Source: an uncultured Cytophagales bacterium (GTDB lineage: Bacteria; Bacteroidota; Bacteroidia; Cytophagales; Cyclobacteriaceae). Taken from it: 64,000 nt of DNA. Under the pieces are notes generated by a model, which made no database searches, had not been told where the DNA came from, and worked only from the letters and a program-made list of their open reading frames with translations. Positions 1 through 64,000 of the stretch are shown here, in pieces. The translations under genes were made by a program, and so were the position numbers. Within the stretch, counting starts at the first letter, position 1, and every line of letters begins with the position of its first letter. The stretch spans positions 50,934 through 114,933 of the forward strand of contig CALOAV010000030.1 in the NCBI GenBank assembly GCA_942491425.1, in the 5' to 3' direction.

Positions 1-7
1 TAATTGA

Positions 8-1351
8 CTAAGCTCCAAAAAGTGGTGCTATTAATTTCCAGATATCGTTTCCGAAAACAAAGACCATTAACGTAAGTAAAATGATCATCCCTACTTTCTG
101 AGCGTTTTCAAGGAACTTATCTGAAGGCTTGCGACCCGAAATCATCTCGTACAAGAGAAATACAACGTGTCCGCCATCGAGTGCCGGGATAGGCAATAAA
201 TTCATAAATGCCAATACCATAGAAAGTAATCCGGTTAAACTCCAGAATCTGAACCAATCCCATTCCCCACCATACGCCTGTGCAATACCAATGGGTCCGG
301 AAAGTGATTTGCGCAATGACAGGTCTCCGCTAAAAATTTTCTTGAATGCTTTAAGCTGAACAAAAACAACGGCGAAAGCCTTCTCTGTTCCCGTCACAAG
401 GGATTCACCAAATCCATATTCAATCTTTGCCAGCTTTGCCTTATCCCAGGGTTTGGTATAAAAACCAATCGTGGAATCTTTGACAAACTCCTCTTTAAAA
501 GAAAGTATTTTACCAGCGCGTTTCACCTCAAAAGAAATTGAATCGCGTTTTGCCGACTTTACAATTTCTACCACTTCATCGTGATACGTAACAGGGATAT
601 CATTGATTTTTATAAACTCATCATCTTCCTGCAACCCAACACGTGAAGCAATGGTATTTTCAGAGACCTCTCCAATAACGGCCTTAAAGCGTGGTGCTAC
701 AAAATTAGAGGCTGATTCTTTGTTGCTAAAAGATTCAATGAAATTCGTTGGGATTTCAATTCTTACTTCCTTTCCATCACGAATTACCGTGTAGTATGCA
801 TCTTGTGTAAGTAAATTATCAGGCTTGGTAATTTGTTGAAAATCATCAAATTCCTGACCGTTTATTTTAACAATTTTATCACCTGTTCTAAGCCCGATTT
901 CTTTTGCTAAATCCAGGGCATAAATTCCGCCATTTTCATTAACTAAATCTTTTGGAATATACTCATCACCATAAATGAATGTGAGGGATATGAAAATTAA
1001 AATCCCCATGATCACATTAACAATAATTCCTCCGAGCATCACAATCAAGCGTTGCCAGGCGGGTTTTGATCTAAACTCCCAGGGTTGCGGGGGTTGATTC
1101 ATCGTTTCGGTGTCGAGCGACTCATCAATCATCCCAGAGATTTTAACATATCCACCGAGTGGTATTGCACTAATGGCATATTCGGTCTCTCCTTTCTTGA
1201 ACGACCAGATTTTGGGTGGGAACCCTATCGAAAATTGCTCAACCCGCATACCGAAGTATTTCGCGGTCAGCAAATGTCCAAACTCATGTACTGCTACTAA
1301 AATCGAAAGACTCAGTAAAATCTGAGCCGTCATTATCAAACCTTCCATCAA
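8..1351 (-). CDS. rseP: RIP metalloprotease RseP (site-2 protease, M50 family)
   Basis: 447-aa ORF; HEFGH zinc motif near the N-terminus within TM segments; PDZ-like central region; conserved LDGG near the C-terminus. Confidence 0.9.
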   Translation of the reverse strand: MMEGLIMTAQILLSLSILVAVHEFGHLLTAKYFGMRVEQFSIGFPPKIWSFKKGETEYAISAIPLGGYVKISGMIDESLDTETMNQPPQPWEFRSKPAWQRLIVMLGGIIVNVIMGILIFISLTFIYGDEYIPKDLVNENGGIYALDLAKEIGLRTGDKIVKINGQEFDDFQQITKPDNLLTQDAYYTVIRDGKEVRIEIPTNFIESFSNKESASNFVAPRFKAVIGEVSENTIASRVGLQEDDEFIKINDIPVTYHDEVVEIVKSAKRDSISFEVKRAGKILSFKEEFVKDSTIGFYTKPWDKAKLAKIEYGFGESLVTGTEKAFAVVFVQLKAFKKIFSGDLSLRKSLSGPIGIAQAYGGEWDWFRFWSLTGLLSMVLAFMNLLPIPALDGGHVVFLLYEMISGRKPSDKFLENAQKVGMIILLTLMVFVFGNDIWKLIAPLFGA

Positions 1352-2512
1352 CTATTTATTAATAAATTCAATCGCTTTATTTCTTGTCATTTTATCCGTC
1401 TGCACATAATCATCATACGCCGGATTGGCAACATAATCCATTTTTTCCATGCATTGTTCCACAATTGCCGACATTCCTAAAAAACTTACCCGATCTTCCA
1501 AAAAAGCAGCTACAGCAACCTCATTGGCAGCATTTAGAACGCAGGGCATGTTCCCACCACGTCTCAGGGCCTCAAATGCCAGCGCAAGATTACGGAAAGT
1601 TTTTAAATCGGGCTTCTCAAATGTGAGGGAAGGGTAATTCAAAAAGTCGAATCTTGGGAATTCGGAGGGTAACCGATCCGGGTACGTCATGGCAAACTGG
1701 ATGGGTAAACGCATATCCGGCAGCCCAAGTTGCGCTTTCATAGATCCATCCTCAAATTGCACCAGTGAATGAATTATAGACTGCGGATGCACAATTACCT
1801 CTACCTGCTCCTGCGACAGGCCAAAGAGCCATTTTGCCTCAATTACTTCTAATCCCTTATTCATCAGGGAGGCTGAATCAATGGTAACTTTAGCCCCCAT
1901 GTTCCAGTTAGGATGCTTAAGTGCTTGCTTTTTGGTTACCGATTCCAGCTCCTCCGTCGATTTTCCCCGAAAAGGACCACCGGATGCCGTTAGAATTATT
2001 TTTTCAATTGGATTATGAAATTCACCCACCAAACACTGAAAAATGGCTGAATGCTCTGAATCTACCGGATAAATATTTACTCCCTTCTCCTCCGCAAGTT
2101 TGGTAATAAGTGCGCCTGCTACCACCAGTGTTTCTTTATTCGCCAGGGCAATATTTTTTCCTGCTTCAATTGCTTTTATGGTTGGAAGAACTCCGGAGTA
2201 GCCCACTAATGCCGTTAGCACTAAATCAATAGTGTCCATTTCCACAACAGATGCCAATGCCTTCACTCCTGCAAAAACTTTTATATCCAACGGGTCGAGC
2301 ACTTCTTTAACCTGTGTGTATAAATTCTCATTCACAATCACTACTGCATTAGGAGTAAACTGTTTTGCCTGTTCGATCAGCAGAGTGGCATTGTTTTGTG
2401 CAGTCAGCACCTCCACTTCAAATGCATCAGGATGTGCAGCAACAACTTCAAGTGCTTGTGTTCCGATGGAGCCGGTGGAACCGAGGATGGCGATTCGTTT
2501 TTTATACTTCAT
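1352..2512 (-). CDS. dxr: 1-deoxy-D-xylulose 5-phosphate reductoisomerase
   Basis: 386 aa; N-terminal NADPH-binding IAILGSTGSIGTQAL motif; full-length Dxr-like; directly follows rseP, as in the common dxr-rseP arrangement. Confidence 0.95.
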   Translation of the reverse strand: MKYKKRIAILGSTGSIGTQALEVVAAHPDAFEVEVLTAQNNATLLIEQAKQFTPNAVVIVNENLYTQVKEVLDPLDIKVFAGVKALASVVEMDTIDLVLTALVGYSGVLPTIKAIEAGKNIALANKETLVVAGALITKLAEEKGVNIYPVDSEHSAIFQCLVGEFHNPIEKIILTASGGPFRGKSTEELESVTKKQALKHPNWNMGAKVTIDSASLMNKGLEVIEAKWLFGLSQEQVEVIVHPQSIIHSLVQFEDGSMKAQLGLPDMRLPIQFAMTYPDRLPSEFPRFDFLNYPSLTFEKPDLKTFRNLALAFEALRRGGNMPCVLNAANEVAVAAFLEDRVSFLGMSAIVEQCMEKMDYVANPAYDDYVQTDKMTRNKAIEFINK

Positions 2513-2589
2513 TCAGTTTAAAAATCCGAGGTTGATTAGAGATTTTAGATTTTAGATTAGTGATTATTGATTTTGGTGATCCATGCATA

Positions 2590-2943
2590 CTACATCCTCG
2601 ACCTCGTAGTTTTCAGTGTCTTAACAAAGATGCTAATTAACTCGTTACATTCTCTAATAATAGTCTCATTTTTAAAATATCCGGTTCTATTCAAAATCTT
2701 CAAACAGTTCAGGGTTTCCCGAAGTTCCTTTAGAACAATTCCCAGTTTATGTGCAAAATCCTTTTTGGATTCTGAACCTAATGCTTCCCCATAATTTAAC
2801 CCGGGTGAAGTCCCTGATCTTAACATTTGATTGCCAAGGTGATTGCCAACCCTATCATTTGGAAGTATTTTAACAAGTTCAACAATTGAAACAGCAAAAT
2901 TAATCAATCGCTCTTCCAAAATAAATTTATACTCTTGTTCCAT
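2590..2943 (-). CDS. Four-helix-bundle protein (23S rRNA intervening-sequence protein family)
   Basis: 117 aa, helical; matches the small Bacteroidota four-helix-bundle family; flanked on both sides by heptamer microsatellites. Confidence 0.75.
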   Translation of the reverse strand: MEQEYKFILEERLINFAVSIVELVKILPNDRVGNHLGNQMLRSGTSPGLNYGEALGSESKKDFAHKLGIVLKELRETLNCLKILNRTGYFKNETIIRECNELISIFVKTLKTTRSRM

Positions 2944-2985
2944 AGCTAACGGTTTTTTTTGTTTATCCTTTATTTTAATTGAAAC

Positions 2986-3040
2986 TCTTCAAAATCACCA
3001 ATCACCAATCACTAATCACCAATCACCAATCACCAATCTA
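2986..3040. repeat. Heptanucleotide microsatellite (AATCACC/AATCACT)n, about 7 units
   Basis: Direct reading: aatcacc aatcacc aatcact aatcacc aatcacc aatcacc. Related degenerate heptamers (gattttagattttagattagtgat) lie at 2525-2575 on the other side of the gene. Confidence 0.9.
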
Positions 3041-3066
3041 AACACTAATCTCTTAATAAATATGGA

Positions 3067-3235
3067 ATTCAATCAATCGCTCCTCCAAAATAAATTTATA
3101 CTCTTGTTCCATAGCTAACGGTTTTTTTTGTTTATCCTTTATTTTAATTGAAACTCTTCAAAATCACTAATCACCAATCACTAATCACTAATCACTAATC
3201 ACTAATCACTAATCACTAATCACTAATCAATCTAT
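3067..3235. repeat. About 100-bp direct duplicate of the four-helix-bundle gene 5' end and upstream region (copy of 2891-2990), followed by an (AATCACT)n array of about 10 units
   Basis: 3067-3165 nearly identical to 2891-2990, including the first 14 codons (MEQEYKFILEERLI) of the gene; then aatcact x about 10 at 3164-3232. Confidence 0.9.
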
Positions 3236-4744
3236 CTATTCAGAAACAAATCCCAATAATTCATCTGCAATTTTCCGATCATTCGACAACCTCGGCACTT
3301 TATTTTGCCCACCGAGTTTACCTTGTGATCTCATGTATTCAATAAATGAACCTTTTTTTAATAATTGAATCACCAGTGTACGTAAAATATTTCCGGTGAT
3401 CAAATCATCGTAGTAAACATTGAGGGTACGCAATTGGTTATCCAGTTCCAATGAAAATGCGGTCATATCAGCTGGGGCGTTGGCAAATTCAATAAACCAT
3501 TCATGGTGTGGGAGCCCATCTTCCGAAATCACCTTGGGAGCTACCGTAAACTCTACCAATTCTACTTCAGGAAATTTTTCACAGGTAAATTTCATTGCCT
3601 TTTCCACTTCTTCCCCAATCACATGCTCACCAAAGGCCGAGATAAAATGCTTGATTCTACCGGTGACCAACAAACGATAGGGGTCTTTCGATACAAATTT
3701 GATGGTATCACCAATGGAGTATCCCCAAAGACCTGCATTGCTATTAATGACTACCGCATAGTTTTTTCCCAACTCCACTTCCTCAATGGATAGACGTGTT
3801 GGGTGTTCATTAAAATATTCTTCCGCAGGAATAAATTCAAAAAAGATTCCGCTGTCTAACAACATCAAAAGACCCTCTGTATGCTGCGTGTCCTGATAAG
3901 CGATAAAACCTTCTGATGCCGGATAGGTTTCGATGGAATCGATTTTCTTGCCAATGGATTCCATCAACTTCGATCTGTAAGGTTCAAAGTTGACACCGCC
4001 ATACACAAACAGGGAAAAATCAGGAAATACATCTTTGATTGGTTTCCCTGTGCGTGCCTGAATCCGATCGAAATACATCTGCACCCAGGGTGGGATTCCA
4101 GAGATCAAAGACATATTCGCATTAATGGTTTCATCGATTATTTTCTCCAGTTTCTCTTCCCAGTCTTCGATGCAATTCGTTTCATAGGTCGGCTTTTGAT
4201 TGGTTCTCAAGTAACCGGGAACATGATGATTCACAATCCCGGAGAGGCGTCCGGTATGAATGCCCGCCTTACTATCCAACACCGGACTACCGGAGAGAAA
4301 AATAAGGCTACCATCCAAAAAAGCGGCTTTCCCGGTTTCATGAACATAACTTAACAATGCGTTTCGTGCACTATTGATATGGTTGGGGATGGAGTCCCTG
4401 GTAATTGGAATGTATTTGGTTCCAGAGGTAGTCCCCGAGGTTTTCGCAAAATACGCAGGCTTTCCGGGCCACAGAATATCGCTGTTACCCGCTAATATCG
4501 AGTTGACATACGGTTTCAGTTCTTCATAATCACGAACAGGAACCTGTTTTTTGAAGTCATCATAGGATTGTATGGATTCAAACCCATGGTCTTTACCAAA
4601 TGCGGTCGGTGCTGCCTTATGAATAAGATTAGAAAAGGTTTTTTTCTGGCTTACTTCAGGGTTCAACGACCATTTTTTGGTCTCTTTAGCAATATAAGCA
4701 GCAAAAGGTTTAGCAAGTACCGACCGAAATCCCATAGCCCACAA
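3236..4744 (-). CDS. GH3 auxin-responsive promoter family protein (acyl-adenylate-forming enzyme superfamily)
   Basis: 502 aa; typical Bacteroidota GH3-family N-terminus; full-length match. Confidence 0.8.
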   Translation of the reverse strand: MWAMGFRSVLAKPFAAYIAKETKKWSLNPEVSQKKTFSNLIHKAAPTAFGKDHGFESIQSYDDFKKQVPVRDYEELKPYVNSILAGNSDILWPGKPAYFAKTSGTTSGTKYIPITRDSIPNHINSARNALLSYVHETGKAAFLDGSLIFLSGSPVLDSKAGIHTGRLSGIVNHHVPGYLRTNQKPTYETNCIEDWEEKLEKIIDETINANMSLISGIPPWVQMYFDRIQARTGKPIKDVFPDFSLFVYGGVNFEPYRSKLMESIGKKIDSIETYPASEGFIAYQDTQHTEGLLMLLDSGIFFEFIPAEEYFNEHPTRLSIEEVELGKNYAVVINSNAGLWGYSIGDTIKFVSKDPYRLLVTGRIKHFISAFGEHVIGEEVEKAMKFTCEKFPEVELVEFTVAPKVISEDGLPHHEWFIEFANAPADMTAFSLELDNQLRTLNVYYDDLITGNILRTLVIQLLKKGSFIEYMRSQGKLGGQNKVPRLSNDRKIADELLGFVSE

Positions 4745-4911
4745 AGCTAAAAAAACTTAAGCAGTACGAAGGAAAAAGTTTGTAAACCATAACTAACTTT
4801 CAGGCGTTATATATTTGCGAAGCAATTTAACCTTCAAACTTTTTTGAAGGTTACATCATCCCTAACGGTTGATGAGCTATATGAGATGAAATTTGAAAAT
4901 CAAATTTAAAA

Positions 4912-6357
4912 ATGAAAAGTACTATTAAAATTATCGTTATTGGATTTATAGCCGGAATTGCCGGTGCCTTTACTTTTTTTAAACTATACAGCCCTTCGGT
5001 ATATCAAAACATGCCCGCGGAGGAAGCCCTTGCAATAAAAGAGGGGCAACCTATTAATTCCTTTGATCATTATCCCACGCAGGTCAATTCCTTTACGGAC
5101 GCTGATGATATTGTTGACTTTAGTGAAGCTGCTGCCAAAACCATTCCCAGTGTTGTTTACATCAACAGTATATCAAAAGGAGTCAGCCAAATGTCGTATC
5201 TGGATTGGATCTTTGGCGGAAGCAGCGGTTCCCAAACACAGGTTAGTAGTGGATCGGGGGTAATTTTTTCCGAGGATGGTTATATCGTGACGAATAACCA
5301 TGTGGTTGAATCTGCAGAACGATTGGAAGTGATCCTGAACAAGCGTGCTTATAAAGCTGAATTAATAGGGAATGATCCCTCGACAGATTTAGCGGTTCTG
5401 AAAATTGATGAAAAAAATTTACCCGCCATTGCCATTGGAAATTCCAGTGACCTAAAAGTGGGCGAATGGGTTGTGGCTGTCGGAAATCCATTTTCATTGT
5501 CATCCACTGTAACTTCTGGAATTGTCAGTGCGAAAGGAAGACGTATTGGAATTCTGGAAGATAAATTTCCAATTGAATCCTTTATCCAAACGGATGCTGC
5601 CATCAACCCCGGTAATTCAGGGGGTGCTTTGGTAAACAAGAAAGGTGAACTTGTGGGCATCAATACAGCGATTCTTTCAAGAACGGGATCCTATACAGGA
5701 TATGCGTTTGCCATTCCTGTCGACATTGCAAAAAAGGTGGTCAGTGATCTGGTAAAATATGGCGTTGTACAAAAAGCATTGTATGGTGGCAATGTGGTGG
5801 AGTATGACTATCAAAATGCTGAGAAATATAATTTGGATACCGATGTTAAAAAATTCAATGGTGTTTTACTGGAGAGCATCCAAAAAGATGGTCCGGCAAA
5901 CAATGCCAATCTAAAACCAGGGGATATTATCACAAAAATTAACGAGACACCGATTAATAGCAAAAGTGAATTTGAAGAAGTAATCGGGTACCGTTACCCT
6001 GGTGATAAAATTAATGTCACCTACATTCGAAACAAGAAAACTGCTACTTCCCAGTTAACGTTAACCAACCGGAACGGCGGAACGGATATTATCAAAAGAG
6101 AAATTGTAAAATCAGCTGCGCTGGGTGTTGAAATGGAAGCTACTGAATATGGGGTTAAAGTTTTTAAGATTCAGGATGGAAGCGTTTTAAAACAAATTGG
6201 TATCTCGGAAAACTTTACCATCATTGCTATTAACCGTGAGCGGGTAAAGGATCCCAGGGAAGTGGAAAAGTTTTTCGAGAACTATCGTGGTCGCGGGTAC
6301 ATCTATGGAATCAATAGCATAAAACAGCAGCGTGAAATTCCATTTACCATTCGGTAG
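4912..6357 (+). CDS. degP: Do/DegP-family periplasmic serine endoprotease with PDZ domains
   Basis: 481 aa; signal/TM N-terminus; trypsin-like catalytic motifs TNNHVV, DLAVLKI, GNSGGAL; two PDZ-like regions at the C-terminus. Confidence 0.9.
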
Positions 6358-6507
6358 TATCTGATCAGAAAATTCGAAAAGAGAACCTGAACCCCGCTTT
6401 ACCCATAAAGGGGTTAACTACTAATGCCGGGAGGATTGAAAAGGATGCTTTATCTTCTCAATCCCTGCTATTTTTTTATTATCTTTCTTTGCCCGTTCAA
6501 TCCGTTC

Positions 6508-7602
6508 ATGAGTTCAATTACCTCAAATATGAAGCTTACGCAAGAATCCTTAGCCAGGATTCTGGATTTTCTGCCCTACCCCTTTCTAATTGCGGTAACA
6601 GAAAATGATACGGTTCATGTGAAGTTTGGGAATAAAAAATTTGAAGAAGAAATTGGTTATTCCATTGATGAAATCAGCACCATTGATGAATGGTTTTTAA
6701 AAGCCTACCCCAATTTGTATTACCGTACAGAGATAAAAGCAAAATGGATGGCGAAAGTAGATGACGCGATTCGGGAGAAACGTAATTATGTGGTAGAGCG
6801 GGCTCATATCACTACGAAGCATCGTGGGCAAATGTGGTATGAAGTGAAATCTTCCCTGGCAGGCGATCTCCAGTTGGTAGCCTTTGTGAATATCCACGAT
6901 GTCATTGAAAAAGATAATAAATTAGAGCGTCTCAATGAAAATAAGAACCGTATTCTATCGATCCTTGGACACGACCTTAAATCACCTTTACAGAATTTAG
7001 ACAGACTTATCCAACTATTAGTGGAAGGCGGATTATCAAAGGAAGAATTCGAAAACAACCTGATCACCATTCAACGACTCAGCAAAGAAACCCTCCAGTT
7101 TATTGACACGACACTTACCTGGACAAGGAGTAATTTTGAAGATCACAAACCGGTTCTGCAAAAATTTTCTCTGCATGAGTTGGTCTGCAATATAGTTGGC
7201 CTGTATAACCGGGAATTTGAATCCAAGAAAATTTCGCCATTGATCAATATTCCTATTGATACCATGGTGTTTAGCGATCGGGAGATTATGCATATTGCCA
7301 TTCGAAATATAATTTCCAATGCAATAAAATTTTCACCTGCGGAAACACCCATTATAATTTCCTTTCACGAGCGTGAAAAAAATAACTGTGTAACGATTAC
7401 CGATGAAGGAGAAGGAATGCCTCCTGATATTATCGACCAGATTCTAAAAAATCAACCGACAAAGACTTCTGGTTCCGGCTTTGGCATTGGCCTTCGGCTT
7501 TGCAAAGAGGTGCTGCAACACGTGAAGGGAAGATTGGAAATTAATAGCAGTCCGGGAAAAGGAACTTCTATAACGGTCGTGGTTCCAAAAATCTCCCTTT
7601 AA
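6508..7602 (+). CDS. Sensor histidine kinase (PAS-like plus HisKA/HATPase_c)
   Basis: H-box ILGHDLKSPL; N box IRNIISNAIKFS; G2 box GSGFGIGL. The ORF-track start at 6424 lies in a hydrophobic low-complexity stretch; the internal ATG at 6508 is more plausible. Confidence 0.75.
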   Translation: MSSITSNMKLTQESLARILDFLPYPFLIAVTENDTVHVKFGNKKFEEEIGYSIDEISTIDEWFLKAYPNLYYRTEIKAKWMAKVDDAIREKRNYVVERAHITTKHRGQMWYEVKSSLAGDLQLVAFVNIHDVIEKDNKLERLNENKNRILSILGHDLKSPLQNLDRLIQLLVEGGLSKEEFENNLITIQRLSKETLQFIDTTLTWTRSNFEDHKPVLQKFSLHELVCNIVGLYNREFESKKISPLINIPIDTMVFSDREIMHIAIRNIISNAIKFSPAETPIIISFHEREKNNCVTITDEGEGMPPDIIDQILKNQPTKTSGSGFGIGLRLCKEVLQHVKGRLEINSSPGKGTSITVVVPKISL

Positions 7603-9308
7603 AGAACGTTTTCTTTTACAAGTTGATCAGCATAATCCACTGCCCGCGCAGTTAATGCCATATAGGTGATACTTGGATTTTGTGTTCCTGAACTGGTCAT
7701 GCAGGCGCCATCGGTAACAAATACATTGGGAACACCGTGTACCTGATTCCACTTATTCAGTACACTGGTCTTCGCATCATGTCCCATTCGGGCGGTCCCC
7801 ATTTCATGAATACAGGCACCGGGTGCAGTCTCTTCGTTAAACGACCGGATATCGACACATCCTGCCGCCTCCAGCATCTCAACTGCACACTTCACACCAT
7901 CTTTCCGTAGTTTAATTTCGTTTTCACGAAGTTTAGCATCAAACGTGATGATTGGCATTCCATGCTTATCCTTTTTATCGAAATCCAGAAACATTTTATT
8001 ATCATGGTAGGGTAACATCTCCCCAAAACAAGCCATCGAAATAGAATAATCACCGGGTTTGAATAGTGTTTCTTTTAGTTCTTCTCCGATTACGCCTGCC
8101 GGAGCATTAGCCCTACGGAACGCATCTCCCTGATATCCAAAACCACGCAGGTAATCAGTTTGTTTTGATTCTTCATCTATGTTTCGAAAACGCGGAATAT
8201 AAAATCCATTTGGCTTTCTTCCTTTGTAGTATTTGTCCGCAAATAATTTCGGTAACCTACCCGAAGCACCCATTCCATAATGATGATCCATTAAATTATG
8301 ACCTAGTTCACCGCTGATATTCCCCAGTCCGTCCGGAAAAGTATCCGAGCGACTATTCAGCAATATTGCAGTAGAGCCAACCGTACTTGCATTGCAAAAA
8401 ATAATGCGTGCAAAAAATTCTGTTTCCTCTCCTGTATTCGCATCAATTACTTTTACGCCGGATGCTTTTTTATTTTTTGGATCATATACAATCTCCGCCA
8501 CGATACTATCAGGCCTGATCATCAGGTTACCCGTTCCGGCAGCCACCGCTAAAGTGGCTGAAAGACTACTGAAATATGCTCCGTAGTAACATCCTCGCCA
8601 ACAGCGATTGCGTGTTTGACATTGTCCGCGTGCTCCTTTATGCACTGCAGGATCATATTCCGAAAGGTTTGCCACCCGGCCCGGTGTAACGATTCGCGCT
8701 GGATAAATCTTAGCAACAGATTCCCGTAAATGTTGTTCAGCACAATTCAATGGGAAAGGTTTTAAAAATTTACCATCCGGCACCTGCTTCAATCCTTCCT
8801 TTTGTCCGCTGACCCCTACAAATGTTTCCACGTAATCATACCAGGGTTCAATATCCTTGTATCGTATGGGCCAATCCACACCGATTCCTTCTTTTTTATT
8901 GGCTTCAAAATCTATATCACTCCAGCGATAACAATGACGGCCCCACATAATTGACCTGCCGCCTACGTGATGTCCCCGGATCCAGTCAAATCGATTAATT
9001 TCATTGTATGGATAGTCTGAATCTTTGTTAACCCAATGCTTGTTTTCCTCCGTAACCCACCAATTTAAACGCTCTTGTTTAAAATAATGAAGTGCCTTTT
9101 CTTCTGCTGTTACCAGATTTCGATTGGGCAAATCCCAGGTATCCATATCCGCCGTTGGATATTCCCCATGCTTCACCATACGCCCCCGTTCAAGTACAAG
9201 CGTTTTATATCCTTTATTGCATAATTCCATGGCAGCAAAACCACCACTGATTCCCGACCCGATGACAATAGCATCATAGGTTGCATTCTCTTTTTCTTGT
9301 TGACTCAT
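7599..9308 (-). CDS. GMC-family FAD-dependent oxidoreductase (flavoprotein subunit)
   Basis: 569 aa; N-terminal FAD fold AIVIGSGISGGFAA; GMC-type C-terminus. Confidence 0.85.
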   Translation of the reverse strand: MSQQEKENATYDAIVIGSGISGGFAAMELCNKGYKTLVLERGRMVKHGEYPTADMDTWDLPNRNLVTAEEKALHYFKQERLNWWVTEENKHWVNKDSDYPYNEINRFDWIRGHHVGGRSIMWGRHCYRWSDIDFEANKKEGIGVDWPIRYKDIEPWYDYVETFVGVSGQKEGLKQVPDGKFLKPFPLNCAEQHLRESVAKIYPARIVTPGRVANLSEYDPAVHKGARGQCQTRNRCWRGCYYGAYFSSLSATLAVAAGTGNLMIRPDSIVAEIVYDPKNKKASGVKVIDANTGEETEFFARIIFCNASTVGSTAILLNSRSDTFPDGLGNISGELGHNLMDHHYGMGASGRLPKLFADKYYKGRKPNGFYIPRFRNIDEESKQTDYLRGFGYQGDAFRRANAPAGVIGEELKETLFKPGDYSISMACFGEMLPYHDNKMFLDFDKKDKHGMPIITFDAKLRENEIKLRKDGVKCAVEMLEAAGCVDIRSFNEETAPGACIHEMGTARMGHDAKTSVLNKWNQVHGVPNVFVTDGACMTSSGTQNPSITYMALTARAVDYADQLVKENVL

Positions 9309-9862
9309 ATGCTCCAGATTTTACCTCCAACAGATTCCAGGTCAATGCATGGTTCGTATGCACCAGGTACCGGTAAGTAGTTTAAAAATTTTTCTCCAAT
9401 GATTTCTGAAGAAAGGTAGAAAGAAATGGTTTGTTGCCTCAAGTCAAGGAAAGCACGTTGTGCTTCAACCTGATCGCTGGATTGTATTAATTTGGTGAGT
9501 ATTTTTAGTTTTTCATCCTCACTTGAATTCGGATAATCTTCTTCACCCAGGTACGCTACCAATGCAATAAACTTGTTCCGATATGCAACCTGATCCTCTT
9601 CTTTATAAACACTTGCAACAATCGCATCAATGGTTTGATCGACCCCAACTTCGCTGGCTGCCGGACTGTCCGTGCCAGGAAGAATGACATCCACCAATTC
9701 ATGCACGAGTTGAAAATCTTCCCGGCTAAAAAACCGGGGATTGAAATCGGTGATCGTTTCTTTGCTCGTAGTACACCCCGCTAAAATGGTGGTCAGTAGC
9801 GGGGTTGAAACTGCAGCACCCGTCATCAGGGCAGTATATTTCAATATTTCTCTTCGCTTCAT
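9305..9862 (-). CDS. Gluconate 2-dehydrogenase subunit 3 family protein (Tat-signal small subunit paired with the GMC oxidoreductase)
   Basis: MKRREILKYTALMTGAAV twin-arginine-like signal; overlaps the start of the GMC gene by 4 bp (operon); size and partner typical of this family. Confidence 0.7.
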   Translation of the reverse strand: MKRREILKYTALMTGAAVSTPLLTTILAGCTTSKETITDFNPRFFSREDFQLVHELVDVILPGTDSPAASEVGVDQTIDAIVASVYKEEDQVAYRNKFIALVAYLGEEDYPNSSEDEKLKILTKLIQSSDQVEAQRAFLDLRQQTISFYLSSEIIGEKFLNYLPVPGAYEPCIDLESVGGKIWSI

Positions 9863-9982
9863 GCTGAAAGTTAAGAAAATGATTGAAATTCCTGCCACAG
9901 ATAGTAGGCTGGCTAAAAATTTTAATCCAGATAAAAACCAGCTGTTGAAAGAAAGATTTACGTGTTATGGATTCATGCTGGC

Positions 9983-10399
9983 TTAGAAAAACCGCTTCAG
10001 CAAATCAAGAACTTTCGCACCATTTTCTTCCCGGCCGCTTAAAATGTTATCAAATACTATTTTATCTTCCGCTGATATGCCGGTTTTGAAATCAATCTCA
10101 CTGCCTTTGATTTGACGTGCTCCCATATGCCAGCTAGGAAATGATTTCTCTTTTAAAGGTCCATAGGAAATCATCATGACATTTTTATGACGACTGTCCA
10201 GTTTTATCTTGTCATATAATTCCATAATCACCTTGGACTCTCCCTCCACTAATTGAATAAACTTAGTGTCTGAATACAGTAAAACGCCGGTAATTTCAAG
10301 TGAGGGGTTATTCTTCTCACAAGACATTAATATTTTTTCTATTTCCGCTGAAGTACAATTAGACTGACGGGTGCTGACATAAACGAGTTGTGTTAACAT
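9983..10399 (-). CDS. BLUF-domain blue-light sensor protein (short, single-domain)
   Basis: 138 aa; BLUF hallmarks: conserved Tyr in LVYVS, Gln in FIQLVEG, Trp/Met in SWHMG, plus DSRHKNV. Confidence 0.85.
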   Translation of the reverse strand: MLTQLVYVSTRQSNCTSAEIEKILMSCEKNNPSLEITGVLLYSDTKFIQLVEGESKVIMELYDKIKLDSRHKNVMMISYGPLKEKSFPSWHMGARQIKGSEIDFKTGISAEDKIVFDNILSGREENGAKVLDLLKRFF

Positions 10400-10502
10400 T
10401 GTTTTATTTAGGTTAATGATATAATTGGAAATCTCTGTCTCTCTTAGAAATCCAAAACCTAAACACGTAACTGACCTGATTGTTAGAAAATCTGTAAATT
10501 CT

Positions 10503-10919
10503 TTAGAAAAATCTTTTTAACAGTTCGAGTACCTTCATTCCGTTTTCTTCCTGACCCGTTAAAATACTGTTAAAAATCTTTTTCTCTTCGGTAGAAATCT
10601 CTGTTTTAAAATCAACTTCGCTCCCTTGTATTTTGCGCAGCCCCATATGGAAACTAGGAAAAGAACGTTCCTGGATAGGGCCAAAGGCGATCATCATGGC
10701 ATTGCTATGACGGGTATCCTTTTTTATTTTGGCGTATAGCTCCGTAACCGCCTCCGATTCACCTTCAATCATCTGGATGAATTTTGCTTCAGAATATAAA
10801 AGCACCCCGGTAATTCCATGCGCCGGATTATTCTTTTTGCAGGAAACTAAAATCTTACCAACATCCTGATCGGTGCAGGTTTCCTTTCGATCACTTACAT
10901 AGATGAGTTGAGCAAGCAT
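10503..10919 (-). CDS. BLUF-domain blue-light sensor protein (paralog of 9983-10399, about 65% identity)
   Basis: 138 aa; same BLUF motifs (LIYVS, FIQMIEG, SFHMG); tandem with the other copy. Confidence 0.85.
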   Translation of the reverse strand: MLAQLIYVSDRKETCTDQDVGKILVSCKKNNPAHGITGVLLYSEAKFIQMIEGESEAVTELYAKIKKDTRHSNAMMIAFGPIQERSFPSFHMGLRKIQGSEVDFKTEISTEEKKIFNSILTGQEENGMKVLELLKRFF

Positions 10920-11066
10920 GTCTGGTGGATTTGGTTATCAGTTGGATAATCGTAACTGAATCTCTTCTAGACTCGAATAGTAATGTACGGAATTATTTGG
11001 ATTTTTTTAAAAAATCGATACAAAGACCTGACACCATACAAGACGGCACAGTAAGACCAATAAAAT

Positions 11067-12479
11067 TTAATGAATCCGAAGCTTCAGCTTCTTACTAAGA
11101 TCTTCAACCGAAGCCTTGAAATTCGCATCGGTCTTCATCATGTCTTCAACGGACTCCAATGCATGGATTACGGTGCTGTGATCACGGCCGCCAAAATTTT
11201 CGCCTATCAGGGCTAACGTAAGTTGCGTATACCGCTTGCAGAAATACATGGATACCTGACGGGGGATTACAATCTCGCGCTTCTTTACTTTACTCTTCAG
11301 CTGCTCCACGTTTACTTTAAAATATTCAGATACAGTTTTCTGAATAAAATCAACACTTACATCCGATTGTATTTCTTTAATAATATTTTTCAACACCTCT
11401 TTTGCCAACTCGAGGTCAATTTCCTTTTTCAGTAATGTAGCATGGAATATCAGTGAGTTCAAAACTCCTTCCATGTCACGCAGGTTGGTATCCACACTAT
11501 ACGCTAAATATTCTGCTACTTCCGTTGAAATCTCAATTCCATCCGCACCCATCTTGCGATAAATGATAGCAAGTTTGGTTTCAAAATCAGGTTCTTGCAA
11601 ATCGGCAGTCAGTCCCCACTTGAAGCGTGACAACAATCGATCTTGAAATCCTTTCATATCCCGCGGCGGACAATCACTGGTCATAATGATTTGTTTGCCT
11701 GATTGGTGAAGCTGATTGAATATATGGAAGAATATTTCCTGCGTTTTCTCCCGTCCGGCCAAAAACTGCACATCATCAAGAATTAGCAAATCGACCTGCA
11801 GGTAGAAATTCTGAAAATCCTGTAGCTTATGATTTTGCAACGCATTCAGGAACTGACTTGTGAAATCATTCTGATCCACATACAATACCACTTTATCTGC
11901 AAAATTATTTTTAATCTCATTTCCGATTGCCTGAACCAGGTGGGTTTTACCAACGCCTACACCTCCATACAGCATCAATGGATTAAAGGAAGTAATCCCG
12001 GGCTTTTTTGCTACGGCTACACCTGCCGAGCGTGCCAGCCGGTTACAATCACCCTCGATAAAATTATCAAATGAATAGCTTGCATTTAGCCTGCTATTGA
12101 CCGTTTTGGGGTTTAATGCCTTAAAGGTGAACGGAGAATAATCACTTCCGTTTCCCCCTGGGTTCGGACGACCATTTCCATTTCTAAAATTAACCGCAAC
12201 TGGTGGATTCTGCTGGTTACCGCTATCCACGATTACCGAATACTCTAATCGGCCTGTCGGACCTAATGTCTTACGAATCGCCTTTTTAAGAACAGGAACG
12301 TAGTTATCCTCCAGCCATTCATAGAAAAATTGGGATGGAACCTGTATCGTTAGAACATCTCCTTCAACCTTTAACGGTGAGATGGGCTTGAACCAGGTGT
12401 TAAAATCCTCATGACCAACCTCTTCTTGTATTAAGTCGAGACAATCATTCCATACAGTACCGGATTCTACTTCCATCAA
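11067..12479 (-). CDS. dnaA: Chromosomal replication initiator protein DnaA
   Basis: 470 aa; Walker A GGVGVGKTHL; AAA+ box; C-terminal DNA-binding domain with helix-turn-helix. Confidence 0.95.
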   Translation of the reverse strand: MMEVESGTVWNDCLDLIQEEVGHEDFNTWFKPISPLKVEGDVLTIQVPSQFFYEWLEDNYVPVLKKAIRKTLGPTGRLEYSVIVDSGNQQNPPVAVNFRNGNGRPNPGGNGSDYSPFTFKALNPKTVNSRLNASYSFDNFIEGDCNRLARSAGVAVAKKPGITSFNPLMLYGGVGVGKTHLVQAIGNEIKNNFADKVVLYVDQNDFTSQFLNALQNHKLQDFQNFYLQVDLLILDDVQFLAGREKTQEIFFHIFNQLHQSGKQIIMTSDCPPRDMKGFQDRLLSRFKWGLTADLQEPDFETKLAIIYRKMGADGIEISTEVAEYLAYSVDTNLRDMEGVLNSLIFHATLLKKEIDLELAKEVLKNIIKEIQSDVSVDFIQKTVSEYFKVNVEQLKSKVKKREIVIPRQVSMYFCKRYTQLTLALIGENFGGRDHSTVIHALESVEDMMKTDANFKASVEDLSKKLKLRIH

Positions 12480-12670
12480 AATTTATTCTACCGAATTTTT
12501 AATTATTTACTCCCAAATGGGAAAGGGGAGACAAAGATGTGAAAAAAGGTTTAAACAAAACAATAGTTCCACGACTTGACTTTTAAGAAAAATTTACTCC
12601 TCCTTAATTTTTAATTAATAACGCCTTCATTCGCAAAATCTACGTAAAATTGTTTGTAAATTTTTTTTTC

Positions 12671-13777
12671 ATGCCCGATCAGCCATCGATCAATAATCTG
12701 CTCAACGATTTTCAACCTGCTGATAAGGCAGCCTGGACTGCCCTTGCAAAAAAAGAACTCGGTGATCGCACATCCATCGAAAGCTTAACATGGATAGCTC
12801 CTGATGGTCTGCATGTTAAACCCTATTATGATAAAACTGATTTAAATCCTGAACTCACTGGAGGATTTCAATTATCACCTGATCAGGAGGAATTCAAGGG
12901 GCCGGGATCATGGGACAACCTCCCACCTGTTCGTATTGAGGATGAATCGGTCGCAAATAAAAATGCGTTGCAACATCTTACTGCCGGGGCAGATGGAATT
13001 CTCTTCGAGATCACAGAAAAAAATCCAATCAATATTAATAAGTTGTTGACTGGCATTGAGTTGGAATTTTGTAATATATCGTTCGCAACCCCTAAGGAAT
13101 TTTTCATAAACGATTATTTTGCATATTTAGAAGAGCAGGGCGTCAATAAGGAAAATATCAGAGGAGCATTCTTTTGGAATGAAGAACCCGCCATATTGAA
13201 ATCCCAACCATTTCAACATCTCCATACATATGGGTTCACTATAGAAGCTTCAACTGCAATTGAAGAGATTTACAAGGCATTATCACTGGGAAACGCGCAG
13301 ATTCAAAATTTACTGAAAGAGAAATGGGAAATCGACAAAGCCATTTCATCTATTTCCTTTTCACTGGAAATCAGTACAGATTTTTTTGTTTCAACCTCAA
13401 AACTCAGGACGCTTCGCTTTTTGTGGTTCCAATTGGCGCAGGCCTATGGATTTTCTGATTTCAAGCCCGAACATCTCTATCTTCATTCACGTTCTGAATC
13501 ATGGATCCATCCTGATTTTCAACCGCATGGCAATATGCTGAAGGAAACGACTGCTGCGATTGCTGCAGTGCTTGGCGGAACCAATGGGCTTTCTCTTCAC
13601 CCTGAGGACAAGGATCATGCAGTGATGACTCGAATTGCGCGCAATACAAGTCATATTCTTCGGGAAGAATCATACCTCAATAAAGTAGCTGACCCCCTGG
13701 CCGGTTCCTATCTTGTTGAAAATTTAACATTGGAAATGGCGGAGAAAGCCTGGGCAAAATTTCAAACAAATTTTTAA
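12671..13777 (+). CDS. mutA: Methylmalonyl-CoA mutase small (beta-like) subunit, short form lacking a B12-binding domain
   Basis: MCM-family N-terminal barrel signatures (W..L.w..PdGl.VkPyY); stop overlaps the ATG of the mutB reading frame (TAATG); ATG at 12671 preferred over the TTG at 12650. Confidence 0.7.
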   Translation: MPDQPSINNLLNDFQPADKAAWTALAKKELGDRTSIESLTWIAPDGLHVKPYYDKTDLNPELTGGFQLSPDQEEFKGPGSWDNLPPVRIEDESVANKNALQHLTAGADGILFEITEKNPININKLLTGIELEFCNISFATPKEFFINDYFAYLEEQGVNKENIRGAFFWNEEPAILKSQPFQHLHTYGFTIEASTAIEEIYKALSLGNAQIQNLLKEKWEIDKAISSISFSLEISTDFFVSTSKLRTLRFLWFQLAQAYGFSDFKPEHLYLHSRSESWIHPDFQPHGNMLKETTAAIAAVLGGTNGLSLHPEDKDHAVMTRIARNTSHILREESYLNKVADPLAGSYLVENLTLEMAEKAWAKFQTNF

Positions 13778-15898
13778 TGCAGCCCGATTTCAAAAATATT
13801 GCCTTCAATTCTTTTACGCACACAAACGAAAAACCTTTCCCTACCCTCCTGGAAAAGTCCGGAGGATATTGACATAAAACCAGTATATACCCGGCTGGAT
13901 ACGGACACGCTTACACATACCAACTTTACTGCGGGTATTCCGCCTTTCCTGCGAGGGCCATATGCATCCATGTACACATCACGTCCGTGGACAATTCGGC
14001 AGTATGCCGGATTTTCAACTGCACGCGATTCGAATGCATTTTATAGAAAGAATCTGGCCGCTGGTCAGCGCGGCCTTTCAGTGGCCTTTGACCTGGCTAC
14101 GCATCGCGGATATGACTCCGATCATCCACGTGTTACCGGTGACGTGGGTAAAGCAGGGGTTGCCATCGACTCGATTTTGGATATGAAGATTTTGTTCGAT
14201 CAGATTCCGCTCGACAAAATGTCGGTGTCGATGACGATGAACGGGGCAGTAATCCCCATCATGGCATTTTATATCGCTGCGGCTCAGGAACAAGGTATTA
14301 AACCCGAACAACTCAGCGGAACGATCCAAAATGATATTCTGAAGGAGTTTATGGTCCGTAATACGTACATCTACCCACCTGCTCCTTCGATGCGAATTGT
14401 GGCGGATATCTTTGAATACACCTCCCGCTATATGCCGAAGTTTAATTCGATTAGTATCAGCGGTTACCATATGCATGAGGCGGGTGCTCCCGCGCATATT
14501 GAACTGGCGTATACACTTGCAGATGGATTAGAATACATCCGGGCCGGGATAAAAGCAGGGATCAAAATTGACGATTTCGCCCCTCGACTCTCCTTTTTTT
14601 GGGGGATCGGAATGAATTTCTTTATGGAAATTGCCAAAATGCGTGCGGGAAGATTGCTGTGGGCTAAAATTGTAAAACAGTTTAGTCCAACAAATGAAAA
14701 GTCAATGGCACTCCGTACACATTGCCAGACTTCCGGCTGGAGCCTGACTGAACAAGACCCCTACAACAATGTAACCCGCACCATGATTGAAGCGATGGCG
14801 GCAGTTTTGGGACATACACAATCCCTGCATACCAATTCACTGGATGAGGCCATTGCATTGCCAACCGACTTCTCAGCAGGTATTGCCCGAAACACGCAGT
14901 TATTTATAGAAAAAGAAACCGGTGTTACCCGTTCGGTCGATCCCATGGGCGGCTCCTATTATGTTGAGTCCCTCACTGCGGCAATCACGGAGAAAGCCTG
15001 GACATTGATCCAGGAGGTAGAGGAACTGGGTGGAATGACAAAAGCCATTGAATCCGGTATTCCTAAAATGCGTATTGAGCAGGCAGCAGTTGCCAAGCAG
15101 GCCCGCATAGATTCAGCCCGTGATGTAATTGTTGGGGTCAACAAATATCAGGTCGATGATGTTCCTGAATTTGAGATCCGGGAAGTGGAAAATACTGCGG
15201 TTCGCGAAGAACAAATTCAGCGATTAGCCGAACTAAAAGCCAATCGATCTTCTGAAGATGTGAAGATTGCACTTGAAAGACTTACGCACTGCGCATCTTC
15301 GGGCGTAGGCAACCTTCTTGAGCTTGCGGTCAATGCGGCATTAAAGCGTGCAACGTTAGGGGAGATTTCGCTGGCTTTGGAAAAAGCATTTGGCCGTTAC
15401 AAAGCCACCATAAAATCAATTTCAGGTGTATATTCGGGGGAGATGAAAAATCAATCAGCCTTTCAGGAAGTTTTAAAACTTTCAGATCAGTTTGCAAAAC
15501 AGGAAGGTCGGAGACCCCGTATCCTGGTAGCCAAAATGGGACAGGATGGTCATGATCGCGGTGCAAAAGTTATTGCCACCAGTTTTGCTGATCTTGGATT
15601 TGATGTGGATATCGGACCACTTTTTCAAACGCCAGCGGAAGTGGCGATGCAGGCAGCAGAGAATGATGTTCATATTGTTGGGGCTTCCAGTTTGGCTGGT
15701 GGGCACAAAACGTTGGTTCCGGAATTAATAACTGAATTAAAAAAAATTGGCCGATCAGACATTTTAGTAGTAGCAGGAGGGGTTATTCCTGTTCAGGACT
15801 ATGAATTCCTGACACAAGCAGGGGTATCCTTTATTTTCGGTCCAGGCACCATCATTTCTGATGCCGCCAGGAATATCCTTCAAAAACTGTTAGGTTAA
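13777..15898 (+). CDS. mutB: Methylmalonyl-CoA mutase large subunit (B12-dependent), with an apparent +1 frameshift in the first about 25 codons
   Basis: Near-complete match to characterised MutB/ScpA from [14 protein letters not shown] through the C-terminal B12-binding domain ([11 protein letters not shown]). The ATG at 13777 encodes a typical MutB N-terminus ([10 protein letters not shown]...), but the conserved body is in the other frame, starting near 13799. Confidence 0.9.
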
Positions 15899-15966
15899 CA
15901 CCACAATGTCCTTTAATCTATTTTGAATTACTTAAATTAGTAGTTCAAATAAAAAACTCCCTTACT

Positions 15967-18900
15967 ATGAAAGCGCTTCGGTATCTATTTCCTAGTATCC
16001 TGATATTCCTTCTATGTTTTAGTCCGCAACTATTAGCTCAGAAAAAGCTTAAAAAATTTCTGGGTAAATCCGATGGCTACTACAATGCTGGTGATTTTAC
16101 CAAGTCTGATAAATTCCTTATCAAGTATAAAGGTCAGATAACACCCAAGCTAGGTGCAAAAAATGTGTATCTCGCAACTTACTATTTACGCGACGCGCGA
16201 TTAAAATTAGCATTAGGAACGCTGGATGGATTTGAGCCCAGCATAAACAGTGCGCTGGAAACCAGTAAAGAAAGCAGTGGAGAAAACTCAAGTGCTTACA
16301 TCAATACATTACTGGAGGTCGCAGCACTATACAATCAATATGGGAATTACCGGTTGGCAGCCCATTATTCGGGTCAGGCCGAATCACTTGTCGAAAAGGC
16401 TCCCGATGTAACGGATAATGACAAAGCAAAACTTGGACTGGTGAAGGCGGAAGCTTTGATTGGTCAGGGGTACTCAAAGGATGCATTGGAATTACTGGCC
16501 AATCAGGAGAAATTTTTATTCGGACGGGCAGTTGAAAAAGAGTCGTTGGTGGAGGATGGAAAGATTAAAACCAACAGGCTTGAGCCTGCAGAAGTGTATC
16601 AGCGTTACAGCGACTACGCAAATTTTTTAACGCTCAAAGGATTGGCATACGCTAAAATGGGGAAGATCTCAACAATAGGAGGCGATGAAGATGCTTTCGG
16701 TATTTTTGACTTTGCGCTTAACTGGATGGGAAGAAATTCCAAATTTTTAGGAGAAACCAGCACCGCTGAAGTAAACTGCCGATTCCTATACGCGCGAACT
16801 TTCGTTGATAATGGAAACAAAGGGAGAGAAAAATCATTGGAGTTTGATAATATACTGAATGGATTAAAGAAGAAAACAAATCCGACAAACTTCCTGGCTC
16901 ACGAAATTTACTTAAGCTATCTAAAAGAACTCCTTGAAAGTGAGAGCCGGGCGCGTTATCAAAATACCAAACTGGAGTATCAAAAAATTCTGAATAAGTA
17001 TTTCCCTAAAAATAGTGTCCATCATATTAATATGGAGGCGGTTGAATTTGATAGTAAGCTCAACCGTGATAAAACAAAAAATCTGGAAAAAAACGCGCTC
17101 AGTGTTTTAAACTCGAAGTCATTACCTAAAAATTATCAAACATCCATTCGCATTTTAAATTTTCTGGAACAAATGTCATTGCAGGAAAAGGATTACCAGA
17201 GTGTGGAAAATTATTTGACACAAAAAAATGATGTCATTAAAGAATTGACTGGTGAAGGATCTCCGGAACATCAGTTGGCCATGATCCAATTGGCGAATTA
17301 CTATCTGGACTTTACTAATAAAATTGCGGAAGCCGGTGTCATCTATCAAAAAAATTGGTACGAAGGTGTTTCAAAAGAAATCGGTGATCAACATAAAGAT
17401 TTACTCGAGAATCTGAATCATCTTGCGACCTGGGCGGAAATGACCGACAACTATAGCGAAGCGGTTTCCTTACTTGAGTTTGCTTCACGGGCAGCCGGTG
17501 TAAAGTATAGTCGTGAAGATCCGTTATATGCTGAGGAGCTTACTAAAATTGCCAATCTTCAACTAAAGATTGGAAAATATGAAGATGCTGATTCGAATTT
17601 AAAAGCAGCATTAACCATTCTTGAACCTGAAAGAAAAAAAGATGAGTGGATAGGTGCATATGTAGCAGCCATTGATACCCAGGCTAAATTATTTGGTATT
17701 TATGGGATGATTGATGAGGTGGATGCCAACCTGAAACGTAGCAATAAAAACATTAGAAAAGCAAAAGTGGAAGTGAGTGGTGAACAAGCTACCACCGAAG
17801 AACTTGCAGGATTATTTATTCAGTTAGGTCGTTTTACAGATACCGATAAACTTCTAAACAGCCTAATGGTCGATTACGAAAAGTTGTATGGGAAAAATTC
17901 TACCCGGCTCATTGAACCACTGGTGAACAAAGGTAGGATTGCCCTTGCACGGGGTGAGTATACTGAAGCAGAAAACATTGCTCAGCGCGCTAACAAAATT
18001 GCAGTTGGTGCTTATGGTGAGATCTCAACTAAAACAGCGTCTGTCCAAAAACTTTTTAGTGATATTTATTTCACATTGGGCGATTACGATAAAGCGGAGA
18101 CCAACATCACCAAAGCTTTAAGCAGTCAGGAGAAACAATTCGGCCGTGAACATATCGAAGTGGCGCGATCCATCTCACAACTCGCCCTCACAAAATTTCA
18201 TAAAGGCAGCAGGAAAAATGAAGTAGAAAAACTTCTGTTAGAAGCGAAAGATATTACCGCTAAAAAAGTGGGGCCCGACAATCCGCTGTATGCTGATATC
18301 ATGAAAAATATTGCCGTGTTGTATATTTCTACAAAGGACTACGACAAAGCATTTAATTCGTTAACTGTTGCGGAGTCCATCTGGCGCAAGAAAACTGGAG
18401 ACAAAAACAATATCAATGCAGCCAGTATTTACTCCCTGACAGGGGATGTCTATTATCAGCAAAAAAATTATGCTCAGGCCGAATCCTTCTACAACCAGGC
18501 ACGAAATTTATACGCCAGGGAATTCAGTAAATCCCATCCCGAATATGTAAAGATCCTTTCTAAACTTAGTCGGGTAGAATATATGAAGAAGAATTACAAG
18601 CAATCAAAACAATTGATTGAAGAAGCCCTCGGCAACTACGAGAATTTTATTAAAATTTATTTCCCTGCATTAAGTGAAAGAGAAAAAGCAAAGTATTGGA
18701 ATACGATTCGCACTGACTTCGAATTTTATTACACCCTTGCATTTTCAAATATGGAGGATTTCAAAGACCTCACCAGCAAAGTGTATGATTATCAATTGCT
18801 GACAAAAGCACTCCTGCTTAGTTCCTCAATAAAAATCAGGGAACGGATTATGAACAGTTCAGACGAAACTTTAAAAGAGCAATACAGTAATTGGGTTGAG

Positions 18901-20211
18901 AAAAAGGAGATGCTGACCCTTGCTTTATCATTAAGTCCTGATCAATTAATAGAAAATGAAATTGACCCGGTTGCCTTGAGTCAGGATGTTGAACGTCTTG
19001 AAAAGGATTTAAGTCAGAAGTCTGAAATTTTCGGTCAAAGTTTTGAGGCTTCCAGGATATCCTATGATAACGTCCGAAAGTCCTTAAAGGATAATGAGGT
19101 TGCTATTGAGATGGTCCGGTACCGTCACTTTAATCATGTGTTTACCGACTCCGTGGTTTATGCGGCGATGTATCTGAAGAAAGATCTTTCCAAACCGAAA
19201 ACGATTCTGCTTCAGGATGGCGCTCGTATGGAAACACGCTTCTTCCGATATTACAAAAATGCGATCACCGGTAAAATCCCTGACAACATTTCATATAATG
19301 TCTTCTGGGCACCCATTCAAAAAGAGATCGGACAAACTTCTACGATCTTTTTATCAGCCGATGGCGTGTATAACCAAATCAATCTGGAAGCAATTCCCAC
19401 ACCGGATGGAAAATACATCATCGACAACTCGAATATAGTGTTGGTCAGCAATACCAAAGATTTATATTTGAACAAACTCAAGAGTAATCGTAAAGCAGAA
19501 GGCAATACCGCTTTTATGTTTGGTAACCCCACCTTTTATGCGTCTGCGTCGACCGACCACTCCATTCCTTCCCTACCCGGAACCGAGAAAGAAGTGAACC
19601 AACTTCAATTTATGCTTGAGCAAAAAGGCTGGATTACCAGTCAGTATGTCGAAAAATCAGCAACCGAAGAACAAGTAAAGGATTTGAACAGTCCTAAGAT
19701 ATTTCACATTGCTACCCATGGTTTTTATAGACCGGGCAAAGAAATCACCCTCGAAGACGAAATGGAAGGCAATGAAACTGCACTTACTCAAAATCCGCTG
19801 ATGCGTACCGGCCTCTTGTTAAAAGGAGCTGGTGATTTGCTCGATAAGACCCAATACAACTACAATATTGAAAACGGGATCCTTACTGCCTACGAGGCGA
19901 TGAGTTTAAATCTTGATAAAACCGACCTGGTTGTACTAAGTGCGTGCGAAACGGGGCTTGGTGAATTAGAGTCCGGAGAAGGAGTCTACGGCTTACAGCG
20001 GGCATTCCTCGTGGCAGGTGCGAAAATGCTGATCATGAGTATGTTTAAAGTAGATGATGAAGCTACCCAAAAACTGATGCTGAAATTTTATCAAAAATGG
20101 CTCAACAGTGGCAATATGCGGCAAAGCTTTACGGATGCTAAAATCGAGTTGCGTATTGAGTATCCTGAACCCATTTACTGGGGTGCCTTTATGATGATCG
20201 GGCTGGAATAA
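15967..20211 (+). CDS. TPR-repeat protein with C-terminal CHAT (caspase-like) domain, secreted
   Basis: 1414 aa; signal peptide MKALRYLFPSILIFLLCFSPQLLAQ; long TPR-like helical repeats; C-terminal CHAT His/Cys dyad motifs HIATHGFY and VLSACETG. Confidence 0.85.
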   Translation: MKALRYLFPSILIFLLCFSPQLLAQKKLKKFLGKSDGYYNAGDFTKSDKFLIKYKGQITPKLGAKNVYLATYYLRDARLKLALGTLDGFEPSINSALETSKESSGENSSAYINTLLEVAALYNQYGNYRLAAHYSGQAESLVEKAPDVTDNDKAKLGLVKAEALIGQGYSKDALELLANQEKFLFGRAVEKESLVEDGKIKTNRLEPAEVYQRYSDYANFLTLKGLAYAKMGKISTIGGDEDAFGIFDFALNWMGRNSKFLGETSTAEVNCRFLYARTFVDNGNKGREKSLEFDNILNGLKKKTNPTNFLAHEIYLSYLKELLESESRARYQNTKLEYQKILNKYFPKNSVHHINMEAVEFDSKLNRDKTKNLEKNALSVLNSKSLPKNYQTSIRILNFLEQMSLQEKDYQSVENYLTQKNDVIKELTGEGSPEHQLAMIQLANYYLDFTNKIAEAGVIYQKNWYEGVSKEIGDQHKDLLENLNHLATWAEMTDNYSEAVSLLEFASRAAGVKYSREDPLYAEELTKIANLQLKIGKYEDADSNLKAALTILEPERKKDEWIGAYVAAIDTQAKLFGIYGMIDEVDANLKRSNKNIRKAKVEVSGEQATTEELAGLFIQLGRFTDTDKLLNSLMVDYEKLYGKNSTRLIEPLVNKGRIALARGEYTEAENIAQRANKIAVGAYGEISTKTASVQKLFSDIYFTLGDYDKAETNITKALSSQEKQFGREHIEVARSISQLALTKFHKGSRKNEVEKLLLEAKDITAKKVGPDNPLYADIMKNIAVLYISTKDYDKAFNSLTVAESIWRKKTGDKNNINAASIYSLTGDVYYQQKNYAQAESFYNQARNLYAREFSKSHPEYVKILSKLSRVEYMKKNYKQSKQLIEEALGNYENFIKIYFPALSEREKAKYWNTIRTDFEFYYTLAFSNMEDFKDLTSKVYDYQLLTKALLLSSSIKIRERIMNSSDETLKEQYSNWVEKKEMLTLALSLSPDQLIENEIDPVALSQDVERLEKDLSQKSEIFGQSFEASRISYDNVRKSLKDNEVAIEMVRYRHFNHVFTDSVVYAAMYLKKDLSKPKTILLQDGARMETRFFRYYKNAITGKIPDNISYNVFWAPIQKEIGQTSTIFLSADGVYNQINLEAIPTPDGKYIIDNSNIVLVSNTKDLYLNKLKSNRKAEGNTAFMFGNPTFYASASTDHSIPSLPGTEKEVNQLQFMLEQKGWITSQYVEKSATEEQVKDLNSPKIFHIATHGFYRPGKEITLEDEMEGNETALTQNPLMRTGLLLKGAGDLLDKTQYNYNIENGILTAYEAMSLNLDKTDLVVLSACETGLGELESGEGVYGLQRAFLVAGAKMLIMSMFKVDDEATQKLMLKFYQKWLNSGNMRQSFTDAKIELRIEYPEPIYWGAFMMIGLE

Positions 20212-20212
20212 G

Positions 20213-21082
20213 TTGAGCTGGCGGAATTCGAAAAGTATTTCTTTGCTGATATGCCTGCTGGCTTATTCGATAGCAGCTGGGATCGTATATTTCACAGTCC
20301 CCTATTTTTCTACCGATGATACGCTACTGATATCACTGGAGGCTGATGTTTTCGCAACCGTCGTTATTTTTCTATTCAGTTTGGCCTTTAGAAATTCAAG
20401 CCTGTACGATCCCTACTGGAGTGTCATCCCTCCTATCCTGATTTATTTTTGGATGGTACAATCACAAAATTTTACCCTCTTGAGCACCTTGCTGTTGATG
20501 GTAGTGATGCTCTGGAGTATCAGGCTTACCTTCAACTGGATTCGCGGTTGGAAAGGGATTACTCATGAAGACTGGCGGTATACTCAGCTTCGGAACGATA
20601 ACCCAAGAATATATCCATTGATTAATTTTTCAGGAATTCATCTTTTTCCAACCGTCATCGTTTTTATTGCTTTGCTCCCCTTCTATTTTTCGATCCTAAA
20701 AACCTCTTCCTTCACATTCCTTCATGTTGCCGGATTAGTCGTTTCATTCATCGGATTTTTGATTCAACTGGTTGCGGACGAACAACTTTATGCATGGCGC
20801 AGAAAAGAACAAACACATTCATGCCTGAACACAGGCCTTTGGAAATTCAGCAGGCATCCGAACTATCTTGGTGAAATCGTTTTCTGGTGGGGAGGGTGGT
20901 TTGTGGCCATGGGAACGGATGTCCATTTATACTGGACTGCCATCGGCCCGCTTCTCCTCACTGGTATGTTTGTTTTTATCAGTATTCCGATGATCGAAAA
21001 GCGGCATCTGGAAAGACGTCCCTGCTATCAGGAAATACTTCGGCAAGTTCCAATGCTCATTGGACGAAAATCGAAACAATAA
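20213..21082 (+). CDS. DUF1295-family membrane protein (steroid 5-alpha-reductase / ICMT-like fold)
   Basis: Multi-TM; C-terminal FSRHPNYLGEIVFWWG motif typical of DUF1295/ICMT-like proteins; TTG start as given by the ORF track. Confidence 0.65.
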   Translation: MSWRNSKSISLLICLLAYSIAAGIVYFTVPYFSTDDTLLISLEADVFATVVIFLFSLAFRNSSLYDPYWSVIPPILIYFWMVQSQNFTLLSTLLLMVVMLWSIRLTFNWIRGWKGITHEDWRYTQLRNDNPRIYPLINFSGIHLFPTVIVFIALLPFYFSILKTSSFTFLHVAGLVVSFIGFLIQLVADEQLYAWRRKEQTHSCLNTGLWKFSRHPNYLGEIVFWWGGWFVAMGTDVHLYWTAIGPLLLTGMFVFISIPMIEKRHLERRPCYQEILRQVPMLIGRKSKQ

Positions 21083-21113
21083 AAAAGGTTGCCTTTCAAC
21101 AACCTTTTTTATT
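21083..21113 (+). terminator. Rho-independent terminator (7-bp stem aaggttg/caacctt plus T-run)
   Basis: aaaaaggttgcctttcaacaaccttttttatt immediately after the stop at 21082; the A-run upstream makes it potentially bidirectional. Confidence 0.6.
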
Positions 21114-21117
21114 GTAT

Positions 21118-21207
21118 AGACGCATGATTATGCGTCTCATAGACACACGCATGATTATGCGTCTTTGAGGCACATAATCATGTGCCTTTACGGATATGCG
21201 TCTTTAC
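21118..21207. repeat. Cluster of three about 20-bp palindromes (AGACGCATgattATGCGTCT x2 and an inverted variant AGGCACATaatcATGTGCCT)
   Basis: Perfect 8-bp stems read directly; the third palindrome carries the reverse-complement loop/core of the first two; lies between convergent genes. Confidence 0.7.
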
Positions 21208-21208
21208 G

Positions 21209-21775
21209 TTAGTTATTTCCCATTTTTTCCATTTCTTTTTCAAAGGTCTCCTTGAACTTCTCATAGTCATAGTCAATTTTTAACCGATCATCCTTTGACA
21301 TGCGCTCATTGTAGGTAGCAACCAGATCATCAGCAGACAACTCAATCGCGATATAGGTTTTATAATTACCTCCTTCAGTTTTCACCAACTTTTCACAAAT
21401 GGTTTTGATACCGGTAAGCTTTTGATTCACAATCTCCCTGTTCAATTGTTCAAAACGTTCCTCCACTTCTTCCTTATTGTTCATCTCACGAGAATTCACA
21501 TAGTTATCGGTAACTGCTTTCACCGTCGTTTCAATGCTGGCAGCCAGCTCACCTCTTGCATTCGATAAAGCTTTCTTTTTAGAGGTTACCTGATCCTGAC
21601 TTTCTCCAATGGAGTTGGCACGGAAAAATTTATTAGTGGTAAAGAAATCAGGACCCGAGCAGGGGACGTTAACTTCCACTTCACCTTTTGGTAAGGCTTT
21701 CTTCGACTTACACCCAACCGCAAAAAGCGCCACCAGTGCAAATAAGGTTAAATACGAGTATGCTAATTTTTTCAT
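21209..21775 (-). CDS. LPP20-like lipoprotein (hypothetical)
   Basis: Lipoprotein signal MKKLAYSYLTLFALVALFAVGCKS; small charged helical protein. Confidence 0.55.
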   Translation of the reverse strand: MKKLAYSYLTLFALVALFAVGCKSKKALPKGEVEVNVPCSGPDFFTTNKFFRANSIGESQDQVTSKKKALSNARGELAASIETTVKAVTDNYVNSREMNNKEEVEERFEQLNREIVNQKLTGIKTICEKLVKTEGGNYKTYIAIELSADDLVATYNERMSKDDRLKIDYDYEKFKETFEKEMEKMGNN

Positions 21776-21850
21776 GATAAATAAATTTAGTTTTCAGTTT
21801 TTATAGAGGATCAGGCAATTTCAATACCAATTTAGACAAAGGTTAATAAT

Positions 21851-23215
21851 TTATTGCAAAATACCGTTTAACAAGTCCACGATATACTCTTTTTCAATGG
21901 CATCGACCGCTTTGTTATAGGCATCCTGACTAGAACGGTCATAGTCGAGTCCATATCCTTTTATCCGGTCCAGGGTTGTACTGAATATCTCTTTTCCGTC
22001 ATTAATATCAGCCACCCTGATTAATCCACTTAAATAGGTAATAAAGATACTTCCCGAAACAGATCCTTGTTCTGAATCCGCTTTTACATCTACCCATAGT
22101 TCTGCCGCATATCGATCACCTGTGAATTCGAATCCTTCCTGAGACAGTAAATTTTTAATTTTGTTGGCCAATTGATTTGCATTCTTATTCAGGCCGAAAT
22201 TTTTCTCATTTGCTGTCAAATATACGACCGGCCGTTGTACCTGCAGTAATACTTTTGACGTAGGAATATTAAAGGTACTGGCCAATAACTTATACACCCT
22301 CGAGTCCGATAAGTTACTGATTTCATCAAGATCCAATGCCACTTCAATAGTTTGTTCAATCTCACGGGAACTGATTTTGCTCAATAAAATTTTTGCCTGT
22401 TCCTGATCATTGGTTTTGTAGGTTGGAAAGACTATACCCGATCCCTTCTTAAAACTGGCTTTGATGGGAATCCCGGATGCAATACCAATATCATCCCGAA
22501 AGGTGGTAGAAAGAATAATTGGTTGATCACTAACCCGGACACGACGATTCACGACGATTTGATTCGGAAAAACACTCAGGTCAATAAGATTCAAGAGCCG
22601 TTGAATACTGCCGTATATCTCATTCACCAACAAAATATCCGACCCCTCACGACTTATTTTAATGGCATCAGCCAGATAATGCTCTACACTTCGAAATGCC
22701 TGAAAGTAGTAATGAATTGCTTGCACCCGCGCCCCCTCCTTTTCAGCTTGCCGAGCGCGGTCAAAAAAATCAGATGCCAATGTAATGGCGTTCCTTTTCT
22801 CTTCCTCCTTAATTTCACGGTATCGCTCCTTCGACAATTGATAGTAAACCCAATAATTGAATTCGTCTTCCCAGGCGTCTACCAGCTCAAATTCTTTGAT
22901 TTGCTCTTCGGCCGTTGTTTTAATGATTTGTTCATATCGTTCCTGAAAGCTCTTGTCGGAATCGATCATCGTCAGTACCGAAGCGCTTGAAACCGTCACG
23001 CTAATCTCTGAAATCAGATCATCTAGGGCACTTTTTTTAGCCACCTGAACGTAATTATTGTTATCGCTCTTTAAAGCATGTCCCACGCCTGTATAAAACC
23101 CTGCCTTATAAGGTTTTACACCAAGCCAGGCTGGTTTGACGGGGGCTGTAACCAGCGGCACTTTGGGGCCACAGGCAACCATTAGTATAAGGAGGAAGAT
23201 AGAAAGCCGATTCAC
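21851..23215 (-). CDS. Hypothetical lipoprotein with LPP20-like C-terminal region
   Basis: Signal plus lipobox MNRLSIFLLILMVACG; 454 aa; no catalytic motifs recognised. Confidence 0.5.
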   Translation of the reverse strand: MNRLSIFLLILMVACGPKVPLVTAPVKPAWLGVKPYKAGFYTGVGHALKSDNNNYVQVAKKSALDDLISEISVTVSSASVLTMIDSDKSFQERYEQIIKTTAEEQIKEFELVDAWEDEFNYWVYYQLSKERYREIKEEEKRNAITLASDFFDRARQAEKEGARVQAIHYYFQAFRSVEHYLADAIKISREGSDILLVNEIYGSIQRLLNLIDLSVFPNQIVVNRRVRVSDQPIILSTTFRDDIGIASGIPIKASFKKGSGIVFPTYKTNDQEQAKILLSKISSREIEQTIEVALDLDEISNLSDSRVYKLLASTFNIPTSKVLLQVQRPVVYLTANEKNFGLNKNANQLANKIKNLLSQEGFEFTGDRYAAELWVDVKADSEQGSVSGSIFITYLSGLIRVADINDGKEIFSTTLDRIKGYGLDYDRSSQDAYNKAVDAIEKEYIVDLLNGILQ

Positions 23216-23348
23216 AGAATAATTATCAATACCATGCGTTTTATTACCACTTCCATGCCAATTTTCGCAAAACGGAACTTATTCCTGCAAGATTGGTTAT
23301 TGCTGAAGTGGTAATTTTTTGTTTCCTTTATTGTTCAAAGATAGGTGT

Positions 23349-23779
23349 ATGAATCGAATATTAGTTTCCCTTATGATTATCATTATTCTGGCGAGTTGCC
23401 AGGAAAATGCGGTTACTGAAAGTGAATTTACGGGTAGAGAAACGGTTTATGCACTCCAGCCCTGGTTCGGCAATACGCAATCAGTGGAACAGTTACATTA
23501 AAAGAACGGGTGAAAGGAAACACATTGGTGTTAATATCTTTAACCGGAACCGAAGGCGATATCCAACATCCTGTTCATCTTCATTTAGGCGATATCAGTG
23601 CTCCTGGTGCTGAAATTTATGCTGTGTTAAACCCTGTATTAGGCAAAACAGGAATGAGTGAAACCATTCTTTCTTTACTGGCAGATGAATCAACCGTATC
23701 CTATCAGAACCTACTTGATATGGAAGCCAGTATAAAATTCACCTTGCAGAATCCGGACCCGATCGGGATATTATTTTAG
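23349..23779 (+). pseudogene. CHRD-domain lipoprotein gene interrupted by an apparent frameshift near 23470-23500
   Basis: Frame 0 encodes a lipoprotein signal (MNRILVSLMIIIILASCQ) and stops at 23501. The overlapping frame continues with ISGTVTLKERVKGNTLVLISLTGTEG...HPVHLHLGD, a CHRD-like H-x-H-x-G motif. The two ORFs overlap. Confidence 0.5.
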
Positions 23780-23902
23780 CCGGAGGCAATATTGGTGAAT
23801 TAGGGAAATCCATTTCTTCCGGAAGGGTAGAGATCGGTGTTTGTAAGAGTAATTAGGTATAGGTTAGTTACCGGTTGCCGGTTACCAGTCGCCAGTGAGT
23901 AC

Positions 23903-23940
23903 AAAAAACCATTTTCGGAAGGTGGTTTATTTTGTTTTTG
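23903..23940 (+). terminator. Putative rho-independent terminator (weak 5-6-bp stem plus long T-run)
   Basis: aaaaaaccattttcggaaggtggtttattttgttttt downstream of the CHRD gene. Confidence 0.4.
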
Positions 23941-24031
23941 GTAGGTACTGAAGAAATTTAAATTCGAGCGAACTTTAAACCTGAAGCAGTTAAGCACTCA
24001 GAATTCATATCTCATCACCCATAACTCAAAA

Positions 24032-24604
24032 CTATTTACTATCCAGTATCTCAATAACTTCGACTAACTCATTATACCATTCTTCCCCATATTTTCGAAT
24101 CAATGGTTCCTTTAAAAATTTATAAAGCGGTACCTCCAGTTCTTTCCCCAGTGTACAGGCAGGCGAACAGATACTCCACTTATTATAATTGATCGCTTCG
24201 AAATTTTTCTTTTTGGTTATCCGAATCGGATAGAGATGGCACGAGATCGGTTTGCGAAATTCAGTTTTCCCTTCCTTCCAGGCATGTTCGATTCCACATT
24301 TTAAAATTCCCTTGTCATCATATATCGCGTAGGCACATTCCCGTCCACCAATCGTTGGTGTTGAATAATCTCCATCTGGATCCAAAATATAAGTCCCCTG
24401 CTTTTCAATCGCCCGAATCCCCTCAGCAGTTAAATAATCTTTGATCTTTGGGTATGTCTTTTTAAGAATTTCAAGTTCTTCATCTTCCAGGGGGGCACCG
24501 TAGTCACCCTCGACACAACATGCCCCTTTGCATTTTTCAAGATTGCAGACAAATTCTTTTTCACGAATATCATCCGAAACCAATATCTCTCCTACCTGTA
24601 TCAT
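24032..24604 (-). CDS. DUF3109-family Cys-rich protein
   Basis: [10 protein letters not shown] plus further Cys motifs typical of Bacteroidota DUF3109; start at the internal MIQVGEIL is preferred. Confidence 0.7.
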
Positions 24605-24660
24605 AATCCCCAAAATTAACCTATTAATATCTACCAATCATGCTGAACTTGTGTATAGCG

Positions 24661-25506
24661 TCAAAACAAACCCATTTGAATCGTTTCAGATTGTTTCACA
24701 TCCTGCTGGATCAGCCTGGCAGAGAAATTCTTTGAATACATCCCCATATAATACGTGGGAAGTTCCATCAGGCTTGATTCAAGTTTATGAGCCGACAATG
24801 AAGTTGAAAGCCCAATCGCTAACATTCGATTCTGATGGTACTTCACAATCCGCTTATAAAACTGTTCATTGCTGGTTGCTTCTTTAAGTTTCTCCGCCTC
24901 AAAAGAATTTCCCAGGTATTTTTTTATACGTTCTTCCTTTTCTGTTATATAATGGAGGTAATTGATTTTACTATTCAGCGGAAAGGTGTACGGGATTAAA
25001 AAACTAAACCCAAGCCCGGCCAATTTCTCCAACACCGACAATTCGATCCGAAAGTTGAAAGGATCTACTAAACATAAAGTAGCTACTTTGTAACGACCTT
25101 TGCTCTGGGGCACATAGAATCTAAATTTATCGATCAATTCTGCCGGATGTTGCTCGAAAATCAGAATATTTTCCTGACGGAAATGCCGATTCACCCTGAC
25201 TTTCAATGCCTTTGCATTATCCTGATCTTCTTCACATAAAATCCATTTTGAAACCGGAAGCCCGGATGCCAGAAGGGAAAGGATACTCTCCAGAAATAGT
25301 TCACGCTGGTGACCTGAAGAACAAAAACCATTACGGGAAAATAAATCAACCACTACCAACTCATCAACCCTACCGGAAACATTGGCAACAAAAGATTCAA
25401 AATAATGCTGGATCACTTGAACCTTTACTTTAAACCATGGCTCAGCACCGGTTACAACAAAGTCGTCTTTTTGAAATTGGTGGGAAGAAGTTGCCAGAGG
25501 ATTCAA
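24661..25506 (-). CDS. Hypothetical protein (281 aa), function unknown
   Basis: Long ORF in consistent frame, co-directional with and 24 bp from the DUF3109 gene. Only a weak speculative resemblance to an RlmJ-like fold (N-terminal basic helix, later VDPFNF). Confidence 0.45.
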   Translation of the reverse strand: MNPLATSSHQFQKDDFVVTGAEPWFKVKVQVIQHYFESFVANVSGRVDELVVVDLFSRNGFCSSGHQRELFLESILSLLASGLPVSKWILCEEDQDNAKALKVRVNRHFRQENILIFEQHPAELIDKFRFYVPQSKGRYKVATLCLVDPFNFRIELSVLEKLAGLGFSFLIPYTFPLNSKINYLHYITEKEERIKKYLGNSFEAEKLKEATSNEQFYKRIVKYHQNRMLAIGLSTSLSAHKLESSLMELPTYYMGMYSKNFSARLIQQDVKQSETIQMGLF

Positions 25507-25647
25507 TATCTAAACAGGTTTTTCAAAGGTAGCGGTTTTTTTCCGTCACTTATAAAATAGACACTATAGTTTTAATTCGACTATTTCTGTCAGCATACCG
25601 AAATTGGTTCGCCTAATGATTTAAAAAAAATTAATTTGCGGACGTTT

Positions 25648-27906
25648 ATGTCAGACTACTTAGAATCGCTCAATGAACCTCAACGGGAGGGTGTAATCAA
25701 TACCGAAGGACCTTGTATGCTAATTGCGGGTGCCGGATCCGGTAAAACGCGTGTCCTCACCTACCGCATTGCTCATTTAATGGAAAAGAATGTTGATCCT
25801 TTCAACATTCTGGCGCTGACCTTTACGAATAAGGCTGCTAAAGAGATGCGCAATCGATTGGAGCAATTGGTTGGATCAGATGCCCGGAATCTCTGGATGG
25901 GGACCTTTCACTCCGTATTTGCTCGAATTCTTCGCGCCGAAGCGCACCATTTAGGATATCCGAACAATTTTACAATTTATGATACGGATGATTCCAAATC
26001 CATTCTTCGTAAGATCATCAAAGAATTGGGGCTGGATGATGCCATCTATAAAGTAAATACAGTTTACAATCGTATCTCAGCGGCGAAGAACAGCCTGATC
26101 GGTTGGCAGGATTACCTTGCCCACCCCGAATTAACGGGTGATGACCGGGCAAACATGCGACCCGAAATCGGAAAAATATTCAAGACCTATGCGTTGCGAT
26201 GCTTCAAAGCAGGCGCCATGGATTTTGACGACCTCTTGTTCAATACTGATAAACTTTTCAAAGAGCATCTGGAAGTCCTGAATAAATATCAACACCGCTT
26301 TCATTACATTCTGGTGGATGAGTTTCAGGATACAAACCTGTGCCAGTATTTTATCATACGAAAACTTTCGGCCGTTAAGCAAAACATCTGTGTCGTTGGA
26401 GATGACGCTCAAAGTATTTATGCCTTTCGTGGTGCGGATATTACCAATATTCTCAACTTCGAGCGCGATTACCCTGATCTGAAAATCATTAAACTGGAAC
26501 AAAATTATCGTTCCACGCAAAATATTGTGAATGCCGCCAACTCGGTAATCAAAAAGAACAAAGCCCAGCTGCCTAAAAATGTCTGGACTGCGAATGATGA
26601 AGGGTCGCTTATTGAATTAATTAAATCGGTCTCTGATAATGAAGAAGGCAAACTAATTGCCAGCTCTATTTTCGAAGAAAAAATGCAGCATCAGCTGAAG
26701 TACAGCGACATTGCCATCCTCTATCGAACAAACAGTCAATCGCGTGCCATTGAAGAGTCGTTGCGTCGGATGAACATCAAATACAAAGTTGTGGGCGGGC
26801 TTTCTTTTTATCAGCGAAAAGAAATTAAAGATCTGCTTGGCTATCTGCGATACACGATCAATCAGCAGGATGAAGCTTCTTTCAGGAGAATTATTAATTA
26901 CCCTAAACGAGGTATTGGTGACACATCGATTGATAAAGTTGTCGTCGCTGCAAATGATCATGCCATCTCCATTTGGGAAGTCCTGGAAAATGCTACCTCA
27001 TTTGTAGGAGGTCGGGCTGCCGGTGCCATTGATGATTTTGTAAGTAAGATTAAACACTTCAGTATCATTGTTGAGCAGAAAGATGCGTATGAGGCTGCCC
27101 ATGAGATCGCGAAGGGGTCAGGCTTGCTGCGTGAACTCTACGAAGATAAAACCGCAGAAGGCCTTAACCGGTATGAAAACGTTCAGGAATTGCTGAACGC
27201 AATTAAAGAATATGTTGATGATCCCGAGAAGGACGATAAAAGTCTGGGTGCTTTTCTTCAGGAAGTATCGTTAATCACTGGTCAGGATGAAGACAAGGAC
27301 AACGATCCCGAAAAAGTCACATTGATGACCATTCACATGGCAAAGGGATTGGAGTTTAGGTATGTATACATTGTGGGATTGGAAGAGGATTTATTTCCCT
27401 CTCAAATGATGTTGAGTAGCCGTGCGGAACTGGAAGAAGAGAGAAGATTATTTTATGTGGCGATCACCCGGGCAAAAGAAAAATTAATCCTATCGTACGC
27501 GTTGACCCGATATCGGTTTGGTCGGTTAAAGAACTGCGAACCCAGCCGTTTCCTGGACGACATCGATGCACACTTCATAAAAGTGAGTACAAAATTCAAG
27601 GGATTTCAGTCTGAAAAAGCGCCCTCCAGCAACTATGCAAAAAGTCTGGTGAATGGCATCCGGAAAACTACTTCATCAGCTCAAGTGCCGAAAAGAACGA
27701 GTACGTATAAACCACCAGCCAACTTCGTCCCCAGTGACACGTCCGGGTTATCCGATGGGATGAAGGTGGAGCACCCTAAATTCGGATTTGGGACGGTTAC
27801 GCAAATGGATGAATCCGGGGCAGACCGGAAGGCCAAGATTAATTTCGATGATTTTGGTGAAAAGACGTTATTGCTTAGCTTTGCCAAACTCAGGATACAT
27901 AATTAA
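25648..27906 (+). CDS. ATP-dependent DNA helicase, UvrD/PcrA/Rep family
   Basis: Walker A GAGSGKTRVLTYR; DEFQDT (motif II); QNYRST; conserved C-terminal helicase motifs; ATG at 25648 preferred over the upstream TTG. Confidence 0.9.
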   Translation: MSDYLESLNEPQREGVINTEGPCMLIAGAGSGKTRVLTYRIAHLMEKNVDPFNILALTFTNKAAKEMRNRLEQLVGSDARNLWMGTFHSVFARILRAEAHHLGYPNNFTIYDTDDSKSILRKIIKELGLDDAIYKVNTVYNRISAAKNSLIGWQDYLAHPELTGDDRANMRPEIGKIFKTYALRCFKAGAMDFDDLLFNTDKLFKEHLEVLNKYQHRFHYILVDEFQDTNLCQYFIIRKLSAVKQNICVVGDDAQSIYAFRGADITNILNFERDYPDLKIIKLEQNYRSTQNIVNAANSVIKKNKAQLPKNVWTANDEGSLIELIKSVSDNEEGKLIASSIFEEKMQHQLKYSDIAILYRTNSQSRAIEESLRRMNIKYKVVGGLSFYQRKEIKDLLGYLRYTINQQDEASFRRIINYPKRGIGDTSIDKVVVAANDHAISIWEVLENATSFVGGRAAGAIDDFVSKIKHFSIIVEQKDAYEAAHEIAKGSGLLRELYEDKTAEGLNRYENVQELLNAIKEYVDDPEKDDKSLGAFLQEVSLITGQDEDKDNDPEKVTLMTIHMAKGLEFRYVYIVGLEEDLFPSQMMLSSRAELEEERRLFYVAITRAKEKLILSYALTRYRFGRLKNCEPSRFLDDIDAHFIKVSTKFKGFQSEKAPSSNYAKSLVNGIRKTTSSAQVPKRTSTYKPPANFVPSDTSGLSDGMKVEHPKFGFGTVTQMDESGADRKAKINFDDFGEKTLLLSFAKLRIHN

Positions 27907-28045
27907 TGAATGAATTCAGCCAAAAATCCAATCCAGTGGCTAAATTTTAAGGTTTACTAAAAATTAAACAGCATTAGAGCCAGCAATTGATTTCCCCGGA
28001 AGGGTATCCATTACCAATATTAAAATAGATATCATGCAAAAGAAC

Positions 28046-28705
28046 ATGGAGTACAACAGTGAACGCGAAGCCATTATTTTAAAAGAATACGGACGGAACG
28101 TCCAAAAATTGATTGAATACATCCGCACGGAAGGTGATAAAGATAAACGCACACAAATGGCGTATACCTTATTGGAATTAATCCGGCAGCTGACACCATC
28201 CATTAAAGATCAACCTGAAAATCCACAACGCTTGTGGGACGACCTGTTTATTATTGCCGATTTTAATCTGGATATTAACAGCCCCTATCCGATACCTGAG
28301 CGTGATATTCTATTTAAAAAACCCAGAAAGGTTGAATACCCACAAAGCAGAATCCGGTACAAACATTACGGTAAGAACATTGAGAAGCTTGTTAAAGAAG
28401 CACTGAAGATTGAAAATAAGGAAGACCGTGATGAAGCGATTGTGTATCTGGGAAAATTGATGAAGACGTTTTACAGCAGCTGGAACAAGGAGTCGTTGGA
28501 TGATTCGGTAATCTTAAAAGACATTGGACTGCTTTCGGATGGAGAACTTAAACTTGACCTCGATAAAGTAAAAGAGGACAATCTCTTTGAAATGCTCTAT
28601 CGTGAAAAGCGCAAGCCAAGACCACAACAAAACAGCGGAGGTCGACAAGGGGGACATCGGAATTTTAAGAAGAACAACAGCAATCGCAGAAGAAGAGATC
28701 AATAG
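28046..28705 (+). CDS. DUF4290-domain protein
   Basis: MEYNSEREAIILKEYGRNVQ N-terminus typical of DUF4290; immediately upstream of murA, as is common in Bacteroidota. Confidence 0.75.
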   Translation: MEYNSEREAIILKEYGRNVQKLIEYIRTEGDKDKRTQMAYTLLELIRQLTPSIKDQPENPQRLWDDLFIIADFNLDINSPYPIPERDILFKKPRKVEYPQSRIRYKHYGKNIEKLVKEALKIENKEDRDEAIVYLGKLMKTFYSSWNKESLDDSVILKDIGLLSDGELKLDLDKVKEDNLFEMLYREKRKPRPQQNSGGRQGGHRNFKKNNSNRRRRDQ

Positions 28706-28881
28706 ATCCACGTTGCGATTGAAATTGTCATCTGTGCATGCACCGACAAGAATGAAATTTTAACTTGCGGTTCTCATCTGTTTATTTAAAAGTATTACTT
28801 AAACAGTTGAAAATACTAACTTTCCTCTGTAATTTTTTTATTGAATCAAGGAAGGCATTACCTTCCGAGAAATAATCCTAC

Positions 28882-30195
28882 ATGGCAGTTTTTAAAATCC
28901 AGGGCGGCAAAAAACTTTCAGGAGAAATTACTCCGCAAGGCGCCAAGAATGAAGCACTTCAAATTATCAGTGCCACGTTGCTCAGTTCCGAGCCGATTAC
29001 CATTCACAACATCCCCAATATCCGGGATGTTAATAAACTCATTGAATTATTAGGTGACCTGGGTTGTAAAGTTGAGCAACTTGCTCCCGAATCCTATCGT
29101 TTTACGGCTAATCAGGTAGATATCAATTTCCTTGAATCCGAAACCTATAGAAAGAAGGCATCAGCACTTCGCGGCTCGGTTATGTTACTGGGGCCAATTC
29201 TCGCGCGTTTTGGATCTGCAAGCCTGCCCAAACCGGGAGGCGACAAAATTGGTAGAAGAAGACTAGATACCCACTTTATCGGTTTTCAAAAATTAGGAGC
29301 CAAATTCAATTTTAATGCTGAGGATCATCTTTTTCATATTGATGCTACCCAATTAAAGGGATGCTACATGTTACTGGATGAAGCCTCTGTTACAGGAACG
29401 GCCAACATCCTAATGGCCGCAGTACTGGCTGAAGGAAAAACAACACTATACAACGCTGCGTGTGAACCCTATTTGCAGCAGCTCTGCCTGATGCTTAACC
29501 GAATGGGTGCAAAAATATCGGGTATCGGATCCAATCTTTTAACCATCGAAGGAGTAAGCGAACTGAAAGGTACCGAGCACACACTGCTTCCCGATATGAT
29601 TGAGATTGGAAGTTTTATCGGCCTGGCAGCGATGACGCAATCTGAAATCACGATTAAAAATTGTCGTGTCGAAATGCTGGGGATGATTCCGGATGTATTC
29701 AGAAGATTGGGTATCAAATTAGAGATTCGTGGAGATGATATTTACATCCCTTCTCAGGAACATTATGAGATCGAAACGTTTATTGACGGCTCTATTCTGA
29801 CGATCAGCGATGCACCGTGGCCGGGATTTACACCGGATTTATTAAGTATCATTCTGGTGGTGGCGACCCAGGCAAAAGGAACCGTGCTGGTCCATCAGAA
29901 AATGTTTGAAAGCCGGTTGTTTTTCGTAGACAAACTCATTGATATGGGCGCACAAATTATCTTGTGTGATCCTCACCGGGCAACGGTCATCGGACTGGAT
30001 CGGAAACAATCCCTTCGGGGCATTAGCATGTCTTCCCCGGATATCCGGGCTGGTGTTTCTTTATTAATTGCATCTCTCTCTGCACAGGGGGAGAGCCTGA
30101 TTTCCAATATTGATCAGATTGACCGTGGGTATCAAAATATAGACGGCAGACTCAGGAACCTGGGCGCAGAAATACAGCGGGTCGACGAGCAATAA
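28882..30195 (+). CDS. murA: UDP-N-acetylglucosamine 1-carboxyvinyltransferase
   Basis: 437 aa; canonical MurA N-terminus FKIQGGKKLSGEITPQGAKNEALQI; full-length. Confidence 0.95.
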   Translation: MAVFKIQGGKKLSGEITPQGAKNEALQIISATLLSSEPITIHNIPNIRDVNKLIELLGDLGCKVEQLAPESYRFTANQVDINFLESETYRKKASALRGSVMLLGPILARFGSASLPKPGGDKIGRRRLDTHFIGFQKLGAKFNFNAEDHLFHIDATQLKGCYMLLDEASVTGTANILMAAVLAEGKTTLYNAACEPYLQQLCLMLNRMGAKISGIGSNLLTIEGVSELKGTEHTLLPDMIEIGSFIGLAAMTQSEITIKNCRVEMLGMIPDVFRRLGIKLEIRGDDIYIPSQEHYEIETFIDGSILTISDAPWPGFTPDLLSIILVVATQAKGTVLVHQKMFESRLFFVDKLIDMGAQIILCDPHRATVIGLDRKQSLRGISMSSPDIRAGVSLLIASLSAQGESLISNIDQIDRGYQNIDGRLRNLGAEIQRVDEQ

Positions 30196-30248
30196 GATCA
30201 AATTTTTTTACGTTATTAGTCGTTGAACTCGTTAACGACAATAACCCT

Positions 30249-30845
30249 ATGAAAAAATTACTACCACTCATTTTTCTATTTGTAACCATCCAGTTTGCAC
30301 AGGCACAGGAAGAAGACAATGGCCTTAAAATGCCAAAAGCCCTTATTAAAATTTATCCGCAGGCCTTTTTTTTAAGCACATTCCAGTTGGGTATCGAAAC
30401 TTTCAATTCTGACTTTTCGCGGAGTTTTAATTTTGATGCAGGAATCCGTACACGAAATGACAACTGGTACGAAAGCTATTCGGGCGTTTACGGAGAAGTT
30501 GCGTACCGGAAATATTTCGTACCCATGAAGTTCAAGAAAAAGAATTACATGGGAGTGTATTATTCTATCGGGTTTAAAGCAGGATATTATAAAACAGAAA
30601 TCTATGATGACTTTACCGGAAACTATGATGAAGAAACTGAATTGTGGAACTATAGCCCTTCCTTCACTATCGGAATCCAAAAAACAATTTGGCAAGTATT
30701 ACTTTTAGATATTTTTGTTGGTGGGGCACTTGGAATTCCAGTTTACCCGGACAATGCGATAGAGGTGGATTATGCCGATAACCTGGACCCAGCCTTTAAA
30801 GGAATCTATCCAAAGATTGGGGTTAAAATAGGAGTTGGGTTGTAA
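30249..30845 (+). CDS. Hypothetical secreted protein (small outer-membrane beta-barrel-like)
   Basis: Signal peptide MKKLLPLIFLFVTIQFAQAQ; alternating aromatic/hydrophobic pattern and C-terminal ...IGVGL. Confidence 0.5.
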   Translation: MKKLLPLIFLFVTIQFAQAQEEDNGLKMPKALIKIYPQAFFLSTFQLGIETFNSDFSRSFNFDAGIRTRNDNWYESYSGVYGEVAYRKYFVPMKFKKKNYMGVYYSIGFKAGYYKTEIYDDFTGNYDEETELWNYSPSFTIGIQKTIWQVLLLDIFVGGALGIPVYPDNAIEVDYADNLDPAFKGIYPKIGVKIGVGL

Positions 30846-31150
30846 GTTAACTCCACAATTCCTGTTCTCCTACCTGAGGGGGGTAACACTGTAAGCGAAA
30901 CTGCTGATGAAGGAGTTAGCGCAGCGTCCCCTTCGGGAGACACTGCGAGAACACAATAGAGGTGGATTATGCCGATATCCTGGACCCAGCCTTTAAAGGA
31001 ATCTATCCAAAGATTGGGGTTAAAATAGGAGTTGGGTTGTAAGTTAACTCCACAATTCCTGTTCTCCTATCCTGAGGAGTAACACTTTATGCGAAACTAC
31101 TGACGCAAAGGAGTTAGCGCAGCGTCCCGTTCGGGAGTCACTGCGAGAAC
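30761..31150. repeat. Tandem duplication of a 197-bp unit (last about 28 codons of the upstream gene plus about 110 bp of 3' flank carrying a C(UUCG)G-loop hairpin)
   Basis: 30761-30957 and 30958-31150 align almost base for base; each copy contains gcgcagcgtcccCttcgggagAcactgcgag (copy 2 has C to G and A to T). Confidence 0.9.
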
Positions 31151-31183
31151 ACAATAAAAAAACCCACGATCAAATCATGGGCT
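31150..31183. terminator. Putative bidirectional rho-independent terminator
   Basis: aaaaaaacccacgatcaaatcatgggctattttttttc; 8-bp stem with one mismatch, flanked by A-run and T-run, between convergent genes. Confidence 0.5.
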
Positions 31184-31205
31184 ATTTTTTTCAAACCGCA
31201 TTCAA

Positions 31206-32795
31206 TTATTTACCCTTTTCAGGGGCACCTTTGATATCCCCGGTGGGTGGCTCTTTTTTGGTCTTTGGTGACGGAGCAGGATTTGCTGCCGATCCTTCCT
31301 TCCCTAAATAGGATGGCAACTCAAGGCCTGCCATTTTAAATACCTCCTGTAGTGGAGGAACGGACTGATACATTCCTGATAAGAAATTAGCGGTGGAAGT
31401 CTTTCCATCTTTTCCGGTGCCTCCATCCCACACGGTAATCTTATCAACCTTAATATTTTTAATTGCCTCAGATTGTAGTTTCACAAGCTCCGGCAACTTA
31501 TCAGCAATGATAAGGAGAGCTGCATCCTGAGAACTGTTGCCTGCGGCACTAACAATTTGCTTGAGACCTTCAGCCTGTTTGGTCAAGACTTCAAAGATAC
31601 CTTGTGCTTCAGCCTGCTTGCGCATCAGAATTGCATCCGCTTCACCACGTGCTATCCTTCTGGTTACTTCTGCTTCTGCTTCTGCTTCAATCTCTATTCT
31701 CTCTTTTGCGATCTTCGCCGGAATAATCACGTTTGCATTTTGGGTAGCGTTATCACGCTCTGCACGTACATTTTCAGCAGTACGCTCTGCAGAATATGCT
31801 TCTTCCAATGCTTTAGCCTGTTTTACCTTTTCTGCCGCGATGGCTTTACGCAAGGCTTCAGCTTCCTTCTCCCTACGTTCTGCTTCTGAATTGGCGATAT
31901 CAATTTTCGCTTTGTTCTCCCCTTCAACAGCGCGGGCATTCGCTTCCGATACCGAGACACGTTCAGAGCGATCGGCATCGGCTGCTCCTATATTGGCTTT
32001 TGCCTGCGCTTCTGCTTCCCCGATTTGCGCAAAGGAATCTGCACTGGCTACCTGTACCCTTTCTTTCTGCATCGCAGCGGCCTCCCCTACTTTCGCATCC
32101 GCATTGGCATCAGCTACCCGTACACGCTGATCCTGATGGGCAATCGCTTCTCCAATCGCACCATCACGATTTTTCTCTGCCACCATTTTCTTGGCGTCGT
32201 TGATCGCCTTGGATGCTGCTTCTTTTCCCAATGCTTCTATATAACCCGACTCATCTTTAATATCGGTTACGTTCACGTTGATCAGTTTTAATCCAATCTT
32301 CTTTAATTCAGCCTCCACGTTGGAAGCAACATTCGAAAGAAATTTATCGCGGTTGCTGTTGATCTCTTCAATGTCCATCATAGCGACAACCAAACGCAAT
32401 TGACCGAAGATGATATCTTTTGCCAAATCATGGATACTGTCTTTTGCCTGGCCCAATAAACGTTCAGCTGCATTTTCCATCACACCTGGTTCCGTTGAAA
32501 TACCAACGGTGAAACGTGATGGTACATCCACACGAATATTCTGTTTACTCAGTGCGTTGGTCAGGTTGACTTCAATGGAAATAGGAGTTAGATCAAGGAA
32601 AGCATAATCCTGAAAGACGGGCAGTACAAAGGCAGCTCCACCATGAATACAACGTGCAGACTCGCCACCAACTTTTCCGTACACCACCAGCACACGATCG
32701 GAAGGACATCGTTTGTACCTTCTCAGGAAGGTCACAATAATAATGAACACAAAAAGCGCTACCAGAACGAGAACGGGTAATGTATATAAGCTCAT
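31206..32795 (-). CDS. Flotillin-family SPFH/band-7 protein (YqiK-like)
   Basis: N-terminal TM; SPFH domain; long Ala/Glu-rich coiled coil (AEAEAE); Pro/Lys-rich tail. Confidence 0.85.
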   Translation of the reverse strand: MSLYTLPVLVLVALFVFIIIVTFLRRYKRCPSDRVLVVYGKVGGESARCIHGGAAFVLPVFQDYAFLDLTPISIEVNLTNALSKQNIRVDVPSRFTVGISTEPGVMENAAERLLGQAKDSIHDLAKDIIFGQLRLVVAMMDIEEINSNRDKFLSNVASNVEAELKKIGLKLINVNVTDIKDESGYIEALGKEAASKAINDAKKMVAEKNRDGAIGEAIAHQDQRVRVADANADAKVGEAAAMQKERVQVASADSFAQIGEAEAQAKANIGAADADRSERVSVSEANARAVEGENKAKIDIANSEAERREKEAEALRKAIAAEKVKQAKALEEAYSAERTAENVRAERDNATQNANVIIPAKIAKERIEIEAEAEAEVTRRIARGEADAILMRKQAEAQGIFEVLTKQAEGLKQIVSAAGNSSQDAALLIIADKLPELVKLQSEAIKNIKVDKITVWDGGTGKDGKTSTANFLSGMYQSVPPLQEVFKMAGLELPSYLGKEGSAANPAPSPKTKKEPPTGDIKGAPEKGK

Positions 32796-32801
32796 AAAAT
32801 T

Positions 32802-33377
32802 TTATTTAGCAGTAACTAATAGGATGTTGTCATTTATAATATTGGAAACGGTTATCACCTTTCCGGTAGGAATGTCCTCTTCATCATCGGTCAGTGCCTC
32901 CAGTGTGCGCATGGACCCCTGAACCTTTATTTGCACCTTGCCAATGTTACCACGTTTCGCCTGAAGGCCAAGATAAACTTCACCCACCTGACCCAAGGCA
33001 TTTTTCATTTTTAATGTTCCACTGACATTGGTTTTCATTATGAAATACATCATGGTGGCCATCAATGCCATCATGGCCAATCCTGCCAACAACGAAATGA
33101 ACAGGGAAACACCAGTTGATAATCCAGAATCAATACAAGCAATACCTGTCCAGGAGAAAATGGTGAAAAAGGCCACCATATTCTTAAGTGTGAAAAACTG
33201 AAAGGCAACGCCTGAATCAGCTTCTACCTCGGCATCGGGTGTATCATCAGCGACATCACCGGCAATAAAAGTCAGGATTAACTGAAGGATAAAAAAGAGG
33301 GTGAAAGGAATGGCGAGACCCCAGTAGATTTTCAAAATCAAACTAAGTCCTTCCCACCAGGAACTAAAATCGCTCAT
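32802..33377 (-). CDS. NfeD-family membrane protein (YqiJ-like partner of flotillin)
   Basis: Multi-TM N-terminus plus C-terminal OB-fold-like soluble domain; immediately upstream of, and co-oriented with, the flotillin gene. Confidence 0.7.
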   Translation of the reverse strand: MSDFSSWWEGLSLILKIYWGLAIPFTLFFILQLILTFIAGDVADDTPDAEVEADSGVAFQFFTLKNMVAFFTIFSWTGIACIDSGLSTGVSLFISLLAGLAMMALMATMMYFIMKTNVSGTLKMKNALGQVGEVYLGLQAKRGNIGKVQIKVQGSMRTLEALTDDEEDIPTGKVITVSNIINDNILLVTAK

Positions 33378-33442
33378 AACTTTAAATAAGAATTACCTGC
33401 TCAAAGTAAAGGTTAATTTCTTTATTCGCAATAGGGGAAATG

Positions 33443-33517
33443 TATTTCGAAAAATAATACGATGCGGTTAATTCCTAAAACCGCAAAGACGCAAAGACGC
33501 TATGAAATCGTATTATT
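33443..33517 (-). terminator. Rho-independent terminator for xth (11-bp perfect inverted repeat aataatacgat/atcgtattatt enclosing a 5-bp inner hairpin, T-run on the minus strand)
   Basis: Read directly; located just 3' of the xth stop on the minus strand. Confidence 0.6.
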
Positions 33518-33520
33518 TTG

Positions 33521-34288
33521 TTAGGCTTCCAGCCGTATTCCCACCGGACAGTGATCAGAGCCAAAATAGTCGTTATACACTTCAGCTTCTGTTACTTTTT
33601 CAAGGATAGACTCCGGTACCAGGAAATAATCGATTCGCCAGCCCACATTCCGGTCACGGGCAAAAAACTTATAATTCCAGTAACTATATTTTATTTCTTC
33701 GGGATGGAGTTTCCGAAAGGTATCCACCATACCTGCCTCCAGATAGGCTTTAAATCCATCGATTTCTCGTTGTGTGTACCCGGCAGATTTATCGTAATTC
33801 TCTTTGGCACGTGCAATATCAATTTCCTCATGCGCCACATTTAAATCACCACACAAAATCACGGGCTTGGTTTCCATAAGTTTTTTGATGTGCTGAAGAA
33901 ATGTCTGATCCCAGGTTTCACGATAATCCAGTCGTGCTAAACCTTCACCGGAATTAGGGGTATAGACCACCACCACATAAAATTCTTTGAATTCTGCTGC
34001 AATGACCCGACCCTCCTGATCATGTTCCTCAATCCCCATATCATAAATAACATTCAGCGGCTCCGTTTTGGATAGAATGGCCGTACCGGAATACCCTTTT
34101 CGTGCTTTGGAAGAATTGACATACACTTTGTAATCAGAAAGCAGCTCCAGGGCTGTTTTCGTCTCCTCACTGGCGGCTTTTGTTTCCTGCAGACAAAGGA
34201 TATCGGGATTAAGGGTTTTAATATTTTTTAGAAAGTCCTTTTTAATGATGGCGCGGATGCCGTTTACGTTCCAGGAGACCAGATGCAT
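33521..34288 (-). CDS. xth: Exodeoxyribonuclease III (AP endonuclease)
   Basis: 255 aa; N-terminal SWNVNGIRA; canonical EEP-nuclease motifs; C-terminal SDHCPV. Confidence 0.95.
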   Translation of the reverse strand: MHLVSWNVNGIRAIIKKDFLKNIKTLNPDILCLQETKAASEETKTALELLSDYKVYVNSSKARKGYSGTAILSKTEPLNVIYDMGIEEHDQEGRVIAAEFKEFYVVVVYTPNSGEGLARLDYRETWDQTFLQHIKKLMETKPVILCGDLNVAHEEIDIARAKENYDKSAGYTQREIDGFKAYLEAGMVDTFRKLHPEEIKYSYWNYKFFARDRNVGWRIDYFLVPESILEKVTEAEVYNDYFGSDHCPVGIRLEA

Positions 34289-34338
34289 GCTATTCTTATA
34301 TATTTACGTTCAACAATTGCTAAGAAGGGTACAAAGAA

Positions 34339-34376
34339 ACAAAAAAGCCCTCCGACGGCAAGTCAGAAGGCTTTTG
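34339..34376 (-). terminator. Rho-independent terminator downstream of a small basic ORF
   Basis: Minus strand: aagccttctgacttgccgtcggagggcttttttgtttc. Confidence 0.55.
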
Positions 34377-34397
34377 ATATGATTTAACCAAACTGAT

Positions 34398-34549
34398 TAT
34401 TTACCAGCGGCTTTAAACTCTTCTTTGATCTTCTCAATATCAACATTCTTAATCACCGGCTTAGCACCCTGAATTTGCATGTGCAGCTTTCTAACTTTTG
34501 ATTTAGAACGGTCTTTGCGAAGTTTTCTCTTAATACGGGTTACACTCAT
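34398..34549 (-). CDS. Small basic protein (50 aa), hypothetical
   Basis: ATG..TAA ORF below the 60-aa track cutoff (MSVTRIKRKLRKDRSKSKVRKLHMQIQGAKPVIKNVDIEKIKEEFKAAGK); has its own terminator; very basic N-terminus. Confidence 0.35.
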
Positions 34550-34619
34550 GACTCTTATTTTAGGAGTGCAAAAGTAAACGGTTTCTTCCGCTTTGGCAAC
34601 CCCTTTCTCTAATTATTCA

Positions 34620-35140
34620 TCCGGAATTGAACCATTAACAACGACCCAGAGTCAAAAATCGGTAATTAAACTCCCGATTCTGGTTCGTGGAGTTAAGGAT
34701 CATGGAAGAGGGTTTGGGCTCCTGATTCTGGTTCGTGGAGACACGAACCATGGCAGAAAGGGCAGAAAGGATCATAGAAGAAGGTCTGGGCAGGGATTTT
34801 GGTTCGTGGAGACACGAACCATGGCAGAGAATGAACCAGAGTCAAAATCGGTAATTGGCTCCCGATCTGGTTCGTGGAGTTAAGGATCATAGAAGAGGGT
34901 TTGGGCTCCTGATTCTGGTTCGTGGAGACACGAACCATGGCAGAAAGGATCATAGAAGAAGGTCTGGGCAGGATTTTGGTTCGTGGAGACACGAACCATG
35001 GCAGAGAATGAACCAGAGTCAAAATCGGTAATTGGCTCCCGATCTGGTTCGTGGAGTTAAGGATCATAGAAGAGGGTTTGGGCTCCTGATTCTGGTTCGT
35101 GGAGACACGAACCATGGCACCATGGAAGAAGGTCTGTAAG
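34620..35140. repeat. Higher-order tandem repeat family A (about 180-bp units x3, built from about 60-bp subunits). Each subunit carries hairpin GGTTCGTG-GAGA-CACGAACC followed by ATGG (five full and three truncated copies)
   Basis: Read directly; perfect 8-bp stem, GAGA (GNRA-type) loop, CCATGG adjacent. The 'spacers' between hairpins themselves repeat, so this is not CRISPR. Confidence 0.9.
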
Positions 35141-35700
35141 GATACAGAATGCACGGGTCGGGACCAATTTGGGTGCGAAACCCACGGTCAGTGTCTTCAA
35201 AGACCATCATCACCTTCCAATTCTATCCCTATTCATGACCGTGTCATTAAAGATCATCATTCATTAACCCGGCAAATAGCCAATTTGGAAGCGAATCCAT
35301 GGTCTGTGTCTTCACAGACCATCATCACTTAACAATTCTACCCTATTCATGACTGTGTCATTACAGACCATCATTCATTAACCCGGCAATAGCCAATTTG
35401 GAAGGCGAATCCATGGTCTGTGTCTTCACAGACCATCATCACTTAACAATTCTACCCTATTCATGACTGTGTCATTACAGACCATCATTCATTAACCCGG
35501 CAATAGCCAATTTGGAAGCGAATCCATGGTCTGTGTCTTCACAGACCTTCATCACTTACCAATTCTATCCCTATTCATAACCGTGTCATTAAAGATCATC
35601 ATTCATTAACCCGGCAATAGCCAATTTGGAAGCGAATCCATGGTCTGTTTCTTCACAGACCTTCATCACTTACCGCTCAAAAAGCCAATTTTGAGCCGAA
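35140..35700. repeat. Higher-order tandem repeat family B (about 120-bp units x about 4.5, built from about 60-bp subunits) carrying CCATGG plus hairpin GGTCTGTG-TCTT-CACAGACC
   Basis: Read directly. The hairpin is the inverted-orientation counterpart of the family A hairpin, with compensatory stem changes (tc/ga versus ct/ag). Ends about 40 bp before the hisS start. Confidence 0.9.
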
Positions 35701-35741
35701 ATAATGCCAATACCCAAAATGATAATTAGCTTTGCTCCAAT

Positions 35742-37106
35742 ATGGAAAAACCCACCTTACCAAAAGGAACCCGCGATTTTGGACCGGCAGTTATGGCTAA
35801 ACGCCAATTTATCCTGAATACTATCCGATCTGTTTTCCGAAAATATGGTTTTCAGCCGCTGGAAACCCCTGCAATGGAGAATCTTACTACCCTAACGGGA
35901 AAATACGGGGATGAGGGCGATCAACTACTTTTTAAGGTTCTGAATTCAGGTGATTACCTGAAAAAAGCTGACGAAAAAGCGCTTGCCACAAAGGATTCTA
36001 AAAAACTAACGCCGGAAATCTCCGAAAAAGGACTGCGCTATGATCTTACCGTTCCCTTCGCCCGGTTCGTAGTGATGAACCGCAACGATATTGCTTTTCC
36101 ATTTAAACGCTACCAGATCCAACCCGTATGGCGTGCCGATCGACCCCAAAAAGGACGCTACCGCGAATTCTATCAATGCGATGCAGATGTGGTGGGTACA
36201 AAAAGTCTGATCTGCGAAGCGGAAATTATTTTGATGATCAAAGAAGTCATGAAAGGATTGAACTTTTCTGACTACACCATCAAAATCAACCACCGTGGTG
36301 TACTGATGGGATTGGCAGAAATCCTGAATGCAAAAGGAAAAGAAAGCGATCTATTTGTTGCGATTGATAAACTCGACAAAGCAGGAAAAGATAAAGTAAA
36401 AGAGGAACTGGAAGGAAAAGGGTTTTCTGCTGATCAGGTTGAAAAACTTTATACCTTCCTTATCCCAAAAGGATCAAACACTACCACACTGGAATATTTA
36501 AAAAATTCATTTGCGAAGACAACAGAGGGATTAAAAGGATCCGGTGATTTAATGGATGTTTTTTCTCTACTCAAAAATTATAATGCATCAGATGAAAATG
36601 TTGAACTCGATTTGTCATTAGCCCGCGGACTTAGCTATTATACAGGATGTATTTTCGAAGTGAAAATCAATAACGTCGGTATTGGTTCGGTCAGCGGTGG
36701 CGGACGGTATGATGACTTAACCGGTAATTTTGGTTTACCGGATGTATCGGGGGTTGGGTTTTCTTTCGGAGTAGACCGGTTGTACGATGCCCTTGAAGAA
36801 CTCAACAAGTTTCCAAAAGAAGCGACCATTACCTCCACCCTGTTACTTTGTCATTTTGACGAAGCCAGTTTCCACTATGGATTAAGTGTCCTTTCGAACG
36901 TGCGGGAGGCGGGCATCGCAGCAGAGATTTATCCCGATCAGGCCAAACTCAAAAAACAACTTGATTTTGGGAATAAAAAACAAATCCCGTTTACTGTGGT
37001 GATTGGCTCCGATGAAATGAAATCGGGTAAACTTGTTTTGAAGAGTATGGAAACCGGTGAACAGCAAACGCTTACCCTGGAATCACTCATTACTAAACTA
37101 CGCTAA
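35742..37106 (+). CDS. hisS: Histidine--tRNA ligase
   Basis: 454 aa; class II aminoacyl-tRNA synthetase motifs; typical HisRS N-terminus KGTRDF; C-terminal anticodon-binding domain. Confidence 0.95.
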   Translation: MEKPTLPKGTRDFGPAVMAKRQFILNTIRSVFRKYGFQPLETPAMENLTTLTGKYGDEGDQLLFKVLNSGDYLKKADEKALATKDSKKLTPEISEKGLRYDLTVPFARFVVMNRNDIAFPFKRYQIQPVWRADRPQKGRYREFYQCDADVVGTKSLICEAEIILMIKEVMKGLNFSDYTIKINHRGVLMGLAEILNAKGKESDLFVAIDKLDKAGKDKVKEELEGKGFSADQVEKLYTFLIPKGSNTTTLEYLKNSFAKTTEGLKGSGDLMDVFSLLKNYNASDENVELDLSLARGLSYYTGCIFEVKINNVGIGSVSGGGRYDDLTGNFGLPDVSGVGFSFGVDRLYDALEELNKFPKEATITSTLLLCHFDEASFHYGLSVLSNVREAGIAAEIYPDQAKLKKQLDFGNKKQIPFTVVIGSDEMKSGKLVLKSMETGEQQTLTLESLITKLR

Positions 37107-37110
37107 ACGA

Positions 37111-38603
37111 ATGGTTCATTCCATCTCCAATAAAAAAATTGAACTGACCGATCTGCAAGCGCTCTTGCAACAAAATATCACGTTGGAACTTTCACCTTCA
37201 GCGAAAGAAAAAATTACAAATTGCCGGGCGTATCTCGATACCAAACTAAAGGAAGCCACCAGACCTATTTACGGAATCAACACAGGTTTCGGTTCCCTAT
37301 ATGGACAAAACATTTCCAATGATAATCTTGAAAAACTTCAGGAAAATTTAGTGAAGTCGCACGCCTGTGGAACCGGACCCGAAATTCCGGAAGACCTGGT
37401 GCGAATCATGCTTTTCTTAAAAGTGCAATCACTGGCATACGGAAATTCCGGCGTACAATTGGAAACGGTTCAGCGACTTGTTGATATGTTTAATAACCAT
37501 GTATCTCCTGTCGTTTATGAAATGGGTTCGCTCGGTGCTTCAGGAGATCTGGCTCCACTTGCGCATTTATCGTTACCACTCATTGGTCTAGGGGAAGTCA
37601 ACTCACAATCAGCAAAAGATTGTCAGGAGCTGATATTAATCAGAAATTACAATGGGAATCCATCCATTTAAAAGCTAAAGAAGGATTGGCTTTATTGAAT
37701 GTAACACAATTCATGAGCGCATATGGTACCTGGTGCGTATACCATTCCCACCGGCTGCTCAAACTTTCCAGTCTGATCGGTGCACTTTCACTGGATGTTT
37801 TTGATGGTCGTATTGAACCCTTTCTTCCACAGGTGCATGCCATCCGCCCACATTCCGGACAAGGAAAAATCGCGGCAGCTATTAAAGCCATTTTATCGGA
37901 CAGTGAATTAATCAATCAATCTAAAAAACATGTGCAGGATCCCTACTCTTTCCGGTGCATGCCCCAGGTACATGGTGCCAGTTTAGATGCAGTGGAGTAT
38001 GTCACGCAGGTTTTTATCACCGAGATCAATAGTGTAACGGATAACCCCAACGTTTTTCCGGAAGAAGATATGATTATATCCGCCGGAAATTTTCATGGCC
38101 AGCCACTTGCCCTGGCGCTGGACTTTTTAAGCATTGCAATAGCTGAATTGGGTAGTATTTCTGAACGGCGCACGTATCAATTAATCTCAGGTTCGCGCGA
38201 TTTACCCAATTACCTTGTTGCCAATCCTGGTATCAATTCAGGATTGATGATACCGCAATACACGGCTGCTTCGCTGGTGAGTCAGAACAAGCAACTTTGT
38301 TCGCCTGCTTCTATTGATTCGATTGTCTCTTCCAATGGACAAGAAGATCATGTGAGCATGGGTGCCAATGCGGCAACAAAAACGTATCGGATTATTAAAA
38401 ATTTATATTCCATTCTGGCGATTGAGTTGTTAACCGCATCGCAAGGGCTTGAATTCAGAAGGCCGGTAAAAACGTCGCCTCAATTGGAAACTTTTGTGAA
38501 TACTTTCAGGACGGTTATTCCGTTTATTGAGGAAGACCGGGTATTGCATGAAGATATGATGAAAGCTGAGAAATTCTTACAAGCGATTGAACTAGAAGCA
38601 TGA
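37111..38603 (+). pseudogene. hutH: Histidine ammonia-lyase, reading frame broken by two single-nucleotide insertions in A-runs around 37640-37675 (possibly sequencing error)
   Basis: ORFs 37057-37671 and 37620-38603 together cover a full HAL; the MIO-forming ASGDLAPLAHL motif is present. Removing one A from cagaaatt and one from tttaaaag restores LILIEITMGIHPFKAKEGLALLN, matching the expected 25-residue spacing between GEV and KEGL. Confidence 0.8.
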
Positions 38604-40489
38604 GGCTTTTCAAAATCTGGATAAGCATATTATTTTTTCTACCTGTACTTGTACAGGCACAACCTTACCTAAGTAAGAACGGAAGATTTCAGCTTGCGGA
38701 AAAGAGCGGCTGTGCTCCATTCTCCGTTTCGGTAACGGTACTCGCACCCAATCTGTGTAATGGAGCAAATCCCTGTGCCGTTGATTTTGAGGGTACGCTA
38801 AACTTTCAAGCCCTGGTTGTGAACCACACCTACACAACCCCCGGGAATTACTGGTTAGTCGTTTTGTTTCAGGGATCGGTATTGGATAGTCTGCAAATAC
38901 AAGTGTTCAATAATGTAGCACCAACGTTTGAACTCTATACCTGTAGTCTAAACCAGGTACAGGTAAACATCACCGACACGAATTATCAACAATATGTAAT
39001 TGATTATAATGATGGATCGCCAGTTGTGGTCGTCCCATCAGGGTCCCTGGCTAAAGATACCCATGCCTTTGCAACACCAGGGAACAAAAACATTTCGGTT
39101 CGGGGTCGAAATGTTAATGCTGCGGATAATTGCAATTTGAGCACCCAGCCATTTTTGGCCCAGGCGGTATTACCTCCGCTAACTATTGATTTGCTTACCG
39201 TTTTAAGTAGCACGGAAATACAACTTGATTTCACCGGTCAGGCAAATGTGCTCTATCGACTTGAGATCTCAAACAACAGTCCTTCCACTTTTCAGTTTGT
39301 CAGGAGTCTTTATAACATTTCAACTACCACAATTACCGGATTACAAACGGATAGCCGGTACTATTGTTTTCGTATCGCTGCCTTTGATCCGTGTAACGGA
39401 ACCACCGCGTATTCGAATACGATTTGCAGTGCAGATTTTGATCTTACTTTACAGAATAATAACAATCGGCTTACATGGGCTACTTCCAATGCAGGGGTAA
39501 CCGATTACAGTTTGAATCGGGATGCTGCTCCCTTCGCAAATGTACCCGCGGCAAATACAAATTATGATGACGGAAACGTGGTGTGTAATACCGATTATTG
39601 CTATCAGCTTATTCATAATTATGGAAACGGGAGTCGGAGTATTTCCCTTTCAAAATGTGGTACAGCATTTTCATCAGATGTTCCAACACCTCCAGCCAAC
39701 ATCACCGCACAGGTAACAGGTGGTGGTGTAGACCTTTTATGGACACAGGATCCTGCATTCACCGCCAGTGAGTATACAATTTTCAGAGGGGTAAGCGGAA
39801 ACCCTTTTAGTATTGTTGGTACAACAGCGGTTCAGAGTTTCACAGATGCAGCCTACACTACCGGGGGAAATTTCTGCTACCGGATTACCTACCGGGATGT
39901 CTGTAATAGTACGAGTCCTCCGGGTTCGGATACTTGCCCGATTCGTTTATCCGGAAACTTGCAGTCAGACAATTCCATCAACTTAAGCTGGTCGGATTAT
40001 ACCGGCTGGGAAAATGGTGTATTGGAATATACGGTGGAAAAATATAATTCCAGTGGGAATTTACTTTCTACGACCACCGTAAATGGCACCACTTTCCTGG
40101 ATGATGTTGAAGATCTTACGAATCAGCAATACGTGTATATCGTTTATGCTACTGCCAATGATGGAGGATTGAGTCAATCTATTTCAAATACATTTACGAT
40201 AATTAAAGAGCCCAATCTGTTTTACCCTACAGCCTTCACACCCAATGGTGACAACCTCAACGACGAGTTTAAAGTCTTTGGGCAATTTATCAGCAGTATA
40301 GAAATGAAAATTTTTAATCGTTGGGGTGAACAACTGTATGGATCAAGTGATATTAACCTTGGGTGGGACGGCACGTATAAGGGAAATGACATGCCTGAAG
40401 GGACCTATGCGTTTGTTGCCGATATAACCGATTTTTCCGGACGCGAGTTCACCAGATCCGGCTCCGTTGTACTTCTTCGGAAAAAATAA
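38600..40489 (+). CDS. Secreted repeat protein with T9SS type-B (gliding-motility-associated) C-terminal sorting domain
   Basis: Signal peptide; multiple Ig/FN3-like beta-rich repeats; C-terminal LFYPTAFTPNGDNLNDEF...IFNRWGEQLY motif. Confidence 0.8.
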   Translation: MRLFKIWISILFFLPVLVQAQPYLSKNGRFQLAEKSGCAPFSVSVTVLAPNLCNGANPCAVDFEGTLNFQALVVNHTYTTPGNYWLVVLFQGSVLDSLQIQVFNNVAPTFELYTCSLNQVQVNITDTNYQQYVIDYNDGSPVVVVPSGSLAKDTHAFATPGNKNISVRGRNVNAADNCNLSTQPFLAQAVLPPLTIDLLTVLSSTEIQLDFTGQANVLYRLEISNNSPSTFQFVRSLYNISTTTITGLQTDSRYYCFRIAAFDPCNGTTAYSNTICSADFDLTLQNNNNRLTWATSNAGVTDYSLNRDAAPFANVPAANTNYDDGNVVCNTDYCYQLIHNYGNGSRSISLSKCGTAFSSDVPTPPANITAQVTGGGVDLLWTQDPAFTASEYTIFRGVSGNPFSIVGTTAVQSFTDAAYTTGGNFCYRITYRDVCNSTSPPGSDTCPIRLSGNLQSDNSINLSWSDYTGWENGVLEYTVEKYNSSGNLLSTTTVNGTTFLDDVEDLTNQQYVYIVYATANDGGLSQSISNTFTIIKEPNLFYPTAFTPNGDNLNDEFKVFGQFISSIEMKIFNRWGEQLYGSSDINLGWDGTYKGNDMPEGTYAFVADITDFSGREFTRSGSVVLLRKK

Positions 40490-40535
40490 GCAACTTTGTT
40501 CCTGAAAAAATAAATTACCAAATAATCAGAATGCT

Positions 40536-40871
40536 ATGTTTGATATGATGAAGATGATGGGGAAGATGAAGGAAGTACAAGCCCAATTAAAAAAAGCACA
40601 GGATAATCTCGTCAATATTAAAGCGGAAGGCGAATCAGGAGGAGGCATGGTCAAAACCGTAGTAAACGGAAAACGGCAGGTGATTTCTATTGATATCGAT
40701 CCATTGTTATTGAAACCGGAAGATAAAGTTATGCTTCAGGATTTAATTGTCGCCGCGGTAAATAAGGCTTCGGAAGATGCCGACATATTGGCAAAAGAAG
40801 AACTTCGGAAAAGTACGGAAGGCATGATCCCCAATATTCCCGGAATGGATTTAAGTGGCTTAATGGGATGA
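40536..40871 (+). CDS. ybaB: YbaB/EbfC-family nucleoid-associated protein
   Basis: 111 aa; characteristic MMGKMKEVQAQLKKAQDNL N-terminus. Confidence 0.9.
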   Translation: MFDMMKMMGKMKEVQAQLKKAQDNLVNIKAEGESGGGMVKTVVNGKRQVISIDIDPLLLKPEDKVMLQDLIVAAVNKASEDADILAKEELRKSTEGMIPNIPGMDLSGLMG

Positions 40872-41878
40872 GTCGTGTTGCGGTTGCTATTCTCAACTTC
40901 AACGGTGAAAAACTTCTGGCGCAGTTTTTACCTTCTGTCATTTCAAATTCAGCAGAAGCCAACATCTATGTAATCGATAATGGATCTACCGATAATTCTA
41001 TTGCGTTAATCCAAACCGATTTTCCAACGGTAAACCTTATTCAACTGGAAAAGAATTATGGGTTTTGTGGTGGCTATAATAGAGGTCTCGCCTCGCTCAC
41101 CGAGGAGTATTTCATCCTGCTAAATTCCGATGTTGAAGTAACACCCGGATGGATCGTTCCATTGGTAAGTCTGGCCGATGGGGACCCCCGGATTGCAGCC
41201 ATCCAGCCAAAAATTCTTTCCTATCTCCACAAAACCAAATTTGAATACGCGGGTGCCGGCGGTGGATTTATCGACACCCTTGGGTATCCATATTGTCGCG
41301 GACGCATTTTTGATTATGTCGAAGAAGATGAAGGACAATACAATGATGTCCGGGAGATATTTTGGGCGGCGGGAGCGTGTATGTTTGTCCGATCATCCTG
41401 TTATAAAAAATTAACTGGATTCGACGAGGATTTCTTTGCTCATATGGAAGAAATTGACCTCTGCTGGCGGCTAAACCGAAATGGTTATTCGGTTTATTAT
41501 ACCGGTGCAAGCACCGTATATCACCTGGGAGCGGGGACACTCAGCTATAATCATCCACGAAAAGTTTTTTTGAATTTCAAAAACGGACTGGCAATGCTCC
41601 TTAAAAACCTGAACGGAGGTGAGCTATGGTATAAAGTACCGGTTCGGATACTGTTAGACTGGCTGGCTGCGCTAAGTTTCCTTTTCAAAGGGCAGTTTAA
41701 AAATTCAATCGCTGTATTCAAGGCGCATATAAGTCTGATCAGCAGTTTTCCTTCCATTTGGAAGAAAAGAAAAACGTTATTGGCTCAATACCCCCACTAT
41801 TCACACGTAGCCATTCATCCGAATCTCATTGTTTTTGATTATTACCTGAGAGGGAAAAAAAGAATCAACCAGGATTAA
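40868..41878 (+). CDS. Family 2 glycosyltransferase
   Basis: N-terminal GT-A fold motifs VAILNFNGEKLL, IDNGSTDNS, DxD-like NSDVEV. Confidence 0.85.
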   Translation: MSRVAVAILNFNGEKLLAQFLPSVISNSAEANIYVIDNGSTDNSIALIQTDFPTVNLIQLEKNYGFCGGYNRGLASLTEEYFILLNSDVEVTPGWIVPLVSLADGDPRIAAIQPKILSYLHKTKFEYAGAGGGFIDTLGYPYCRGRIFDYVEEDEGQYNDVREIFWAAGACMFVRSSCYKKLTGFDEDFFAHMEEIDLCWRLNRNGYSVYYTGASTVYHLGAGTLSYNHPRKVFLNFKNGLAMLLKNLNGGELWYKVPVRILLDWLAALSFLFKGQFKNSIAVFKAHISLISSFPSIWKKRKTLLAQYPHYSHVAIHPNLIVFDYYLRGKKRINQD

Positions 41879-42099
41879 AAATCCCAGATGGTATGTCGGC
41901 GCATATGCTTGCGGATATTGATGATAAAGGCGAGCGCCAGATAAACCAAAATCGGGGATCCAAAGGTTAGAAATGATGCGTATATGAAAAATACGCGTAT
42001 ACTAGTTGTTGCCACACCTAACTTTTCACCCAGTTTGGTACAAACGCCAAATGCATACACCTCAAAAAAATCTTGAATCTTGTCTGTCAGGTTCTTCAT
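41875..42099 (-). CDS. PspC-domain-containing small membrane protein
   Basis: 74 aa; GVCTKLGEKLGV...IRVFFIYASFLTFGSPILVYLALAFI matches the PspC domain consensus. Confidence 0.7.
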   Translation of the reverse strand: MKNLTDKIQDFFEVYAFGVCTKLGEKLGVATTSIRVFFIYASFLTFGSPILVYLALAFIINIRKHMRRHTIWDF

Positions 42100-42247
42100 A
42101 AATCTCTCTTATCTATAATTTCGTCTTGAATTTGCGTTAACTCATCGACCAAATTACCGAAATACAAATATAATGGCTGGAAGCCCTTAAATTGAGGTCA
42201 ATAATCTTATTTTTTTGAGTATTATTGCAAAAAAAGCTATATAAAAG

Positions 42248-42255
42248 TAGTTTTG
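42248..42255 (+). promoter_or_regulatory. Candidate Bacteroidota sigma-A -7 element (TAnnTTTG) for the downstream lipoprotein gene
   Basis: tagttttg 34 nt upstream of the ATG at 42289; no well-spaced -33 TTTG seen. Confidence 0.3.
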
Positions 42256-42288
42256 CAACCTGTTTAAACCAACCAAAAATTAAATCCA

Positions 42289-44064
42289 ATGAGAAAAATT
42301 GTTTACTCATTTCTGATCATCGGTGCATTAAGCCTTGCGGGCTGTACTTTGCCCAAGATGGTGAAAATGGCCAAAGAGCAACAGTTAACCGTGACTCCTA
42401 ACCCACTAGAAGTTCATAAAGATACCGTTGCTTACGATGTAGCTGCTAACTTACCCGTTAAAATGTTGAAAAAGGGTACAGTTTACACCGTAAATTCATA
42501 CTACAAACACGGAGATAACGAGGTAGCTCTCGATCCTATTGTTTTTAAAGCTGAGGATTATCCGAATAGTACTACTGAGCAACCCAGAGTAACTCAAAGC
42601 TTCTCTTTTGCTTATTCTCCTGCTATGAAGTCAGGTATCCTTCAGGTTGAAGGTGTAGCTGCAAAAGGTGAGAAAACCAAAGTAACGCCACGTATGGACG
42701 TTGCAGTAGGGGTAATTACCACTTCCAAGCTGGTGAAGCCTGTCTATTATGCTGCATATGCAGAACACGGCTATAACAACCAGGAAGAGCTTGTTCCTGT
42801 TGTAATTCCGAATTTCATTTTCGATCAAGGTCGTTCTGTATTAAAAACTTCAGAGATCAGAAGCGAAAAAGGTAAAGAATTAGATGCATTTATTGCTTCA
42901 AAAAATGCAACACGTACGGTTACAATCACGGGTACTCACTCACCTGAAGGTGCGGAGCGTATCAACAGTAAATTAGCACAGGATCGTGCTGCCGCTATTG
43001 AGAAGTATTACCGTACTCAAATGAAAAAATATGACTACCAGGGAATGGCTGATTCCATCAATTTCATCCTGAAGCCTGTAGTTGATGACTGGACTGCCTT
43101 TAAAAATGCCCTTTCTGAGTATGAAGGAATCTCTTCAGAAGAGAAGTCTGAGTATATGAATATCATTAACAATGGAAGTGACTTTGAGTCACAGGAAAAA
43201 GCGCTTCGCAAGCTTTCTACCTACAGAAAAGTATTTAAGGACATCTACCCTGGCTTACGTACTGCTCAGACTGAGATCCTGACGGTGAAGGAGAAGAAAA
43301 CTGACGAAGAAATCTCTGTTTTAGCAAAGCAAATCACACAAGGACAGATGAAAGCAGATACCCTTTCATTTGAAGAAATGATGTATGCAGCTACGCTAAC
43401 CCCTTCTTTGGAAGAGAAAGCTGCTATCTACACTGCAGCTACTAAAAAAGGCTCTAACTGGAATGCACACAATAACTTAGGTGCTGTTTACATCGCACAG
43501 GCGATTGAAAACCCATCAAACGCAGCAGATTTAGCTGCAAAAGCAAAAGCACAATTAGACATCGCAGCCAGAATAAACGCAGCTCCTGAAGTACACGCTA
43601 ACCTGGCTTCTGTCGAGATGTTTGGTGGAAATGCATATGCTGCTTACAATCATGCAAACAAAGCCTTAGGTGCTGGTTTACGTGGTGAAAATGCTGCAGG
43701 TGTAAATGGCGTTAAAGGTGCTTCTGAGATCGTCATGGCTAAGTATAGCGATGCTGTCCGTTCTGAGTCTTCTGCTACCGATAATGCTGACAACCTTTTC
43801 AACAAAGGATTGGCCCAGGTATTAAACAAGGACTACCAAAATGCAATGACTTCTTTTAATGATGCTACCAGCAAAAACAGCCAGTTGGGGATTGCCTATT
43901 ACGGTGCTGCTGTTGCTGCTGCAAGACTTAAAAATGCAGATGCAGTGGTCAGCAACCTTACAAATGCTGTTAAAAACGATCCTTCTTTAAAAGAAGCTGC
44001 TTTGACTGATCTTGAATTTGCTAGCTATGCTGCAACAGAATCCTTCAGAAACGCTTTGAAATAA
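42289..44064 (+). CDS. Hypothetical lipoprotein with OmpA-like segment and C-terminal TPR-like helices
   Basis: Lipobox LSLAGC; HSPEGAERINSKLAQDRAAAIEKYY resembles an OmpA-C-like motif; Ala-rich helical C-terminus. Confidence 0.5.
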   Translation: MRKIVYSFLIIGALSLAGCTLPKMVKMAKEQQLTVTPNPLEVHKDTVAYDVAANLPVKMLKKGTVYTVNSYYKHGDNEVALDPIVFKAEDYPNSTTEQPRVTQSFSFAYSPAMKSGILQVEGVAAKGEKTKVTPRMDVAVGVITTSKLVKPVYYAAYAEHGYNNQEELVPVVIPNFIFDQGRSVLKTSEIRSEKGKELDAFIASKNATRTVTITGTHSPEGAERINSKLAQDRAAAIEKYYRTQMKKYDYQGMADSINFILKPVVDDWTAFKNALSEYEGISSEEKSEYMNIINNGSDFESQEKALRKLSTYRKVFKDIYPGLRTAQTEILTVKEKKTDEEISVLAKQITQGQMKADTLSFEEMMYAATLTPSLEEKAAIYTAATKKGSNWNAHNNLGAVYIAQAIENPSNAADLAAKAKAQLDIAARINAAPEVHANLASVEMFGGNAYAAYNHANKALGAGLRGENAAGVNGVKGASEIVMAKYSDAVRSESSATDNADNLFNKGLAQVLNKDYQNAMTSFNDATSKNSQLGIAYYGAAVAAARLKNADAVVSNLTNAVKNDPSLKEAALTDLEFASYAATESFRNALK

Positions 44065-44085
44065 GAACAAAACATTGGATTTATT

Positions 44086-44125
44086 AAAAAGCCCCCCGAT
44101 GTAATCGGGGGGCATTTTTTTGTTT
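44086..44125 (+). terminator. Rho-independent terminator (10-bp GC-rich stem gccccccgat/atcggggggc plus T7)
   Basis: Read directly after the stop at 44064. Confidence 0.85.
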
Positions 44126-44203
44126 GTAACTTAAGGTATTAAATACCATAATCTTTTGCCAAAACAACCTCAGATACTATTTTTACACACTTTTAATTCG
44201 CTT

Positions 44204-45181
44204 ATGAGAGAGATACAATTTAGAGAAGCCCTTCGCGAGGCGATGAATGAAGAAATGAGAAGAGATTCTAAAGTATTTCTCATGGGTGAAGAGGTTGCTG
44301 AATACAACGGTGCCTATAAGGTTAGCCAGGGCATGCTGGATGAATTCGGACCAGAACGAGTCCTGGATACACCAATCGCCGAGCTTGGATTTGCCGGAAT
44401 TGGTGTCGGTGCGGCCATGAATGGTCTTCGGCCCATTGTTGAATTCATGACTTTTAACTTCTCACTAGTAGCGATCGACCAGGTTATCAATGCGGCTGCT
44501 AAAATGATGTCCATGTCGGGCGGGCAATTCAATGTTCCCATTGTCTTCAGAGGCCCTACCGGAAATGCAGGAATGTTGAGTTCGCAGCACTCCCAAAATT
44601 TTGAAAACTGGTTTGCAAACTGTCCGGGTTTAAAGGTGGTAGTACCATTCACTCCTTACGATGCCAAAGGTCTATTAAAAACTGCTATTCGCGATAACGA
44701 TCCCGTGATTTTCATGGAATCAGAACTCATGTATGGTGATAAAGGTGAAGTACCTGAAGAAGAATATTTGATCCCTATTGGAGTTGCCGATATAAAACGT
44801 GCCGGTGATGATGTTACGATCGTTTCTTTTGGTAAGATTATGAAAGTTGCGTTGGAAGCAGCCGAGGAACTGGCGAAAGACGGTATTTCTGCCGAAGTTA
44901 TCGATTTACGTTCGGTCCGGCCAATCGATTATGAAACCGTAGTCGAATCTGTTAAAAAGACGAACCGTCTGGTGATCGTCGAAGAAGCCTGGCCACTCAG
45001 TTCAATTGCCACAGAAATTACTTACCATGTTCAGAAATATGCATTCGACTATCTGGATGCCCCGATCCAACGGGTCAACAGCTTTGACGTTCCGCTACCG
45101 TACGCCCCTACGCTAATTGATGCTATTCTTCCAAACGTGAAGAAAACATTAGCAGCCGTGAAGGCAGTCACCTACCGGTAA
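44204..45181 (+). CDS. pdhB: Pyruvate/2-oxoacid dehydrogenase E1 component beta subunit (transketolase-like)
   Basis: Typical E1-beta N-terminus MREIQFREALREAMNEEM; Pyr and transketolase C-terminal regions; ATG at 44204 preferred. Confidence 0.85.
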   Translation: MREIQFREALREAMNEEMRRDSKVFLMGEEVAEYNGAYKVSQGMLDEFGPERVLDTPIAELGFAGIGVGAAMNGLRPIVEFMTFNFSLVAIDQVINAAAKMMSMSGGQFNVPIVFRGPTGNAGMLSSQHSQNFENWFANCPGLKVVVPFTPYDAKGLLKTAIRDNDPVIFMESELMYGDKGEVPEEEYLIPIGVADIKRAGDDVTIVSFGKIMKVALEAAEELAKDGISAEVIDLRSVRPIDYETVVESVKKTNRLVIVEEAWPLSSIATEITYHVQKYAFDYLDAPIQRVNSFDVPLPYAPTLIDAILPNVKKTLAAVKAVTYR

Positions 45182-45201
45182 CGTTAACACCCTAAATAAC
45201 T

Positions 45202-45236
45202 AAACCACCCAGATCAGTTTGGGTGGTTTTTTTTGT
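45202..45236 (+). terminator. Rho-independent terminator
   Basis: aaaccacccagatcagtttgggtggttttttttg. Confidence 0.8.
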
Positions 45237-45590
45237 GCCCGCTGTAACCTCAGCGATACCATTTTCCGTATAAATAGTAAACCAACTGAAGAAAACCGAC
45301 TTAAATTTCGCTATCATTCATCTGGCAAAATATTTTTTCGAAAAGCCGGTTTCCTCTGTTATTAAAACGGAATATATCTCAGAAATCACTTCAATTTACT
45401 CCGATGTAAACTCGTACGCCCGTTAACATTAGCCACAAAGCATTCATTGCTTTCAATAATTATTAACAATAACCTTTTTTCAATCATGTAATTACTAGCC
45501 AATACTAGACTGGGATAAAACCGTCTATACGGCATGACATAAGGTCTTGCCAGTTGAATTATTTACTTACTAAACAACAAACAACCAAAA

Positions 45591-46862
45591 ATGGAAAACG
45601 TGAATTTTAATCGATTAAAAAACCTGGGATCTTTTATCCCGAAACAAACAATCATGGTATTGTTATCCACCATTCTGATTGTGGTACTCTTTATATTCGT
45701 CAATCCTTTTTCGTGGAATGATGCAGGAAACAGAACCGTTGTGGAGCGAACCAATGGACAACAAATTGTACAATTTGCTCCCGGGATTTTTTATGCCGGG
45801 TTCTTCGCGAAACAAAAAGAGTGGCCCAACCAGATTTCGGTAACGTATACAGAAGATGTTCCGAAGCTGGCATTGGAAGACAATGGCATTGAAGTTGGTC
45901 ATATTATGATTCGTTTTAGTGATGCTACTACCGCGAACGTAAAAGGAATTACCCAATTCATTTTACCCGGTGATGAGAAGGAAATGATTTTAATTCACAA
46001 CACCCACAGAAGCCCGCAATCATTAGTGGTGAAGCGGTTGGCTCCTTATACAAAAGAATGTCTTCAGTCTTCCGCCCAGTTGATGAGCAGTGAAAAGCAC
46101 TACGGTGGTGGACGTGCACAGATGGCACAGGACTTTATGGATCAGCTTAAAGATGGTGTTTACTTATTGAAAACTGAAGACATCATGGTTTTTGACTCGA
46201 TGGAAATGGAGAAGAAACGTGTTTACCGTACCGAGATTCAATATGAGAAAAGTACTTCTGCGCCTAAACGGAAATTATCCTCAATCAAAGAATACGGTAT
46301 CACCGTTGCCGATGCTGCTATCACCGATGTTGATTATGAAGATAAAGTAGATGAGAAACTGGTGAAGATTATTGATGCAGTTACGAAATCATCCATTTCA
46401 AAGCAGGAGTTGATGACGGCGCAGCAGCAAACATTAACCGCTAAAGCGAAAGGCGAGCAGGCACTTGTGGAGATTGAGTATCAGCAAAAACAGGATCAAA
46501 CCAAGCAGGTGGTGGAAGCCGAAACAAAAGTAAAAGTTGCCGAACAAGACAAACTGCAACAGAAGATTGCATACGAGGGTGCGATCCTTGAAGCAAAGAA
46601 GATAAAAGAACTTGCCGATGCACAAGCATATGCACGTTCCAAGATCATGAAAGCCGATGGTGCATTGGAGATGAAGCTGAAAGCGCAGATTGAAGTACAG
46701 AAAGTATGGGCAGAAGCGTTTGGTCGATATACGGGGGCGATTGTACCCCAGTTTCAAACAGGAGGCAGTCCTGCGACCAATGGTGCGCTGAACTTCATGG
46801 ACATTATGACGGCGAAGACGGCCAAAGATTTTGCGTTGGATATGCGAAATCAAAACAACTAA
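45591..46862 (+). CDS. SPFH/band-7 domain protein with C-terminal coiled coil
   Basis: N-terminal TM; GNRTVVERTNGQQIV...PGIFYAG fits the SPFH consensus; long charged coiled coil. Confidence 0.65.
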   Translation: MENVNFNRLKNLGSFIPKQTIMVLLSTILIVVLFIFVNPFSWNDAGNRTVVERTNGQQIVQFAPGIFYAGFFAKQKEWPNQISVTYTEDVPKLALEDNGIEVGHIMIRFSDATTANVKGITQFILPGDEKEMILIHNTHRSPQSLVVKRLAPYTKECLQSSAQLMSSEKHYGGGRAQMAQDFMDQLKDGVYLLKTEDIMVFDSMEMEKKRVYRTEIQYEKSTSAPKRKLSSIKEYGITVADAAITDVDYEDKVDEKLVKIIDAVTKSSISKQELMTAQQQTLTAKAKGEQALVEIEYQQKQDQTKQVVEAETKVKVAEQDKLQQKIAYEGAILEAKKIKELADAQAYARSKIMKADGALEMKLKAQIEVQKVWAEAFGRYTGAIVPQFQTGGSPATNGALNFMDIMTAKTAKDFALDMRNQNN

Positions 46863-46880
46863 CTACAACTAGTTCAAATC

Positions 46881-46914
46881 AAAAGAGCGGTACTTCTACC
46901 GCTCTTTTTTTTTA
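46881..46914 (+). terminator. Rho-independent terminator (agagcggta-cttc-taccgctct plus T9)
   Basis: Read directly. Confidence 0.85.
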
Positions 46915-47001
46915 CACAGCGGTAAACGGGGATGTTTAACATCTCTTTAACACAACTATCCTTCAAGATGGCGTAGTTTTACTTTCAAACCAGAAGATAT
47001 T

Positions 47002-47613
47002 ATGAGCCTAAACAAAATAAGTTTCGCATTCATTTGTTTTGCAACTCTCCCAATCACCCTAAACGCTCAAGACGAAAGCGAAAAAGAATCTGGATTTTTT
47101 TTAAAAACGGATACTACCTGGAGAAAAGAACTTTTTACATTCCCTTTGGGTTTTGCCCAGGAAATTCCCTACACAGGTCTGGAGGATGCACGATTTCCTG
47201 TTGGTTGGGAACATATAGAGAGCCCTAATTTTTGGTCGTACGCTTTTGCCTGGAGCATTGAAGACAAAAAGAGTGTTACGGAAAAAGAGTTGGAGATGAA
47301 TCTCAAACTATATTTCGACGGCCTGATGGAAATTACCTCGAATAGCAATAAAACTGATGTAACAACTACAACCGTAGGCATTCATCCGGAAGTAAACTCG
47401 AATGAGGTGAGGATGTTTAGCGGAAAGCTTACAACTTTTGATAGATTCTTTACCAAAAAGAAACTGACTCTAAATATTTTGGTGGAACACCATTACTGCC
47501 ATCAGAACAATAAATCCATTATTCTTTTTAGATTTTCACCAAAGGCATTTGATGATGCAGTCTGGCCAACCTTAAAAAGCGTAAAGCTTGAGCATGATGT
47601 TTGTGAATTGTAG
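47002..47613 (+). CDS. Hypothetical secreted protein
   Basis: Signal peptide MSLNKISFAFICFATLPITLNAQ; 203 aa; no recognised motifs. Confidence 0.5.
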   Translation: MSLNKISFAFICFATLPITLNAQDESEKESGFFLKTDTTWRKELFTFPLGFAQEIPYTGLEDARFPVGWEHIESPNFWSYAFAWSIEDKKSVTEKELEMNLKLYFDGLMEITSNSNKTDVTTTTVGIHPEVNSNEVRMFSGKLTTFDRFFTKKKLTLNILVEHHYCHQNNKSIILFRFSPKAFDDAVWPTLKSVKLEHDVCEL

Positions 47614-47643
47614 TACACCTAACTAAAAGTGGAAGATTGCGAA

Positions 47644-47757
47644 TCCCATAGTATTTCTTGCTTTGCTGTCATGAAGCGGGCAAGCACAAGCGGACGCTTG
47701 CGCTGTCATGAAGCGGGCAAGCACAAGCGGACGCTTGCGCTAGTGGGTATTTTCTAA
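47644..47757. repeat. Left direct repeat of a DR-flanked cassette (about 75-bp unit with an internal 39-bp tandem duplication)
   Basis: tcccatagtatttcttgctttgctgtcatga...gcacaagcggacgcttgcgctagtggg matches 48541-48608. Confidence 0.85.
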
Positions 47758-48013
47758 GGCTATCAAAACCAAAAAAACCTATGGGGCTCTGTTCATTATT
47801 TCCAGGTTATGTTTGATGTAAGCCATATCTAAATTATTATTTAAAATAATTCTAAATAAGTTGGGATTTAAGGGTTCTGATTTTTAGTTTTGATCCTTAT
47901 TTATAATCAATCTAAATAAAGAATGTATAAAAATCTTGCTCCCAGTACCATAAAAGTCCATTTACGTATCATAGTCCCTCTTCAATGGAGGTTAGGGGTC
48001 ATAAGCTTATAAG

Positions 48014-48571
48014 TTGATGATCGAGAATAAATTAAGGGCCATCCACCGCGACTTAGGGTATCTGTATGTCGGACTTATCGTTTCCTTTGCCTTTTCAGGA
48101 ATTCTAATGAACCATCGTCAGGCCTGGCACCCTGAAAAATACACCATTGAAACAAAGCGAATTGAAATTCAAAGATTTCAGGAATATGAATTTGTCATTA
48201 CAGATGAATTCGTAGATAACCTCGTTGATGAATTAATGATAGAGGATAAACTTAAGCGCCATCTGGTAAGGAATGGACAGTTACGGATGATGTTTGATAA
48301 TACGGAGGTGGAAATAGACACAAAAACAGGGCAAGGCGAAATCATTCATTTTATTAAGACCCCATTGATTAGTCATCTAATAAAATTGCACAAAAATACT
48401 TCTGTCTTTTGGATATACTATTCGGATATTTTTGGACTCTCACTGATTACCATTGCGATTACAGGCACGATGCTGTTTACCCGCGGGAAGTATACGTTTA
48501 GAAAGCGAGGATGGAAACTTGCACTGGCAGGGATTCTATTTCCCATAATATTTCTTGCCTTGTTGTCATGA
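48014..48571 (+). CDS. PepSY-associated TM-helix family membrane protein
   Basis: N-terminal LRAIHRDLGYLYVGLIVSFAFSGILMNHRQAW and a C-terminal TM helix; the last about 10 codons lie inside the right direct repeat. Confidence 0.55.
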   Translation: MMIENKLRAIHRDLGYLYVGLIVSFAFSGILMNHRQAWHPEKYTIETKRIEIQRFQEYEFVITDEFVDNLVDELMIEDKLKRHLVRNGQLRMMFDNTEVEIDTKTGQGEIIHFIKTPLISHLIKLHKNTSVFWIYYSDIFGLSLITIAITGTMLFTRGKYTFRKRGWKLALAGILFPIIFLALLS

Positions 48572-48608
48572 CATGGAAAAGCACAAGCGGACGCTTGCGC
48601 TAGTGGGG
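48541..48608. repeat. Right direct repeat of the DR-flanked cassette
   Basis: About 70 nt nearly identical to 47644-47757 (single-copy version). Confidence 0.85.
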
Positions 48609-48709
48609 GAAACTCCGCTTTTTTTGATCCTGTTTTGCGAAATCAGGACATCCAGGGCATTTGGTTTTAATTGCTAAGCCGATTAATTTCGTAGACCTCA
48701 AATCAAAAA

Positions 48710-48782
48710 GCGGGAGTAGCTCAGTTGGTAGAGCGGCAGCTTCCCAAGCTGCAGGTCGCGAGTTCGAGACTCGTTTCCCGCT
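48710..48782 (+). tRNA. tRNA-Gly (anticodon CCC)
   Basis: Manual cloverleaf: acceptor GCGGGAG/TTCCCGC; D-arm GCTC/GAGC; anticodon stem GCAGC/GCTGC with loop TTCCCAA; T-arm GCGAG-TTCGAGA-CTCGT; discriminator U73; no encoded CCA. Confidence 0.85.
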
Positions 48783-48909
48783 CATGTTCGCTGTTTATGA
48801 AACAGCTTTAAATACCTTTCAACCTTGCGCATGATGTCCACAATTAAGGCATTTACAATGACTTATTATTGTTGATACCGGAGTCAAGAAAGATTGGAGA
48901 TTTTAACCG

Positions 48910-49494
48910 CTACCCTCCCTTAATCTGGACTAGCACCAACTCGCATCGTTCAATTCCTTTTATTGTGAACACAATCTTGCAGCTATTTTCCATTACTGCC
49001 ACATCGCCAGGACCCACAGTATTATGAGTTTTATTGATGGTGATGTCTGCGCTTCCAGCATACATGTAAATAAAATACCAATCGGTTTGATCATCAATTT
49101 CGATCTGATCCTGCTGTTCATTTTCTATAACGATGGCACGAACTACACCGGATACTTTTCCGCGTGTCATTAGATTGAAATCCGTGCAGGTGCCTTTGCA
49201 TGTTGTATTCCAATCTCCTTTAAAATGATCAGCACCAAATTTTTTAAGGAGCACCACATGCTGATCAGAGTGTGAAAGTGTAACTTCACCATCCAATACC
49301 ACCAGTGTACGTGAAACACCTGGTAATCTGGTGAATTCAGATGAATCTGCTTCAACGTCAGCCGTACTGAGTCGAAAAAGAAAATCGCGATGTTGATAAG
49401 TTGAACCTTTTGGAAAAATGAAAAGTTCAGTCGTTGAACCTCCAGACCAACGCGTAGTCTTAAAATCTTTAGCAGAGAGAATCGAAAACTCCAT
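48910..49494 (-). CDS. hutD: HutD/Ves-family protein
   Basis: 194 aa; N-terminal ...TTRWSGGSTTELFIFP matches the HutD (PF05962) W.nGgG.T.E signature. Confidence 0.65.
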   Translation of the reverse strand: MEFSILSAKDFKTTRWSGGSTTELFIFPKGSTYQHRDFLFRLSTADVEADSSEFTRLPGVSRTLVVLDGEVTLSHSDQHVVLLKKFGADHFKGDWNTTCKGTCTDFNLMTRGKVSGVVRAIVIENEQQDQIEIDDQTDWYFIYMYAGSADITINKTHNTVGPGDVAVMENSCKIVFTIKGIERCELVLVQIKGG

Positions 49495-49576
49495 TTTCTT
49501 AATTTACTTCTATAGTACAACAAGCATATTAAGTATCCTTAGCTATCTCTAAATAAGTTTTCATGAACATAGCACG

Positions 49577-49606
49577 TAAAAGAGCGAAGGAAACTCCGCT
49601 CTTTTG
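49577..49606 (-). terminator. Rho-independent terminator for the permease-M1 gene
   Basis: aaaagagcgaaggaaactccgctctttt; stem agagcg/cgctct with flanking A-run and T-run. Confidence 0.5.
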
Positions 49607-49610
49607 TAAA

Positions 49611-52600
49611 CTACTCTGATATTTCTTCTACCGCTATAAGATTATCATCGGGTATACGATCGATCATTTTATTATAGGGATCTATGCCAGCCTTAACTGG
49701 TAATTTTTTCGTGGTAAACGTATACGTTGAATGACCTGGGCTTACCCATACGCGTTCCAAAACGATTGGAGACTTGATGGTCATCCCCTGCGAATTTTTT
49801 ACATCCGCATCAAAAATTCCAATTTCAAGTAAATTTGGCCGGCTACCCTCTTCCAGTAATTTTCCATTGCCATCGAAATAATTCTTTGCGCTTTCAACCT
49901 CGATGGTGACTTCGTACTGATCATCTGCCAACTTTTTATAGGACGCTTTGGATACCTTATTCGAATACAGTGTTATCTTTTCAAAGCTGTCCTCCAGATA
50001 ATACTTCAGCGAGTCAGGTGTTACTGATTTCATATAATCATACCATTCTATAGTAGTACTAAAGGGCGCTTTGGGTCTGAAACGTGCTGCTTCAGTATAT
50101 GCCTTAAACCCACTGTTTAAATTCGACTCTCCAATTAAATCCTGAAGACCATACAGTATCAACCCTCCTTTTCTATACCAAACATAGGCTTGATTATCAT
50201 TATCCAACAGCGTCTTTTCAAACTTACTTTCATTTGCTCTGCTTTGTAAGTATCTGTCTAATTCCTCTTTTAAGAATTTCTGCATGGCATCCACCCCATA
50301 CTCCTTTTTCATTACCATTAATGACGAATACTCCGCCATTGACTCCGAGATTTGATTTGCACCACGCGTTGCGGAAGGCGTAATCTGATGTCCCCACCAT
50401 TGATGAGCAACTTCATGCGCCGTTACCGTAAATACATAGTCCAAATCTTCAGGATCACTAAAGTCGCCAACCCAGCCAAAGCTCTCGGCAAACGGAACAG
50501 TATTAGGAAAAGACTGAGCAAATGTCGCATACCTGGGGAATTCCAAAATGCGCATTTGTCTGTACTGGTACGGACCGTAATTTTCAGAGAAGTAATCCAT
50601 TGATTTCTTAACCCCATTTACAAATCGATCTAAATTATAGGTATGGCTGGGGTGATGAAAAATTTCAATGTTTACTTTTTTACCATCATTTCCTGTCCAC
50701 ACTTCCCGGTGTACAGCATATTCTGCGGAAGAAATGTTGTAAAAGAAATCCAGTTCCCCTTCCATTTTATACGTGAAATATCTTCTGCCGTTTTCCTCCC
50801 ACTCCTTTACAAGATATCCGGGCATGATCGCAATCTGGTTTGGCGCCGTACTGACCGTACCTTCAAACGTAATGTAATCAGCATCATCGTTAAACAGCAG
50901 GTTATTCAAACCCCAGGGATCCGTTTGCTCGGGTAATTGATAGTCTTTGATCGGCAAATCGTATTTTTTTCGATCCTGATCGCTGGTCATTTCAGCTTGT
51001 GCGCTATATCCAAATGATGGGAAAAAGTTATTATTCAGAAATGTTCCATTATAGACAATGGTAGAACCGGTGCCCTCGTTGGGGAACCCCTTGTAAGAGG
51101 CTGAAACCTCCAAAGTCATTGTAATGGTGTCGCTGGGATTTAAGGGCGTATCAAATGCATATATTTCATAGCCGAAATCATCGTACCGTTTTCCCAATAC
51201 CGGTGCCTTTCCATTGATGGTAAATTCTTTGACTTCCTGCTTCAGTAACCCCTCAGCACCCCAATTTAAATGCAGTGAATCAATTACTTCATCCGTTTTA
51301 TTGACCATTATGTAGTCTACTCGGATAACGGCACTGCGTTCTTCAGGCACTAAGTCCGCAATCACTTTAACATCAATAATTTTTGGCTGAGCAATTTTAT
51401 CGTACTTACCTAAAGTCTTTTCGTAATTAGCGGACCCAATCTTACCGGCTTTTACCGTTCGGTAGTGATTGACCGTTTTCGTATTGTAGTGAATAAAGGC
51501 TCCTGAACCAATAAATACTACAAAAAGAAGGATCGTCACACCAATGGTTTTTACATTCAATCGTTCCTTAACCAATTGCCATCTTGCCTTGAAACCCGTA
51601 TCGGTACCCCGCTTCCAGAATAAATAACCGATAACGGTTAACACCCCGCCACAGGCCAGCCAGTAGGTTCTAAACCATGCCAGTGCTTCGCCAAAATGCC
51701 CGAACCCATTCATGTCTGAAACAGTATACCCGGGCGCATAGCTATAGAGGTATAGATTATTATTGATATCACCCAGGCTGTTGAGGCCAAAAAGCAATAC
51801 CCATATGGCGATAGCAATAACATGACCCATAAATTTTTTTGTCACCATTGAATGCACAAAAAAGGCAAGCATAATAAAGATGATGTACTTTGGAAACTCA
51901 ATGAAATATAAATCAGTGAAGTACTTATCAAATTCAAAATTAAAATAACCCTTTATTACCTGATTGATAACCCCACTAACCAAAATCATATTTACCAAAA
52001 TAAAACTCACCATCGTCAACGCCAGAAATTTTGAACCATAGACAATGCGATTGGGTATTGGCAACGATCCGAAAATTTGATCATAGTTCACATTACGTTC
52101 CCGGTGCAAAACTTCACCGGTCATAAATACAATCAGAATAAAAATTAAAATGATATAGGTAAAGTCCTTTACCTCAAGCATATAATAGGTAAGCGGCAAG
52201 GATGGAGTTCCATATATAGGAAAGCCAAACCAGGCATCAAAAAACAAAAACAATACTGCAGCAATAAGAATGGCTTTAAAGAAGTTATCACTGATAATAT
52301 TCTTAAACTCCATGATCGCTAAACCAAACAACAATTTAAATTGAAGTGATCCTGAAAATACTTTTGAAACACCGGGGATTTTGATATGAGCCGCAGATTC
52401 TTTCGGTATATCCTCGTTGTCCCTTTTCTTTTTTGAATTGTAATTCTTATTTAAGAATTTCTGAAAATCGAACCGAAAAAGTGTAAAGAAAAAAGCTGAC
52501 AACCCCAGCCCCACCCAAATGAGACGATTCCAAATCAACAAACCACTAAAAGGCACCGTCATCGTATTTTGTTCCTCTGGTGTCCAATACCGAATAACGT

Positions 52601-53255
52601 TGCTATACGCTCCCAGTCCAAAGGGATCAAGCAAACTCACCAGGTCTTTATTTTCAATGTCCTGTGTAAGTGTTAAGGTAATGAGGTAGGTTATAAAAAG
52701 AATAGCTCCGCCTGCATAGGCCAACATTACTTTTTTTGTTAAGCTTACCAGGGCGAAGAAAATACAACCCGCAAAGAAATAATTAGTCCAGTAAAGGGTA
52801 AGTGTTGGTTGAGCATAATACCAAAAATTAAAGTCTGTAAATCGCTCAGCTTCTTCATATCCTGCAAACGGCCCAATTATAAACCCGACAATCAGACCTA
52901 CATGCAATCCAAGACTTACTAAAAAAAGAACAGCCATGGAACCAAAAAAACGACCCATCAAATACCCTTTTTCGCTGATTGGATAAGAGAAGTAATAGTT
53001 CTCGGTTTGATGCTCAATGTCGCGATATACAGGTACTCCCATGATCGCACTGGAAAGCATGATTCCAAATATGCTAATGGTCACCAGCATGGTTGCAATT
53101 GCTACCGGTGAATTGACGAATACCTTCTCTGACGCAGGGCCATTGCCACCAATGGCCACAATGAGACCGAAAATCAGCAGAATGCCAAAATATGCCCAGG
53201 TTGCAGGCCGATTCAGTCGGTACTTAATTTCAAATAAAAATATTTCTTTAAACAT
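49611..53255 (-). CDS. Fusion protein: ABC-2-type transporter permease (multi-TM N-terminal half) plus M1-family zinc aminopeptidase domain
   Basis: 1214 aa; about 12 TM helices in the first about 550 aa; C-terminal HEVAHQWWG (HEXXH) plus downstream Glu, gluzincin M1 style; follows an ABC ATPase gene in the same orientation. Confidence 0.85.
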   Translation of the reverse strand: MFKEIFLFEIKYRLNRPATWAYFGILLIFGLIVAIGGNGPASEKVFVNSPVAIATMLVTISIFGIMLSSAIMGVPVYRDIEHQTENYYFSYPISEKGYLMGRFFGSMAVLFLVSLGLHVGLIVGFIIGPFAGYEEAERFTDFNFWYYAQPTLTLYWTNYFFAGCIFFALVSLTKKVMLAYAGGAILFITYLITLTLTQDIENKDLVSLLDPFGLGAYSNVIRYWTPEEQNTMTVPFSGLLIWNRLIWVGLGLSAFFFTLFRFDFQKFLNKNYNSKKKRDNEDIPKESAAHIKIPGVSKVFSGSLQFKLLFGLAIMEFKNIISDNFFKAILIAAVLFLFFDAWFGFPIYGTPSLPLTYYMLEVKDFTYIILIFILIVFMTGEVLHRERNVNYDQIFGSLPIPNRIVYGSKFLALTMVSFILVNMILVSGVINQVIKGYFNFEFDKYFTDLYFIEFPKYIIFIMLAFFVHSMVTKKFMGHVIAIAIWVLLFGLNSLGDINNNLYLYSYAPGYTVSDMNGFGHFGEALAWFRTYWLACGGVLTVIGYLFWKRGTDTGFKARWQLVKERLNVKTIGVTILLFVVFIGSGAFIHYNTKTVNHYRTVKAGKIGSANYEKTLGKYDKIAQPKIIDVKVIADLVPEERSAVIRVDYIMVNKTDEVIDSLHLNWGAEGLLKQEVKEFTINGKAPVLGKRYDDFGYEIYAFDTPLNPSDTITMTLEVSASYKGFPNEGTGSTIVYNGTFLNNNFFPSFGYSAQAEMTSDQDRKKYDLPIKDYQLPEQTDPWGLNNLLFNDDADYITFEGTVSTAPNQIAIMPGYLVKEWEENGRRYFTYKMEGELDFFYNISSAEYAVHREVWTGNDGKKVNIEIFHHPSHTYNLDRFVNGVKKSMDYFSENYGPYQYRQMRILEFPRYATFAQSFPNTVPFAESFGWVGDFSDPEDLDYVFTVTAHEVAHQWWGHQITPSATRGANQISESMAEYSSLMVMKKEYGVDAMQKFLKEELDRYLQSRANESKFEKTLLDNDNQAYVWYRKGGLILYGLQDLIGESNLNSGFKAYTEAARFRPKAPFSTTIEWYDYMKSVTPDSLKYYLEDSFEKITLYSNKVSKASYKKLADDQYEVTIEVESAKNYFDGNGKLLEEGSRPNLLEIGIFDADVKNSQGMTIKSPIVLERVWVSPGHSTYTFTTKKLPVKAGIDPYNKMIDRIPDDNLIAVEEISE

Positions 53256-53287
53256 AATTGAATGAGTTTGTTAATTGGATTTGACAA

Positions 53288-54223
53288 TTATGCAGAAGCA
53301 GTTTCCATCCGGGATGTAATTTCAGCAAAATACACATCCTCTAAATTCGAGTCACTTGCTTCAAAAGATGCATCCGGTTGTTGATCACTCAATACATGAA
53401 TAACTGTCTGTCCGGCTTTCAGATGGGTTGAGATTACCTGCATTTCGGCCTGGTATTTTTCAAGATCTGCTTTTTCAATTGGCTTCTTCCAGATACGTCC
53501 TTTTACTGCATCCATTAAAATATTGGGATTGCCTTTAACCACAACTTCTCCAAGACAAATGATCGCCATATTATGACAAAGGTTAGAGATGTCTTCAACA
53601 ATATGCGTCGATAAAATAACGATGGTTTGCTCTCCGATCTCACTTAATAAATTATGAAACCGAACACGCTCAGCCGGATCAAGTCCTGCTGTAGGCTCAT
53701 CAACTATAATTAATCTGGGGTCTCCTATCAGGGCTTGCGCGATGCCAAAACGTTGCTTCATACCCCCTGAATACGTGCCGAGATTTTTATTTCGAAATTG
53801 CCAGAGATTGGTTTTGGTCAATAATGACTCAACCAGATCTTTGCGTTCACCTTTATTGGAAACACCCTTCAACGCGGCAATATGATCCAGCATCTTATAC
53901 GCACTTACTTTTGGATACACCCCAAACTCCTGGGGGAGATACCCCAGAATCTCACGCACTTTTTCTTTTTCATTCAACACATCGATATCGCCAAGTTTCA
54001 CCGAACCAGAATCAGCTTGTTGTAACGTTGCTAACGTCCGCATTAACGATGATTTTCCTGCACCATTGGGTCCCAGTAAACCAAACATTCCCTGCGGTAT
54101 GGTAAGTGTAACATCTTTCAGGGCCTGCACCCCATTGGGATAGGTCTTGCTTAAATTATTGATTTCTAATTCCATAGTTGTGGGTTGATATTCGTAATAT
54201 TTATAGTATGCAGAAACTTCCAA
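53288..54223 (-). CDS. ABC transporter ATP-binding protein
   Basis: Walker A GPNGAGKSSLMR; signature LSGGMKQR; Walker B IIVDEP. Confidence 0.9.
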   Translation of the reverse strand: MEVSAYYKYYEYQPTTMELEINNLSKTYPNGVQALKDVTLTIPQGMFGLLGPNGAGKSSLMRTLATLQQADSGSVKLGDIDVLNEKEKVREILGYLPQEFGVYPKVSAYKMLDHIAALKGVSNKGERKDLVESLLTKTNLWQFRNKNLGTYSGGMKQRFGIAQALIGDPRLIIVDEPTAGLDPAERVRFHNLLSEIGEQTIVILSTHIVEDISNLCHNMAIICLGEVVVKGNPNILMDAVKGRIWKKPIEKADLEKYQAEMQVISTHLKAGQTVIHVLSDQQPDASFEASDSNLEDVYFAEITSRMETASA

Positions 54224-54489
54224 GCTTTAAGGACATTCGATTTCCTCGTAAGTAGCCTGAACGTTGGCTTTGTGATCCTTTAAGATAATCGATTTTTTTG
54301 TGAAAACTAAAGTAGATTCCTGAAGATTCCCCAGTAAGGAAGTTTATCCACTTATTTCTACTGTAATCTACACCAATGAAAGTGTCTTACTTTCACTACG
54401 TGCTGAACATCCAGAGCATATATGATCAGTAGCCCGTGAATACCACTACGATGAGCGCTCATCACTTCTATTTTATTACCAATCGGGCA

Positions 54490-55764
54490 TTAATGTGCTG
54501 GTAAAATCTTTCCGCTGCATTCTCCAAATCCAATCCGCACACCCTCTTTCTCGGCAAAACCATGCATGATAATGGTGTCGCCATCTTCAATAAAAGTGCG
54601 TTCAGAACCATCCTCCAGGTGCATTTTCTTCTTACCGTTCCAGGAGAGCTCCAACATCGATCCATAGGATCCTGGCGAAGGTCCGCTGATTGTTCCCGAT
54701 GCATACAGATCACCTACCTGAATGTTGCAGCCATTTATCGTGTGGTGAGCCAACTGCTGGGCTATGTTCCAATACATATATTTGAAATTGGTACGCGTCA
54801 AAACAGATACATCCCCATCGCCGGGTTGTAACGAAGCTTCCAGCATAATATCAAAATTGCGATCTCCTTCAAAAGCAAGATACGGTAGAACGTGTGGAAA
54901 CTGATCAGGTCCTTTACAACGAAAAGGCTCCAGCGCATCGAGGGTTACCACCCAGGGTGAAATCGAGGAGCCAAAATTCTTTCCAAGGAACGGACCCAGT
55001 GGAACATACTCCCAAGCCTGAATATCGCGGGCCGACCAGTCATTAAACAATACAAGACCAATAATCTTATTTTCTGCATCCGCAGTGGAAATGTGTGTTC
55101 CGAGTGGGGTTGCTTCACAGGTGATAAAGGCGACTTCGAGTTCAAAGTCCATTTTTTTTGACGGACAAAATGCGGGCATATCGTTATCCGGTAATTTGAT
55201 TTGCCCCTTCGGGCGGTGAATAGGTGTTCCGGAAACCACAATCGATGAAGCACGTCCATGATACCCTACCGGTAAATGCTTCCAGTTGGGCAATAGTGCA
55301 TTGCTCGGATCTCTGAACATGGACCCCACATTGTGGGCATGCTCTTCGCTGCTATAAAAATCAGTGTAGTTGGGTACGCGTACCGGCATCAACATCTCTA
55401 CTTCTTCCATGTTGATCAGCGCAATTTCTCGTGCTTCTTTATTGTCTTTCAATTCTGCGTAGTCACTTCGCAACAATTCCGAGATCCGTTCGCGTACATC
55501 CCCCACTTTCTTTCTGCCCAGGGCAAAAAAATCATTCAATGACGATTGATTAAATATCCCGATGGGAAGTTCTAATCCAAAAAGAAACCCATGCTCATGC
55601 AGATAAACCAGATCCAATACATAATTTCCGATCGCTACTCCTGCACCCGGTGGCAAATATTCGGTTCTAAAAATGCCAAAAGGCAAATTCTGGATTGGGA
55701 AGTCTGAATTTTTCGGGACTTCAACCCAACTGGTTAAGCCGGGAGTATTGGCCTTGCGTTCCAT
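54490..55764 (-). CDS. fahA: Fumarylacetoacetase (tyrosine/homogentisate catabolism)
   Basis: 424 aa; N-terminal SWVEVPKNSDFPIQNLPFGIF typical of FAH; FAH-fold C-terminal domain. Confidence 0.9.
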   Translation of the reverse strand: MERKANTPGLTSWVEVPKNSDFPIQNLPFGIFRTEYLPPGAGVAIGNYVLDLVYLHEHGFLFGLELPIGIFNQSSLNDFFALGRKKVGDVRERISELLRSDYAELKDNKEAREIALINMEEVEMLMPVRVPNYTDFYSSEEHAHNVGSMFRDPSNALLPNWKHLPVGYHGRASSIVVSGTPIHRPKGQIKLPDNDMPAFCPSKKMDFELEVAFITCEATPLGTHISTADAENKIIGLVLFNDWSARDIQAWEYVPLGPFLGKNFGSSISPWVVTLDALEPFRCKGPDQFPHVLPYLAFEGDRNFDIMLEASLQPGDGDVSVLTRTNFKYMYWNIAQQLAHHTINGCNIQVGDLYASGTISGPSPGSYGSMLELSWNGKKKMHLEDGSERTFIEDGDTIIMHGFAEKEGVRIGFGECSGKILPAH

Positions 55765-55937
55765 AATTGAAGAGTTTGGTCTTCTTAATCAACTGAGCTT
55801 ATGTCTTAAAATTTTCACCACAAGAAGCATTGAAATAGTTAAAAATTAGTGGCCATACAACTCCGTTATCAATTAGTAAACCTAATTTTTTATGTTCAGG
55901 TGGGCAAGCTGAATGGAAAGTTTAACTTCGTTTATTC

Positions 55938-57302
55938 ATGGAAAATCAAGAAAAATTCGCACCCGCATTTACTAATCGAATAAAAACCCAGCTGGGTAAT
56001 GAATTTTCCGATTTTATGCAAAGCCTGTCGGAAGAGGCACCAACCAGTATTCGCATCAATGAACGGAAATCTTCTCCAAGGCTTGGCGAGCCGATCCCCT
56101 GGTGTACTTCGGGGCGGTATCTGAAAAACCGACCTTCTTTCACACTTGATCCAACGTTTCACGGCGGTGCCTATTATGTTCAGGAAGCCAGCTCCATGTT
56201 TTTAGAGCGTGTATTGAGTGGGTTGGTGGATACCTCAAAACCACTGCGGGTGTTGGATGCATGTGCTGCCCCTGGAGGAAAGTCAACGCATTTATTGTCC
56301 CTCATCACGGAAAATTCACTGCTGGTATCCAATGAAGTAATCCGTAGCAGGGCGTCCATACTTTCCGAAAATATTCAAAAATGGGGGTATCCAAATGTGG
56401 TTGTCACGAATAATGATCCGGCTGATTTTAAATCGTTGTCGGGTTTCTTCGATGTGATTATTGTGGATGCACCCTGCTCGGGTGAAGGTCTTTTTAGAAA
56501 AGATCCTGCAGCGGCAGCGGAGTGGTCAGAAAAGAATGTTGAACTCTGCTCCCTGCGTCAGCGGAGGATCGTGGCTGATTTGTGGCCCTCATTAAAAGAA
56601 GACGGCATATTAATCTATAGTACGTGTACCTATAATTCGATGGAGAATGAGGATAATCTGGACTGGATTTCAAAAACTCTACAGGCCGTACCAGAAAAAA
56701 TTGAGATCAATCCACACTGGAACATAAAAGAAGTACACAAAAACAACCTTAGTGGATACCAGTTTTTTCCTCACCGGACAAAAGGCGAAGGCTTTTTTAT
56801 TGGTGCTCTCCGTAAAAAAGAAGTAACAACAGGAACTAAATTAAGAATAAAAAAAAATGATGTAACCCTGCTGGCCGAAAAGCACATTGAGTTCATTCAT
56901 AATTGGATTATTCATCCATCCACCTTTTCATTTTTTCAATGGAAGGATTTGGTTTACATGGTACCACAGGATCTGCAAAATGAAATGGAATTTTTACGAA
57001 CCTCTTTAAACATTATGCACATGGGGACTCCCGTAGCTACCCGCAAGCACTCCAAATTTATTCCTGAACAAGCCCTTGCACTCTCTACAAAAATTGCTAA
57101 AAATAATTTTCCGCAAATAGATTTAGAATTGAATGATGCATTGAAATATCTACGAAAAGACACGCTGGATATTCAGGGAAATAACAAAGGGCACGCACTC
57201 ATCAGTTTTGAGGATATTTCGCTTGGCTGGATTAATTTGTTGGAAAATCGAAGCAACAATATGTATCCCACTGCATGGAGAATCCGCATGCACATTCCGT
57301 AG
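55938..57302 (+). CDS. rsmF: RsmB/RsmF-family (NOL1/NOP2/Sun) rRNA cytosine-C5 methyltransferase
   Basis: SAM motif VLDACAAPGGKSTHL; catalytic IVDAPCSGEG and TCT; C-terminal RsmF-like extension. Confidence 0.8.
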   Translation: MENQEKFAPAFTNRIKTQLGNEFSDFMQSLSEEAPTSIRINERKSSPRLGEPIPWCTSGRYLKNRPSFTLDPTFHGGAYYVQEASSMFLERVLSGLVDTSKPLRVLDACAAPGGKSTHLLSLITENSLLVSNEVIRSRASILSENIQKWGYPNVVVTNNDPADFKSLSGFFDVIIVDAPCSGEGLFRKDPAAAAEWSEKNVELCSLRQRRIVADLWPSLKEDGILIYSTCTYNSMENEDNLDWISKTLQAVPEKIEINPHWNIKEVHKNNLSGYQFFPHRTKGEGFFIGALRKKEVTTGTKLRIKKNDVTLLAEKHIEFIHNWIIHPSTFSFFQWKDLVYMVPQDLQNEMEFLRTSLNIMHMGTPVATRKHSKFIPEQALALSTKIAKNNFPQIDLELNDALKYLRKDTLDIQGNNKGHALISFEDISLGWINLLENRSNNMYPTAWRIRMHIP

Positions 57303-57380
57303 AGATGGATCATGATCCGGAGTTGGATAGTCATCCGTCTCTACAATTTGTTTATTTTTGATTTTTACCCACCAATCATC

Positions 57381-58676
57381 ATGAAAAAATTTATCACATC
57401 ATTTTTCTTTTGTGCAATAGCTATTGCTGCGTTCGGTCAGGATGAAGTAAAATCTTCGGTTGAAGCTGCCTATCAAAAAGAAATCGAAAAGCTGGTTAAA
57501 AATAAAAAAGTCGAACGAGCCTTTGAAACCATCGACGCACTGGAGCCGGTTTCATTAAAGGAATTGGTTGAATTAACACAAATCCCCGCTCCTCCATTTA
57601 TGGAAGAGAAACGTGCAGCACGCTTTAAGCAAATGCTTGAAGAAGCCGGTGCGGACAAGGTCTGGATCGATGAGGTCGGGAATGTACTGGCCCTTCGGAA
57701 AGGAAAAGGAATTGGTAAAACCATAGCACTGGATGCACATCTGGACACGGTCTTTCCGGAGGAAACTGATGTTACGGTAAAGATGAAAGGCGACACGATG
57801 TTTGCCCCTGGCATTGGTGATGACACCCGCGGATTGGTGATGGTGCTCACCGCTTTGCGCGCGATGAACAAGGCGGAAATTAAAACCACTGCTGATGTTT
57901 TATTCATTGGAACGGTTGGTGAGGAAGGACTTGGTGATTTACGGGGTGTAAAACATCTTTTTAAAAAAAATGAACCCAAAATTGATTCCTGGATAGCCAT
58001 TGATGGAGGCGATATCGGGAGGGTCAACAACAAGGCATTGGGATCGTACCGGTATAAAATTACTTTTCACGGACCGGGTGGACATTCCTGGGGAGCTTTT
58101 GGTTTAGCGAATCCTCATCATGCAGCTGGAAAAGCAGTTGCTTATTTTGATGAAGCCGCCGCTGCATACACATCAACGGGGCCTAAGACTAGCTATAACA
58201 TTGGACGCATCGGCGGTGGCACGTCCATTAATTCCATTCCATTTGAATCCTGGATGGAAGTAGATATGCGTTCGGTTAGTCCGGAGCGGTTGAAGGAAAT
58301 TGAGAAGATTTTAATTGCGCAAATGAATCGTGCATTGGAGGATTACAATAAGACAGTCAGAAGAGGCCCGAAGCTTACTATTGAAATTGAAAAGATTGGT
58401 GATCGTCCATCCGGGGAACTTTCAGCCACATTACCATTAGTACAGCGCTCCATGGCAGCAACTGTCTATTTTAAGGCAGACCCCTATCTTACCCGCGGTT
58501 CAACAGATTCGAATATCCCAATCTCGATGGGGATACCTGCCGTAACCCTTGGCCGGGGTGGTAAAGGGGGTGGTGCACACTCGCTTGGTGAATGGTGGAT
58601 GAATGATACCAGTGGTGCCGAGTCCATCAAACTTGCCTTGTTGATTTTATTGGCGGAAGCGGGAGTGGAGAAATAA
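57381..58676 (+). CDS. M20/M28-family metallopeptidase (secreted)
   Basis: Signal peptide; metal-binding motifs GIGDD, TVGEEG; dimerisation domain. Confidence 0.8.
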   Translation: MKKFITSFFFCAIAIAAFGQDEVKSSVEAAYQKEIEKLVKNKKVERAFETIDALEPVSLKELVELTQIPAPPFMEEKRAARFKQMLEEAGADKVWIDEVGNVLALRKGKGIGKTIALDAHLDTVFPEETDVTVKMKGDTMFAPGIGDDTRGLVMVLTALRAMNKAEIKTTADVLFIGTVGEEGLGDLRGVKHLFKKNEPKIDSWIAIDGGDIGRVNNKALGSYRYKITFHGPGGHSWGAFGLANPHHAAGKAVAYFDEAAAAYTSTGPKTSYNIGRIGGGTSINSIPFESWMEVDMRSVSPERLKEIEKILIAQMNRALEDYNKTVRRGPKLTIEIEKIGDRPSGELSATLPLVQRSMAATVYFKADPYLTRGSTDSNIPISMGIPAVTLGRGGKGGGAHSLGEWWMNDTSGAESIKLALLILLAEAGVEK

Positions 58677-59195
58677 GTTCTGAGTATCAAATCTTTGTTG
58701 TCCCTTCCTGCGCGGAGCTATGCTAAACGAAGCGTTTCAATTAGTGTAGCTTCGGCATAGCAGACGGGGAAATATATGTTGAAGCCCGCACCATCACTCT
58801 GCATTACGCGGCTATTAAGTGGGAAGCTTTTATCAAACGTGTAGTCCGCGTTAAAATCCTTCTACATTAATAACCCCGGATTGCATCCAGGGCTACAACA
58901 TTGAATCCCTACGGGATTCCATTTTCAACCTGCCTAAGTGTACTTTTTAGCGGTGCAAAAAGAACAAATAAAGATCCTTATGCAGGATTGAAAGAGATGA
59001 CCCTGCTTTTGGAAAACACCTCAAAAGGATGATTCCTGTTCAGATTCAAATAATTTCTATTCTCAAAAAGTTTAACCGCCTGCCTTCGCCGAAGCGGCTA
59101 CGCGTAGGCAGGGACAACAGTGGTTGCAAACTCAGGACAGCGGCAGACAGAAAAAAGTGTACGTATAAATATTTTCAAAATTATACGTATAAACA

Positions 59196-59227
59196 TGCGC
59201 ATAAATATTTTAAGATTTATGCGCATT
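59196..59227. repeat. Perfect 12-bp inverted repeat ATGCGCATAAAT-n8-ATTTATGCGCAT within an AT-rich non-coding gap
   Basis: Read directly; nearby direct repeats ggttgcaaactcaggacagcg at 59121 and 59277. Confidence 0.8.
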
Positions 59228-59312
59228 GAAACTTTGGCATTATCCATCTGTCATCCGCACGATTGGATAAAGAATGGTTGCAAACTCAGGACAGCGATTC
59301 AAATTCATTTGA

Positions 59313-61484
59313 TCACTTGTCGGGTAATGCAAACGCCATGTATGCGTCTCCAGATTTTGTATTCAGCTTTCCTCCTCCGCAGGCAATCACAATATATTGT
59401 TTACCATTTAATTCATATACTGCAGGTGTGGCAAATGCAGGAGCTGGCAGTGTATATTCCCAGATCAATTTGCCATTGGTTTTGTTAAAGGCACGCAACT
59501 TTCCATCCAGGGATGCGCCAATGAACACAAGCCCTCCTGCCGTAACTACAGGGCCACCATAATTTTCAGTTCCGGTTGGCGGAATACCTTTTGCTTTCAA
59601 TTCCGGATGTTCGCCCAGGGTAGTTTTCCAAACAAATTCTCCCGTGTTTAAGTTGATAGCATTCAATGTCCCCCATGGCGGACTAATGGCTGGGTATCCG
59701 TCAGGCGTCAAAAATTTTCTATATCCATTCATTTTATAGCGGACAAAGTTCATACTATCCAATGCTCCATGCGTATTCTCAAATTCTTTATCCTGGTTTT
59801 GTTTCAGGTCAAGAACAAAGGTAGCAATCGCATTCTTATCGTTTTCGTTGAGGTAACCGAATGCGGGCATCATCCTTCGTCCACTGTTAACAAGTGCTAC
59901 CAAATCTTCGCTGTTGTATCTTGATTCGATGTTGATCAGTGTTGGATTATTGCCACTTCCTTTTCGATCAGGACCATGACAGGTTGCACAATGCTGATTG
60001 TACAGTCGTGCACCAGCTTCCAGCCATGATTCCTTCACAGGTTGCTCCATTTTATTTTCACGTATATCCATTATCCAGGCCATTTCGTTTGCATTTACAT
60101 AGAGAATGCCCGTTTGAGGATCGAAAGCCGGACCGCCCCATTCACCCCCTCCATCGTATCCAGGAAAAATAAGGGAAGGTATTGTACCTGGCGGTGTATA
60201 CATGTGGTCATGCCTGTATTGCTTGAGCGCATTTGCTAATTTTTCTTTTACGCTGTCTTCAACGTATGGATTGAAATCATCATTTGATAAATATTGACGT
60301 GCAAAGGGAATTGGTTTTTGTGGTATAGGCTGTGTTGGCCAAATCTTTTCACCAACAAGGTCACTGGTTGTATCAACAGGAATTTCATCAATAGGAAATA
60401 CAGGATTTCCATTTTCTCTTTCAAAGACATATACCATTCCGTTTTTGGTTGTCTGTGCAACCGCATCAAGTGGTTTCCCATTTTTGTTAATCGTGATGAG
60501 TGCTGGAGGTGTGGGTACGTCTTTATCCCATACATCATGATGAACAAACTGAAAATGCCAAATTAGTTTTCCAGTGGCAGCATCCAATGCAAGCAAGCAA
60601 TTTGCAAATAAGTTGGACCCGGTACGATTACCTCCGTAAAAATCATATGCCGCTGATCCGGTGGGTGCGAAGAGTATACCCCGCTCCGCATCTAATGAAA
60701 ACCCACTCCATACATTGGCGCCACCAATGTACTTCCATGCATCTTTATTATCCCAGGTTTCATAACCGAATTCACCCGGCTGCGGAATGGTATGAAAGAT
60801 CCATTCTAATTTCCCGGTCAATACATCATAGGCACGAATATGCCCGGGGGCAGATGGGAGCGCTTCGTCAACCCGTGTACCCATAATAATCAAATTTTTA
60901 TAGATGGTCCCGGGAGAAGTATTCACTACAAACAAATCTTGTACCTCCCGACCGAGTCCATCATGAAGATCAATAGATCCCTGATCGCCAAATGACGGAA
61001 TGGGTTTTCCTGTATCAGCATCAACTGCATAGGTAGTGGAACCTGCTGTAAAAAATATACGGTGATCATCTTTTCCATCCGTCCAGTAGACCACTCCGCG
61101 GCTATTAATCAGTATGTGCTGTGCAACAGGATTAAAGTAATTCAATGATTCAGCATTGGAATCAAAGACCCATTTTTCCTTCCCGGTTGACGCATCAATT
61201 GCAAACAACTTCATTTGAGGACCCACCCCGTACAATATACCATCCACAACTATGGGATTGCATTGGATTTGTGATCCACTCGTATCGGCATCACCCGTTT
61301 GATAGGTCCACGCCACCTGCAATTGGTCTACATTGGCCGTATCAATTTGTGTAAGTGATGAATATTTGATTGCATCTGTACTACCATTGTATACTGTCCA
61401 TGTCTTATATTCCTTTGAAGGAGGGTTACAGGAAAGCATCAGTAAAGATGACGTGAGGAGTACAAATAAAAGACGGATTACCAT
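59313..61484 (-). CDS. PQQ-dependent dehydrogenase (8-bladed beta-propeller) with C-terminal cytochrome c domain
   Basis: Signal peptide; repeated W-containing PQQ propeller motifs; CATCHG haem-binding site in the C-terminal part. Confidence 0.8.
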   Translation of the reverse strand: MVIRLLFVLLTSSLLMLSCNPPSKEYKTWTVYNGSTDAIKYSSLTQIDTANVDQLQVAWTYQTGDADTSGSQIQCNPIVVDGILYGVGPQMKLFAIDASTGKEKWVFDSNAESLNYFNPVAQHILINSRGVVYWTDGKDDHRIFFTAGSTTYAVDADTGKPIPSFGDQGSIDLHDGLGREVQDLFVVNTSPGTIYKNLIIMGTRVDEALPSAPGHIRAYDVLTGKLEWIFHTIPQPGEFGYETWDNKDAWKYIGGANVWSGFSLDAERGILFAPTGSAAYDFYGGNRTGSNLFANCLLALDAATGKLIWHFQFVHHDVWDKDVPTPPALITINKNGKPLDAVAQTTKNGMVYVFERENGNPVFPIDEIPVDTTSDLVGEKIWPTQPIPQKPIPFARQYLSNDDFNPYVEDSVKEKLANALKQYRHDHMYTPPGTIPSLIFPGYDGGGEWGGPAFDPQTGILYVNANEMAWIMDIRENKMEQPVKESWLEAGARLYNQHCATCHGPDRKGSGNNPTLINIESRYNSEDLVALVNSGRRMMPAFGYLNENDKNAIATFVLDLKQNQDKEFENTHGALDSMNFVRYKMNGYRKFLTPDGYPAISPPWGTLNAINLNTGEFVWKTTLGEHPELKAKGIPPTGTENYGGPVVTAGGLVFIGASLDGKLRAFNKTNGKLIWEYTLPAPAFATPAVYELNGKQYIVIACGGGKLNTKSGDAYMAFALPDK

Positions 61485-61626
61485 ACAGTAAAAAATTTAA
61501 TTAAAACTTCTTTTCCAATTTCAACGAGCCTCCTTCAGCAAAAACGGTATTAAAGATACATCGGATCCTGCATCAAGGGCAACTTCTATTATCCAGAACA
61601 GATATATGAGCTTTTCGAAATACCAA

Positions 61627-64000
61627 TTAACGTGCGATAAATGTGTATTGCTTTCCTGCCTCCGTTGAAATGTCATAAAGGAATGTCTTCCTGACTTCAG
61701 GCATTTCAAGACTTGCCTGCTGAGCGATTATTGGTGCAGGGGTTTCGTCAACCACATAAAACGGATTGATATTAGTACCAATAGCGTTGCTCAGTTTACC
61801 ATCCCTGGTATTCAGTTCGTTGGGTACTCTCAACCGAAGGTTTCCACCGGATGAAGATTTAATAATCAACGTTACTACTTTCGAACCCTTCCATTCCAAC
61901 TTAACAATTTCAAAACCACCTTTGGCCCTCAATCCGGTTACGCTGCCCGAAGGCCATATATCCGGAAGTGCCGGTAATATATGTATTTCATCATATCCGC
62001 TTTGCATTAACATTTCCGCAATGCCGGATGTACAACCAAAGTTGCCGTCAATCTGAAAAGGCGGATGGGCATCAAAAAGATTATTGTATGTCCCTCCTCC
62101 CCCTTCGATTGTGCCAACCGGGGTTAGCTGATCCTTGATCAGTTTGTACGCATGATTTCCATCCAGCAAACGGGCCCACCAATTTACTTTCCATCCCATG
62201 CTCCAACCGGTAGAAACATCACTACGTTGGATCAGGGTTGTTTTCGCTGCACTGTAAAGCTCCGGAGTACGAAAAGGTGAAATCTGATTCGAAGGAAATA
62301 ATCCGTATAAATGCGAAACATGCCGATGATGATCATTCGGATCATCAATATCTTCCAACCACTCCTGTAACTGTCCTAAACGACCAATGTGCATCGGAGG
62401 AAGGCGGTTGCGTTGCAGCTGTAAACTATCCACAAACGGCTTATCCCTGTCGAGTATGCGTGCGGCTCGTATTACCGTGCTGAAAACATCAAAAATGATT
62501 TGATTGGACATGGTTGTGCCGACATCCAACGAGGATCCCTGATGTTGTTTTGGTGCGTTCTCCGGCGACATGTCGGGATTAATCACCAACCAACCATTGG
62601 CAGGGTGTTCGATAAGAAAATCGGAATAAAATAAGGCTGCACCTTTCAGTATTGGATAAACAGATGCCAGGTATTCTTTATCGCCTGAATACAAATAATG
62701 CTCCCATAAATGCTGGCTGGTCCAGCCACCTCCTGACACCCATGCACCCCAGAAAGCACCGTCAATCGCTCCTGTGGCCCGCCAGATATCGGTGTTATGG
62801 TGCGCCATCCAACCGCGGGTACCGTACATCACGCGCGCTGTTTCCTGGCCGGTTATTGATAATTCTTTAACCATTTGCAGAAACGGCTCGTGCAATTCAG
62901 AAAGATTTGTTTTCTCTGCCGGCCAATAATTCATTTCAGCATTTATATTAATGGTGTATTTACTATCCCATGGTGGCTTCATTCTGTCGTTCCAAATACC
63001 CTGCAAATTGGCAGGTTGACCTCCGGGCTGAGAAGCGGAGATCAGCAAGTAGCGCCCGTACTGAAAATATAATGCTGCAAAATCAGGGTCATTTGTTTGG
63101 TTGAAATTTTTCAACCGTTGATCAGTTGGTAATTTTGCCGCATCAGAACCACCAAGGTCGAGTTGCACTCTGTTAAAATAATGCTGATAGGCAGCTACAT
63201 GGCTATCCAAACTTTTTTTGTAAGATTCTCCGGCTGCCTTATTCATGAATGCTGTTGCCCGTTCATTCTCATTGCCGCTAATATCATTGTAGCTGTTAAA
63301 GTTGGTACCAATAGAAATATAAATAGTAGCTGTGTTTGCATCCTTGATCACTAATGATGTATCAGAAACTGAAAGGGTTCCACCGTCCAGTTTAATGCGA
63401 CTAATTCCTTTAAACTTAATTTTACCCTGGACTCCTTCGTGGTCGGATGTTGTTGCCGACCATGTCAATTCCATTCCCGATGTTGTTTCAATTATTGCGT
63501 TTTGGTGTGGCGTTGTAAAGGTGGCCGTAAATGAAATGCTTTTTGATTTGCTAGCAAACAGATGTATTACAATCACCCGATCGGTTAATGAAGCAAACAT
63601 TTCGCGGGTATACTTCGTGTCACCCACAGTATAAAATGTTTTTGCAACAGCTCTTTCGATGTTGAGTTCACGCTGGTAATCCCGGTAGTTGTCATGACCT
63701 TCGAACATCAATTGAAGGTTTCCTACCGGTTGAAACATCTGACCATGCGATTTTTTTGTAATGATTGTTTTGTTGGCTAGTTGCTCAGCTTCTTTCTGTT
63801 TACCCTCAAAAATTAACCGACGAATTTCCGGCAGGGAAGTTAGCGTCTCGGGATTGTCATTGCGGTTTGGACTTCCACTCCAAACGGTATGTTCGTTCAA
63901 TTGAATCGTTTCCTGAACAACATTACCATAGATCATTGCCCCAAGTCTGCCGTTTCCAATAGGAAGTGCATCCACCCACTTTTCGGCTGGCGTTGTATAC
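61627..64000 (-). CDS. Glycoside hydrolase family 95 (alpha-L-fucosidase-like), 5'-partial at the window edge
   Basis: LPIGNGRLGAMIYG N-terminal GH95 signature; the frame remains open upstream of the GTG at 63975 to the window end (...YTTPAEKW), so the true start lies beyond 64000. Confidence 0.85.
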   Translation of the reverse strand, partial: YTTPAEKWVDALPIGNGRLGAMIYGNVVQETIQLNEHTVWSGSPNRNDNPETLTSLPEIRRLIFEGKQKEAEQLANKTIITKKSHGQMFQPVGNLQLMFEGHDNYRDYQRELNIERAVAKTFYTVGDTKYTREMFASLTDRVIVIHLFASKSKSISFTATFTTPHQNAIIETTSGMELTWSATTSDHEGVQGKIKFKGISRIKLDGGTLSVSDTSLVIKDANTATIYISIGTNFNSYNDISGNENERATAFMNKAAGESYKKSLDSHVAAYQHYFNRVQLDLGGSDAAKLPTDQRLKNFNQTNDPDFAALYFQYGRYLLISASQPGGQPANLQGIWNDRMKPPWDSKYTININAEMNYWPAEKTNLSELHEPFLQMVKELSITGQETARVMYGTRGWMAHHNTDIWRATGAIDGAFWGAWVSGGGWTSQHLWEHYLYSGDKEYLASVYPILKGAALFYSDFLIEHPANGWLVINPDMSPENAPKQHQGSSLDVGTTMSNQIIFDVFSTVIRAARILDRDKPFVDSLQLQRNRLPPMHIGRLGQLQEWLEDIDDPNDHHRHVSHLYGLFPSNQISPFRTPELYSAAKTTLIQRSDVSTGWSMGWKVNWWARLLDGNHAYKLIKDQLTPVGTIEGGGGTYNNLFDAHPPFQIDGNFGCTSGIAEMLMQSGYDEIHILPALPDIWPSGSVTGLRAKGGFEIVKLEWKGSKVVTLIIKSSSGGNLRLRVPNELNTRDGKLSNAIGTNINPFYVVDETPAPIIAQQASLEMPEVRKTFLYDISTEAGKQYTFIAR

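Follow-up and report, generated by a model that had tools for sequence, protein, structure and literature searches.

A tandem hairpin block upstream of hisS in an uncultured Cytophagales lineage is probably an expanded cluster of RAYT-family REPs

The hairpin block upstream of hisS in the window (the whole 64-kb stretch of DNA analysed here) is very probably, at a probability of roughly 0.8, a cluster of REPs (repetitive extragenic palindromes) of the Bacteroidota RAYT family (REP-associated tyrosine transposases; TnpA_REP subclass 2.6, Group 5) that was amplified in place by tandem duplication. The first-pass annotation had singled the block out as a candidate unknown structured element; this candidate now resolves, its hairpins being REPs of a Bacteroidota RAYT lineage, and its novelty is that of an unusually expanded cluster of REPs, a selfish repeat of known kind, not that of a new RNA or regulatory system. 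What is gained is a sharp consensus for a REP family present in the literature only as "atypical secondary structures" and one row of a supplementary table, together with its distribution across the phylum. Judged by its HisRS, the window belongs to an uncultured Cytophagales lineage, with Ohtaekwangia, Chryseosolibacter and Chryseolinea as the best named matches (69-71% identity) and a MAG labelled Cyclobacteriaceae as the closest relative (89%).

Architecture of the hairpin block

The block lies in the divergent, 1192-nt spacer between a 50-aa ORF (34397-34549, - strand) and hisS (35742-37106, + strand). The presence of two tandem families upstream of hisS, A and B, was borne out by TRF, which delimited them as follows:

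34646-35119, + strand: array A, 2.6 units of 177 nt, 93% matches, direct-repeat family D1
35164-35674, + strand: array B, 4.5 units of 114 nt, 93% matches, families D2 and D3

The 177-nt unit of array A consists of three ~60-nt subunits (TRF sub-periods of 61 and 71 nt), and its REPs have the "R" orientation on the + strand, with a purine loop (GAGA) and the CCATGG foot on the 3' side. The array B unit pairs a REP in "F" orientation (loop TCTT, CCATGG foot on the 5' side) with a decayed REP and also includes a copied stretch of native flank, GCCAATTTGGAAGCGAA. All A copies point one way and all B copies the opposite way, giving two head-to-tail arrays that face each other, and TRF showed small indels between the repeat units. 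Array A contains five perfect GGTTCGTG-GAGA-CACGAACC hairpins and three truncated copies, array B contains five GGTCTGTG-TCTT-CACAGACC hairpins (three of them perfect) and four decayed copies, and the whole block amounts to ~18 REP copies or remnants in tandem. Within the window, GGTTCGTGGAGACACGAACC occurred five times without mismatch (0.01 expected) and GGTCTGTGTCTTCACAGACC also five times (three perfect, one with one mismatch and one with two; 0 expected). The last partial B unit extends to ~35701, roughly 40 nt from the hisS ATG (35742). The individual copies are listed below, with a slash marking a breakpoint:

34682-34698, - strand: truncated REP, one arm and part of the loop, GGTTCGTGGAG/TTAAGG
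34869-34885 and 35046-35062: truncated REPs identical to the 34682 copy
34729-34753, - strand: full REP, TTCGTG stem type, TGGTTCGTG-GAGA-CACGAACCATGG
34800-34824, - strand: full REP, TTCGTG type
34916-34940, - strand: full REP, TTCGTG type, ssDNA fold of -10.5 kcal/mol, z = -5.3
34977-35001, - strand: full REP, TTCGTG type
35093-35117, - strand: full REP, TTCGTG type, final element of array A
35131-35148, - strand: decayed REP, TCTGTG type, at the A/B junction, GGTCTGTA-AGGA-TACAGA, inverted-repeat pairs I3-I6
35182-35207, + strand: degenerate REP, TCTGTG type, CCACGGTCAGTGTCTTCAAAGACCAT, 2 mismatches in the 20-nt core
35234-35260, + strand: decayed REP, CATGACCGTGTCATTAAAGATCATCAT
35297-35322, + strand: full REP, 10-bp stem, CCATGGTCTGTG-TCTT-CACAGACCAT, ssDNA fold of -10.3 kcal/mol, z = -5.7
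35348-35374, 35462-35488 and 35576-35602: further decayed B copies
35411-35436, + strand: full REP, TCTGTG type
35524-35549, + strand: full REP, TCTGTG type, 8-bp stem, followed by CCTT
35638-35663, + strand: REP with one stem mismatch, GGTCTGTT...
35684-35701, + strand: native flank, not duplicated, GCCAATTTTGAGCCGAAA, from which the GCCAATTTGGAAGCGAA segment of every B unit was copied

Read on the - strand, the copy at 34729-34753 is CCATGGTTCGTGTCTCCACGAACCA, which equals the family consensus and is identical to the RAYT-flanking REPs of L063, L069 and L077. The description of a perfect hairpin in each ~60-nt subunit proved too generous: three of the eight A subunits are truncated in the loop, with breakpoints like those of partial copies in other genomes, and alternate B subunits hold a decayed copy, CATGACYGTGTCATTAMAGAYCATCAT. 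Pairs I1, I2, I22 and I23 reveal, in the spacer of array A, a remnant similar to the 3' half of B-type copies, which suggests an earlier inverted duplication.

At 24-26 nt, the REP unit falls within the 20-40 nt expected of these imperfect palindromes, and it forms a stem of 8-10 bp with a 4-nt loop; folding of the hairpins as single-stranded DNA gave about -10 kcal/mol (z = -5.3 to -5.7). Apart from one loop base and a paired stem change, TC/GA versus CT/AG, array B hairpins are the reverse complement of those of array A, which confirms the compensatory double change reported in the first-pass annotation. Its rejection of a CRISPR array also stands, since the spacers repeat along with the hairpins (periods of 177 and 114 nt, 93% identity) and are not unique as in CRISPR. 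For annotation, the ORFs called within the block are artefacts, as had been suspected; the three of them gave only sub-threshold Pfam noise in the search for coding potential, lack credible family matches and are not present in relatives, and the array A ORF owes its open frame solely to the 177-nt period being divisible by 3.

The hairpin family and its association with RAYT genes

The GTDB species-representative collection (185,579 genomes, 596 Gb) was scanned with the query CCATGGTNNGTGTCTNCACNNACC. The results revealed at least 119 stretches carrying it, compared to ~4 expected by chance (our own estimate from the specified bases). Among the matches listed, ~116 of the 119 stretches bore Bacteroidota names, including Pedobacter, Sphingobacterium, Chitinophagaceae, Cyclobacteriaceae, Spirosomataceae, Ekhidna and Marinoscillum, and the few oddly labelled ones were MAG contigs and one likely chance match within a GC-rich gene. 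The same hairpin is common to Sphingobacteriia, Chitinophagia and Cytophagia, adjoins unrelated genes across the phylum, and is present in several copies per genome (at least six contigs of a Telluribacter MAG and at least five of Pedobacter fastidiosus, among the matches listed). A member of the family consists of the stem GGTNNGTG/CACNNACC (8-10 bp), which carries a CCATGG foot and closes on a TCTY loop, and the consensus is CCATGG-GTNNGTG-TCTY-CACNNAC-CAT.

The 132 copies listed also spoke to the stem. The two free stem pairs were Watson-Crick complementary in 110 of them (~6% expected by chance, by our estimate), with ten stem types represented (TC/GA 50, CT/AG 24, TT/AA 21, and others), and the free loop base was C or T in 128. 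These results support the earlier proposal of selection on stem structure, and the compensatory difference between arrays A and B is what separates the two commonest stem subfamilies within a single family. Such covariation, in place of one fixed stem sequence, led us to reject an operator array for a transcription factor.

Regarding genomic position, 13 of the 132 copies listed lay inside ORFs of at least 120 aa, compared to a background coverage of 79% (p = 4e-66), so that 90% were extragenic. Among the matches listed, convergent spacers were enriched (21 of 82 REP-bearing spacers versus 58 of 446) and divergent spacers were depleted (7 of 82 versus 78 of 446). At many loci a second, inverted copy was found 15-45 nt away (ttcGGTYYGTG-GRGA-CACRRACCgagg), which is the REPIN layout.

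Seven of the 119 loci listed contained a ~185-aa ORF with the signature NH[IL]H...WQRD...Y[IL]HxNP. All three scanned members of these seven proteins matched the NCBIfam model NF047646, "REP-associated tyrosine transposase" (E 1e-18 to 4e-23), one of them exceeding its curated cut-off; three of the four scanned with Pfam gave a weak match to Y1_Tnp, and the best PDB match of the RAYT protein profile was E. coli TnpA_REP (4ER8). Residues N73, H74, H76, W129, Q130, R131, D132, Y150, H152, N154 and P155 were invariant in the seven-protein alignment. Inverted copies of the hairpin bracketed each of the seven RAYT genes, at ~50 nt or less on either side (left, F orientation with a TCTC loop; right, R orientation with a GAGA loop), and the stem type was uniform within a genome, for example in eight GGTGCGTG copies around the L023 gene. 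This hairpin-RAYT-hairpin arrangement is the REPtron layout.

TnpA_REP subclass 2.6 has the motifs NH[LIV]H, WQ and YIH[QN]NP, a length of about 179 aa and a Bacteroidetes distribution (Quentin et al. 2018, PMC6006769, Table 1). Judged by motif signature, length and taxon, which equal those of PMC6006769, the proteins associated with our hairpin are TnpA_REP subclass 2.6, or RAYT Group 5. That study reports secondary structures without GTAG on both flanks of genes of this subclass, with further copies in other parts of the genome; it terms them atypical and weaker, recognised them by manual inspection and gives no consensus (PMC6006769). Table S1 of the same study lists CCATGGTCTGTGGCACACAGAAC, a CCATGG-TCTGTG REP, beside a Cytophaga hutchinsonii gene, and the 16-mers around Group 5 RAYTs were noted to equal in frequency the 16-mers that flank insertion sequences (Bertels et al. 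2017, PMC5581495). The canonical GT[AG]G foot of subclasses 2.2, 2.4, 2.5 and 2.7 is absent here and replaced by CCATGG, an expected exception since subclass 2.6 lacks GTAG (PMC6006769). The first-pass statement that no such Bacteroidota element had been described was thus mistaken, while its comparison with REP/BIME-like palindromic arrays was well founded, as the hairpin family is dispersed, extragenic and phylum-wide and flanks RAYT genes in inverted orientation. A full-text literature search with the core sequences returned no other description, only unrelated primer coincidences.

We also rejected an IS200/IS605 end or a MITE, since it is the RAYT model and not IS200 that the associated genes match, and since the units are not bounded by terminal inverted repeats or target duplications. 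Neither the 64-kb window nor the flanks retrieved from relatives yielded a RAYT gene in a motif search and in tblastn with two RAYTs. Hairpins of type A or B were likewise found nowhere in the window outside the block, even under relaxed criteria, and this single REP-bearing locus points to a low REP density in the source genome; both results count against the REP reading. Such confinement to one place in the window, together with the enlargement of the arrays by tandem duplication that included native flank, is what a purely local and inert minisatellite, unrelated to any mobile or dispersed element, would also produce. However, the identical core is present in at least 119 stretches of other Bacteroidota genomes, where it flanks RAYT genes, and the closest relative has the hairpin both at the orthologous site and on a different contig, which makes a minisatellite of this kind extremely improbable. 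The first-pass annotation had itself held that a core occurring nowhere else would argue for a minisatellite, and the core turned out to be widespread.

Orthologous loci and growth of the cluster

The gene order xth, small ORF, hisS, hutH is kept in relatives, and both edges of the spacer are conserved in all near relatives. The spacers compare as follows (locus; HisRS identity; spacer length; content):

L129/L130; 85%; 148 nt; no REP, native sequence GCCAATTTGGGGACGAAA
L120 and L121; 86% and 89%; 201 nt; one REP and a decayed inverted partner
L122; 86%; 216 nt; doublet and a partial copy
L124-L128 and L131; 80%; 284-307 nt; ~110-nt module duplicated
L135-L138; 72%; 178 nt; unrelated sequence
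Window; 100%; 1192 nt; arrays A and B

In the L124-L128 and L131 group, a 22-nt partial copy is present once or twice, varying by sample of one relative. The native flank of the window, GCCAATTTTGAGCCGAAA, matches the GCCAATTTGGGGACGAAA of the REP-free site in L129/L130, and the presence of a flank copy in each B unit indicates in-place tandem duplication, not repeated insertion. The MAG of the closest relative has at least two REP loci, namely L121 and a REP doublet on another contig (L082), the latter indicating that the element is dispersed in this clade. Taken as a series, these syntenic loci show that in this lineage a REP doublet between the small-ORF and hisS promoters predated the expansion, and that the roughly tenfold growth in the source genome proceeded by tandem duplication of modules that included native flank. 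Such a natural series, from an empty site to a 1-kb array, could serve to study the growth of REP clusters and any effect of theirs on neighbouring promoters. In a more distant relative, the same site is occupied by an array of a different motif (GGATT/AATCC).

The copy number of the block comes from one assembly, and part of its size may be an artefact, with copies inflated or mis-joined. The adjacent hutH carries two frameshifting 1-nt insertions compared to relatives, which makes the quality of the assembly uncertain; there are small indels between the repeat units, and in one relative the short-read contigs (L132-L134) are broken precisely at the REP. Nevertheless, the units differ by ordered substitutions (93%, not 100% identity), both flanks join conserved promoter sequence correctly, and an assembly error would alter the count of copies and not the nature of the element. 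We regard an artefact of this kind as unlikely. Metagenome scans with a B-unit-specific 30-mer and with a 32-mer of the conserved hisS promoter gave no match.

Promoters, related REP systems and a possible mechanism

The Bacteroidetes promoter -7 consensus is TAnnTTTG. The region contains only two matches to it, each just upstream of its own gene and pointing away from the arrays:

35727-35734, + strand: putative hisS promoter -7 box, TAGCTTTG, 8 nt before the hisS ATG at 35742
34569-34576, - strand: putative -7 box of the divergent 50-aa ORF (34397-34549, - strand), TACTTTTG

Both boxes, assigned to promoters from the known consensus, lie outside the arrays; the hisS box is conserved in all near relatives and that of the 50-aa ORF is conserved in relatives. 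The arrays are thus placed upstream of both promoters and are probably part of neither mRNA. The first-pass annotation had raised the possibility of a multi-copy small-RNA locus and of an effect on hisS expression, and hairpins acting as RNA, either as small RNAs or as a structured hisS 5' leader, would fit the stable folds, the co-varying stems (which suit RNA as well as DNA) and the end of the block ~40 nt from hisS. The evidence on the other side is considerable. Rfam returned nothing in the region when the whole window was searched at the gathering threshold, and only chance-level matches and no family on 34300-35800 at E <= 10; the only two TAnnTTTG boxes are located beyond the arrays and face outward; relatives that share this gene order, with HisRS 80-89% identical, have 0-2 copies; and the same hairpin stands beside unrelated genes phylum-wide and flanks RAYT genes. 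An RNA function is therefore highly unlikely, and from the Rfam searches, the copy numbers in relatives and the placement of the -7 boxes we saw no evidence for an RNA or hisS-regulatory role of the arrays.

The cluster might also have been co-opted as a protein-binding or architectural module that would insulate or tune the divergent promoters, in which case its expansion would be adaptive. E. coli BIMEs bind IHF, gyrase and Pol I, although we know of no binding protein for such clusters in Bacteroidota. The REP is kept at this spacer in several species, the arrays set two intact promoters 1 kb apart, and the GGATT/AATCC array occupies the same site in the more distant relative. On the other hand, the L129/L130 relative manages with a 148-nt REP-free spacer, and copy number varies between samples of one species, a variation that looks neutral. 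We consider this co-option quite improbable and retain the reading as a REP cluster amplified in place.

In classical REPs the foot is GTAG, orientations alternate along a BIME, and regions between divergent promoters are avoided. The divergent-spacer site and the head-to-tail order of the block are unusual for REPs and, with the CCATGG foot, count against the REP reading. Like the E. coli BIMEs (BIME-2), the block is an intergenic REP cluster in which a composite unit has been amplified in tandem and whose copy number varies between related genomes. In contrast to them, its copies run head to tail in arrays that face each other within a divergent promoter spacer, whereas BIME REPs alternate in orientation, have a GTAG foot and usually occupy 3' ends or convergent spacers.

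The Pseudomonas REPINs (Bertels and Rainey 2011, PMC3116915) are likewise doublets of inverted REPs that can form one long hairpin, as seen in the relatives (L121, L122 and L082) and at many other loci, and in both cases doublets are inherited vertically at a fixed site across species; the window differs in having higher-order tandem arrays instead of doublets, and the foot and RAYT subclass differ as well. The CGTC-tagged Bacteroidetes REPs (Di Nocera et al. 2013, PMC3733652) share the phylum, the extragenic location, an 8-9-bp stem and a 4-5-nt loop, but have a CGTC instead of a CCATGG foot and no associated transposase, whereas the present family flanks RAYT genes. The closest resemblance in kind is to the subclass 2.6 REPtrons (PMC6006769, PMC5581495), with which our family shares the transposase signature (NH[LIV]H, WQ, YIH[QN]NP; about 180 aa) and hairpins without GTAG that are inverted around the gene and have copies elsewhere in the genome; the C. 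hutchinsonii entry of Table S1 (CCATGGTCTGTG...CACAGA) is the array B motif. The differences are that the hairpin is defined here, with a CCATGG foot, an 8-10-bp stem and a TCTY loop common to three classes, and that the window carries ~18 tandem copies or remnants without a nearby RAYT.

Under the preferred reading, the hairpin would form on single-stranded DNA, and the hairpin and its foot would be recognised and cut in trans by a RAYT encoded elsewhere in the genome, by analogy with HUH Y1 enzymes, E. coli TnpA_REP and IS608 (IS200/IS605). Recognition of a single-stranded hairpin by RAYT would place the pairing, not the sequence, under selection, and would account for the coexistence of stem types A (TTCGTG) and B (TCTGTG) as REP subfamilies. 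Expansion would then reflect unequal exchange between direct REP copies or slippage during replication, a process that RAYT nicking may have started or helped, and the arrays would have no dedicated role in hisS control.

Partial copies end in or right after the hairpin loop, at GTGTCT/ in L011, L024, L080 and L042 and at GGAG/TTAAGG in array A. We tentatively raise the idea that the arrays are footprints of in-place amplification catalysed by RAYT rather than of passive slippage, although we think this rather unlikely. If so, they would present a defined substrate for an uncharacterised RAYT class, and if the breakpoints mark the cleavage and rejoining site of the subclass 2.6 RAYT, the series of loci would give a first stepwise view of how a REP cluster is built.

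Orientation and breakpoints of REP copies

We counted 54 REP copies, all in spacers between genes on the same strand, among the listed stretches of GTDB species-representative genomes that carry the REP core (L001-L119). For 36 of the 54 copies, the non-coding strand is the one with the CCATGG-first orientation, which gives the pyrimidine loop; this is a mild strand bias relative to transcription. Partial copies were found in the following stretches:

L011, 3522-3600: partial REP copies
L024: partial REP sequence
L080, 5375-5415: partial REP sequence
L042, 2902: partial REP sequence
L115, 5630-5760: partial REP sequence

These end within the loop or just past it, after CCATGGTYYGTGTCT. Tandem stacking was frequent among such loop-ending copies, with three 19-nt units in L011, and the truncated copies of array A in the window likewise break in the loop. 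These loop breakpoints could correspond to a site of nicking or to a hotspot of slippage.

Repeat arrangements in other genomes

In a relative with 80% HisRS identity, the spacer upstream of hisS carries a partial REP:

L124-L128 and L131, spacer upstream of hisS: 22-nt partial-REP unit CTGGGTCTGTGTCCTCACTCTC

Contigs of different sequencing runs had either one or two copies of the unit, with spacers of 284/285 versus 307 nt, and three short-read contigs (L132-L134) had position 1 exactly at the REP. This site is therefore polymorphic and assembly-breaking. The spacer between the small ORF and hisS of the 72% relative contained no REP (L135, 2823-3000; also L136-L138); it held about eight GGATT motifs followed by about twelve AATCC motifs. 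Built on another motif, this array has halves in inverted orientation and occupies the same divergent promoter site as the window arrays.

A further arrangement was observed in a Telluribacter MAG:

L014, 5040-5114 and 7790-7866: REPs
L089: REP

Here tandem repeats with units of 7-8 nt (cagctatcgg and the like) stand in runs before the REP and the same ~70 nt follows it at several loci, which suggests that the REP is part of a larger composite repeat.

Genes near the window arrays

Two genes of the window were compared with their counterparts in relatives:

34397-34549, - strand: 50-aa, highly basic ORF (MSVTRIKRKLRKDRSKSKVRKLH...)
37111-38600, immediately 3' of hisS: hutH (histidine ammonia-lyase)

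The small ORF had no Pfam match. All near relatives keep it, as a gene of 51 aa, at the position between xth and hisS, and the 72% relative has it as a 60-aa gene. Compared with L120 and L121, the loci of the relatives with 86% and 89% HisRS identity, the hutH gene carries two insertions of 1 nt each, and these split its reading frame: aa 1-164 lie in frame 1, ending at 37602, and aa 168-496 in frame 3, starting at 37614. The gene is either a pseudogene or carries indel errors of assembly. Across the window, the sole gathering-level Rfam match was a tRNA gene at 48710-48782 (RF00005, 64.8 bits).

Follow-up and report, generated by a model that had tools for sequence, protein, structure and literature searches.

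The closest described systems to the locus reported here are the REP/BIME elements and their RAYT (TnpA-REP) partners, known from the E. coli REPs and the Pseudomonas REPINs, which are short imperfect palindromes lying mostly outside genes, at gene 3′ ends and between convergent gene pairs, and which are seen singly, as inverted dimers and in arrays, with inverted copies flanking a single small HUH/Y1 gene. Classical REPs co-diverge with their own RAYT. Canonical REPs are of the GTAG type (PMC3733652), and in Bacteroidetes the RAYT subclass 2.6, equivalent to Bertels group 5, has the signature NH[LIV]H / WQ / YIH[QN]NP, a mean length of 179 aa, and flanking 'atypical secondary structures' (Quentin et al., 2018, PMC6006769). 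Two further systems share features with the locus, namely tRNA-linked genomic islands and integrative elements, in which direct repeats surround extra DNA by a tRNA gene, and the IS200/IS605-derived palindrome-associated transposable elements (PATEs), in which passenger DNA is enclosed by same-strand hairpins akin to those that Y1 HUH enzymes recognise. Here, we describe a locus in which a REP unit and a duplicated gene end produce a repeat-gene-repeat layout, which probably arose by REP-linked local duplication and does not mark integration sites.

In the window, that is the whole 64-kb stretch of DNA analysed, 47644-47747 and 48541-48608 each carry a copy of a 61-68 nt sequence. The initial annotation had described it as an about 75-bp repeat with an internal 39-bp tandem duplication; the repeat is real and found at both sites, but it is shorter than stated and its first copy ends at 47747, while the internal duplication exists with a length of 37 nt (47665-47741, 2.1 copies, 100% match by Tandem Repeats Finder). 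One repeat family covers 47644-47704 (taken as reference), its internal duplicate 47681-47741, and 48541-48601 (87% identity over 61 nt), and an AGTGGG tail common to both copies carries them to 47747 and 48607/8. The repeat is composed of two parts, a copy of the end of a PepSY_TM_like_2 gene (last 10 codons plus stop, 28 of 31 nt identical) and an imperfect hairpin of 22-29 nt, (A)GCACAAGCGGACGCTTGCGC(T)AG..GGG, whose sequence is the same in all three window copies. The right repeat is, as had been annotated, formed by the last 10 codons and stop of the 185-aa PepSY-TM ORF plus its 3′ flank.

The window contains three exact copies of the 22-mer AGCACAAGCGGACGCTTGCGCT (at 47683, 47720 and 48580), all on the + strand, and 100 shuffles produced none. 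These occurrences define the + strand REP hairpin copies A1 (47683-47704; 39.2 bits with the covariance model), A2 (47720-47741; 46.3 bits) and B (48580-48601; 50.4 bits). Copy A2 lies in the 37-nt tandem duplicate at 47705-47741 (+ strand, period 37), which consists of GTCATGA, a spacer and the REP, and the REP 3′ tail AGTGGG at 47742-47747 (+ strand) forms the right end of copy A; copy B begins 8 nt past the PepSY stop codon, with the same tail letters at 48602-48607. Run with filters off, the covariance model recovered only the three known copies in the 64 kb (next best hit, 11 bits), and none of them forms an inverted doublet (REPIN), all three being on the + strand. REP and tail are identical between A2 and B at 29 of 29 positions, and the adjoining 39 nt differ at eight positions, which argues for constraint on the REP, though weakly when only the 31 coding-like nt (3 mismatches) serve as the neutral yardstick (P about 0.05).

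Far from being particular to this locus, the 20-nt hairpin core has exact matches in more than 119 genome stretches, with about one expected by chance. Nearly all come from Cytophagales, Chitinophagales, Sphingobacteriales, Bacteroidales (Bacteroidota) or Balneolales; no Flavobacteriales genome is among the matches listed (more than 119 stretches), and several genomes contribute four to six core-matching stretches each among the matches listed. Viral contigs gave 0 matches to the 20-mer core. Only about 24 nt are conserved, the flanks being unrelated between genomes, and the family consensus is (G/A)GCACAAGCGGACGCTTGCGC(C/T)AG..GGG, an imperfect hairpin of roughly 24-29 nt with a conserved A.C mismatch, the yAG..GGG tail being part of the consensus in other genomes too. 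The stem has 8-9 pairs closed by a 4-nt loop, and it is the top strand that carries the A.C mismatch, which 180 of the 234 copies retain; folding of the bottom strand gives -7.5 kcal/mol (z -3.2). Covariation is seen at the outermost pair of the stem (G-C 38, A-U 19, G-U 5), with a score reached by 0 of 500 shuffles. Most instances (151 of 164) are intergenic, with enrichment between convergent genes. With E values up to 10 admitted, the tRNA was the only Rfam match in 47400-48900 and no family covered the hairpin, and a full-text literature search by sequence, with the core and its complement, found no paper.

Additionally, the hairpin is associated with RAYT genes. By tblastn, near-full-length homologs of a 182-185 aa RAYT occur in at least 14 of 119 stretches (829 kb), and N- or C-terminal RAYT fragments in about 10 further REP-bearing stretches. 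Three of the proteins were tested and scored 94-101 bits on NCBIfam NF047646, 'REP-associated tyrosine transposase' (cut-off 80), and they also match Pfam Y1_Tnp. Each of the 12 RAYT genes examined lies no more than about 450 nt from REP-like hairpins; five stretches (L072, L033, L048, L107 and L014) show the order REP(-) upstream, RAYT gene, REP(+) downstream, and in L052 arrays of about four REPs lie on either side of the gene. Family membership and RAYT association together show that the hairpin is a REP element. Because its core is dispersed across genomes, mostly intergenic and RAYT-adjacent, it is not an att site. The initial annotation had named a common genome-wide terminator/REP family, together with related genomes sharing the whole arrangement, as what would make mobility unlikely; the hairpin part does belong to a REP family.

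Although it resembles the REP/BIME systems in structure, placement and company, the family differs from them in several respects. Neither a GTAG nor a CGTC hairpin foot is present in the consensus, whose conserved bases outside the stem are the 3′ (C/T)AG; in place of the 5′ tag the family has the 3′ yAG..GGG tail and the fixed A.C mismatch. Judged by its sequence, the window hairpin is not a canonical GTAG-type REP, and the absent foot agrees with the 'atypical' structures of subclass 2.6 (PMC6006769). The neighbouring RAYTs of Bacteroidota, 182-185 aa with the motifs NHVH, WQ and YIH(N/L)NP, match this subclass, an assignment based on motifs, length and phylum only, and the hairpin that flanks them is copied elsewhere in the genomes. 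Its identity with the published structures is inferred, as the hairpin sequence is not in that paper's text (PMC6006769). Unlike classical REPs, the 20-nt core stays invariant over several Bacteroidota orders and Balneolales, despite partner RAYTs that are about 45-68% identical, and the hairpin could also be read by a conserved host factor. Finally, the window copies are all direct, and tblastn found no RAYT gene in the 64 kb.

The gene between the repeats encodes a PepSY_TM_like_2 protein (48014-48571, + strand; 185 aa from TTG, or 184 aa from the ATG at 48017), which matches PF16357 over residues 22-182 (40.6 bits, cut-off 27) and has 1118 homologs, mostly in Flavobacteriaceae, the best non-self one at 71%. 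In all four relatives examined (L001, L002, L004 and L125), a TonB-dependent receptor gene lies immediately ahead of the PepSY gene, the distance from the receptor stop being 3 nt in three cases and 64 nt in L004. Here the gene is solitary, and a tblastn search with three receptor proteins found neither a receptor nor a receptor relic in the window. The region ahead of it (47748-48013, + strand) is a putative promoter/operator; the AT-richness and the TAAATAA motifs that the initial annotation noted between the repeats were confirmed, with GC 0.32 at 47750-48049 and two 23-nt direct repeats ending in TAAATAA, TTATTTAwAATmAwTCTAAATAA, at 47837-47859 and 47897-47919 (60 nt apart), and there are also motifs of the TAnnTTTG type (TAGTTTTG at 47884-47891).

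Downstream of the gene, a terminator scan gave an intrinsic-terminator-like hairpin with a T-run at 48602-48626 (+ strand; AGTGGGGGAAACTCCGCT then TTTTTTGATC), the 5′ arm of which is supplied by the REP tail. Positions 48608-48625 agree at 17 of 18 positions with the terminator between SPFH and HutD in the related contigs L131 and L133, in its 3′ half, and on this resemblance the terminator may be read as a candidate split empty site. A separate terminator lies at 46881-46911 in the window, directly 3′ of SPFH, as that of L131 does. On the left, the block is flanked by a 203-aa ORF (47002-47613, + strand) that is conserved in Flavobacteriaceae, has 60 homologs (the best two at 73% and 60% identity) and gave no match in Pfam or NCBIfam; the gene 3′ of its homolog is different in each relative examined. 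On the right lies a HutD/Ves family gene (48910-49494, - strand; PF05962, 119.8 bits), convergent with the block. In the relatives, no REP-like sequence was found 3′ of either PepSY or the 203-aa ORF, with up to 4-5 substitutions allowed.

The upstream repeat starts with a relic of the PepSY gene 3′ end (47644-47674, + strand), which reads PIVFLALLS plus stop and is identical to 48541-48571 at 28 of 31 positions, the three differences being one I to V replacement and two synonymous changes. The relic has no start codon, and an in-frame TAA stands ahead of it at 47624-47626. PepSY relatives have C-termini homologous to the sequence FPI(I/V)FL. The ending FLALLS-stop is common to relic and intact gene, while the relatives end in LVIFM, LLCFL or LFCFL before the stop. 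Because FPI(I/V)FL matches the relatives and the lineage-specific LALLS-stop is present in both copies, the comparison shows that copying went from the gene end to the relic, and the part of the initial annotation that spoke of duplication holds in that one repeat is a duplicated copy of the gene 3′ end. The relic may extend further, to 47627-47643 (+ strand), where KWKIA could correspond to GWKLA of the intact gene, provided an in-frame gap of 15 nt is permitted; this uncertain extension was read from the sequence, tblastn aligns 47630-47671 to PepSY residues 167-185 only at E=1.9, and a MAFFT alignment did not recover it. Two small-gene candidates at copy A, the relic frame itself and a 42-aa ORF at 47629-47757, were rejected for want of supporting evidence, the relic frame also for its missing start codon.

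Comparison with related contigs showed that the whole block between the 203-aa ORF and HutD, comprising the relic, the REPs, PepSY and tRNA-Gly, is extra at this locus, which is the outcome of the synteny check that the initial annotation had proposed for the tRNA-Gly locus. In L126 the 203-aa homolog (a 204-aa ORF) lies 11 nt from the HutD 3′ end, and in L131-L134 SPFH lies 78 nt from it with neither PepSY nor tRNA in between; both repeats are missing from all five contigs, in which the homolog of the 203-aa ORF or HutD has only 60-62% protein identity to that of the window. Therefore, with the block absent from these relatives and PepSY always following a TonB-dependent receptor in the four relatives examined for it, the locus is rearranged and the block non-syntenic. 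Separately, a 17-nt imperfect repeat (47584-47600 and 48821-48837, 15 of 17 identical) was noticed outside the repeats; as a junction of the whole extra block it was set aside as chance, with an estimated 0.08 such pairs expected and unrelated sequences beyond.

Based on these findings, we propose the following course for the REP that lies 8 nt past the stop of the solitary PepSY gene, with its tail as the 5′ arm of the terminator. A piece made up of the last 10, perhaps 16, codons and the REP would have been copied about 0.9 kb upstream, to a position just past the 203-aa ORF, and the upstream copy would later have gained its 37-nt duplication by slippage, with the repeat-gene-repeat layout as the outcome. 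The copying could have gone by replication template switching, by partial tandem duplication followed by deletion, or by RAYT nicking. We infer that the REP hairpin promoted the duplication, because other, unrelated genomes repeatedly contain partial duplications next to REPs: L072 has a 144-nt piece, containing the RAYT 3′ end and a REP variant, duplicated directly after a REP at 97% identity, and L045 and L079 have REP-containing partial duplications of 256 nt and 132 nt. Elsewhere the REPs also form inverted doublets, such as a 72-nt unit present twice in L066, and paired direct REPs tend to have 5′ flanks that are alike over a longer stretch than their 3′ flanks. Against the proposal stand the small number of REPs in the window, three by the covariance model, and the lack of a RAYT there.

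The end state would be the same if the whole PepSY gene and its REP had been duplicated in tandem, by unequal recombination or slippage, and the upstream copy had then lost about 170 first codons by deletion, the REP being a passive passenger. We consider this unlikely, though it has real points in its favour: the relic is still in frame, one conservative and two synonymous changes are all that separate it from the intact gene end, and the in-frame 15-nt gap (KWKIA-----NPIV...), if genuine, would fit a former functional paralog. However, three substitutions are too few for showing selection, and the upstream extension is not significant. This course also requires two events versus one, and it does not account for the right boundary of the duplicated piece, which is exactly the REP's own 3′ boundary, AGTGGG, nor for the recurrence of such duplications beside REPs in unrelated genomes. 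A more active role for the hairpins would be a RAYT- or IS200/IS605-style composite, in which two direct REPs, likened to the left and right subterminal hairpins of a PATE, moved PepSY out of its receptor operon as single-stranded DNA. The parting of PepSY from the receptor gene found ahead of it in each of the four relatives, its place in a non-syntenic block, and the same-strand hairpins from a family tied to HUH/Y1 enzymes are consistent with such a transfer. Copies of a REP-containing repeat in L119 that differ by the presence or absence of an about 43-nt REP piece also suggest that the REP may move on its own. Still, REPs around RAYT genes are inverted and not direct; the 31 nt of coding end in the repeat would not be explained by excision between hairpins; tRNA-Gly is likewise extra, yet lies outside the hairpin pair; and, unlike PATEs, the window has no TnpA/TnpB or other enzyme, and the unit, known only from this copy, lacks defined cleavage tetranucleotides. 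We hold this reading improbable. Equally slim is the chance that REP-gene-REP is, or recently was, a working composite, in which a RAYT acting on two same-strand REPs, or starting one-ended copying at a REP, moved PepSY_TM into the SPFH/HutD intergenic hot spot; if it were so, REPs would be vehicles for gene relocation and more than intergenic repeats.

The reading put forward in the initial annotation, that the repeats are the attL/attR footprint of a small, now integrase-less element integrated site-specifically next to tRNA-Gly, appears very improbable. Direct repeats do bracket a single gene near a tRNA, the tRNA-Gly(CCC) at 48710-48783 (+ strand; ARAGORN; Rfam tRNA, 64.8 bits), which belongs to the extra block, outside the repeat, and lies 101 nt past the right repeat, close to the 100 bp first reported; and in L126 and L131-L134 the same flanking genes stand without the block between them. 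However, those 'empty' relatives also lack the tRNA, and with adjoining genes at 60-62% identity they are not true empty-site alleles. The annotated absence of an integrase was borne out: no integrase-like ORF lies nearby, no recombinase ORF candidate was found in 45-51.5 kb, and a Pfam scan of the genes from 38.6 to 64 kb gave housekeeping types or no Pfam match and no integrase. The last 30 nt of the tRNA occur only once in the window with up to 3 mismatches allowed, so neither repeat, both at least 101 nt away, contains the tRNA 3′ end, and the invariant repeat core is the phylum-wide REP tied to RAYT genes. Integration into a gene 3′ end leaves the displaced end downstream, and here the orphan end is upstream of the intact gene, on the wrong side. 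Unlike tRNA-linked islands, moreover, the extra DNA holds a single housekeeping-type membrane protein gene. The PepSY gene does not constitute an att-bounded mobile cassette. The suggestion of a non-autonomous element survives in another sense, in that the hairpin belongs to a class of non-autonomous elements, but not as an att-bounded integrated one; the hairpins here would serve at most as mRNA 3′-end hairpins.

In conclusion, this locus is most likely explained by local duplication of an ordinary REP-associated kind, at an intergenic site prone to rearrangement. It offers a small and clean case of a REP carrying part of a neighbouring gene's 3′ end along to a new position, and of a PepSY_TM gene that stands apart from the TonB-dependent receptor with which it is usually paired. 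It also carries a warning for annotation, as a conserved repeat core beside a tRNA resembled att sites and is in fact a dispersed REP hairpin. As a by-product, the work defines a REP consensus for Bacteroidota, linked to a RAYT subfamily, which is usable for masking and annotating such repeats and could serve tests of RAYT recognition rules for a non-GTAG hairpin.

Repeat search of the window found a single repeat family, with copies at 47644-47704, 47681-47741 and 48541-48601 that share 87% identity over 61 nt, and the left copy contains an internal tandem duplication (47665-47741, 2.1 copies, 100% match). The initial annotation had described this pair and its internal duplication, and both are real, but the period is 37 nt and not 39 nt. 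The 22-mer AGCACAAGCGGACGCTTGCGCT has three exact copies in the window, all on the + strand, and zero occurrences in shuffled controls. As had also been read from the sequence, the right copy forms the 3′ end of a gene, covering the stop and the ten codons before it in the ORF 48014-48571, which matches Pfam PepSY_TM_like_2; the tRNA-Gly(CCC) gene lies at 48710-48783. The 266 nt between the repeats are AT-rich (GC 0.32) and contain two 23-nt direct repeats (47837-47859 and 47897-47919). These repeats, at a spacing of 60 nt, precede the PepSY gene close to TAnnTTTG-type motifs and could be candidate operator sites, for example for an iron-responsive regulator.

The repeat consists of two unlike parts, a coding-like part of 31 nt and a hairpin with tail of 29 nt, separated by an 8-nt spacer in which 5/8 positions have diverged between the copies. 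The hairpin and tail, AAGCACAAGCGGACGCTTGCGCTAGTGGG, are identical in A2, the second left hairpin, and in the right copy B. The coding-like part of the left copy translates as PIVFLALLS-stop and the resident gene ends PIIFLALLS-stop, with 28/31 nt identical and the three differences being one conservative and two synonymous. FPI(I/V)FL has an aligned counterpart at the C-terminus of PepSY relatives, while the terminal LALLS is common only to the relic and the resident gene, the relatives ending LVIFM, LLCFL or LFCFL. Since this ending is private to the two, the left copy is, on sequence grounds, a duplicate of the resident gene's own end. The same ending rules out both a distant paralog and a mobile unit that donated the C-terminus to the gene. 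A possible upstream extension of the relic, in which KWKIA pairs with GWKLA if an in-frame gap of 15 nt is allowed, is not significant.

The hairpin is widely dispersed. Its exact 20-nt core was found in more than 119 stretches in a scan of 596 Gb with one genome per species, where by our estimate ~1 match is expected by chance, which the single Arthrobacter and single Desulfobacterales matches fit. Among the matches listed, the other hosts are Cytophagales (Pontibacter, Rufibacter, Adhaeribacter, Cyclobacteriaceae and Flammeovirgaceae), Chitinophagales, Sphingobacteriales, Bacteroidales, Balneolales and one Chlorobiota MAG. Conservation across 161 instances is limited to ~24 nt, (G/A)GCACAAGCGGACGCTTGCGC(C/T)A(G), followed after a few bases by a G-rich patch, and the flanks are unrelated to one another. 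The base immediately flanking the core and its pairing partner covary (G-C 38, A-U 19, G-U 5), with a score that 0/500 shuffles reached. The stem keeps an A.C mismatch in 180/234 copies; on the complementary strand the mismatch becomes a G.T pair, leaving the hairpin unbroken. The copies are mainly intergenic (151/164), most often between convergent genes. No Rfam family matches the hairpin, and its sequence is absent from the searched literature and from 2.9 million viral contigs.

A motif scan followed by tblastn revealed that a protein of 182-185 aa adjoins the hairpin. A near-full-length gene for this REP-associated tyrosine transposase (RAYT) occurs in at least 14 of the 119 core-bearing stretches (829 kb), and N- or C-terminal fragments in ~10 more, where ~0.3 genes per 829 kb would be expected by chance (our estimate, taking ~1-2 genes per genome of 4-6 Mb from the copy number in PMC6006769). 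The three proteins tested give Pfam Y1_Tnp matches and score 94-101 bits against NCBIfam NF047646, REP-associated tyrosine transposase (cut-off 80). REP-like hairpins lie within ~450 nt of 12/12 RAYT genes examined; five loci (L072, L033, L048, L107 and L014) have REP(-) upstream and REP(+) downstream, the same layout as the inverted REPs around the gene in classical REP-RAYT systems, and at L052 the gene stands between arrays of ~four hairpins per side. The motifs NHVH, WQ and YIHNNP, the protein length and the host phylum are consistent with RAYT subclass 2.6 / Bertels group 5, described as confined to Bacteroidetes, with "atypical secondary structures" on its flanks that also have copies at other genomic sites (PMC6006769; PMC5581495). 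From these motifs, length and phylum, rather than from phylogeny, we infer that the hairpin is this "atypical" structure; canonical REPs have a GTAG or CGTC foot (PMC3733652), whereas the hairpin here has neither. The hairpin is a REP of the Bacteroidota RAYT group, a kind already known. In a Pedobacter sp. UBA4863 stretch (L119), REP(-) with a truncated RAYT 5′ end occurs in three copies (860-1260, 4550-4800 and 6560-6900), one repeat copy lacking exactly the ~43-nt REP-containing piece, bounded by TAAwTT, which looks like a polymorphism among paralogous copies caused by insertion or excision of the REP.

The added segment of the initial annotation was borne out by gene order. In L131-L134 (identity to the window: E1-beta 96.6%, SPFH 91.7%, convergent HutD 62%), SPFH and HutD are separated by 78 nt with a bidirectional terminator inside, and no 203-aa ORF, PepSY gene or tRNA lies between them; in L126 a 204-aa homolog ends 11 nt from convergent HutD, and in L124 SPFH (93%) and a 203-aa homolog (73%) are followed by Lgt on the other strand. 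In more distant relatives no conserved neighbour was found. Against this SPFH-(203 aa)-HutD frame, 47614-48909 (relic, REPs, leader, PepSY, REP, terminator and tRNA-Gly) is extra, being missing between the same genes in L126 and L131-L134, and the REP was found at these positions in none of the relatives examined. Over 46863-48909, protein identity to L124, L126 and L131-L134 falls sharply right of the SPFH terminator, from 96.6% (E1-beta) and 91.7-93% (SPFH) to 73% (203-aa ORF) and 62% (HutD). The SPFH-HutD gene content differs in every one of these relatives, and the interval is a rearrangement-prone recombination or plasticity hot spot. The sole SPFH/HutD terminator of L131 (3755-3790, GAGCGGAG-GAAA-CTCCGCTC) resembles that right after SPFH in the window (46881-46911, arms GAGCGG / CCGCTC) and matches 17/18 of the 3′ half of the terminator after copy B (48602-48626); the extra DNA may have split or duplicated an ancestral SPFH/HutD terminator. 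Beyond HutD, and with no relation to the repeat, 49611-53255 (-) encodes a 1214-aa fusion of an ABC-2-type permease region to an M1 peptidase domain, with an ABC ATPase gene (53288-54223) immediately upstream, also on the - strand.

PepSY_TM_like_2 directly follows a TonB-dependent receptor gene in four relatives: L125, L004 (Thalassobellus), and L001 and L002, which both have the Yeosuana marina protein. The gap after the receptor stop is 3 nt in three of them and 64 nt in L004, and the pair stands next to DHFR/ThyA. The window gene is solitary with its own AT-rich leader, and tblastn with TonB-dependent receptor proteins found no receptor gene or relic in the 64 kb.

How the block was assembled could be read as site-specific integration beside the tRNA, as first proposed. 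ORF search and Pfam scan found no recombinase gene in the region, the tRNA 3′ end is unique in the window, and the repeat's invariant core belongs to a dispersed REP. Had an element integrated into a gene 3′ end, the displaced end would be found downstream of the restored gene; the orphan end in the window lies upstream of the PepSY promoter region, which argues against such a footprint. In the "empty" relatives the tRNA is missing too, and the adjoining 203-aa homolog and HutD are only 60-62% identical in protein, so these are not empty-site alleles. The att or integrase footprint is rejected; what stands is a duplication, a block that is not syntenic and a repeat of a non-autonomous class. 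A 17-nt imperfect direct repeat (47584-47600 / 48821-48837, 15/17 identical) frames the entire extra block, tRNA included, almost exactly; because ~0.08 such pairs are expected by chance in the region (our estimate) and the sequences beyond are unrelated, it is probably chance.

For the duplication, two plausible paths would start from 203-aa ORF, leader, PepSY, REP and terminator. In one, the gene end and the REP were copied together as a short fragment, landing 14-30 nt past the 203-aa ORF; in the other, tandem duplication of a ~0.86-kb unit was followed by loss of 0.78 kb from the 5′ side of the first copy. Under either path the right edge of the copied piece is the REP's own edge (AGTGGG), and a later 37-nt slippage would have given the second hairpin. 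Involvement of the REP is supported, since REP-linked partial duplications recur in other stretches: at L072 (3611-3926) a 144-nt piece with the last ~22 RAYT codons and a variant hairpin has a second copy that directly follows the main REP (97% identity, 172-nt spacing), a gene 3′ end plus REP as in the window, and REP-containing partial duplications of 256 nt and 132 nt occur in L045 and L079. Between directly repeated REPs, shared flanking sequence tends to extend further on the 5′ side than on the 3′ side, and truncated RAYT ends lie beside many REPs. The causal step could have been template switching induced by the hairpin, or a nick made by a RAYT whose gene lies elsewhere.

Copy B lies 8 nt after the PepSY stop codon, and its tail with CTCCGCT forms a terminator stem followed by a T-run (terminator scan); A1 and A2 lie 70-108 nt past the 203-aa ORF. 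REPs in Proteobacteria have a known 3′-end role in termination or mRNA stabilisation, and by analogy a putative role of this kind is plausible for these copies. The hairpin and tail are 29/29 identical between A2 and B versus 8 differences in the adjoining 39 nt (P ~0.001 if flank divergence is neutral, ~0.05 on the 31 coding-like nt alone; our calculation), which suggests that constraint or homogenisation acts on the REP. Across orders (L005-L123, e.g. L072:3025-3773 and L052:180-1400) the 20-nt core is invariant while the adjoining RAYT proteins are only ~45-68% identical; as REPs normally co-diverge with their RAYT, this is unusual and suggests horizontal spread or additional constraint on the hairpin. 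The co-duplication of a neighbouring gene's 3′ end with the REP is a second, mildly unusual trait.
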